A stretch of DNA of 64,000 bases from Orbicella franksi (taxonomy: Eukaryota): assembly GCA_964199315.1 (NCBI GenBank), contig OZ116698.1, forward strand, positions 11,656,001 to 11,720,000. The letters are read 5' to 3'. The notes beneath the pieces were generated by a model. It did no database searches. It worked only from the letters and a program-made list of their open reading frames with translations, and had not been told where the DNA came from. Every line of letters begins with the position of its first letter. Positions within the stretch are counted from its first letter, which is position 1. The translations under genes and the position numbers were made by a program. Below are positions 1 through 64,000 of this stretch, piece by piece.

Positions 1-1182
1 ATCGTCAATAAAATGAACCCATTCTCGGCATTTTGCTGGAGTCAAAAGTTTTTCCTTGAAGTGATAATTCGGGAATATACCTTCATCTTGTGGTTTGGAA
101 TAAAGGGTAGAAACTGACTGTTGTTTCAAGGAATAAAGAAGCGAGTCTGGGTAACACTCAGCTACAGTTCAGTTTTGTTCAGAGATACAATTCTGCCAAA
201 ACCTTTCTGCTAGATTCCAAGGCCATTTATAGATGAAACTGTTTGCGAGTCCTTGCGCGGGTTATTAAAATCCTATCGGGGGAATGTAAACATGCGCTTC
301 TTGTTTGACATTGCAGTTAACTATCTCAAGCAAAACCACACTGTTAGCATCACCTTTTTTAAAATTTTATTAGTAATGTAAGGCTTCTGTGTACCTCAGT
401 CAGTCTCAAACACAAACAAAGTTGTCGGCTTAACTGATTTAGAAACAAGGACACCGGGCTGCGAACGAACTTCTGTCAGAGCTGGTGATTTAAACGATTC
501 ATCTTCAAGCTGGGGAGTAGTATACCTGCTTATCTCTTTTAAAATTATAAGAAAGTCTATTTAAAGCCCAAAGTTCAAGTTTCAGTAAGAGAAAAAAGGT
601 TATTTCTCCCTGGCGGACGACATAAGGAACAATGAAAACAAATCGACGCCATTTTTTCCGCACATGTTTTTTTATAATGGAGACTGGAGCTAGTTCCCCC
701 CAATTTTTAACCCAGCATGCCCCGCAACTTCTGGTAGAAATCAGCAGGAAGGTTTGCCATGTACCAGCTTTGCCTGATGCAGGTTTGCCATAAAGTGCTG
801 AAGCAGGAAACATTATTGTTGGAGAAGGTGGCTGATATTTCTATTGGTTTGAGGAATCAGAAGAATAGCTCAATAGAGTTTGTAGCTGAGATCACGAACT
901 AGATGGTGATTTTCCCCAACTACCAGCCAGTTTTGACAACCCTACAGATGGCCTGTTTACTCTAGAACTACCAAGAAATGGCTCAGACCAGAGTTAGCAC
1001 TACAATGAAAAGCATTTGAAAGAGGGACTGTTGCTTTCAAAATGATCAGCGCTGTTCTTTATTGGAGGGCATGTTATCACTTAGCAGCTGATTCCTGTAT
1101 TATATTGGGTATCGCAGTTAACTCACCTTTTCAGTTACAGTAGTTATGTATCAACTTCAAGTTTATAGTCAGCAAAGTGTGG

Positions 1183-1331
1183 TGTGTAGTTCCAGAAAAT
1201 ATCCATACCTCCTTCCTCCTCCCATAAACACCCCTCTGGTCCCTTTGGTCTTAGAGACCCCCCACCTCCCACCCTTAGAAAATTCCAATCCCTTCTGTGG
1301 GGGGAGTATGGATGTTTTCTGGAACTGCAAT
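1183..1331. mobile_element. MITE in a UBAC1 intron
   Basis: Imperfect TIRs TGTAGTTCCAGAAAATATCCATAC / GTATGGATGTTTTCTGGAACTGCA. Related decayed copies lie near 7240-7350 and 39420-39615. Confidence 0.6.
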
Positions 1332-1368
1332 ACAAAAATAAAGAATTCAAAAATTACATCTAATGTAC

Positions 1369-2472
1369 CTGAACTGTCAGAATCTTTTCCTGCAGTCACT
1401 GATTGCAGAAGAATTGAAGAGTCAATCAGGGAGATGAGTATTCTTCTAAGTTCTGAATTGAACTAAAATAACGAAAGAGTACATCACAAATTTGACCTCA
1501 GTTTTTCTACTTTAATAATTAGTTTGTTGAACAGACATATGCAACATTTAATACAGCAACATGTGACAGTGCAATTGCTGCATCCAAGAGAGAATGATCA
1601 AGGAGAATGGTTTTCCCACACACAAGCCCCTTCCAATCATAAAATTTTTTAAATCTTTTTTCTAGACAAAGGCAACAAAAAGTACCTGATTATATAGCTG
1701 AATGATATTATGCAGATTTCTGACAGCATATAGTTTTTCACCTGTTGTTTTAAAATGAGGTCTACTACAGTTGGGTGAGGTGCTACAAAAGTTTGGCGAC
1801 CAGGTTTTAACGTTCAAATTGTGTTGTTGTCATGGGTAACTGGCTCCATTTCTAGTGGAAACTTGTTCGCCTTTGATGTCATTAGCAGCAAAGTGTACGG
1901 AATTGTAGGCGATGATATTGTTACCATTGGAGGAAAGTTTAAGGCCAAAACTTTGTCACACCATACTCAACTGATAATTGTAGTATGCGAATATGCAAAA
2001 AATCTGGATGCTTTCAGGTAGCTAAGGGCCCGCTGGTGACTGCCAGCTAGTATCAACAACTGAGAAAGAACTTCAATCCAGCTGAAATTTCACACCAAAA
2101 CAAAGACTTGCGATACTTTTGGAGGTGCAGAGGCCAGAAAAGCTGGCTACACTCGTTAATGAGCTAGCTTAGTGCTTGCTTATAGCTACATCCTTGTATG
2201 AGGAAAGAAAGCTGTGATAAATATTACATCTTATTAGTACCATGTGTTACAAAACTAATAAAAATAGAACTTCATCACAGGGCAATGGGAATCACTCTTT
2301 TGGATCATTCTATCTTAGTTGTATCTGATTGGCAATAACCACCCTGTTGTAGGGGTTAAGACTTTTTATACGCAGGTGTGTTTAAAACATGAAATGGTGA
2401 AATGTCAAAATGGCACCGCAGTTAACCTAAATAGTGTTCCAGTTAGCTTAAATAGTGCTATATATCATCATC

Positions 2473-2523
<51 letters not shown>

Positions 2524-4183
2524 CATTTTAATAGCTGACACAATTACTGGTAACCCAGTAACTTGACAGTGGTTGGCTCAAAATAATTTCAAGGATTAAA
2601 CCTCAGAGACAACAGTATCCTGCATTGACTCTTAACAGTGGTGCCATTTTGTCATTTTGCCATAATTGTCCTGTTTTGAACATGCCCTTTAGAGACACAT
2701 GTTTTATACTAGGTGATGAAATTGGTACGTATTGTTAGCAAATAATTTATTAAGTAGCGCTCAGACATGTCAACTGCTGAAAATAATTATATAGGTGTTT
2801 AAAGCAGTTGGCATGGGCATCAACAATTTTTTTACTGATACGCATGCGTTATATTATTAATATTGATAATATTTTTTTCTATTTGTACCATGTCAGAAAT
2901 CCAATACATGTAGCATGACATGACTAAGCACCAAAAGAATCTTAGCAGTATTTCTCAGGAGACTGTCGACTAACTGTCTGCTAACTGTCAGCCAGCCAAT
3001 TTGTTTAGGAGTTGCTTATCACTTTTAGCAATAGTTAATATCTGTGATATCCAATAACTCAGATTTGTTACTTGCACACTTACATCTAAAGTAAGAGGAG
3101 ACAAGCTGGCTGAAGGCTCCTTCACCTTTCCCGCAGTAAGCTTAGCAGTTAATTTCTTGACACTCTTCAGATCAGGTACTTGGTAACTGCTATTTTTACA
3201 TTCCTGTGTGGTTTTGGAGAAAACAAAGAGTATACTATTGTGATTTTGATGTAAGTGAATAAAATCTTCCTCCTTTATATGTTTTTAGCAAAAAACCAAT
3301 TAGTAATAATTGGTTACATCTAAATTTATTTAAAGGAGGATGTCACGTGCACAATGAGTCATGTAAAAAAGTAAAACCCGAAGAAAATGGCAGTAAGTTA
3401 TTAAGGTCAATGTATAACTTAAACATCAGAATGAACAGAGATAACACAATTAAGCTAATTATTGTTTATAGTTGACAGCCATCAATAGGGATGCCTCCAA
3501 TTTTGACACGAATATCGAACAATTAAATCAAAATGAGGGATAAAATGCTTTATGCAAACAAAATTGAATCGCTAGCTAGCCTACGATTTAATTCAATAGA
3601 ACGCTAAATTAAATAAATAATCTCTGTTTATCAGTCCATTTTAATTAATTTTACAAATGTGTACATAGTAATTGGGACGTAAATATTTCCTGCGGTATTC
3701 GCCTGGAAGTGATAAAAAATTGAAAAATAAGTTCCCCCTGTCGATGCACTTTAAAACAAATAGGAATAAAAGGCAACTCTTACTTTTTCGGCGGAATCAC
3801 AACTCGCATTGTGACGTTTTCTGAAGAGAATTAACTCGTCTGGAAGAGAAAACACGAAAACTAAGATAAGCTATAATTGGGCTAGAAGCACTGAAAAAGC
3901 AATCAGACGACATGAACGAAGTACACTTACCATTTTCTTGGACATTTTCTTCGTCTAGGGTTTTTTCGTCGATTAATTCCTTATTTGATTTAGCAAGGAG
4001 CAGTTTATACAAGTGAGATTCCTTCGAATATTCACCGCCAAGTGCTCTATCCTTAACTGCATTAACGGTGTCCGTAACGCTAACTGTCAGATTGCTTTCC
4101 TTTCCAGATGAGCTGATAATTTTTATACAGATTAGAGGAACAGATCCGCGAGATGTCAACTTCTGAAGTTCAAATTCCCTCAT
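1369..4183 (-). CDS. UBAC1: Ubiquitin-associated domain-containing protein 1 (KPC2)-like, 5' exons only; the gene continues toward or beyond the left edge
   Basis: Four GT-AG exons splice in frame: 4183-3931 (MREFELQ...UBL domain...VQEN), 3839-3784 (DELILFRKR...SAEK), 3203-3084 (ECKNSSYQVPDLKSVKKLTAKL...LTLD), 1462-1369 (FNSELRRILISLID). They match vertebrate UBAC1 segments DVLLLIKKR...SAEEK and FQTELRKILVSLIE, with matching intron phases. UBA-domain exons were not found in the window. Confidence 0.8.
2465..2520. repeat. (ATC)n(AAT)n microsatellite
   Basis: Direct reading. It explains the poly-N ORF 2319-2531. Confidence 0.95.
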
Positions 4184-4528
4184 CTTTCCCCGTTGTTTTT
4201 CATTTCCAAAATTTTGCAAAACAAGACTTCGTGACAACAAAGTTGACGTTCATGCGCAAATATTAACCAGGTTTCGATAGCTACTGCGCATCTACTTGCC
4301 GAACACTCGATAGTAACAGCCATTGACCAAACATGGAGAATCTCGTGCTGTGTTAACTTCGGGAGGAGCTCGGTTTTCCCGACATTGTCCGAGTGTGTTA
4401 TCCACGCAGTCATTATTCGCGCTTTCTGTCATGGAAATCAGCTGAATCAAAGTGGATCTTTGAAGAATGTAAATTGAATTCACTGGACTATATCATTCCG
4501 CTATTGAAATACATTTTCTGTTTGAAGT
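4184..4528. promoter_or_regulatory. Probable bidirectional promoter between UBAC1 and CACFD1
   Basis: Only 345 bp separate the two divergent ATGs, so both TSSs and 5' UTRs must fit here unless there are upstream non-coding exons. Confidence 0.6.
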
Positions 4529-7398
4529 ATGGCAGACAGTGACACAAACACCGGTGGTGTTCCAAAAGGATTGAGACTTGTGGTGCGATTTTGGGGCGCA
4601 GTGTCCGGGCTATGTGAGTACTGTGTTTGAATATTTGATCTTTCATGAACATCGGGCTTTTTCTCAAAATACGGAGATTTAATTTTATTGTTTGATCAGG
4701 TTCAAGTCATCGGTCTGAATTGGTATTATGGCTTCTTCTATTTATAGCATTTCGCTAGCTTTGCTATTTATTCGAGTCAACGGTGACGCGGGAATATTCT
4801 GTCCGTTTATACAAATCAAGATGATACTGGCCGGCTGAGTAAGCGCTTGCATACATTGTCAGTGATTGTCAAGATCTTTGTTTACATTTTGTCCTCTTGT
4901 CTTTTCGTGTTCTGCCTTGACTGGCTTGAGTTTATAGCCATCAACGATGTCGCCAGTCTCTTATTGTGTTGGTCCCTCCAAAATAAAATGCTAGAGAGTA
5001 TTTTCTTACTAAATTTTCCACTGAGAATGAGAAATTATGGCGACTTAGAAAAGCTTTAGAATTTTTAAATAATATATTTTTTTAGTTTATTGCACGCTTT
5101 AATCTGAGTGGTAAGGAGGCTAAATACATAAAATGCCGGCATTGAAATCAACAATAACAGATGACTAGGGTGACGAAATGAATTGAACTTAACAAATGGG
5201 TTCTTATAGAATCTCGTAAACAGCGTTTAAATTTACTAAATGTCGTTCTCAAACGTGGCAAAAAGTTGTAAAAAACGCTAATGAACACTGGAAAAATACT
5301 TAAATTTTCAGAAAATGGACTCTTCGCCAATATTTACGTTTTTGAAATGTTCCGTCAAAAGAGCATAAATATATTCTAAAACATGAAAGTAGGAATCAAA
5401 TAAAAAAATACTAGAAAACATAACTTCAACTTTCACTTTTGCTGTCATATTTTATTACCCATTTATCATCTGATTCTCATCAATAATGTTATTGAGACAC
5501 TTCAACTATTGATTCATCTTTTATCAATTAGCTGAATGGTCTTAGACTCAGTTGAGTCATGAAGATAGGCAATTTTTTGCAGCAGACTGCGATTTACATA
5601 TTACATCATTTTAATATTTGTTGGATTAAAATTATTTGAGTCTCATCATGTTTCTGTGGAAATAAGTATTATTTGTGATATCATTTCTTCTTTTACCTGG
5701 CAAGAATGGCTCAACCAAGCTTTTCTAAACTGGGCACAGACAAAGTGCATTAATTAGGCTTATTCCAAATATCGTACTACTGCCATGCCAAACTAGATTC
5801 AAGAATTAGCACAATGTTTGAAACCACTCAATTTGGCAGGCAGAATTAAATTTGGCATGAGTACTTAGCATGACAGGCCTTGCCATGCTTGGCAGCAGTA
5901 GTGTGACTCGGCTTCAAACGGCGTGCTCTTGCTATGCCAAACTGAATTCATAACCTGCTGCTTTAAGCTGCCATTGCTTTCTAGCATTTCAGCTGGTATT
6001 CAGCAAAGCAAACTTCTTCTGATCTTCAGCACGACTGAATAAAATTCGATATTTGAGACCGCTGCTGTTCCTTTGTCATGCCACCACCGGAGCAAATTCA
6101 TTTGAGTCTGACATGGCAGTAGCAGGACATTTAGACTAGGCCTAGAGTAATGAAGGGGTGGTTTATTGAGGAAGTAGCAAATAAAAATGAGAATTTTGTG
6201 TTCCCATGGGCTGATGTAAATATGCAGTGTAAAAGAACTCAAAATGTAAATAAACATTTTCTTTTTCTCCTGTGATATAACAGTTAAAAAACTGGTCAAG
6301 CATTCCTCTCATAGTGTGAGTGGAATTTGTAGTTGGGCTGGTGGGTAATTTTATTTTTTGCTTCCCAGCGTGATGGGCAAGTGAAATTTTTTTGGAACAA
6401 TGTTTGAAGAATTTCAAATTTTAGAATTAAGTATTGAGTACAAAAGATTTAATTTTGTGAATCTCCCAGTAGTGAGACATTTTGGGGAGCTAGTGAGAAT
6501 GACTTTTGGATTAGCAAGTCAAGCCTTAAATTGGTTTCCCGTGCACTCTTCTCTCAATGGAAATTTGATGTCATTCTGTGTTTCAATATTTTATTTTTGA
6601 AATGAATACAGTAGAAACTGCAACTTGATTCAAACTTTCAATGTTTGTTGGACTGTGACATATATTTATGCAGCTTTGTGTGACTGATGCATTGAAATTG
6701 CGGCTACAATCCTGACCATAAGTTGTTGGGACACCTCCCCTTTTGCATGCTAAAACCCATGATTTCAACTACGTCCTTGACGTTTTAGGAAAAGATGAAT
6801 AGAAGCAAGTGTAATTGACCCCCTCCCCCTAACAATGTTGAAAGGAAATGAAGCTATTCTGAAGACTAGATCAGATGTGGTTAAAAAGGAAAAAGAGGCA
6901 ATAGAAAGTTATGGGACAGTTGTGTTGGAACTGAACATGATTGCTGAAAAATCGTTATTATTGGAATAAGACGTGAATATCTATCCTATCGTCACTTTAG
7001 TCAGAGAATACTGTCCTAGGAGGTGAACAGTTCTTGAAACGTGGCTATTCTGAAGCTATTGTCAAGGTTTTTTTTTTTTTCAAGATTTTTATTAACATTG
7101 ACAGGGGGGAGGGGGGCAGGCGGGTTTACGCAGTCTTGGTCTTAAGAGAGGCTTCCCGTGACGTCATCTGCTGTGAACTGAACACTTGTGACCAGGATTG
7201 TAGATAAATTTATGTCAGTTAAGCCAGAAAATGTTGATACCCTTCGTATGGAAGGTTTTTGGGTTTGAACCACTCACTCACTTCCCTTTTAATGTTGGAA
7301 TTTCAAATTTCCTACCTCAGAATTTCCAGTAACCTTCCATGGGTTGGGTAAGAGAAAATACTTGACTGACTGACTGACTGATTGATCAACGCACAGTC

Positions 7399-7434
<36 letters not shown>

Positions 7435-10145
7435 CATTTTCTGGAAGGATATATATGTTGTATTTTTTGAGGAATGTTCGTCAGAATGATTTCAAGTTAG
7501 TTTAATTTTCATTAAAAGGGAATGGGGAGTCTATTACACCAATAACTTACTAGCCCAACAAAAATAAAGAAATTGCCACAATTGCTTGCATGGCCTAGTG
7601 GAGCTGAAGGTGGACAACATATTCAGGAATTGGTTGTGTGGTTCTATGAGAGTGCAAAATAAAAAGAGATATCTTGCAGGGGCGTTGATATGAGATGCTG
7701 GCAGGGTTGGACTGAGTTAGAGATGGATGGGGCTGGGTATTATGCAAGTTATTCTTTTTTAGAACATCCCAGAAAGTGAGAAGAAGAAAAGAAACTGGTT
7801 TGAAAAATTTAACCTTGGTCTAAACAAATTAACCTAGGTTGACATCATTGTGGCCTAAAGTATAATATTTTCATATTACACATGATAAATTTTTAATCAA
7901 AAACCTATTTTGTTGTTGTCTGTTAGGTTCTGCAGCACTTGGCTTCTTTGTTCTTTTTACACTATCAGCAACATGTTTAGGAATGGGAATATATATGATG
8001 TAAGTTACTTACATGTTAGTGACCATGACATACAATGTAAAGTGAAGGTACATGTACATAAGGGTTGATATTTATGTATAAGACTTGACTGTGTGAGATT
8101 TATTTGTGAGCTGGGCTGCTGCTGCTGCTGCAGGGTAGTGGATTGTAAAGACTGTGAGTCCACCGGCACCTGGTGAATGTAATAGAGCTGAACAGATGTT
8201 GAACCATGTTTACACGGTTCTGTTGGGCATTGATACATGTATATCTACAATCATGGACAAAAGTCTTGGGACAAATTTGCACTTCTGGCGCTTTTGTGCA
8301 CACGCCAGACGCAAATACTACTTCACCTCCCTAACCTCACCCCCATCCCCCATACAGTGTTGAATGCATTTTTAAAAGGAAAGCGGCGCTTTTTTTAAAA
8401 CTTCAGTGGTAAAACACATATAATTTGTTCAATTACGTAAGTGTCCTAAGGACTTTTGTCCACGATTATAGCCTAACCTGCGATCAGGTGCTTTTTTTCA
8501 GCAATTAAATGGGGGAAGAGAAAAAAGAACACCTGGTACACATGTATATTTTGAGAGTCGTCTGCATGTAGTCCAGAATCTGGACTTTTGTCTGATTGGT
8601 CGTAAACCTAAAGTGTACAGTCATGTATTTGAGTCACATTCTGAATGTTTACCTGATTAGATATCTGACTACCAGTGCAATTCCAGACACAAAGTCTGGG
8701 GGCTGCAGAGATACGTATGTATAACAATTGACAACATAACAGTTGCACTTTTTGCTAAATGATAGAAGACTAGCTGTCACAGAATCAATGGTTACTCCCA
8801 CACTTTAGTCAGGCCATGTGAATTTCCAGTTAAGTCTGATTGCTCACATTTATAGCATGACCCAAGAGAACATCACTGTTGACAGGTCAGCCACAAAGGG
8901 ATGGAAGATGACCCATGAAGTAAATGTATCAGGTGTTCTTTTTCTCCCTTCCTCCATTCGCTGTTTGCCAAAACAAAAGAGTGCCTGGTGGCAGATTATC
9001 TCCAGCCCAATCGGACAAATTAAGCGTTTCATTACTCACCTTTCTATGGTGTAGTTTGTTGATTGAGTGTTGCATTCTGTTAAGATAACTGCAGGGTGCA
9101 GCTTTCAGCTGGCTGCTCATCTCCCTCTCAGTGGACTGTCCTAAATTGAAAAACACCAGTCTAGAGTTACTGGGTATTGTTATCATGATTAAAATTCTTT
9201 GATTTAATTTCAGAGTGATGGGAGTCCTTGTCTTGGGTTTTGAAGCTCCCATGTGTTGTCAGTATGTACCAACTCTTGTGACAGTCAGTAACTGGATTGA
9301 TGCTCACTTCAGATTCTGGATGAGAGGAAGTTTGTATTTTGTGTAAGTTGTTCTGAAAAGAATATTAGAACATGTTACTGATCTTTTTTCACATTCTTTT
9401 AGGGTCAGTAAGTACAGTCTGTGTGAAGACAGTTGCTGCATTAGGAAAGAAGCTTTGATCTAAATCCATGACTGCTATGATCTGACATTGACTGTGCTTG
9501 CATTATTATGATTGTACTCTTTTCCAGCTGATAGTTACAAGAAACATTCCTGTACAGCTGTGTGTGTAGATGGTCAATTTGCCCGGTGCCTGGCCCTTAA
9601 TGAAACCCTTGCAATTAAGCAACTAGTAGATTTAAATTACATGTCCCAGCATGTCATCATCTGGTCAGCAGCCTATCTCCCAGTTGACGAGGATAATCGA
9701 CAAGCTGATTTAGTTAAACAATGTCACCTAAGGAATGTTAATTCTTGTTTGGTTTTTACATAGGATGGCCATTCTCCCTATAATATTTTGCCTGGAAGTC
9801 TCCACATTTGTTGGTTGTGGTTCAATCATGATCACAGCAGCCTTGTATGGTGTTTTAGCCATCGGAAGAAAGTAAGTGAATTCTTTTACAAAAATCCATT
9901 TTAGAGATGGAAAACTCAGTAAAAAACATTTTAGAAGAGGATTATAACTGTGGTATTTTGGGTCATGTCCGATGACAGACTGTTATTTCCAGCACTGCCA
10001 TAGCATGTAGCTTAAACGTGAGGTGAATTTTTTTTTCAGGGGAGCTGATGTAAACAAGAATGCTAATTCTGATGACATTGAGATGAAAACGAACTTAGTT
10101 GATAACAAGGGTGATCCAAACTATGTAGAAGAAACAGGACCTTGA
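4529..10145 (+). CDS. CACFD1: Calcium channel flower homolog, 166 aa, 5 exons
   Basis: Exons 4529-4613, 7927-7999, 9214-9342, 9764-9871 and 10040-10145 total 501 nt, all GT-AG and in frame. The protein has Flower motifs GVLVLGFEAPMCCQ, FWMRGSLYFVMAILPIIFC and LYGVLAIGRKG, and is hydrophobic and multi-TM. Confidence 0.93.
5757..6142. mobile_element. Degenerate MITE in CACFD1 intron 1
   Basis: Imperfect ~40-bp TIRs (GGCTTATTCCAAATATCGTACTACTGCCATGCC / ACATGGCAGTAGCAGGACATTTAGACTAGGCC) and internal repeats of the same motif. Confidence 0.45.
7363..7429. repeat. (GACT)n/(CAGA)n tetranucleotide microsatellite
   Basis: Direct reading. Confidence 0.9.
8246..8470. mobile_element. Tc1/mariner-type MITE in CACFD1 intron 2
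   Basis: TIRs TACAATCATGGACAAAAGTCTTGGGAC / GTCCTAAGGACTTTTGTCCACGATTATA with TA ends. Confidence 0.7.
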
Positions 10146-12643
10146 AATGTACACTCTCACAGTTTGTGTATGAGATGCACTTTACCACAGTATTTAAAGA
10201 TTTTAAGTTAAAGAATAATTCTATTATGAAAGACTTACTATGATAGAACCTGTGCATACTCTGGTGGTTAACATGACACTGCAGTGTACCACAGTTGTGA
10301 TGTCATAAATTTTATTGTCTACAAGACGTAGAAGCTATCCCCTCATATTTACACACTTTTAATCTGATGCAATATGTTAGAAGAATGATGGTTGTCTACA
10401 TGTACACTGTACATAGTGCAAAGTTCATTGTGAGGTTTGCATAGCAGCTATTTTTACCGGTGTTAATGCCACATCTTCATAAATACACAACCCTGCAGAA
10501 ACAACTATGTGGACCCCTCAAGCCCCCCCCCCCCCCCCCGCCCCAGATTAGAATGTCGAAGGGTTGTGAAAGGATTGATGTATAGTGGTAACAGTCGTAT
10601 TCTGAAAATAATTACTTCTTCTAAAACTGGTAGTTTATCCAGCAATATCAGTGCCAGAAAAACTACTGGTTTTAGAAGTTAACCTAATGCTTGAGTTCGT
10701 CACATTTTCAAATAACTAATTCACTCCAAGTGTGTTGCATGTTATCGTAAATGTAGCTAGTAATGTAGATGGTATCTGATAATTATTGCATCACAATAAC
10801 TGCATGTACATGTGATCTTATTTTATGTTTAGCAGGTTTTCAAATTATATTTTCCTTTCAAAGAATGATATTTTGGACTTGCAATAAAAGCTGTTTGAAC
10901 TGCAAATCATAGCTGGGGCTTTTCATACAGTGCTGTGTTTCCTCAACATTTAGTGGCACAAGACTCAACAGGATTATTTCAAATGTCATATTTTCATTCC
11001 TGATGTCTATAAACCTGAACTAGAGAGGAACATGTTCACACTGTAGCTGTAGATCTGTAGAATACCATCTTCTCTATTACATTCTTTCTCCAAGCAGTTA
11101 GGGCTTTAGAAGAATAATTAATTGTAATTCTTACAAAGCACCTTAATATTATTAAGCACTGTCAAATTGTGCCTCCTTAGAGTTTTTCTAAGAATGTATT
11201 TGAGGGGTATTTAACTAAGGAAGGCACTAACTGATAATTCAGGAATGAAAATTGAACCAATTGGAATGCTCGGATTGACCTCAAGACTACCTTATCTTGG
11301 TCAGGATTTTGCCATGGGGATGAAAACAGACTTAAGCTGGTGTATTTTGGGTTTCCAAAAGTTGGCTGATTCATTGCCCAAGTGCCATACAATAAACCAC
11401 TTACTAACCTAGCTGGCTAGAACCGTACTGGGGAATATCTGCTCCTGCTTATTAATTAAGAAACTAGAGATATATAATTTATATTAAGCTTGGGTTATCT
11501 GTTAGTCCCCAAGCTTGAAGGAAATTACTAAAATATTGACCTTTAGGCTTTAGACTCCAACATGCAACTTACCCAACTGTCATTGAAAAGTTGAAGTTTT
11601 GATACTGTTTTTAAAGTTGCAGTAGTGATAGCCTGTTACTTCGGACGTACATTAATACATACAACTGTATTTAGTTGTAAAAAAATCCTAGTTACTTCAT
11701 CAATGGCTTGTTATTTAAAGTGGACACTTCTTTTAGCCTAACCTAAAAGGGTTAAAGTAGTAATTTATTTTAATTTATTGTAATTTATTTACTTATATAA
11801 GTTTATATACGTATTATTGTGATATAACAGCAGATCATTAAATCCACACGAAAAAAAAAGAAAAAAAAGATTAAAACTGTTAACTTTCTCAGTGCAGTTT
11901 TAATTTTTTTGTGCGTATCAAAATTCTTATATCGGAGGTTTATTTAACCCTTGGAAGTTGAAAATTTCTAGATTCCAATTGGAGGAACAAATACCAGTTG
12001 GAACCAACATAATAATTGAACCTGTAGCTTTATATCTGAGTTGCCTGGAAACATTTTTATCTGCGCTGTTCCATGCTGGCACGTTTTCATTTGCATTCTT
12101 TCCACTCTCTGATTGGTTGATCAAAACAAAACGATTCTTTAAGTGAAGCTTCAACGAAGATTAGCCTAAAACGGCACTGACTGATTACCAATTTCAATTA
12201 TGTCAGCAGGGTTTATCTTAAGTTTAATACTTGCTTATTGTGGTGGGGGTATATAAGATTCTGCTATAGTAGAGATTGTCAACTTAGAATCAATTGAAAG
12301 TGAAAAGGAAGAGTTTTTATTTTTTATCATTAAATTATGGTTCAAGGTGGATTGCAAAGTTGTTTTCTTGTTTGTGGACTTGTGGTTCGGAATTGAAATG
12401 TAAAATTTGGTAAACAAACGACCGGTAGCCGCCCGAGCCTGGTGCGATAGACATTGATTTTGCTCGTCACGCACTCCTATGCGTGACAAGCCAAAAATTA
12501 GCCTCGAGGAAGGGCGCGGATGTAGACAGCTAACCAAAACTCGGATCCTGAAAATGTTGGCAATTATTTAGAGGCGATTCTGTGGAATGCTGGACTATCC
12601 GTCCACGGTCACTGTCCACTGAATACGTTTTTTAATGTGCCTT

Positions 12644-12700
12644 TTTGTTTGTTTGTTTGTTTGTTTGTTTGTTTGTTTGTTTGTTCGTTTGTTTGTTTGT
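12644..12700. repeat. (GTTT)n microsatellite
   Basis: Direct reading. Confidence 0.95.
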
Positions 12701-13787
12701 TTTTTTCAGCACTCTTCAAGTGCATCAAATGAGTGTATCTTTGTTTTGAAGTGAGCTCACCCATTTCTTTTAAGTCCCTCGCACCTCAAAAGTCTCTGAG
12801 AAGAGTGAATCACCATGAAGACTATACAGTGCCTTTACAGTTTTCAGAATTGAATTGAAGAGAAGAAATTAAAGTAAGAGATGCTAAGAGAGGTGCACAG
12901 CCGCAGAGTACCATGCAATAAGGAAACCCTCTTGATTACGAAAATTCCGCCACTATGGATTTTTTTTCTTCGATTTCTGTTGCTCTCTTGTTTGGCGGCG
13001 GGCATACATGGCAAAAATTACAGTAAATGTATGCAAAAAGTGGAAAATGCAATGTCTAATAACTTACGGAAGAAAATTATAATTAACAACTAAAGATATC
13101 GGGTAAAAGTTTACTGTGCAAATTTAAGGGAGATAGCCTTGCTAGAAAAGACTTTGTTTGGAAAACCGAGTCGCTCTTCGCGGGAAAATTTAAACACTTG
13201 TTTGAAAAATTAAAAGTGCACTCGCCTCAAAGCAAATATATGTTCTTCAAATTTGATCAAAAACCCCTCCTGCTGGGTATTTATTCCTGTAATTCATTAA
13301 TCTTCAGAACGTCAATCGTTCTCAAATTATGGGCCATCGAACTTTTGTCTTTTCCCGTAACTATACTGTAATTTTTTGCCGTGTTTCGCTTCCAAACAAG
13401 ATGGCGTCAGGAACCGCGAAAAGGTCAGTTTCGCAAATATATTTTCGTATTATTCAGATTAATGATTATAATTTCTGTGGCGTGAATTTCATAGAAAAAA
13501 GGGGTCAGCTGCAGTTACATAGCATGAATAAATTTACAAACATTATGAGCGGTAAATATAGGAAATGAAAAACTCTTAAATCCCACAATCAATAGCTCGC
13601 AAATATTGCAGCTGTTTATCGCTTTGCTGTGGTAATGAAAAGTGCCAAGCTTTCAGATGAAGATGGTTTTCGCGCCTCCTGGCCAGACGATGCATGTGGG
13701 ACCCTAAAATTGTTTCAAACCCAAGAATTAAACTAAAAGAATTGAAAATTGAAAACGTAACTTACCTTTACGAGGGTGTGTTTTAAA

Positions 13788-26010: not shown

Positions 26011-29000
26011 TCATGAGAGGAATATCCTGACCCGCTGCACCACGGGGTTGCGACATATTGGACAGTTGGCTAGCGAGTTGGAACAGTTGAAACAGCAACA
26101 AACGTGACCACAATTCAGCAACACCACGTCCGACTGTTAAAACAAGAAAGAACAAAGTCAAGACAAAGACATCTTCAAACCATCCCGAGTGCATTTCTCA
26201 AGCACTTCGTTCCCGTCGGAACACAACCTCGAGGACGTAAATTAAGTATATTGCACAAAAAGTGGGTGCTTTCTTATTAGAAATTGCACAACGAAAGTAG
26301 TGACAGAGCTAACTTCTGGGCGGAAAATAAAGCAACTGACCGATAACTTAAAATTAAAAAGCTTCACTTCATTGGCTTGGAATAAAACACCTCCCTTCTG
26401 ATTGGCTAAGGGAGACGCGGTGGCCTCATGGTTAGTGTGCTCGATTCCAGATCGAGCGGTCCGGGTTCGAGCCCTAGCTGGGGACATTGTTGTGTTTTTG
26501 GGCAAGACACTTTCACGTCAGAAACCGGGATAAGCTCCGGCCCGATGGGCCACTTGGCTCGTATGCAGACGTAACCTACCCAAACTTTGACTGGCTAGAG
26601 AACGCGTACGAGTTGAAATTTTGATCGACCTTTGCACTCAGTATAAGGATTCAGTCTTTCGCGTAAAGCAAGGCGAATAAGCTTTTACCTTCTGATCCAT
26701 GCAGATCACGCATTCTGTTGTCATGTCCCGGTTCTCCAGTACAGGTGCTGATGGCGAGGGTTGTGTTGGCAGCACAGGAGCTCGAGGGACTGGTGCCTAT
26801 TAATCAGAGAAATAGCGTCACTATAAGAAGTACTAGATTAACCAAAAAAAGGTAGCAACAAACATTAAATAGAAATTACTGTCGGGAAGCATTGAGATTC
26901 TCGGAAAAACAAAACTGTTTCCATCGGCACCAGTAATTAAGTGTATGATTTCATGGGTGACAAATTACTCCTTAATGTTGGCGAGAAATTTCAGCGTTTA
27001 TTTATATCACACGTGATATTACAAAATCGCCATAGCAACGTTTGGCGCGAAATTTCTCGATACAATAACCAAGAGTAAAAAAAAAAACGATTGTAAGCGT
27101 AATTTGTCACCTATGATATTAAAATGTAATCAAATGTTATTCTCGTAAAATTAAGAAGTGATAATTTCACTTATGTTTAGTCAAAATTCTAATAAAAATT
27201 TTGAGAAAACGCGGGTGAAATTATTTCCTAATTTCACTCGTCACCATTTGCGTATGTCACTGCGTCACTGCGTTTGCGTATGTCAACTAATGTTTACGCT
27301 TAAGCACTACTGAAAACCAGCTTTAATTAACACGGTTCCTGTCAGCTGTAGTATTGTTTCACAACTCAGTGAAATAAATCCAGGTCTTCCTAAAATCTTG
27401 TTTGAACTACTCAAAATCGATGCAAATGCCGCAATAATGGTTTTATATCAACATGCCGGCATATTGTTCTCCATACCTCAGGTCTTTCAATCTCTTTTGC
27501 CTTTTCCTTTGCCTTGGTGTCAAAACGGAGTCGTTCTTGGACCACGCTCAGGATTGCCTTACGAACTCCAAGCTCGTGTATACCCAGCTACGAAAAACGG
27601 AAATTAAAACTTAACACAACGTTAAGCTGACTTTACTGTGTCACGTTTGATTATGAAAAAGAAATAATGCCAAGGATATGAATGAACACTCTAACAGCAA
27701 AGTGGAAAGACAAAAATACGTTGATGAGAAGAACCTGCCTTTACACTGATGGAGCTGTAATCCCTTCGATTCCAAGCTAATATTGTACCTTGTTATAACT
27801 AACTCCATACATCCCATACATGCCTCGTTCACATGGCCTTTCTTCAACACAGTAACGAGGCAACCTCGTTTCTAGGATTTCTCTTCGTCCCAGAAGGAGA
27901 GACCCTGAAAACGAGGTTGGCAACGAGGTTGTACTTTGTACCATTATGTCCCTTACCTCTTTGAGTTCTTTGTCTGTCATAGTTTTAAGCATTTCCCACG
28001 TGATGCGATGACGAGCGAAGTGTGAAGCGTAGTCTTGGGCCTCTGCCTCGGCAAGTACGTCAGAAATGACACTATCGCACTCCTGTTAAATGACGACACA
28101 GAACGGTTAAGAGCTGAACCGTTTTTATGGTAAAAAGGGTTCGGTTCCTTAAAATCTCCCAAAGCGAAGATAGGTATTTTATAGACGATTCTACGTTACG
28201 AGTTAGTCTAGCCTAACGCTCCACGGGAAATTTCTAACATAAGATCAGGTGTTCTTTCATTTCGCGGTGATAACGAAAAAAAAGGAACTGCGCTTGTTCG
28301 CAGGTTACACTACATGCTGCCCTACTGTTTGGCAGCTTCATTGTTCAAGAAGTCGAAGACCATGTATACAGTTATAAATAAGGTACAGAAAAATACCTAT
28401 AATGTGGTTGGGAGGGGAGAATGATTAACGCCATTCGTTGGCACAACATTAGACAACATGCTTTGACGAACTGCGACCGACCAGCATCCCAGACAAGGTA
28501 AGTCGCAATTCTCCTTAATGAGCCCAAGAGACTAGTGAGAGACGCTTTCTATTCTGTCAAGAACCCCGGAAATTCAGGTTGGGAGGTAAATAGTAATTTC
28601 GGGTTTGCCCAACTGGATGATTCCCGAAAAAAATAAACGAACTCCAAAAAGGCTAGTGCTAAGAGGTACCGTGGTTTCGGAGAGTTTTCCACTTGGGCGA
28701 ACCAAAGAAGAGTTTGCCACTTACTCCGAACCAAACTCGGTGGAATTTTGGACCAAATGGCAAGTTCCCAGCCCAGAGCTCCGTGTCAGCCTGATAATGT
28801 ACTGAGTCGAGTAAGACTTAGCTGAGAACACGCACCTTTTCAAGCAGAGTAAGAGGTTTACTCTCCAGTAACCTCTGATACTGTATCAACCAATAATCCT
28901 CGATATCAGTTTCTCTTTTGTGCTCCATCTCAACCTGTAACAAAATAGAGAGTACGTTTACCTGAGTGTCAAGTCACTCAATACTACTAAGCAATCTCAT

Positions 29001-32000
29001 TTCTGACTTCATCATCGTCGCTGTCATTCGGTGACTGTGAAACAATTAAGTCAGATTGAATGAAGAACTTACGAGTCTCTTCATCAGTTCGTCTTCCCTT
29101 TTGTGCTGTTCTCCAACAAGCTGAACCAGCAGACCAGTTAAAGCTTCTCTCTTCGACTCCAGGACAGTCTGAAAGACAACAACACCACAGTCTCTCTACA
29201 AGCGGAAGGAAAACAACTTGAACCAGCTAAAGGAAGTTTGTGTATAGTAACATGGAAACGAGGTACCTTTAACCCCAATGCCTCCCTCGCATGTTTAGAA
29301 TGTGGTAATCGGCAAAGAAATAAGAGCTATAAAACTCAAGTGAGAAAAGATTCAGCGACCGAAAGCAATCGATTCAAACTGAAATTTGTTCAAGAATTAA
29401 AAAGAGTTCTCTTGACAAATAACAACAGTTGTGGTGACTTGCATTTCTGTTGTCAACCCAGATGTTCCAGGCGGTAACCAAGTTGGACATGATGTGAAAA
29501 ATCATGAAGTGGGAGGAAAACCGTGCGTTCAGTTCACAGATTCTCCCATGCGTTTCCGCTGAGAAGTGATTGTACGACTAAGCAACTGACATACCCTCTC
29601 AACATCCTGCCGTTCGTCTCTCTTCTCCAGTTCTGTGAGCGTCAGTTTCGCCAGTTCGTCTTGCAGCATTGAAATCTGTTGCCAAACAAACGAACAGGAA
29701 TTTTCACGTTGGATAGATAACAAAAATTGACAGTTACACGAGTGATGGAATTACGCCAGGGACCACGAAGTACATCGATACCCTCCAAATACAGACTGAA
29801 AACGGAAGAATGATAGAATGATTTGTACAGAAAGAGTTATAAAAAGTTATACTAGCTAGATTCCAGAAGGCCTTAATGAGAAAACAACCCACAAGGGAAT
29901 TCGTTCTGGCCATTCTTTGCACAGCCGTGCAATAATCATTATGTAGCTTCATTACCTGGCCTGTGATTCTGCGATGTTTTGCATCCGTCTGAAGTTGAAG
30001 AGCTTGAATTGCTTCCATCTGTGCGCGTTCCTAAACATCAAAAGACGAATATTAAATATTGATGATACACTGCAATGTGGATGACGCGAAATCAGAAAAC
30101 CTCTGAATAAAACAAAGAGGACAAGAAAAGTCGCGGCAAAATCAAAAGAAATCGACGCTCACAACGAGAACTATTAAGTCAGTCAAGTGCTTGACTAAAC
30201 AAGAGACAAGGCATCAGTAAAAACTCATAATTCCCGGCATTTAATGCCAGATATCGGGAAAGCTATGTCTCATTGTCTTGTTTGCGATACTCGTGTAGTG
30301 AATGTTGTTCTGCTTGTTTTTCGAAGGTTGCGCCTTGCTTTACATTGGCACTTTACAAAGCCAGTGAGACAATACCTCCAAAATCAGTTACAAGGGAGCA
30401 CTTCATGAGGACTTCATCTAAACGTCCACTTATAGAAAGTGTCCCGGAACTGTTGGTACCATGAATGCGTTCCTATACCTAATATGTCATTGAGAAAATA
30501 AAACAAGACGGACACATTGGAAGCAAACAACCAAATGTCTGACCTCTCTGGAGATCTCAGAAATAAGAGTATCTCTGTCGTCGTACTGTTCATTCAAAAT
30601 GCCAAGCAACCGTGCATCAGCTTCTACAGACCTGGCAAAGAATAAACAACAGAACACCCTAATTAATTGATTTGTCAGCGAAAACAGTACTTTTGTTAAG
30701 GTGAGACAACGTATTGACTTGGTTTGCATGTCTTCATCTGGCAGCAACAGTTTTGGCGGGAAATTCACAAACGCCATACGTTTGACCGCTGCGCTGGCTA
30801 ACTGTGAGCTGAACCAATTGTCGGAAATGTCTCATGCGCAGATCCCTGCTGCTGACTGCATCACAGTCGCGTGTTGTCAGAGATGTTACAAACAGAGAGA
30901 TTCTGAAGAATGAAGAAGTATATACTTACTCATTCATGGCCTGACTAGCAGTCTTCTCTCTCGTTCGTTCATATTCTCTTATAAGTCGACTTTGACTTTC
31001 TTGACTTTCTAAAAGGCGAGCCATGGAAGCTACCACGAAAGAAAAAAAGCAAACATAAATAAAGTTTCAAACATGTTGGTCCGAGTGTCTCTAATTCATA
31101 AAGCCCCACAAAAGTAAATACTACTAAAGTGAAACATCTTTTCGTTACACGAGTGTAGTTTCTTTCCATTCTTCAGATCCACTTAGGGCTAAAAAGCCCA
31201 CCTCACCTCACCCCACCCTTATAGTATCAGTACCCACCCCAGAGTGCACTTATTCAAGAGAAACTCGAACAAAATGGTTGTGCATTGAGCGAAAGCAGTG
31301 GAAAGGATTATCACCAACCTAGAACTTCCTCCTTTCGTAGTTTCTCAGCTTCTTCCTGTGTGACCTTGATCAGCTCTTCAGTTCTCATTCTGTACAGTAA
31401 AACAACGTGTATCGGATTATTTAATCCCCTCTAAACAACTCTCTCTTCTCTCCTTGTGACTCATGGATTAGGGGAGGCAGCATGGCCGGTAGTTAGGACG
31501 CCGGACTCGAAATCCGGAGGTCGCGGGTTCAAGTCCCGCTCTGACCACTTATCTGGAGTTGTTTCTCGGTAGACCCTAGTTTAACTTCACGGTGATGCTT
31601 GTAAATAGCCAACTGGCCTGCCTACTGCCAGCTGGGATTTTTAAGCCTATTATGTTTCTAAAGTTGATATATTCGTTTCTTTCAGTATAAGTTGCACGCC
31701 TCTGAACTAGCTTGGTGTAGCTAAGCGCATTGACCACTATAAACAACAACACTTGAACATTTTCTTTAACTTGACTAGCGGACTCAGCGGTATGGGAATG
31801 GAACCGCGTTTTTCTGAGCAAGTCACTCTGTGTCTTTCTACAAAGGTTTACAAATGGGATCCGGCAAATTGTTGGGAAACCTACGATAAAATAGTGTCCC
31901 ATGCCTTGTTCCATAATTAATGCCACATTTGCAGTGATCGCGTGTAAGATTATTTGTTTTTGCTGATGGAAAATGGAGTTTTGAAATGTCCTAACCTACG

Positions 32001-35000
32001 TGTAAGTACAACATAAAGTGTCAGTGTGGTTTTGACTTTTCTTTGTCAAGGAACCTTTAAGTAACGGAACACGGTACCTTTCTTTCTCCATTTCATCAAG
32101 TATCATTTCCGCCTTCTGAGCTCTGAAATATAATTAAGAAAATTTAATGGTTAGTACTTCCTAACTGAGGGATTAAGCATGTACCACCTGACTTAAATAC
32201 TTATTTGTTACGTAAATTTTCTCACCAAAAAAAAAAAAGTATGAAGTAGAATGTAAATTAAGTCACGTTGAAAAAACCATCCCGACAAAGAGGTTTTGTT
32301 GGATTTACCTTTCATTAACTTGTAATATCATCGCCACAGTGTCATTGGTGAGCTGTTCATCTGCAACAAAATAATAATTCATCACCTCTCCTGTTAAAAG
32401 GCACAATCTAAAAATTAAAAGTTCTTGGCGAGCAAAACTAAAAATATGCCAGGGGTCAATATATATTTTTAAGTTTTGATAATACTGCCAAGAGTTTAAA
32501 GGATTTCTGGTGCTAATGATCTGTATAGCCTTCCCTTTTTGAGCTGTCACATGCGTGGTAAAGCTTTAGAATGGCAAAGCCACCAGGAATGGGCTTCTTG
32601 TCCCCAGGACCTCTCTTTTTACTGCCTCTCTCTCAGTCTATAGGGTATAGGAATGATGTTGCATCTGATTATGGGGGGTGGGAAGAGGGGAGGGGGGAGG
32701 GCTCTCTGCCATTTTGCAGTGATCTCCTTGCTGGCCAGAGTTTACCACTTGGACTATATAGCCTAACACATCAGCCACACGCAGGCTATAAACATATCTA
32801 CAGTGAATGAATACCTGCTGCCATTACTGACACCAGTTTTTGTCTTTCAAGATCTTGTTGCTGTTGTTTCCATAATGTGCGGTTATCCATTTCTGCTTCG
32901 GCCTATAGAAAACACTTTATTGTTAATATTCTAAGTTCAGAAGCAGCATTCCCTGTGTCTCTCTGCAACTTTACATTTCCTTTTTATTGAAAATTAAGAT
33001 ACAACTTTTGGAAGATTTTTTTAAGCTACAAACAAGATGTACAGTAGCTGCCATGAGCAAGAAAAACCTGAACTCACTCTACAAGTACAGCAAGTTCAAC
33101 ATGATTGAACACTGAGTTAGCCTGCAAGAAAGCTCTCTTGGAAATTCTTGTCCAAGAGGGCTCGCTTGCAGGGCACCATAATGTCTGTTTCACAAACATT
33201 TTCAGGTTAGGACTGCTTTTAGTTTGATAACAATCATATTCAAATCTATAGCAGAGATTAGGGACTTTTAGGAATGACGATGGCGATGCCAAGATGACAC
33301 ATTGCACAAAATCGATTTATATTTTACCGTGGAATGTCACAGTTATGTAGATCTGTTTAGTACGCTTATCAGTCTAAAAACTTGCTCAGGCTAAAGATGT
33401 AATGACAGCATTCAATTCCAAAAGAAAAACTGATGAAAGTTAGCTGTTGCAGTTCAGGTTAACCAAAAGACGCAGAACTCATCACATTGTTGCTTTGCAG
33501 ATGACAAGTAAGAAATGTAACAAAAGTCAGAACTCACACGCAGAACCATTGTTCTACTCAGGAAACCTTTTGTTTGGTGATGTTCACGTTGGCAGCCATA
33601 GTGATTTGCTAAAGCTTCCTATCGTTTTGTGGTGAACAACCTGCACTAAGCTGAAAAATGGCCCCTAGCTTTCCACACACACCAACTGCCTTGCATGTAG
33701 CTAACATGCTAATAAAGTCACTTGTCATGACTTCCTGCCATTCCAAGTTCATGAGAGAGAACAACAAATCGACCAGGAGATAGAGATCTGGTTGTAGGGC
33801 CTTAGAAGAAGTTCTCACTCATTGAACCACAAGGTAAATTTGGGATGGCTTGCAGTCTTTATTTTCGGGAATGGTGTGGTTAAAAACATTAATTTTCATT
33901 ACCACTCGTATCTTGTCCATAAGGTCAATGCGCTGCTTACTGGCCTTCGCAGCCAGGGCCTGCTGTTCAAGCTCTGTTTCCTGAATTTGTTTTTCTATTT
34001 CAATCATCTGCTGTCTTCTTTTTTCCTGAGGATCAAAATGAGCAGAGGTTGGACTTCATTTTTACCAAGCATGATGTCAAGATGGCTGAATATTTTTGCG
34101 TGTTCATGGACCGAGATGCAATCAAGATCCATAGAAAGAAAACAGCAAAAAAGATCAAGACCATTATCCAGTCATCTTGAATTTCTAATATGGCATAAAG
34201 AAAACCATTCTCTGGCAGGAAACAGTAGGTTGTTCTGAGCCAATCACAGCACTGGATTTGGTTCATCTTTCTGTTGCGTGAAACTCGTCGCATAATAAGT
34301 GGTAGTATTGTATAATGCCATCAATGGTCAACACCCTTTTGACATCTTTTTAGACTGATGGTAACAGCCTAGCACAAGGTTTTAATTTAGAAGGTCAAAA
34401 AGAGGCTTTTTGTGTTATGTGATACATGAAATGCATGCAGTATGATACTTGTGATAAATGTGCTGAGTGTTGAAAAATCAAAATGAATCAAACAAACTGA
34501 AGACAAAATGCAATAAAATAACGAAAAGAGAAAACCTAAGCAAAACAAAACCAACATGCCAACCTTTTCTGCCTCATGCTGTGATAAAGTGCTCTGAAAC
34601 AAAAATGTCCGCATATGTGTAAAAACATGGAAAGAGTGGAACTGAATGGTATGCAATCTTGAGTTGAAATGTGCAAAAATAATGATTTGAGTTCACCTGT
34701 TCTCACCTGACAGTGACCTTGCCAATTCAGACCATTACAATTGGTTACTGGTAATTGATTTTATTATAATTAATTAAAATTATGAACAAAACATAAAACA
34801 TCATAACATAAACTGAAATTAGGAAATCAATAAACAAAATGAATGTCTTCCAGTAAGCATGAAAATGCAAAAGAAACAAACTCTTTTCTGACTTGTTATC
34901 TTATAAATTGAACAAATACTTGTCTAGAAATCCCACCAGGCAAACCACTTTTAATAATTATTGTAAAAACTTTTATTTTTGTAGAAGCTGATTGATCAGC

Positions 35001-37205
35001 AATGAAAAATATTATGCAGAGCCTAATCATTTAGGTTGATTTTTAAAACTGAACAACTCACTGCCAAAAGCTGATCCACTGGAGTGGGGTCCAATCGTTT
35101 ATCTTTAGCTGTTCCATTTCCAACTGGATCTGTAAGAAACACGCATCTAGCTCCAAACACAGACAACAAAATTCTGCTGTGCACCCTCTGCACAAGATGC
35201 TTAGCAATAACATATACATGTAAAACTATTTTGGTATCTCATAATATGACATTTATTTTATTTTAGTATTTGATATTTATTCTATTATAATTTAATCTCT
35301 AACATGTTAAAAGGTAGCATGCATCCATTTTCATCTTGTTCTTGCTATATGTTAACTACACAGGGGAAGGGCATGCTACTTTAGTAAACTAGGCTTTTTT
35401 GCAACAAATAACCTATGCCAAAATATTAACAATAAGTTAGCAACCTTTACAACATAACATGTATTTATATACAAATCATTTTAATACATACCTAACACAT
35501 TTAACAAATGTTTGGATGGAGGAACATACTCAATTCCAGCCACTAATAAGAGATAAAACAAACACAAAAAATCATTACAACACCAGTAAAATGGAGCTTA
35601 GTCAGTAGTATTAAATATACTGTATAATAATTATACAATTCATATCTTGAGTGATTTACCTTTGCAAAGATATTTCATAATTGATGCTGTCCCCTCAGAT
35701 GACACATCTAAGAAGAAAAAACAACATTGATTATTACAAGAATACCAAACTGCACTTAAACTCATCAAAGGTCGATGAGCTTGGGGAATGGTGCCTGAAA
35801 GGATGGTGGAGCCCAAGAGGAAACTAAAGCGAGTGCATAGGGTATCCAAGACGACCCTGTGAGTGGCAATCACCAGGCAACATCACACTGAAAAAACTGT
35901 GGAAACACAGGATACTTACCACATCCTTACCATGAAGCCAAAGGGGGATGGTTGGGCTGGGAGAAAAGCTTGACGAGAACTGTCCAGCAGTGAAAAACAC
36001 ATGGAATGACTTCACATCCAAAACCGAGCTGTAAAATCCAGGTGCCCCTGAACAAATCCCCCGGCCACCCCATACCCACTCTGAGGGAGACTGCTGGCCC
36101 GCATTCTTGTTTCGTGTTTAACTTAGCCTAAATTACATTTAGCTACATTACTGAGGCTTAAAAGTGGCCCCACTATAGGTCCATTGCAGGTCAGTGCCTC
36201 GTTGAAAGAGACAGAGCATCTTGCCCAAAAAAACAAAAACGTAACCCTAGCTTGCACTAATAAACCTAGATAGGGGTCCAACGCATTTTACAATTTGGTC
36301 AATGTATCAGTCACAGCTTTTCTAGTAAGGAATAGTTTACCACCAAACAGTGAGTTTCCTTTGGACAAGTAGCTTTTAAAATTTGACCATTCACACTGAT
36401 AAAAATGTTATCACAATCAAAACTAAACTTATAACTTTCTTCTGTCTATTACCTTTAGGTGGGAAAGTTATTTTGTCCACATCAAGAATAATAGTCTGAA
36501 AAATAAATAGTACAATACATGAGACAGAAACTCAAATATGGGCCCAACTATAAAAAAATAAATTAAGATTGACTGATATAGAAAGAAAATTAATAGGCCT
36601 TTTGACAATCTTAAACTGCAACCAATTTTCTTAACAACTGATCAAAATAAATGTGATGAAACACTGTCTCTCCAGTTTGAGATGTAGCTAATGGCTACAG
36701 ACCCAACTACCAAAAATTTAATTATAATTATAAGTGTTCTGAATCTCACCTCTAAAGTTCTTACACGAGCCAAGGTGGGTGGAACTCCAGGTAAGTTGCT
36801 GTTTTCTGATATATTAAGTGTTCTCAAGCTTTTTAAATTGCCAATTTCAGGTGGTAAGGAGCGAAGATCATTTCCTGTTAAAGAAAAATAACATCATCAG
36901 TGGGGACCTTATAATTACCTACTCACCTTTAGACATGACAAATAAGGAAAATAAACGTGACTGGAAAAATAATCAAACCTTGCAGGATTAAGCTTTGAAG
37001 AGATGTCAAGTTTCCAATGGCTGCAGGAAGAGCTTTGAGCTTATTTCCTTGAACATTCAACACCTGAAAAATAAAAACAAAAATAGAATAATAATATTAT
37101 TATTATGGTACAGTGGACCAAAGTCATAATATAGAAATGATGTACAGAGATCCCATTCATTTGTCTATCTGTTCAGAACTTTTTCTATCAGCCTGCCTGT
37201 CTGCC

Positions 37206-37245
<40 letters not shown>

Positions 37246-40070
37246 CACCCATTTGTTCTGTTTGTCTCTCTGCCTGTCTGTCCATTTTTTGGTAATAAAT
37301 ATGTTATGAATATGTACTTCCTCCCACATGTAAGGTTTTTTGTTTGAGAACTTTGACTTCCTCAAAGGTCTCTACTTATACAGAAAAGCAAAGGCTCAAC
37401 AATGTGTACCTGCAATGCCTTTAGCTCATGAATATCAGCTGGAAGTGTAGTTATTTGATTGTTATGAAGATCTAAGACCTGTTGAGAAAAATACTTTCAC
37501 TGCTCAGTTTAATAGCATAACAAGTGCAGGAAATTATTAGTAAGACCATTTATGAGTTATCATTTAATTCTGTTTGATAAATAAGAAAAAGGTACTTGAT
37601 TAGAACCACGTTCTTCCAAAGTGTGAGGCAAACAACAAAGTGTTTTGAAGCTGATCAAGCTTTATATTTATTTAAACTCATCAACAATAGATGAGCTTGG
37701 GGAGTGGTGCCTAAAAGGAGGGTGAAGCCACGAGTGCCACCGAGCTGAACACGTAGGGCAACCATGAGAACCCTGTGAGCAGCAACCACCCAACCGGCAC
37801 CGTCACACTGAAAAACAGTGGAAACACAGATACTTACCACATACTTACCATGACTAGAGGGAGGGCCGGGCCGGGAATAAAAGCACCGTGAGAACTATCC
37901 GATAGCGATAACAAACGCGGAATGACTTGACATCTGAAGCTTAACTGTAAACCATGTGGTGCCCCTGCACGAAACCCCCAGCCACCCCGCACCAAAACCC
38001 CGGGAGATACTGCTGGCCAGCATGGTCTTGCGTTTAACTTAGCCTAAATTACATTTAGCCACATATAAGGGATGGTGAAATAGTAAATGCAAGACTTTGC
38101 GAGAAGGCGAGGCTAGTGTTTTTCTTTGCGAGCCCAAGACATTTTGACTTCTTCAAAGTGTTTTAAATGCAAGCTCCAGATGTTCAGATGTCATTTATCA
38201 AAAAAACCCATCAAATTGGTACCTCCAGATGTTTTTAGCCTTGCATAATATTGAAACTGACCGACCGTGAAATTTGATGGAAATTTTGTGAGACTCATGG
38301 TTTTTTAAAGGAGCATTTACCATCCCTTTTATAACATCAGGTTTTAGACCTCTTTCACACCTTATCCTGACCAACAATAAAATTTGTAGAAACAAACATC
38401 TGCTAACATTGTAATTACCAAAAAGTTATTTGCCAAAAGAAACAGCATGCAGCAAAAGCAATTACCTATACCCACTGCCATGATAAAAACTGTGTTGCAC
38501 ACTGCAGTTAGCAAAAGGTTCTCATCATTACGGCCACTTATTTACACTTGCCAGCTGATAATGGGACCAAAAAATATTTTGTAATGTGCAACCTTTACTT
38601 TCATACAGCAAGTGTATAAATCTGCCATTAGTCAACAGAACCAGTTGAAATGCCAGGTGATAATAAGAATATTCATTATGACAGAGTTTTCATGACCATG
38701 ATCAGTGGTGATTTTATGGATGGGAAAATGACTGAAACTGTTCTGTTGGGTTGCTAAAAACAGGCGGTTGCCAAAAAAGATGACAGTTTTTACAATAAAT
38801 CTTAATTAATTTTAATTAATCAATTAATGTACAACATTTCTAGCTCTCACCCTTAAGTTTGATAGCTCCTTCAGATCTCCTCCACCCTTTAGATTTGATA
38901 TATCATTATCAAACAATAAAAGGGCCTAGAGAAATGAATATGACAAAATATCATTATTAGTGGCCTGAGTCACAGTCAATAAGGCATGGAGAAAGAATGA
39001 AAACAAAAACAAAAAACACAACTTACAACGAGTGTAATGTAGGATTTGGCATGATTAAAAATAACAGGATTTTATAATAAAGTGAATAAAAATGATACAT
39101 CAACTAATATCATGTTATATTTAAGTTAAGAACACACCTCTTTTTGAAGCACCCTGCATAAAGAATACACTCCCTTGGGTACCTGAGAATTAAATTAGAG
39201 AACACGTTATTATATTAAGCTATGATGATAACTGCAAGGTGCCAGTTATTAATAGGCAAACAAAGTCCAACTTGGACTGATGTCTTGGGTAATAAAACAA
39301 AAAAAAACTACAAAGATCTATTCAATGCTGAGGAAAGAATACGACTACCAAAGTTGGTCTACTTTAAATGAGTGCATGTCAATCACAAGCTGGCTGGATT
39401 CATCAATTTTCACTTTACTGTGCAGTTCTAAAAAATATATTTCTAACCCCTCCATGGAAGGTTAATAGCAGTTCCATGGGGTGGGAGTGGCAAATGCCAA
39501 TTGAAGCCTTTAAAGGAAAGTATGAAACCAAAACTGGAATTTCCAGAGGAGTGGGGAGGCGAGATTCAAGCTTAAATGCCTTCTGTGAGAGGGACTACTA
39601 TTTTCTAGAAAAATGATTATTAGCTAGTTAGTGGTGTTTTTTTTACGGTAGGTATATTTTGCAGGTTGCAAGTTGCAGGTTGAAATGTAATTATAACTGG
39701 AAAACTGCTGGCACTAAAAATAATTAATAACCTATATACTTGTCAGGGGTTCTTACATAAAGTAGTTCACCTCTTTCACATAGTGAAAACATGATCGATC
39801 CACTATAAGTACTTATCAATTGACACATCTGGATGGCAGCTCCACAGATGTTTCCATCGATTTCAAATTTGGCTTGGGTCTTCCCTCAACAACAGAAGAT
39901 TACACATCACAAATGAAGCAAATAAATAAAGAAATGAAATAATACAAGATTTCAACCAACGGAATATACTAGCACAAGCTCAGTGTGCTTTCATTTTGGT
40001 ACTCACAGGGAAGAAACCAAATTCAGCAGATATTTCAGATGCGTAAAGATTTTAAGGAAAATGACCAATT

Positions 40071-40101
<31 letters not shown>

Positions 40102-41906
40102 CTTCTGTCATCTTCAGTTGAATGATTACAAAGCAAGTTGAATAATAAGTAGACAAAAATGCTAATTAAGACAAATAGTAACAAAAGAACGTGAAAAGGT
40201 GTAAATTAAAAGGATAATTTTAGATTTACATGGTGTAATTGCTGATTGAGGCAAGGTAGTTCTTTTTCAATATGGATAGCCTCCTTTATCTTGAGTTGAA
40301 AGCTGGTAGTGGCGTGATCTAAAATATGAAAGCAACCTGTTGAACACAATGAGCAACAACGTTCAGAATTCTGAAGATGTTTGAAAATGTGAGAGGCCTT
40401 ATCAACGGCTAAGTGCTCACGTACGCGTGTGGAAAAATGTTGGGTGGTTTCGCCAACATAACAGGCATTACAGCTCGCACATGTAAACTTATAAACCACA
40501 TGTGAACAAAGCCCGCCGGGGATAGGGTCTTTCACACCAAAAAGGTTACCTATCTTAAAGGAAGAAAAAACTAATTTGATGTCTAAATCATTACAATAGC
40601 GCTTGATTAAGTGTCGAATCTTCTTCTGAGTGATGACAGAAAAATGGCCTATGTACGGCAGCTTAAAGTAAAACGTGGGCGAGGTGGTAAGGGGGTAGCC
40701 ATGGGGACAGTGATTGCTATGGGTCCCAGTGATGTAATGGTTAACCACTTTTTCAATTAAATGGGCAGGGAAAAGGCTCTTTTTGAGAATTTCAGTAAGC
40801 TTGGTTATGTCCTCGTGTAACCCCAACCAACTGTAACCCCAACCAAATTTTCAATGCTCTAAAATTTTATTTTATCGTAGGTATGTTGACGACACTTTTT
40901 GTTTATTTCACTTGGAGCACGATGCTGTTATATTTTTTGACTACATTAACTCTAGGCACCCCAACATAAGGTTTACTATGGAAGAAGAACTTAATCGCGA
41001 ATTACCCTTTCTAGATGTTCTTATTGATAATAGTGACACTAATTCTTTCTTAACTAGGGTTTACCGTAAGAAAACCTTTACTGGGTCATTAACTAATTAT
41101 TTTAGCTTCACCTCGTACTCATACAAAGTAGGTCTCATTAGCACTCTTGTTGACAGGGCCTTCAAGATCAACAACACTTGGTTGGGGTTACAGGAGGACA
41201 TAACCAAGCTTACTGAAATTCTCAAAAAGAACCTTTTCCCTGCCCATTTAATTGAAAAAGTGGTTAACCATTACATCACTGGGACCCATAGCAATCATTG
41301 TCCCCGTGGCTACCCCCTTACCACCTCGCCCACGTTTTACTTTAAGCTGCCGTACATAGGCCATTTTTCTGTCATCACTCAGAAGAAGATTCGACACTTA
41401 ATCAAGCGCTATTGTAATGATTTAGACATCAAATTAATTTTTTCTTCCTTTAAGATAGGTAACCTTTTTGGTGTGAAAGACCCTATCCCCGGCGGGCTTG
41501 GTTCACATGTGGTTTATAAGTTTACATGTGTGGGCTGTAATGCCTGTTATGTTGGCGAAACCACCCGATATTTTTCCACACACGTACGTGAGCACTTAGC
41601 CGTTGATAAGGCCTCTCACATTTTCAAACATCTTCAGAATTCTGAACGTTGTTGCTCATTGTGTTCAACAGATTGCTTTCATATTTTAGATCACGCCACT
41701 ACCAGCTTTCAACTCAAGATAAAGGAGGCTATCCATATTGAAAAAGAACTACCTTGCCTCAATCAGCAATTACACCATGTAAATCTAAAATTATCCTTTT
41801 AATTTACACCTTTTCACGTTCTTTTGTTACTATTTCTCTTAATTAGCATTTTTGTCTACTTATTATTCAACTTGCTTTGTAATCATTCAACTGAAGATGA
41901 CAGAAG

Positions 41907-41937
<31 letters not shown>

Positions 41938-44900
41938 AATTGGTCGTTTTCCTTAAAATCTTTACGTGTCTGCTGTTATCTAGATATTTCAGATGATATT
42001 TCAGATGTTTCTTCAAAAACAATAATTCATTGCAGGCTTAAAATCATAGGAATATACTCTCCTCCCATTGCTTTGGCCAGTTTGGCACTTAAGTGGAAGC
42101 CACCTTTCTGAGCGATTGTCAACAAAGTCATGTAACAGTCACAGTAAGTCTACCACCTGTACGTTTCTTTTAATTGCCAGCGGTTTTTCCAGTTATAGTT
42201 AAATTTCAACCTGCAACTTGCAAAATATACCTGCCGGTTTTTTTATCTCATTTCCTTTTTTCAGAGCATCTTTAATTGCTAATTTTAAGAAACTTTTCCC
42301 AGTGAAAACACCCAGTCACATGCAGTGCATATCATATGTGTGACCTATTTATTATAAGGGCTTGTGCGACAAATGTGAAATGACTCACACGAGTAAAACA
42401 ACAGTCAGAAGGACACCAATAAAAAGAGTGTTTTAAAAGGCCTTTGCTTTCAATACACTTTAACTCATTATTTACCAATAAATTATCATATTTCAAATTC
42501 TTCATGTGTAGCATTTAAACAAAATTGTTTTCTAAACAGTTCCTTCTAAGTTGGTAGATCACACTTGATATTGTCAAAGTCATTTAATTCCACTGCCTAT
42601 TCAGCCCCATTTGAAATGGTCAATGCTGACACAAACTACAAAAAAATTTTTGCCTGGATAGATTTTATCAGGAATCATCACTTGGTCCTTTGAGTCGTCC
42701 CTTTAAATCTTCAAAAGATACATCAAGCAGAGAAAATACGATTATCACGTGCCCTCAATTGCATATTATGCTTCAATGGCCATCAAACTTGCATAATTTG
42801 CATATTTAATAAAAGAAGGTTCTTCATGGGTATATTCATAACAAACCTTGTCAATGCCTTAAGATGTGTTATTTTAACATCAGGGTTTCCCTTTTTTAAC
42901 CAGCTGCAAACAGCTTCTTGCAAGCAACTCTAATTTCAACCCTGCAGAAGCTTTAAAGACATCCTAAAAGGTTCCAAACCTCCAAATCAATGTTTTAAGG
43001 GTATAGGGGATTTCACTGTAAAAATGAAATCTAATGACTATTAGTAAACTTAATAAGTAGTAAGAGTAACACTGAACATGTGAAGGTTCTAAATCATCAC
43101 CTCTAAAGGGAAAATGCTGTTAAATTTTTTAGTGTACCACTTAATTCTCTAAACTATTTGCATATTTTAGAAGAGAAATGTATTGCAGTCAAGTCTACAC
43201 CTGTATTGCTAACAATTCTAGCTATCACAGGAGAACGTTAGTCCCAACATTTAATTTGGTATATGATACATGCAATCCTCATCAATCAAATACCCCTCTC
43301 ACTTACTCCCATGAATGCTATTGTTTCCACATTGCCTCAACAATTTGTCAGTACCCATTCATACACCTTAGTGGTCAAGAGACGCATTGTGAAAGTACTG
43401 TGTACTCAGTACCTCACCAAAAAACACAACTGAGGAAGTCAAGCCAAGACTCAAGACAAAACTATTTACAAAAATCTAGGATGCCTATTTGCTGCCAAGG
43501 CAGGATAATGTTACAAAATCAACAAGGACATAAGCTGTTGTTTAGAATAAGTAATTTCTAAAACCGGTATTTCAGCATTATAGAAAAATACTGATAATAA
43601 ATCTGCAATTGCAAAAAAAAATGTTTAAATNNNNNNNNNNNNNNNNNNNNNNNNNNNNNNNNNNNNNNNNNNNNNNNNNNNNNNNNNNNNNNNNNNNNNN
43701 NNNNNNNNNNNNNNNNNNNNNNNNNNNNNNNNNNNNNNNNNNNNNNNNNNNNNNNNNNNNNNNNNNNNNNNNNNNNNNNNNTAAAAATATTAAAAAGATC
43801 CTAAAACACTAATTCACAAGTTCACGCCATTATTCACTTTCTAAAATTTGCAGACACATGCTTGGCTAGCAGTTAANNNNNNNNNNNNNNNNNNNNNNNN
43901 NNNNNNNNNNNNNNNNNNNNNNNNNNNNNNNNNNNNNNNNNNNNNNNNNNNNNNNNNNNNNNNNNNNNNNNNNNNNNNNNNNNNNNNNNNNNNNNNNNNN
44001 NNNNNNNNACATACCAGTTGTTGCTTGAACTGTGCACTTGTAAGCCAAATTACTGACTAGTTAATATTATCAGTGTTAATCAAATAGGCATGGATAGATT
44101 TAGAGCACATATATACCTCTGTTGCTCCACAATTTGACAAATCAAAAGCTGGATCTGGAGACTCTCTTCCCTTAACAAGAAAAAAAAAAGAAAATTGAAA
44201 TCACAAGCAGAAAATGTATGCTTTAACTGATCTGAAGATACAATCTATTAATAAATAATTTCAGTACTGAAAAGCTTAAAAAAAATGAGAAAGCTCTGTA
44301 TTCACATGAGTTTTAATTAATAACTAGACTTTAAGACCTGTTAAGATCAAGAAACGGAGACCTAAGCCTCCTACAAGTACTACAATTTACAGAGCCATCA
44401 ATCTTTCCTCTAACACGGAAAATATCAGCGGTAAGGTCACACTCCTAAGCTGGATTGAAATTTGCTGTAACAATTGTCACTCTGCAATTAAGTTAAAAGG
44501 TTATTCGGGCATGGTCCATTTCAGTGGAAAAATATTTTGTACAGCAAATGAAATCCCAGGCCACGTGTGGTAAAATATTGCACTTGGGTCAAACTGGCCT
44601 ACAACTGTCAGAGCTCATTCCAGTTTCCATAGCATTTTCCCATTGCCCTGTAACAATTGCCTGTTTCCCCAAGCATTGCCAGGTTTGCTGAACACTATTT
44701 CTGCGTAAAGAGAGGCACAGTAAAAGAAAAATATTGACCTGCCCTGCTCAAAACAAAACGTTCACCTACAAGGACTTCACAATGTACCTTTCATCACATA
44801 AACATGGCAAGTTATTTTGGTAATGTTCAATACTCAAGTCAGTTAGGTAGGAAGACATTACTCTTTTGAGGAAAGAATTTATGAAAACAACACAGAATAG

Positions 44901-45489
44901 TGTTGACCAATATTTTGTGGGACAAGCAATGACGAAAACTCGTCTTGTACGAAAAAGCCGTGCATTTGGGTCAACAGGAAGAAAAGAAGACATTGGGCAG
45001 ATGTAAGATGTAGTAACCATGGAAATTTTAAAGCTGGTTTCAAGAGTCAGTCAATACTAAATATTGCAACGGAGAGCTCGTGATAACGACAGCCTTTTGA
45101 GAAGTCTGTGGCTTGCAAACCGAGCTGTTACCATCATGCTAACCAACAGATCAGCTCTTCTGATAATCAGAAAGAGCATCCAGGTATATCCTACAAAGGT
45201 AATGAAATTGTGTTTCTTGGCTTTTTTTCTAGTTTCTTCGTAAGACTCCAACTATCAAAGAAACCGAGTTCTTAGAATGACAAGGATTATTAGTAACGTT
45301 TTCGACTAATTAATTTGCGAACATACCCAAAGAGGAAACTGGTTACCGACCGATCGAACATCAGATCAAAACAACTATTCAAGAAATAAGCTACGTAATC
45401 TGCAAAAGCACACTTACTACGACCAGACATCGTTCCACCCGTTTCTTTGCTTCATCTTTACTGACTTTTCTTGACTTAAAAAACGGCAT
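26011..45489 (-). CDS. LRSAM1: E3 ubiquitin ligase LRSAM1 (LRR, coiled coil, SAM, RING), 27 coding exons
   Basis: Exon 1 45489-45418 MPFFKSRKVSKDEAKKRVERCLVV. LRR exons include 44170-44117, 39182-39138, 38925-38851, 37478-37410, 37063-36979 and 36874-36750 (...LARVRTLE). YVPPSKHLL at 35542-35492; DYWLIQYQRLLESKP at 28934-28836; SAM exon near 28080-27960; TECVICMDQK near 26800-26690; RING exon 26133-26011 SDVVLLNCGHVCCCFNCSNSLANCPICRNPVVQRVRIFLS*. Colinear with human LRSAM1, and splice phases are consistent. Confidence 0.95.
26410..26580 (+). mobile_element. tRNA-derived SINE (internally deleted)
   Basis: A box TGGCCTCATGG and B box GGTTCGAGCC in a tRNA-like head, then a non-tRNA body (GGGCAAGACACTT...GATAAGCTCCGGCC...GCAGAC). 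The same family appears reversed at 55335-55450. Confidence 0.85.
27861..27921. mobile_element. Mini-MITE (CAACCTCGTT...AACGAGGTTG family)
   Basis: Short inverted repeat. A cleaner copy lies at 46029-46069. Confidence 0.6.
31471..31750 (+). mobile_element. tRNA-derived SINE, second family
   Basis: tRNA-like head GGGGAGGCAGCATGGCCGGTAG...GGGTTCAAGTCCCGC followed by a non-tRNA body. Confidence 0.75.
35756..36148 (-). ncRNA. Candidate structured intronic ncRNA, copy A (393 nt, LRSAM1 intron 8)
   Basis: Block-conserved paralogue of 37672-38064 with the same length and orientation. Terminal and internal hairpins pair with G-U wobbles on the minus strand. Confidence 0.45.
37192..37245. repeat. 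(TGTC)n microsatellite
   Basis: Direct reading. It explains the spurious ORFs 37113-37295 and 37165-37365. Confidence 0.9.
37672..38064 (-). ncRNA. Candidate structured intronic ncRNA, copy B (393 nt, LRSAM1 intron 4)
   Basis: See copy A. Invariant blocks include GCTAAATGTAATTTAGGCTAAGTTAAAC, AAGTCATTCC, TGGTAAGTATC and CCCCAAGCTCATC...GATGAGTTTAA. Confidence 0.45.
40085..40117 (-). ncRNA. Second hammerhead copy in the inverted arm (sense to LRSAM1 pre-mRNA)
   Basis: Exact reverse complement of 41891-41923. Confidence 0.8.
41891..41923 (+). ncRNA. Minimal type I hammerhead ribozyme motif of the Penelope-like element
   Basis: CTGAAGA-T-GACAGA(AGT)TCTGTC-GAAAC-AT-GTC: catalytic core, stem II, a minimal stem III with palindromic ACATGT, and a GUC cleavage triplet. 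Confidence 0.8.
43631..43781. other. Assembly gap (151 N)
   Basis: Run of N. Confidence 1.
43877..44008. other. Assembly gap (132 N)
   Basis: Run of N. Confidence 1.
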
Positions 45490-46330
45490 AATCTCTGGCA
45501 GAAGAAGAAATAACTATTTAATTGGAGATCTACGCCATATTGCAGTGTACAGCCATTTTGTATTTAATGCATTGTGGGTAATACCGCACGTACCAAAAAT
45601 AGTTACAGGTGCAAGCGACCCTTCGAGAGAAATCAAATGTTTTTTCACCCGCAGAAACGCGAAATCAACTTTAGATTTTCACGGTTCAGAGAAAATTTTA
45701 CTGCATAACAGATCAGACGTCATACTTTATTTTCTATCTATGAAACAACTTTAGTCTCCTACGTAGAACGAGTGGGCGGAGATACGTAATAGCTTGTCAC
45801 ACAATTTATTCTGACGAAAACATTGCGTGACAAATCAAACTTCGCGTGACCCTTTCTGTTCACACACTTCCGGTCTTCTGGACTTCATGCAAAAACACTG
45901 TATAATTATATTATGGGGGAGTTTAAGAAGAAAAGAGCTAAAGCCAATGAATAAAACACTTGCTGGATATACCCAAAATCCCGAAAGAAAAAAAAAATCA
46001 GACTTGGATAAATATATAACTACACCATCAACCTCGTTCCCAGGGGGAATTCCTGGGAACGAGGTTGGTGTCCTTTTGCTGCGCACGCAAAAGCTCTGAT
46101 GAACCCTGACATTAAGTGATGGTAGGTACGTTTTTCATTATTAGCGCCTTTTGTTGGGAAAATTCCCGAAAATGTCTGCTCATGCTTATTTAAAGGTATG
46201 CTCAGAAATTTATGTATTTATTCTGTCTTTAATTGTATCTAGATCTACAACAATATTGGGTTGGTTCTCCTCGCGATTATTTTCAGCAACATTTTGCGAC
46301 ATCACGTGGGTGTCTAATTAGAACTTAAAA

Positions 46331-46416
46331 CAATAGACCTCAGTACGAGGCTCTGGGGAATAACTACAGAGTTTGTGGGGTTTATTCCCCAGAGCCTTGT
46401 GCTGAGGTCTATTGTG
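46331..46416. mobile_element. Small hairpin MITE
   Basis: AATAGACCTCAGTACGAGGCTCTGGGGAATAA / TTATTCCCCAGAGCCTTGTGCTGAGGTCTATT inverted repeat. Confidence 0.6.
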
Positions 46417-49001
46417 TTAGGCTGAATTTTAATATATCGAAATTGGTCTATTATTACAACTTATTGTAACTGAATGCCTAGTCCAGTCCTCGAAATCTTT
46501 ATGCCTCTCTCTTAACCCTATCTAAATGCAGGGAACAGATAACAAACGGAAGTTCAGAGACTGAATTACATGATACCAGCTCCTGCACCTGTGCCATCCG
46601 CACGTCAATTAAGTGGACTTTCACGGCTTCTTTCATTACAACTGACTTTTTCGCTAAAAGAAGTTCTTCTTAATATCGAAATTTGTAATTTCTTATTATT
46701 TCAAATCGGCCTCGTGCTGCACGCTCGACTGATTTTTGAAACCTGAATTTTTTTCAGGCTTTCATTTCACAGCTGCTTAATCATAAGCTGTGTATATAAC
46801 TGCGATGATCAATCATGTCTTCATGAAATGTTCCCTATTCGGTCCAGTGGCTAATACTTATTTACCAGTTACTATATCATCACCCTCAAGGGAGTATTGA
46901 GGATCAAAGTGAAAAATTTAACTAAATAAGCATTAACTTCACTAACTGAACTAGATGGCAGCCTTGAAACTGGACAAACTTTCACACAAACCAGCTGTCT
47001 CGTTCCAGTCACACAGTTGTTATATCGTTCACGCGGAAAATAGTTAGCGTTAAGTCACAATCACTAGGTATTTAATTAATACCGTAGAAATCTCCAAGAA
47101 GCAACTTATTAACTTTTCCATTAATCACATATATATATTTTCTCTCCCTTTGTCGCCAAAAGTGCTGAAGCAATGAAAAACAATACCGGAACCTCGATGA
47201 AAATATGGAAACATGATCACCGGGGAACCGCTATGACGTCACGAAAGCGGCGTCTCGGCTGAATGGAGGTATACAGGTCCATAAAGGATAAAGGCATTTC
47301 ACTTTCGGCAGTCAACACTCCAACCGAATTCGTAGGTGTGTCCACGCTTGATGTTCTAAACTTCAATCAGCCTAAAATCTTCGTTCACAAGCCAGAATCT
47401 TGTACCAAGGTAGGGATAATACATGTGTGTTGTGACTGGTAATGTCACTCTTGGCTCAACTTGGTTATATGACACTTCGATCTTTCAATTGAAAATGTTT
47501 TAGCTACAAATCACTGACAAATGCGAAAGTACTCCCTTAGAACTTAGTGATCGGTTAGCTATGTCAAGAAAGTTTACATTTAGAAGAGAAATCAATATGA
47601 ACTTTTTACAGTTGGTGTTTAAGAAAGTTACCACACAAGATCTCGATCGAAAGATCATTGTGCTTATGAGGTAAAATTTCTCCAAAACTTTGGCCGCTAC
47701 TATCTAGAATTGCGAAAAAATAGCACAAAATTGCAGCTTTTTCTTTACTGTGTCCGCCTGTGAGACAAATTTCGACTTTTTCGTGCTTTGGAAGCTGAGT
47801 AAAAATCGTAATGGCGAAACATTTAGGCAGTTACGATCACTCAACATCGCTGAACGTATAGTTGAGGTTCACTCTGTTCATTGACTTCGCTCGTATAATT
47901 TAGAGTATGCCCTTCGAAGGGCAAAGGCGAAGTATATTGTAAAAGATACATTTCAGCTTTTTGCAGTGAACCCGGCTTTAACGGTAAAAAAAACATAAAC
48001 TTTTATTTGAAAGAGAACTATTTCAAGAAAACCGAAAGTACGGTAGTGAACGAAAGCGGAAGTAGCCACATGGGCCAGTGGCCATCGCATATGCAAATCC
48101 AACATACATCACCCACGTAACATTTGAAAGGGAATCAACCTAGTTTTCCTTTCAGTTCCTCAGTAAGAGTGCCTCTTCCCGGCAATAATTTTATTAACAT
48201 CATAATATGGAGGAGGTGGTGTAAATTTTCAGTTTTCAATGCCCGTTATGCTAAAAGAAAACGTTATTTGACATATGTAATGTATCAAATTACATGGCTT
48301 GTTGGTTCTGGCTTATAGGCCAGTGGGAAATCTAACCATACAATGAAAGATGGCAACCTTGACTGAAAAAGAACTTGAGTGAATTTTATGAAGCTCTCCT
48401 GGCTCGAAGTGTCACATTTTTGCACATTAAGTGAACAGTGTTATCAGGCCCCGTGAGCAGCTGGTTTCTCTTTGGCGTAGAAGAAACCAACTGTGTGCTC
48501 GCAGTTGGTTTCACTTCTTTGCTTCAGGGCCATTCCCTTGCGTCCGCCACCAAACACAGACACTTTCAATTTACACAATTTTGAATCTGTTGCAAACCGT
48601 GGCGAATATTGCGAATCCGAAATGTAAACAATTTACACGAAATTTAGCCAATCAGATACTAATTTAGCTGGTGAACTACGATATCTTTGCGGAATAAAAT
48701 TGAGCCGGAAGTATGGTTGTGCTAAGGAGGCAACGTTTCCGGTCTTTCCCTTGTCAGTGTAAATTTCCCGCGGAAATGCTTTTATGCATGGTTGGACTAT
48801 TTCCCCCGTCTAAGAGCCTCAATGACTACGCTGTCGCTAAGGAGGACTTATTACCCGTATATCTTCGGATTTCCCGCTTCTAAATATAAGCTAAATATAA
48901 GCTAAACATTTGGTTGTATTTAAGTGTTTCATTGATAGCCCCTTAACACTGATTTTTGAGTCATGTCATAAGAGAATGTTCTACTTCATTTACTTTCCAG
49001 C

Positions 49002-51482
49002 ATGTCTTCCCTCTTGGATGTGCCTCTAGAAGAAACCACAGGAGACGAGGACGTTACATACATATTTGAAAAAGATAAGCATGCCAAAATTTTGCTGGAG
49101 AACCTTGCCGAGATGCAATCTCAACATGGATTGTTCACTGATTTGAGCCTGACCACCAGAGCACAGGATTACAAAGTGAACTTCCATTCGATGCTGCTCG
49201 CAGCTTGCAGTCCGGCACTCAAAAAGCTTCTTGTATCGAGGAGCCCTAATGAGGGTACAAAGCGAAGTATAGTGCTTCAAGGACTGACCAAGGAGGTGCT
49301 GGAGTGTTTCAGAGAATTCATCTACAAGTCCGAAGTCACAGTGGACGAAGACATCCTGGATGACCTTCACAACTTTGCAGTCAAGTACGACATTGACGTG
49401 CTAGCGACAATCCGTGGGGAGCTTGAGGATCAGCGAGGAAGTGACCCGGTGAAATTTGCGTTTGATAATCATGAAGATGTGCTTTCAGAGCTTTTTGACA
49501 TGTTCATGGAGAAGGAATTAACCACAACAGTCTTGGAGGACCAGAAGAGCGACAATCGGTTTGCAGTTCATGGGCCTGTCATAGCGGCAGCTTCACCTGC
49601 GTTTAAGGAAGCTCTGTTACACGGTTCGTCAGCCCGAGAAAGGAAGAAATTTCGATTGGATATTCCGTCTATTGCTCTAGCAGATGTCATCGGATACATC
49701 TACTCAGCAAAAGTAACCGTACAACGCAGAAATGCCGTTGGCCTGCTAAGAGCCGCTTGCACCTACGAGATGCCTGCACTTGCTAAAGTCTGCTGTGATT
49801 GGCTGATTTCAAAACTGCACACTTATGACGTGGCGGGCCTTCTATGCTTGTGCAGGGAACTGGATTCTGTGTACACTTTAAATCTTATAGAGGAGTGCAA
49901 GAACCACATTATCGCCAATTTCAGTGAGTTGTCTGCAGAAGACGAATTTAATGTTCTGGGTTACGAAGATCTTAAAGAACTCATCCAGCACGACAGCCTA
50001 GACATTAAGTACGAAGAAGACGTTGTTGATGTTGTGATGAAATGGATAGGCCATGCCGAAGAGACTCGTTTACCTCACCTGAGCGAGCTGTTGTCCTGTG
50101 CTCGGTTGGAGCAGACAAGCATGGAATTTCTTCACGACCTGGAGCAAGATCCCAGAATTGGAAATTCTCCTGGTTGCCTCCAAGTAATCGAGGTTGCTCG
50201 ACAAAGGCTGCAGGCTGCTGACGATCAATCTGAGGCTCGCTCAAGCAGTTACGATGAAGGATTTGAAGACTTCGAAAGCCGCGATGAAGATACCCTGTCT
50301 AGGCTCTCAGAAGAAACATTTTTGCCTGATCATGACGATGCATCATCCGCGTCCGATAGAGAAGGAGCCCAGCGACAGAGTCTGCGTGACAGCTGCCTGC
50401 ATGACGGCTACCGTCTTGATAGCAGCCATCATTCCGACAGCTATTCACCTGGTAGCTGCTCACGTGATTACTACCAGCCTGAAAGCTATTCGCTTGATAG
50501 CTACCAGCGCGACAACTACCCACGTGACAGCTACCAGCCCGACAACCACTCGCTTGACAGCTACCAGCCCGACAACTACTCGCGTGACAGCTACCAGTCT
50601 GATAACTCCTCACTTGACAGCTACTCGCGTGACAGCTACCAGCCCAGCAAATACTCGCGTGACGACTACCAGCCTGACCACTCACACAAAAGAAGACCCG
50701 GCACGCGCGTCGACGGCCGACCAGACATGCGGTGTAAAGAAAACCGTCAACTATACTTGGGAAAGGGAGTCAACAAAAACGGGACCCCAGACAAAAGGAT
50801 ACGGGAAAATAGGACAAAGTTTTTGAACAAAGACGGCAGTCCAGACATGCGCTGTAAGGTCAACAAAGGGGCAACCAGAAGTCCTTATGTCACAAGTCCA
50901 CTTAGCACTTCAGGCAGTGGGAGACCCTCTGGCGGAGCACGGTTTCCTTGGGAACTGTCACTTCCCACTGGTTACGTCGGTCCCCTGAAAGAAGATGGCA
51001 CTCCTGACATGCGCTGTAAAGCCAATAAAGAGGCAATCAGGAGTCCTTATTCAACAAGTTCAGTTTACACTTCAGTCAGTGGGAGGCTCCCTAGCGGAAT
51101 ACGGAATACGGAACTGCCACTCCCCTCTGGTTACGTCGGCGGGCCCTTGAAAAAAGATGGTACTCCGGACATGCGTTATGCTGCGAACAAACAACGCTGT
51201 GTGACAAGTTTAGCGGAAACAGGCCCCTCCTCGTATAGGCCATTAAAGAAGAATGGTACCCCCGACATGCGCTACGCTGTAAACAAACAACGCTGTGTGG
51301 CAAGTTCCGCGGCAGCAGACGCCTCCTCGCATGGGCCTCTGAAGAAAAATGGTACCCCGGACATGCGTTATGCTGTTAACAGGCGGCAAGCTCATTGTCC
51401 CTCTCCACCATCCTCCAAGACTCCTGGACCGCTGAAAAAAAATGGAACCCCGGATATGAGGTTCAAGGCCAACAGGCGATAA
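49002..51482 (+). CDS. BTB-BTB-BACK protein with an S/Y/D low-complexity tract and eight basic GTPDMR repeats (826 aa, single coding exon)
   Basis: 2481-nt open ORF. BTB1 FTDLSL...FHSMLLAACSPALKKLL...FIYKSEV; BTB2 FAVHGPVIAAASPAFKEAL...IGYIYSAKV; BACK CKNHIIANFSELSAEDEFNVL...LDIKYEEDVVDVVMKWI. No Kelch repeats. A splice acceptor TTTACTTTCCAG ends at 49000, 1 nt before the ATG. AATAAA at 51933. Confidence 0.9.
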   Translation: MSSLLDVPLEETTGDEDVTYIFEKDKHAKILLENLAEMQSQHGLFTDLSLTTRAQDYKVNFHSMLLAACSPALKKLLVSRSPNEGTKRSIVLQGLTKEVLECFREFIYKSEVTVDEDILDDLHNFAVKYDIDVLATIRGELEDQRGSDPVKFAFDNHEDVLSELFDMFMEKELTTTVLEDQKSDNRFAVHGPVIAAASPAFKEALLHGSSARERKKFRLDIPSIALADVIGYIYSAKVTVQRRNAVGLLRAACTYEMPALAKVCCDWLISKLHTYDVAGLLCLCRELDSVYTLNLIEECKNHIIANFSELSAEDEFNVLGYEDLKELIQHDSLDIKYEEDVVDVVMKWIGHAEETRLPHLSELLSCARLEQTSMEFLHDLEQDPRIGNSPGCLQVIEVARQRLQAADDQSEARSSSYDEGFEDFESRDEDTLSRLSEETFLPDHDDASSASDREGAQRQSLRDSCLHDGYRLDSSHHSDSYSPGSCSRDYYQPESYSLDSYQRDNYPRDSYQPDNHSLDSYQPDNYSRDSYQSDNSSLDSYSRDSYQPSKYSRDDYQPDHSHKRRPGTRVDGRPDMRCKENRQLYLGKGVNKNGTPDKRIRENRTKFLNKDGSPDMRCKVNKGATRSPYVTSPLSTSGSGRPSGGARFPWELSLPTGYVGPLKEDGTPDMRCKANKEAIRSPYSTSSVYTSVSGRLPSGIRNTELPLPSGYVGGPLKKDGTPDMRYAANKQRCVTSLAETGPSSYRPLKKNGTPDMRYAVNKQRCVASSAAADASSHGPLKKNGTPDMRYAVNRRQAHCPSPPSSKTPGPLKKNGTPDMRFKANRR

Positions 51483-52255
51483 GGCCGAGAGAACCCTAAA
51501 CTTTTATTAGTAGTGGATTTGTTGTTCACCAGAGTAACTAAAGACGTAGAATCGCAGTTGTTGTAGTTTCAGTTTTAAAGCGATATTTTTGTAATTTTTT
51601 GAGCAAAAGGCTAGTAGAGCATGGTTATTGACAGCACTTTGATCCAGTATGAATTTCTTGACGAGTAATAATTAATTCGTTCGTCCGTTTTCTTAGTCGC
51701 CCTTCCCCCACTAACTGTTTTGTCATTTCGAACTTGCCCTAATGTTCGAGTTAACTCTGTGACGAATATTAGTAACAAGGAAGTTAAAGATGTTAAGAGC
51801 CTGTTAATGTTATGTTAATTCGCACGGTACGAAGAAATGAAGGTTTAACTACAATGTCTTCCGGTTTTGTTAAAATTTGAAAGGCTGACGTTTGCGTCAC
51901 ATTTTTTGGAGCGTATGCACCCTACCAGAAAGAATAAAGCTTTACAACCTTGACTGACGATAAATGTGATTAATGTCTATCGCGAGGGGATTGGAGACGA
52001 TCACGACCCTGGTTTCTTCCTCTTCCACTTCGCTCGTGCCCATGACTTTTTCGGCGTTACTTTTCAAGATTGCGGCAGGACTTGGTCCCTATCTACCCGC
52101 TTGTCCCGCATGCCCGACAGACACGTGGCGCATTCTGGCGGAAGTTATGTTGCAAAATACGAGAATAATTCGACATATTAATGTATATGATCGTTTATAA
52201 TTCATTCTCCTGTTGAATATTTATAGTTCCAAAGAGAAATCTTCTGCACACTTTT

Positions 52256-52384
52256 AGCCTGTTCCAGGCTCTCGGTCAGTGGGGGACGATCGAAAAAGCG
52301 GGCGGCCGACGAGTGGGGACTGGGAGAGAAAACGCCTGCCCGCTTTTATATCGTCCCCACTTCCCGAGGGCCTGGAACAGGTTA
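52256..52384. mobile_element. MITE (TAGCCTGTTCCAGGC family)
   Basis: TIRs TAGCCTGTTCCAGGC / GCCTGGAACAGGTTA. Confidence 0.7.
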
Positions 52385-53219
52385 GCCGGCTCCATATCGA
52401 GAACTCTCACCGCGCAATGACGTCATAAATTACCATGAAGTAAGCATGGCGAAGCTCAGGTGCTTAAAACTGAAATTCAATTACTTCGTATTCGAACTAT
52501 TTACCAGAGATATCTACTCGAAACCCCAGGATCAGTTGCAGAGAACTAAGTACACTTGAAACTTACACTGCTTTTGAGCCAAGACTCCTTTAAACGGATG
52601 TTCAAAAACGGAGAATTTGAAATTTGCTTGTCCCATTTCTCCTAGATTCTCACTTTCCTTATCCTTCTTAGAATAAAAATCACCAGCCACATATTGATTG
52701 CTTTACCACGTTTAATGAATCCTCAACAGAGTCAACGTCCGGACTACAGCTAAATGACGGTCACACTCTGACACACAGCAAAAAAACACCTCAACGGAAC
52801 CAATCAATAAACAGCAAGACATGAAATGCTTCAGTAAAGCTTCTTGATCAAGAAGCCTTGAAAATGAACCACTGCCTTAGGAAACACGGCTTTCCTATTG
52901 ATAGTTTAAGCATGCTCTGGCCCAAATTTCTGACGATACATGAACTCATGTTTGCTAATATAATAGAGCTTTCCAATATCCTGGCTAAACATTATCTTGG
53001 TAACAACTGATAACTCTTATACACAGTCATCACGGTAGATACCAGAAAGATATGCTTATTATCTTACTGACTAAGTGATGTTGACTGGTAAATAAGACCA
53101 TACAGATGTCTCTAGGACGAGCTATACTTGTTATTCTTTCTGTAACTCTATTCCGTGAGGTGTTTCATGTCTTCAGATAAACATACCAATGTGTTAATTT
53201 TTATGCTGGACTCACTAAT

Positions 53220-56200
53220 CTAACTAGAAGAGAAAAGTTCCTCGCAGAACGTTTTGTAGTCGTAGGCTCCCGGAATCTCTCGGCCTTTGTCGTCGACGTA
53301 CGGACGCATCCGTTCGATACAGTACTCGGCCTGCTCCTTGGTGAGAGACTGGAACGAGAGAGAGAGAATAACGATTAATACCTGGGGGGCAAATAACCGT
53401 GCCAAATTCGTGAAAGTTAAGGCTCCTCGAGGCTCAACTTCACAAGCACTACAAATTAAAATTAACGCATCAAGACGAAATAATATGACATACAGGATAC
53501 GGTATCCCCATATTTTTGAATGATTACCTGGTAGAGTTCAGCCTCAGTAACATAAGGACGTTTGCCTCCTTCAGTGAGCGCCTTGAAGGCATTGATGACT
53601 TCCTGACTGGAACCAACATTTTCCGTCTCACGGCTGATCATGAAGGACATGTACTCTCCCATAGATACCACACCGTCACTGCGAAGATACAGAAGAAGAA
53701 CTGCTGTCAGCATTGTGTACAATAAACGTTATCTGCGACTTTATCGTTACGAGATGGGCTTTAAGAAAGCTCCTTCACTTTGGTTTAGTTCGATCAATAA
53801 AGGGACGTTTTCATTTGGAGAGTGAAACGTTAAGTAAATTTATACTGTAAAAAATTATGTAACTTTTTGATCCTGGTTTGTCACATTTTCAGTGAAAACT
53901 ATTGACCTGAATGAGGATTAGTTAGGCTGTTGTCTTCACCTCCTACAAAAAGAGATCTACAGGCTCGTCACGCAATCTTTCCTAAGAAACGCGTGACGAG
54001 CACAAAGAGCGATGCTGTGATTAGCATGCGGCTCGCCAGTGAGCTGAATATTGAAAACAGTTTTACATCTTTATCACCAGAGTCCACACTGCCCCTTCAA
54101 GGCGTCAATCCAACCTACCCATTCGGATCCACAGTCCTGAGGATGGCTTGAAACTCTGGATCTTCCTCACCCTCCTCCACAATGGACAGATCGTAACCAA
54201 GGGAACGCAGGCAGGACTTGAACTCTTGGTGATCCAGGTAACCAGTCTTGTCCTTGTCAAAGTGCCTGAAAAAATAGAGGTATTGCAAATTGAAGTTTTT
54301 TTTGTCAATTTAACAGGCGCACCATTGGAAAACTACAGTCAACTTCCGCCTTGGGGACACCTCGCTATTACGGACAACCCGCTATTACGGACAGCAGCTA
54401 AATCCCCAGCGAAAGTTACAGACGTTTGACTGAAACAAACTCCCGCTATTAAGGACTCTCGCTATTACGGACTTACAGATACTTTATTCGGCCCCAACGT
54501 CACAATTTTATTATTTTCTCTCTCGTTATAGCGGACACCGAGCAGCATCTTGGAATATTTGCACACATATCAAGTCTATTTTTTCTGCTTTTGGAGATTG
54601 TCTTTGTCTTTTTTGGTCGATTTCCGCTTCTTCTGTCCATCAATCAAAACTTCTTCATCTTTTTCTCTTAAGGCCCTCTTTACAGTCTCGCTGCCATGAA
54701 TAAGTTCGTCCAGTCTGTCCAAATATTATAACATAAAAATTTTCTCGCACCCCGCTATTACGGACTCTCGCTATTACGGACACCAAATCGCGGTCCCGAG
54801 GGTGTTCGCTATAACGGAAGTTGACTGTACGCGCAAACAAGACGGCATCATTGTGAAAAGAGTGGTGGGAGAGGCAGAAAGAGATGGAGTCACCTGCAAA
54901 TACGGACGCGCATTCTCAAACCCCACCTACAGAAAATCAAATGAGGAATGACACGGATGAAAGCAAAGTAACTGGTTCAGAACGGAGTGGGATGGAAAGA
55001 AGAGGATCGCAATTACAGTCCACAAGAAATTGAAAGAGAAAAAAAGCACATTCGGTGTAGTGTTCACAGCCAGACTATTGCTGTTTTAGTTCATCGTTCG
55101 TGTTTTGCACAGTAGGGACAAAATACTTACTTGAACATGATGGTGAATTCTTTGAGGGTCTCTTCGGAAACGCCGGTAGTATTGCGGGCCTGGATTTGCT
55201 GTTCCAGATTGTGCTTCATGCGCATGGCCAGTTGATCCAGCTGGTCCCACTGCTGGGCAAGATCCACGGTGCTGTGTTCGGTGTATCTATATCAACAACA
55301 CATCACATGTTAATAATGTAGGTGCACAAATAGTCCGCGTCGGGTCAAGTGGCCTACACAGTCAGAGCTTATCCCGGTTTCTGTAGCATTAAGCAACTAG
55401 GAGTATTTCTACTCCCTCCTGGATGGGATGCTGTAGTCCATCGCAGGGTTAAAGGAGCCACGCCACGGCTTGCGCACCTTGAAAAGTTTAGCTTAAATTT
55501 TTCAAGTTCGTCGTTTGTAATCCGTGTTAATCTTCTCCATCCTTCACCATCCTTGTCCCTTTATGGTGTATTATTGTCTTTTTGGTATTTTTCTATCTTA
55601 GTTTACTATTTTCAGGTTTCCTTCAATTTTAAGGCAATATTGTACACGGCCAAAATAACTCAAAATACCGTACTAGAACAGCAAATCAAAGGTTGATGAT
55701 TGTGTCATGATGTAAGAAAATAGATGATAAAGAACTATGTCAAAAAAATAGCGCAAACTAAAAAGAACACCCTATGAAGAACTCACTTGTTGTCCAGGAT
55801 GAGGGCCTCTTCCATTTGGGCGCCAAGATCTTCAATGATCCTTAGGTCCTCTTTTCTGTCAGCTATCTCAGCACTCTTCTTCTTGACCTCTGCCAACTGA
55901 TCTTCAAGGTCTCCCTGCCCGTCAACCATTGCCACCCTAAATGAGAGAAAGAATTCTAGAGTGAGAAGTTTTGTTCTGCAAGCTATGACGTCTTCGGTAG
56001 AATACTCAACACTATTTCGCGAGGAGTTGCGCTAAGCCATGACTTAACAGATCCGTTTCTACAGCTCACAGGAAAGATCTAGGCCTTTTGACGGCATTAA
56101 CCTTGACACAACAAGGATTGACGAACGTAAAAGTTATCTTTAGTTATGACCTTATTTTAGCAAGTAGTTTGTGTCCGTCTCACCTTGTGTCAGAAAGCCA

Positions 56201-59200
56201 TGCATGGAAGGAGTTCGCTGATTGTGCAAACTCTTGCCTCAAGTTGTCGTTGAATTCTTGACGCTGGGCTTCCTTGCGCAGATCATCTTCACGCTCCTGA
56301 AAAAGAACAAAGTACAATTGTTTCAGTTAAGCTTTAAGTTCAGTATTCGTCTGCGTAAGACAGGGAAATGAGACATTTGGAGCAGCTGATCCAAACGACG
56401 TATTACACGAAAACCGATTCAAAATGTTAACTTCCGTAAATGTCTATCAGTTTAGCTCCTATGTTTGCTTCTCACTCAAATACCTACACTTCCAAGATGA
56501 CAAAAAGGCATTTTGGCCACTAAAGAGAAAAGCCAGTCGATTTACCTTCATTTGTAATAATAAGGAACGAGTAAGAATAGGAATTGTTGCTCGATATGAA
56601 TAGATGAGACGAAGTCAATTTACAAACCTCGATAATCTTCTGCAGATTCTCCCAGGTATCCTCCAATGCCTCCATTGTGAACCACGTGTACCTAACATGA
56701 ATGAAAAGCGCCTGATTAGTTCAGCAGAGATACCAATTTTCAGATTTGTGTATGCCTAACAGAAAGTTGTGCAGTTTTCTACACTTTGTTGGCGTTCATA
56801 GCATTGTGCGTGTCATCCTCCCAGCTCCCACCGGACAACAAGACTTTTAGACATCGACATAAAACAGAGAGGGCTATTTACGTCTTTAATTGTTCTGAAT
56901 TTTTTAAAGTGTCTTAATCTCCTACTGATGCACTATTAAGTTAGCGAAAACTTAGACTGTTCACAGTCCCCTATTTTTCCGTGAGATCGTAAATGTCGAT
57001 CGTTGAGTTCGACGGGCTGCCATCTTGGTCTCCTGATGCGAGCGAAACTGGGGAGAGTACAAAATGCCCGTGGGAATTGGCGGTGGGGTTAATATGGGCA
57101 TTTTGTACTCTCCCCAGTTTCGCTCGCATCAAGAGACCAAGATGGCGGCCCGTCGAACTCAACGATCGACATCTACGATCTCACGGAAAAAATAGGGGAC
57201 TGTGAACAGTCTAGCGAAAACCGCTCTGATTGTGATAGTTCCGAACTGGACGGATGTGAGAATACGGTTTGTTACTTGCAACTTGAAGGTGAAACTGACG
57301 AAGACTTCCTTGACCTTTCAAAGTTCGCCTTTTGGTGTACTTACGGGTTTATAGAGACATTGTAGCTTTTGATTTGGCGATCAAGCTTCCTGAGCAGCAT
57401 GATATCATCTTCAGCCTGATCCAGAGAAGCGCGGAACTGTGTGTGTCCATCTTGCAAGGCCTGAGGTGATAACGTAACAACGCAGAAGAATTATCCCTCC
57501 ACCCTTAAAATATTACGGGCTTAACTTATTTGAGAGAGGGGGCGAGTATGATCTGTAATTTTATCCTCGTTGGAGTTGACTTGAGCCCGCAGTCTTTGTG
57601 ACGGGTCGCTTAGTAACGAGACGTCTCTCACTACGACAACCTGACGTCAAAACATTTGGCCTACTAGCACATGCAAGTGAAATTTTGTGATTGGTTCGGC
57701 AATTAAGCTGCGATATGCAAAGTGATATGACTGTATTACTGACCACGTCGACTAAAGACACCTCTAAAACAAGGGGAGAGTGATCTCGTGAAGAAAGGTC
57801 TGTTTACATGGGCTGTAAAACTTACACGTATTTCCTCAACAGAGTTGCAGCGCACTGGATCAGTGAGGTCTTCCTCTGCATTCTCGAACCAGCTGTTGAA
57901 AGCTGAAGCCTTCTTGGCAAACAACAGGAACAAGTCCTCCACCTTGAACAAACCAGATGACGAAGACTATAAGTGATGCTTCTTTACAAATAACAAAAAA
58001 GACGACAACGCCACAATTTCAAAACACTAGCATTTGATCTCTGTTTTTGACTGAAATAACAAGACAGCAGTCAAGCAAGGAAACAATCACCTTCTTGTAC
58101 TGATCCTGTGCATGTTGGAGTCGTTCTTTACGAGTCCTGGAGTCTTCCAACAGTTGCTCCCACCTAGAGACAGTAACGAGACAAGGAATACCATCTGTTA
58201 AACCGTGATACGCTTTGAACTTGAAAATCAGGGTTGATCAGAGGGTTTACTGACTTCCTAATACGGACATCACACCACATCAACCTCGTAAATGATTGGT
58301 TAGAGGTGTTGCTCACCTCCTAATAAGGTCATCATGACGTTTAATGATGGCAGGTGACTGCTCGTGTTGAGACTGGACTAGTTCATCCTTCAGCACGGTC
58401 ACACGCGCAATTCCTTCATTTTCAAAGGCCTGCAGACCTGAGTCGAAGGTTTCCTAACAGACACAAAAAAAGTACAAAGGAGATGTTGTGTGTGATCAGT
58501 GCGTGAGTTTGTTCACTCTCTCACCCACCCCAAGAAAGACAAGATCACTTCCCCCGGAAATGCCAAGTCTCCTAACCCTTTCTGAAAAATAGTGTTTCGG
58601 TTAATGTCTTAACGTTCCTTCGCAGGACATTTCCAACTGAATAGAATCATCATCTGCCCTATAGAGCAAGCTCACAATATCATATTCTTCAAACTCTTTA
58701 AGTTTACCTGCTTGGTGAAAAGTGTCTGCACTGAAGACAAATCACGTCCGAGATCATCAGATCGAGCGATTCCTTCTTTGTCACCTAAAAAGATCAACGT
58801 ATAACAAACGCTTGAGCCTCGAGTCTTTTAAAACAAAGATAAAAGGTTGAAGAAAAAAACGTCCTAGGAACACTGCTGAACTTTGTTTGAATTAAGGGAC
58901 AAGCTGCTGGTGCATAACTTAAAATTAATCTTTCGTTTTCGACGAAATGGAACAAAAACGCTTAGAAATAGAGTGGTGTTCAATCGAGAGTCGAAAAGTA
59001 GCTGGTTCTGCACTACGACGCTACACACGATGGGCTTAGAAAACATGCGCCAATTTTTCATCCAACCAGAGGTAAAACCCAAACAAATTCGGACTCGTTC
59101 GCACACGTTTTCCCGTGCTTCACGTCAGCTGTATGTATTCACTACGAGTTTTAATAAGGTCGTTGGATTGTCTGTCCTTTGTAATTGGCCAGGACAGAGT

Positions 59201-62200
59201 GATTACTTTGGTTTTTAGTTTTACGACACTCGATTGGAAACCGCTCTAACAGGCTTGTACTTACCAATCCAAGATTCCACCACATCAGCCTTCCAGTTGA
59301 ACTGCAAGAACGCTGAGTTGTCATTCAGCTTGGACTTTCGATAGGATGCCATTCTCTCCAACTCCTGCAGTTTGCTCTACACAAGAAAAAAAATACCCAT
59401 AAGTGAGCCACTCATTCATGGTTAAAAGCTGAAAGGGTTTAGGTCATCACGCGCAGAGTGGTTTTGCGGGACGTCCCAAATTAAGACCCCAAAGAAGACT
59501 GTTGTAACTGTAGTAGTTCTTTGATAGAGCTGTTACCTTAATTGACGAAATCCTGTGTTCAATCAGTTCAGATTGGTGATTTCCCTGCAGGAAAAAATGC
59601 GCTTTGATTAACATTCTGGTCTTAAAATGGAGACAGAAATAGTGGGAGTGGGAAGGCAATTAAAAGCAATAGTTCCTCTACAGTCTTGTTTATACAGTGC
59701 ATAGGAATTCACCTTTTCAATGAGCTTGTTTCCAGCATCTTCAATGTCCTGTACTCTCTCCCTGTGAACTTCCAGATCTGTTTCAAACGCTTCATGCTTC
59801 TTCAACAGACCCTAATAAAATAAAAACTTTGACTTAATGAGCAGGCCTCTTTTGTTTTCGAAAGACCAATGGTTCTGTTTTCCCTAGGCTTGGCTGGCGA
59901 TCTAGCGCACCACTGATTAAATGCTGACACATTTAGAACTCTCTGACTGTGGGACAAAACATTAATCATCTGGAAGATCTAAGGCAAGCCACAACCGCCT
60001 CACCTGAACTGCGGCTAGCGTATCACCATAGTCATCGCTTCCAACAAGTGTATTCTTCTCATTGATCCACGATTCCTCTTCACCAACATTAGCACTGAAC
60101 TGCTGGTAGGCAAGAGACTCGTCCAGTTTGTGCTGCCTGTAAAATAAAAAGCAATTAACAGTTAGAACAGGACAAATTCACTACAGCAACAGTAAAACGG
60201 GTATGACAGGCAACTAGGGGCCCTTACAAACAGTAATTTTGTTAATTGTCCAGAACTACGCAGACACCATCACTCATACACACCTCTGTTCTGCAAGATT
60301 CTTGAGTTCATCCCAGTTTTCCTGCAGTTGGTCACAGCGAGCCTTGATTTCATCCGAGCTGCTATGTCCCTCGTCGATAAATTTACGGCCACACAACAGC
60401 ACAGCCTGAAAGAAAAGATGTGATTCAGATCCAAATTCTCCGAACATTGAATGAAATCTCTGTAGCCATGAGGTAGTGAGAAGTTGTATGTTTAGTTTCC
60501 TACCTGGATTCTCGCCTCATGTGTGTTTAGTTCAGCTTCCAAGCGCTGATGTTTCTTGCGCAAGTTCTGTACTCCAGTCAAATCCTTGCCGTAGTCTTCA
60601 GAGCTTGTCAACAGTTTTTTCTCTCTGATCAAATAAAAAGACCAAATTTAGCTTATGTCAATTGAACTTCTTGCATTCTTAAAACCTAATACGCTACTCA
60701 CTTGATCCAGGACTCCTCGTCATCCACATCCCGGTAGAACTGGTGCAGAGCATTGGACTCATCCAACTTCTTATGGCGATCGGAAGCCATGTCCTTCACC
60801 CTGAATTTTGAAAAAATACCCATGGTTAATAAATGGTGCTTGACCTTAATTGTTTGCTGCTAAAACTTCCAATAATGTTTATTGTGCGGTCAACATACTG
60901 ATATAAATAAATTGCAGGGGCTTCATTAAGGTTTTTAACAGGAGGGCATCAGGATATGACATCCGAGCAGAAAATCCGCCAAGCTCGTAATTTTGTTCGT
61001 AACTTTGACACATTCCAAGTGGGCTTACATGGAGAATTTTTGTTTTTGTAATCAATTGGTCGAATTTGCTTTGCAGTTTGAAGATGCAAGGGAAATGACA
61101 CTACTAAAACCACAGAACAATCGTGGTTTCTTTGACTTGAAATAAGCTCAACTTTTTAGAAGACTGTTAAACACATTAAAATACTACGAGACAGCAACAG
61201 TACTATATAAAATATCGATGAAGCAGCCGGACAAAGTTCTGTTCACAGCCGGTCAATTTGCCGAGCGCCCGGACCTCAGTGAAATCCCTATATACCGGTA
61301 ATGAATCAAAGAAACCCCTTTCCCTGTGAATTTTAGCAAACTGATCAAGTACTGTAAGATCTTGCCAACACAAAATGCTGCACAGTAGAATCTGAGGATA
61401 AAGGTAAACTAATTAGCAGGGGCGGCCTAACTCACTTGTCATAACGATCAGCAATTTGACGGGATTTATCCTGCAAAGAGTCGGCATCAAAATGGCCAAC
61501 CTCGGCAAAGTGCTGGGTTTGAGCTTGGAGATCTGTAATGCGATCCTAAAAGAAAGAACCATAAAATGTAAGTAACATTACACATTCATGGCTCTAGCCC
61601 AGAGAGCGGAGTGATGCAACCATGAATTCCTGACAACAAAACACACCTCATGAGCGGCAATGTCAGCTTCCACAAGCTGGTGCTTCTTGATGAGATTCTG
61701 CACACTGGCCAGGTCGCGACCATAATCATCATGGGACAGGGAAGCTTCAACCTAAAAAAAGATCGTGCAACAGAGCCGGTGAACATAAATTAAGCTCCAA
61801 CTCACAGGTATAAACAAGGAAACTCTCTCTTTCCACAACTTTTCTAAGGAGTATTAAATTATAATATTTAGATAGGAAGCCACATCAGTCTGGTTTTTAT
61901 GCGGGTCCCCTACACTGGTCGAATTGGAATTTGGAGATGTTGGTTTTTGTGGAGGAAGGAAAACCGTTGTACCTGGAGAAAAATCTTCGGAGCAAGGCGA
62001 GAACCACCAACAAACTCAACCCAGGTAAGACACCGGGTCAGTGTTCATTCTAAAAGCAGTCATATTCAACATCGATTGACTTACGGGTGTATAATCAGTC
62101 AAAATAAACGTGAAGTAAATTCTTTGTTGCCACTCTTCGGAAAATGTAACTTCCCTGTTACAGGTGCCTCGATGGACGAAGCACATCATATTGTGTCATC

Positions 62201-63845
62201 CTTTCTAGGTTTAAAACAAAAGTGAAAGCTCCCCTCCTAACCCACACTGTTAATAGGGCCCATCTTCCACTGTGAATACCCAAATCTTCCTCATCGAGAA
62301 AAACAAAGCAGCAACAGAGACAATCACTTTAGAGAAAACGTGTTCCAGCCATTCTAAGTGAGAAGCATTTTCACCCCTCACCTCTCCAAGCCAGAAGTCT
62401 AATTCCTTGACGTTAGTGTTGAACTGTTGCTGTTGATTAGATTCCTTTAGATGTTGGCTCTTCTCACTTGACTTCTGTACCAAATACTCCCATTGCTGCT
62501 GAAGTTTGGTGATCCTTTCCTTCACGATCTCCTCGCTTCCTGCACACTTGCGCTGTTCAATCAGGCCTGTTAAAGACAGAGTACAACGTAAGAAATATCA
62601 CTTTATTTTGACATGTAGTCTTAAACAATTGGATTGACTTACCTGGCATTATAACAACCATGCATGAGGAGCCAAGCCACAGAGCGCAACTTGCCAAACA
62701 CTTTTTTCAAGTTTGTCCACAGGATGTTACACTTCGTATATTTCAATTTTTCGTTATTTCTTTACGACTAAAGGTCTCCTCTTTGTAATATACATAACAG
62801 TGCTATACGCATTTTCTTGGTTTCAAATAGTCATAATATTCAGGTAAATCTTTCCTCAGTCCTTTTATAACATTACTGAATCAGCACAGTGTCTTCTCAA
62901 ATACAACACAGTCTACACGATTTTACACGTTCAATCCTAATTCTCTTCAAGATCACAATAATTTTTTTAATCTTTTCAGTCGAAGTGAACCAACATAACA
63001 TTGCAAGTTGACGACATCCTCTAATCTCATTATCTACCTGTTTAACAATGTATCGAAATTGTAAGGAGAAACGCAATGTGGATCACTGTTAGCTTGTCAC
63101 TCACCTTCTGCTAAGTTAATTGTCTCCAGAACTCTTTCCTGATTGGCTGAAACTTCCGCTTCAAATGCTTGATGCTTCTGGAACTTGGACTAATAAAACA
63201 TAACCAGTAAGTTAGACGATTGCTTGTGTGGAAAAATCTCCACAACTCCATGCCAAGAGCTAAATATATAGAGGATATTGCAAAATTTCTTTTAATTATT
63301 GAAAAATATTTTATGAGTGAGCACAGCAAACACGAAGCACACCAAACCGTTTCACTTCAGCTGTGAAAGGCGTGACTATGTAACCATGGCAACAGTGACC
63401 TTTTCACATGTGAATGTGAAGATATCACGTTTTTGCGTAAAAGCTCACCTGGCATTTAATTGCGTTTACATAATCAAAAGTAATCATTATCTTCGTCTTC
63501 CCCCCAAAAAAGCCTTCTGATAGTAATACTGTACCTCTTACCTAGATAATACAGACCATAGGGTGGGGCAACTGGAATAAGCTTCAAGCTGTAGCCATAT
63601 ATACTCAAATGGCACTATGATCAACTCTTTAGCGTGACAAATGAAAACGACACATAAATTATCAGAAAATATATCTCGTTACCTGCAGGTTGGTCGGATC
63701 CTTGTAAGATTCATCCAGAACAGTCTGGAGTTTTTCACTGACCCATGCCTCAATGTCTTCAGCATCACGACTGAACTGTTGAATGGTTTTTGATTCACCC
63801 AGCTTAGACCGACGCTCAACAAGAGCTGCCTTCAGGGTAGCCCAC
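53220..63845 (-). CDS. SPTAN1: Alpha-spectrin (non-erythroid type), 3' half; the gene continues beyond the right edge
   Basis: Many GT-AG exons encode spectrin repeats ([27 protein letters not shown] at 63845-63683; [13 protein letters not shown]; ELDFWLGE; KKHEAFETD; [20 protein letters not shown]). Also [41 protein letters not shown] hands [26 protein letters not shown] and [20 protein letters not shown]. Last exon 53348-53220 [14 protein letters not shown]...YDYKTF*. Confidence 0.96.
54336..54827. mobile_element. pogo/Tigger-like MITE in a spectrin intron
   Basis: TIRs CAGTCAACTTCCG / CGGAAGTTGACTG, TA target duplication, and internal CGCTATTACGGAC repeats at both ends. Confidence 0.85.
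55335..55450 (-). mobile_element. SINE 3' fragment (same family as 26410-26580), followed by a non-autonomous DNA element fragment
   Basis: Reverse complement of ...GATGGACTA...CCCATCCAGG...GTAGAAATACTC...GAAACCGGGATAAGCTC. Confidence 0.7.
56953..57213. mobile_element. Near-perfect palindromic MITE, possibly Mutator-like
   Basis: ~115-bp TIRs TAGACTGTTCACAGTCCCC... / ...GGGGACTGTGAACAGTCTA. Flanked by GCGAAAACT / GCGAAAACC, a 9-bp duplication with one mismatch. Confidence 0.85.
58967..59248. mobile_element. MITE (TAGAGCGGTTTTCAAT family)
   Basis: TAGAGTGGTGTTCAATCGAGAGTCG / CGACACTCGATTGGAAACCGCTCTA terminal inverted repeats. Confidence 0.7.
61870..62040 (-). mobile_element. SINE-like repeat fragment in a spectrin intron
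   Basis: GAATTGGAATTTGGAGATGTTGGTTTTTGTGGAGG...GGAGCAAGGCGAGAACC...CAAACTCAACCCA resembles the body of a common anthozoan repeat (recall, not verified). Confidence 0.5.
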
Positions 63846-64000
63846 CTACAAGACAGAAACAGATACATAAAAGAGTAAGGCTTGGTTATTTAATGGATAC
63901 ATGATGTTTGCCAATGGATAAATCATTATTGAGCAGATAGAGTAGTTCGTTTTGTTAACATGCATCCCGTGGATAGCGATATATATTTTGTGGATGGCAT

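Follow-up and report, generated by a model that had tools for sequence, protein, structure and literature searches.

Gene Structure and Expression

The window (the whole stretch of DNA analyzed, 64,000 nt of Orbicella franksi) contains an open reading frame on the + strand, from 49002 to 51482 in its ORF listing, that encodes a protein of 826 residues. RNA contigs cover this coding sequence without joints in four runs, and transcript contigs continue unbroken from 48999 to 52284. Loose contig ends before 48999, seen in two runs, map uniquely to 47378–47407, and an AG acceptor occupies 48999–49000. The transcript thus passes from 47407 to ∼49000, across a 5′ UTR intron of ∼1.6 kb.

47378–47407, + strand: non-coding 5′ exon, last 30 nt (unique mapping of contig loose ends)
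49002–51482, + strand: coding sequence, 826 residues and stop, single coding exon (ORF listing, RNA contigs, O. faveolata XP_020626463.1)
51483–52284, + strand: 3′ UTR, ∼0.8 kb (transcript contigs)

The first-pass annotation had made its reading depend on expression of the gene; at least 94% of the gene's words are present in 14 RNA runs from ∼9 studies, PolyA libraries among them. The O. faveolata protein XP_020626463.1, annotated as uncharacterized, has the same length (826 residues) and falls in the same 90% cluster. The gene is genuine and expressed. Its architecture, two BTB domains and a BACK domain followed by a motif array, is kept across stony corals and partially in Lingula, and a paralog with the same architecture lies ∼70 kb upstream. 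The architecture had been proposed as a new one for adaptors, which holds with respect to the literature and the domain databases, but it is old and common to many corals. Only two genes in the O. franksi genome carry the motif.

A KLHL-like BTB-BTB-BACK Scaffold

Two stretches of the protein match the Pfam BTB model (PF00651, E 7.4e-24), and residues 294–380 match BACK (PF07707, E 1.8e-18). No Kelch match appears in Pfam at E ≤ 1 within the 826 residues, and the protein lacks the C-terminal propeller that marks KLHL adaptors. The domain composition is therefore as first described, with two BTB domains, one BACK domain, and no Kelch repeats. AlphaFold2 models residues 1–415 at a pLDDT of ∼90; the helical region extends beyond BACK to about residue 415, with pLDDT above 90 up to residue 410.

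49065–49391, + strand: first BTB domain, approximately residues 22–130 (Pfam; gigaxonin BTB aligns to residues 26–125; AlphaFold2 pLDDT ∼90)
49503–49814, + strand: second BTB domain, residues 168–271, KLHL-like (best Pfam BTB stretch; aligns to KLHL3, KEAP1, and KBTBD2)
49881–50141, + strand: BACK domain, residues 294–380 (Pfam; KLHL3 alignment to residue 395; AlphaFold2)

The second BTB domain and BACK together align over ∼210 residues with KLHL3, gigaxonin, KEAP1, KBTBD2, and KLHL11 (E from 1.6e-21 for KLHL3 to 2.2e-11), all of them solved CUL3 adaptors. A BACK domain is typical of CUL3 adaptors, as established for the KLHL family, and likeness to KLHL3, gigaxonin, and KEAP1 suggests that the coral protein may also bind CUL3. 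The contact motif of the second BTB domain counts against such an adaptor: in the KLHL3 alignment the CUL3-contact residues M-S-E face S-A-R-E-R across a gap, and the hydrophobic-x-Glu contact is not clearly aligned or conserved. This feature is compatible with a reading that we regard as improbable, in which the tandem BTB domains serve oligomerization only and the molecule is a multimeric scaffold that gathers the motif arrays (on chromatin or on membranes, for instance) and takes no part in ubiquitination. Some tandem BTB proteins do have other roles, oligomerization alone is common among BTB proteins, and the motif is also combined with enzymes outside the ubiquitin system (kinases and GTPases, see below). 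However, the second BTB domain and the full BACK domain are closest to the solved CUL3-binding KLHL and KBTBD proteins, BACK itself points to CUL3, and parallel fusions to RBR E3 ligases indicate that the motif has repeatedly been coupled to ubiquitin ligases.

The likeness to KLHL and KBTBD adaptors comprises the BTB and BACK region, with its confidently predicted fold. In contrast to these adaptors, the coral protein has an additional N-terminal BTB domain, and its Kelch propeller is replaced by a disordered stretch of ∼400 residues in which the eight short motifs are set.

An Acidic Linker and Eight Motif Copies

Outside the short motifs, pLDDT stays below 50 across residues 420–826. The first segment is an acidic linker with ∼11 pentapeptide repeats of the [D/E]-x-Y type, at a period of 15 nt, from 50471 to 50640 (Tandem Repeats Finder; the widest row overlapping these repeats is 50436–50643). 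The motif-bearing tail that follows has a pI of 10.4, versus 4.3 for the preceding region, and contains eight G[TSR]PD[MK]R...N motifs, with the motif Gly at nt 50715, 50781, 50835, 50997, 51159, 51255, 51351, and 51444, joined by flexible S/P/G-rich linkers.

50259–50693, + strand: disordered acidic Tyr-rich linker, residues 420–564 (∼145 residues), pI 4.3 (pI, Tandem Repeats Finder, pLDDT <35)
50697–50747, + strand: motif copy 1, degenerate prefix, ..VDGRPDMRCKENR (motif scan)
50763–50813, + strand: motif copy 2, ..NKNGTPDKRIRENR, K for M (motif scan)
50817–50867, + strand: motif copy 3, ..NKDGSPDMRCKVNK (motif scan)
50979–51029, + strand: motif copy 4, GPLKEDGTPDMRCKANK (motif scan, tandem repeats)
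51141–51191, + strand: motif copy 5, GPLKKDGTPDMRYAANK (motif scan, tandem repeats)
51237–51287, + strand: motif copy 6, RPLKKNGTPDMRYAVNK (motif scan, tandem repeats)
51333–51383, + strand: motif copy 7, GPLKKNGTPDMRYAVNR (motif scan, tandem repeats)
51426–51476, + strand: motif copy 8, GPLKKNGTPDMRFKANR (motif comparison)

After copy 8 a single Arg precedes the stop codon, which places this copy at the extreme C terminus. Positions and strings of the eight basic repeats agree with those first reported, except that copies 1–3 lack the GPLKK prefix ascribed to them and copy 2 has K instead of M. Shuffling the tail 100,000 times with its composition kept gives a mean motif count of 1e-5 and a maximum of 1, compared with the eight observed, and no motif occurs in other places or frames of the window. 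Copies 3–8 are explained by tandem repetition at the DNA level, in units of 162 and 96 nt. Across 45 orthologs and paralogs (28%–86% identity), the near-invariant columns of the tail are the motif residues, and the linkers diverge. The tail is selected as motifs, not as a fold.

Consensus and Predicted Structure of the Motif

The motif is a basic unit of 17 residues with the consensus GPLKKDGTPDMR[YF]xxN[KR], whose core holds two invariant Asp residues, one Met, and one aromatic residue. A T/S-P pair is invariant in every copy, and 8–10 residues are near-invariant across bacteria, phages, and eukaryotes. Spacing from copy to copy ranges from 18 to more than 100 residues (median 37), and in 62 of the ∼150 motif proteins analyzed the last copy ends 1–3 residues before the C terminus. 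In the AlphaFold2 model of the coral protein, each copy forms a local turn and a short helix (pLDDT 55–77, with linkers below 35). The same turn and helix are predicted for a bacterial two-copy piece (pLDDT 76–80, pTM 0.33), and no β sheet is predicted in either the coral tail or the bacterial model.

Several of these properties would suit a tail that has no external ligand and instead acts as a regulatory or condensate-forming disordered region, in which opposite charges and repeated Thr-Pro sites control self-association, localization, or turnover, the motif perhaps serving to dock a single conserved protein. The acidic block adjoins the basic block, linkers in relatives are S/Y/G-rich and prion-like, everything beyond residue 420 except the local motifs is predicted to be disordered, the T/S-P pair never varies, and the frequent placement of the last copy at the C terminus resembles a terminal signal. 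We nevertheless consider this unlikely, as the near-invariance of so many residues across bacteria, phages, and eukaryotes exceeds the needs of charge patterning or phospho-sites, neither a eukaryotic kinase nor a eukaryotic docking partner can be common to periplasmic bacterial proteins and those of phages, and the acidic spacer is absent from the paralog group.

The first-pass reading also depended on the repeat matching no characterized domain of a described family. Neither Pfam (to E ≤ 10) nor NCBIfam has a model matching the motif, PADLOC gives no match, and a fold search of the PDB with a 50-residue model returns none. Searches with motif core strings, with gene and protein accessions, and for a BTB-BACK coral repeat found nothing relevant in the literature covered. 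The coral tail has no usable match in the ESM Atlas; a bacterial carrier as query retrieves only unnamed Bacteroidota clusters and some clusters with members bearing PF08789.

A relation to PQQ-like or designer β-propellers (Scone, Cake, 3HXJ) was considered and rejected: the PDB profile match rests on a DGT...RFK.N string, and the single-stretch E-values are all ≥17 and reach ∼1.4e5. A propeller blade, with ∼40 residues, four strands, and a regular period, likewise does not fit the variable spacing, the low-complexity linkers, and the lack of predicted β sheet.

Comparison with Other Short Motifs

The motif occurs in the same polypeptides as PF08789 and PF08793, both of them named short adaptor motifs, and matches neither. 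PF08789, the PBCV-specific basic adaptor domain, is short and basic like the present motif. Its Pfam annotation describes fusion to S/T kinases, a partnership that the present motif also has. PF08789 occurs at the C terminus of similar small secreted K/A-rich proteins of Bacteroidota, and in P0199 and P0225 both motifs stand in one polypeptide. PBCV-1 kinases with the PF08789 motif, A278L and A282L, were found among the virion proteins associated with DNA (PMC3281028). We rejected PF08789 as the identity of the repeat. Its model has no match at E ≤ 10 in the window protein, its tail, or five bacterial carriers, and none across the whole coral genome; in carrier genomes it finds a different protein and motif, and the form that it recognizes, GR.IY.GPRGG.YYINKNGNK.YV, is unlike the present one.

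PF08793, the 2-cysteine adaptor domain, is likewise short and serves to connect basic repeats; it matches only a separate segment of P0197, a protein that also carries the present motif. Its core is two Cys residues flanking NP.TGR.I...G..Y, whereas the logo of the present motif has another consensus and no conserved Cys. A hybrid form was seen in a Bdellovibrionaceae protein.

Basic Arg/Ser repeats beside the PF08793 motif in ascovirus P64 bind and condense DNA (PMC6163548). Like these and SPKK or AT-hook-type repeats, the present motif is a short basic unit used multivalently on a disordered chain. Unlike them, it is exported in bacteria, and its 17-residue core is fixed and includes two invariant Asp residues, a Met, and an aromatic residue; any DNA binding by it is putative.

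Distribution of the Motif

The motif is carried by 329 clusters at 50% identity. In bacteria, mostly Bacteroidota, there are at least 473 confirmed genome loci, so that the similar motifs first suggested in uncharacterized microbial proteins are real and were understated. The bacterial carriers are small signal-peptide proteins ending in two or more motif copies, and no neighboring gene is conserved (at most 7 of 80 loci share one). In phages, single copies lie in tape-measure-like and Neck1-like virion proteins. Acquisition from a virus, as once suggested, is not supported by the viral matches, which are virion proteins of phages and not of eukaryotic viruses; the matches inspected in IMG/VR (17 of 26 loci) look like phage structural proteins and lend no support to an origin in eukaryotic giant viruses. 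A tblastn search of a cultured-phage collection gave no match, and one gene-dense contig with a motif-bearing GIY-YIG protein is of ambiguous assignment.

Eukaryotic carriers include corals, amphioxus, Lingula, Ptychodera, Paulinella, and other protists, and here the arrays are fused to TAK1/RIPK-like kinases, RBR E3 ligases, GIY-YIG domains, WWE/PARP domains, and GBP/AIG1 GTPases. A kinase domain (TKL, related to TAK1/RIPK/IRAK) is present in 20 of 91 representative carriers, an RBR/IBR E3 ligase in 9, and GIY-YIG in 9. Automatic gene calls underlie some of the partner domains, and these may reflect fused models, such as the “Rad2 nuclease” of P0135 and possibly the EEP/reverse-transcriptase matches. 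For carriers with N-terminal repeats, a receptor-kinase topology was rejected, since these kinases have no signal peptide or transmembrane segment. From its sequence distribution, the motif appears to be a mobile, portable mini-module.

A rival reading starts from the bacterial carriers, which are exported, and the phage carriers, which cross or touch the cell envelope. In it the array would detect, in the cytosol, a molecule of microbes such as peptidoglycan, LPS, or some other polymer of the envelope, and the coral gene would encode an E3 adaptor of innate immunity that belongs to a set of receptors of marine invertebrates based on a motif taken over from bacteria. TAK1/RIPK/IRAK-like kinases, RBR E3 ligases, WWE-PARP, and the GBP and AIG1 GTPases, all among the eukaryotic partners, are typical immune signaling modules, and innate immunity is expanded in several carrier taxa (corals, amphioxus, Lingula, and Ptychodera). 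Against this, Pfam shows no match to known PAMP-binding domains and PADLOC none at all, the two motif genes of the coral genome do not amount to a receptor-family expansion there, and the carriers in Paulinella and other protists are not obviously immune proteins. We judge such a sensor unlikely.

Discussion

We propose, with about even confidence, that the coral protein is an adaptor of the CUL3 type whose tail serves multivalent recognition. The KLHL-type BTB-BTB-BACK scaffold would dimerize and, by analogy with its relatives, dock on CUL3, and the intrinsically disordered tail would take the place of the usual C-terminal β-propeller. In the predicted structure of each motif copy, a two-turn helix caps a tight turn and would expose Lys/Arg and one aromatic residue. 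The array could then act as a multivalent recognition or targeting module that brings the ligase to a highly conserved ligand.

Our leading guess for this putative ligand, offered tentatively, is a polyanionic polymer (DNA, RNA, or one like poly-ADP-ribose), followed, again as a guess, by a component of the microbial envelope or by an anionic membrane. The basic pI of the tail, the fusions to nuclease-type and PARP/WWE domains, and the co-occurrence with PF08789 and PF08793, whose carriers or neighboring repeats associate with DNA, all count for a polyanion. Counting against it, the two invariant Asp residues of each motif are not what one expects of a simple nucleic-acid binder, although they fit a turn and helix N-cap, and the genes next to the 80 bacterial loci give no functional hint. 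The bacterial carriers, moreover, are exported, and the bacterial periplasm normally contains no nucleic acid.

A broader proposal, which we think improbable, is that the motif is an unrecognized, cross-domain ligand-recognition mini-module of bacterial origin with a single conserved target, a polymer that is microbial or resembles nucleic acid. It would have been taken up repeatedly by marine invertebrates and some protists and linked to BTB-BACK and RBR ligases, TAK1/RIPK-like kinases, PARPs, and GBP/AIG1 GTPases. The resulting proteins would make up a new class of pattern-recognition receptors in the cytosol, with the coral gene as the CUL3 arm.

BTB-BACK adaptors are usually understood through their propeller, and in the proposed coral adaptor the recognition part is a string of short motifs in its stead. 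The motif is the more interesting object: a near-invariant 17-residue unit, common to bacteria, phages, animals, and protists, absent from Pfam, NCBIfam, and the literature searched, and repeatedly fused to ligases, kinases, PARPs, GTPases, and nucleases. It is short enough for direct testing as a synthetic peptide. With a name and a known ligand for it, hundreds of hypothetical proteins would gain an annotation in one step, and this could also reveal a new principle of targeting or sensing in the signaling of corals and other invertebrates.

The Repeat Tail Belongs to an Expressed BTB-BTB-BACK Gene

A series of eight copies of a short motif, matched as G[TSR]PD[MK]R...N, lies within the C-terminal 265 residues of a protein encoded by a single open reading frame:

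49002–51482, forward strand: 826-aa open reading frame of the BTB gene
50436–50643, forward strand: array of about 11 pentapeptides, repeating every 15 nt
50700–51482, forward strand: eight-copy tail

Shuffling the tail with its composition kept (n = 100,000) gave a mean of 1e-5 motifs and a maximum of one, versus the eight observed, and the motif is absent elsewhere in the six frames of the 64-kb window. Pattern match and shuffles thus confirm the eight repeats where the first-pass annotation had placed them. Tandem repetition of 162-nt and 96-nt DNA units accounts for copies 3–8. The pI is 10.4 in the basic tail and 4.3 in the acidic 160 residues preceding it. This acidic stretch is formed by the pentapeptides, which are Tyr-containing, of D-S-Y-x-x type, and lie directly before the tail, to which they may be the electrostatic counterpart. 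The pentapeptide array is kept in the Oculina orthologue and missing from the paralogue group.

As the first-pass annotation had presupposed, the BTB gene is expressed, with at least 94% of its coding words present in 14 RNA runs from approximately nine studies, including PolyA libraries. Joint-free assembled transcripts cover 48999–52284 in four runs, and extend 150–250 letters further 5′. These letters map to 47378–47407 and an AG acceptor lies immediately 5′ of the ATG; the gene therefore has a 1.6-kb 5′UTR intron, one coding exon, and a 0.8-kb 3′UTR. The mature mRNA includes the repeat tail. An Orbicella faveolata protein in the same 90% cluster, XP_020626463.1, is also 826 aa long and is annotated only as “uncharacterized protein LOC110063807.”

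RNA contig depth is very high over open reading frame pieces at 53220–53722 (minus strand) and 52255–53352, which look like exons for the C-terminal EF hands in a gene of alpha-actinin-like type, and whose 3′ end converges on the BTB gene 3′UTR near 52252–52284. An ∼50-nt stretch at 52256–52305, with a 1-nt deletion variant at 52281, recurs in numerous short RNA contigs whose loose ends to either side are unrelated; it resembles a short dispersed repeat where two convergent 3′ ends meet.

A Motif Array Stands in Place of the Kelch Propeller

Pfam places BTB in two stretches (E 7.4e-24) and BACK in one (E 1.8e-18) of the 826-aa protein, and finds no Kelch or any other domain in it. The BTB-BACK part of KLHL3 aligns to residues 145–408 (E 1.6e-21), as do those of gigaxonin, KEAP1, KBTBD2, and KLHL11, all CUL3 adaptors with solved structures; residues 26–125 align as an additional BTB domain. 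In the AlphaFold2 model, built from an alignment of 45 relatives, residues 1–415 have a pLDDT of ∼90, and residues 420–564 are disordered (pLDDT <35). KLHL-family BTB-BACK proteins dock onto CUL3, and the coral protein would be expected to do likewise; the M-S-E contact of KLHL3 has no clean counterpart in the coral alignment. KLHL-type adaptors normally end in a Kelch propeller, whereas the coral protein has the motif array in its place.

The BTB-BTB-BACK and repeat architecture is common to many scleractinians, including Porites, Stylophora, Oculina, and Desmophyllum, and a BTB and repeat protein is present in the brachiopod Lingula. The 497-Mb coral genome holds only two DGTPDMR carriers, the gene under study and one paralogue (locus L002; G000:C1:11635577-11637760, minus strand), ∼70 kb upstream of the gene on the opposite strand and ∼18–20 kb upstream of the window start. 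The paralogue has the same scaffold and ∼11 copies of the motif, and where the gene under study has the Tyr-rich pentapeptide array, it has a short acidic linker. The coral protein is a genuine BTB-BACK adaptor variant, and a conserved one.

The Motif Is a Conserved Local Unit with Free Spacing

The consensus of 585 pooled copies from relatives is G-P-L-K-K-D-G-T-P-D-M-R-[YF]-x-x-N-[KR].

Residue frequencies in the motif
Before Gly: D, 87%
After Gly: T, 71%
Following T: P, 72%; L, 22%
Following P/L: D, 99%
Following that D: M, 87%
Aromatic position: Y/F, 87%
Near end: N, 81%; S, 17%
Last position: K/R, 90%

Across an alignment of 45 family sequences, it is the motif residues that make up the nearly invariant columns of the tail, and the linkers, rich in S/Y/G/P, vary freely. 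Successive copies lie 18 to more than 100 residues apart (median 37). In the AlphaFold2 models all copies share one local shape, in which a bridge closes the K-K-D-G-T loop and the following D-M-R-Y-x-x-N forms a short helix, with pLDDT 55–77 for the coral copies. For a bacterial segment of two copies, whose alignment is deeper, pLDDT is 76–80 and pTM 0.33, so that tertiary packing is lacking. Of the ∼150 motif proteins analyzed, 62 (∼65% of those with C-terminal arrays) have a last copy, typically finishing ...ANRR, that ends 1–3 residues from the C terminus.

Relatives Occur in Bacteria, Phages, and Other Eukaryotes

A scan of one prokaryotic genome per species gave at least 600 stretches, and tblastn confirmed at least 473 bacterial loci. 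Among the matches listed, most are Bacteroidota (Chitinophagaceae, Pedobacter, Mucilaginibacter), with Chlorobium, Bdellovibrionaceae, Janthinobacterium, and Dadabacteria also present. The bacterial carriers are small and possess a signal peptide, a stretch rich in Lys/Ala/Thr, and at least two near-perfect copies at the C terminus; no neighboring gene is conserved. A secreted 564-aa protein of a Bdellovibrionaceae MAG (L043:4926-6617) has three canonical copies, two hybrid units (Y.P.TGRPLNNDGT.DMR..EN.DL, a 2C_adapt-like half joined to a DGT.DMR half), and then a Tyr/Trp-rich C-terminal domain.

In IMG/VR, two kinds of protein carry a single copy each. One is long and tape-measure-like, the motif directly preceding a multi-pass hydrophobic region; on six phage contigs (L016, L017, L019, L026, L029, L031) these proteins are 800–2250 aa, have one exact GPLK.DGTPDMRFK.NK before a long such region, and match no PHROGs family. 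The other is ∼552 aa, its C terminus matching the tail-completion/Neck1 family. With bacterial and phage carriers, the microbial relatives mentioned in the first-pass annotation are therefore real. Its suggested viral source is not supported as stated, the viral carriers found being phages and none eukaryotic viruses; a unit of 17 residues does not show which way any transfer went.

Searched exhaustively with HMMER, the coral tail matched 329 clusters at 50% identity, and their portions outside the repeats form more than 40 unrelated groups.

Partner domains among 91 representatives
S/T kinase, closest to TAK1, RIPK, and IRAK: 20
RBR/IBR E3 ligase: 9
GIY-YIG: 9
WWE/PARP: 2
GBP, AIG1, and RHD3 GTPases: present
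Other domains: present

The array is C-terminal in most groups and N-terminal in the kinases, which have neither signal peptide nor membrane segment. Among the named carriers in eukaryotes are three Branchiostoma species, Ptychodera flava, and Paulinella micropora, and further carriers lie on other eukaryotic contigs. Some partner domains may be fused gene-call artefacts, as is likely for a “Rad2 nuclease” model in Desmophyllum. The 1365-aa P0016 of Branchiostoma lanceolatum has more than 30 copies, part in a regular 22-residue array and others parted by S-Y-S-P-S-Y-S-type linkers resembling the RNA polymerase II CTD and FUS-like low-complexity sequence, and ends ...FKANRR, as the coral protein does.

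Relation to Known Adaptor Motifs and Possible Ligands

The repeat matches no model in Pfam (E ≤ 10), NCBIfam, or PADLOC; Atlas clusters of the bacterial carriers share no Pfam family, and motif strings and gene accessions were not found in the literature searched. Kinship with β-propellers was rejected, as the match to a designer-propeller profile rests on DGT...RFK.N and single stretches are insignificant. Identity with PF08789, the PBCV-specific basic adaptor, was also rejected: it matches neither the coral genome nor the five bacterial carriers examined, and in a carrier's genome it picks out another motif, at the C terminus of a sister protein. That protein (L122:1081-1593, Sediminibacterium) is small, secreted, K/A-rich, and of Bacteroidota type, with the PF08789 motif GR.IY.GPRGG.YYINKNGNK.YV standing where DGTPDMR copies otherwise do. 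The two are interchangeable C-terminal modules that sometimes occur together (P0199, P0225), and PF08793, the 2-cysteine adaptor, accompanies DGTPDMR in P0197; the three motifs are distinct from one another but belong to a single class of short adaptor motifs.

A strictly conserved local unit, free spacing and copy number, and repeated fusion to catalytic or scaffolding domains are together characteristic of a multivalent recognition or targeting module. The most economical reading of the coral protein is an array-directed CUL3 adaptor, in which the array would substitute for the Kelch propeller and direct the adaptor. We lean toward a polyanion or nucleic acid as candidate ligand because of the tail's net charge, the partner domains of nuclease and PARP/WWE type, the position in phage proteins near the DNA end, and the company the motif keeps: PBCV-1 proteins carrying PF08789 were recovered as DNA-associated virion proteins (PMC3281028), and basic repeats adjoining the PF08793 motif of ascovirus P64 condense DNA (PMC6163548). 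Pointing the other way, the bacterial carriers are exported and the eukaryotic partner domains look immune-like, and a microbial-envelope component or membrane fits equally well. The putative recognition tail of the coral adaptor is built from a previously undescribed motif, found in bacteria, phages, and eukaryotes alike.
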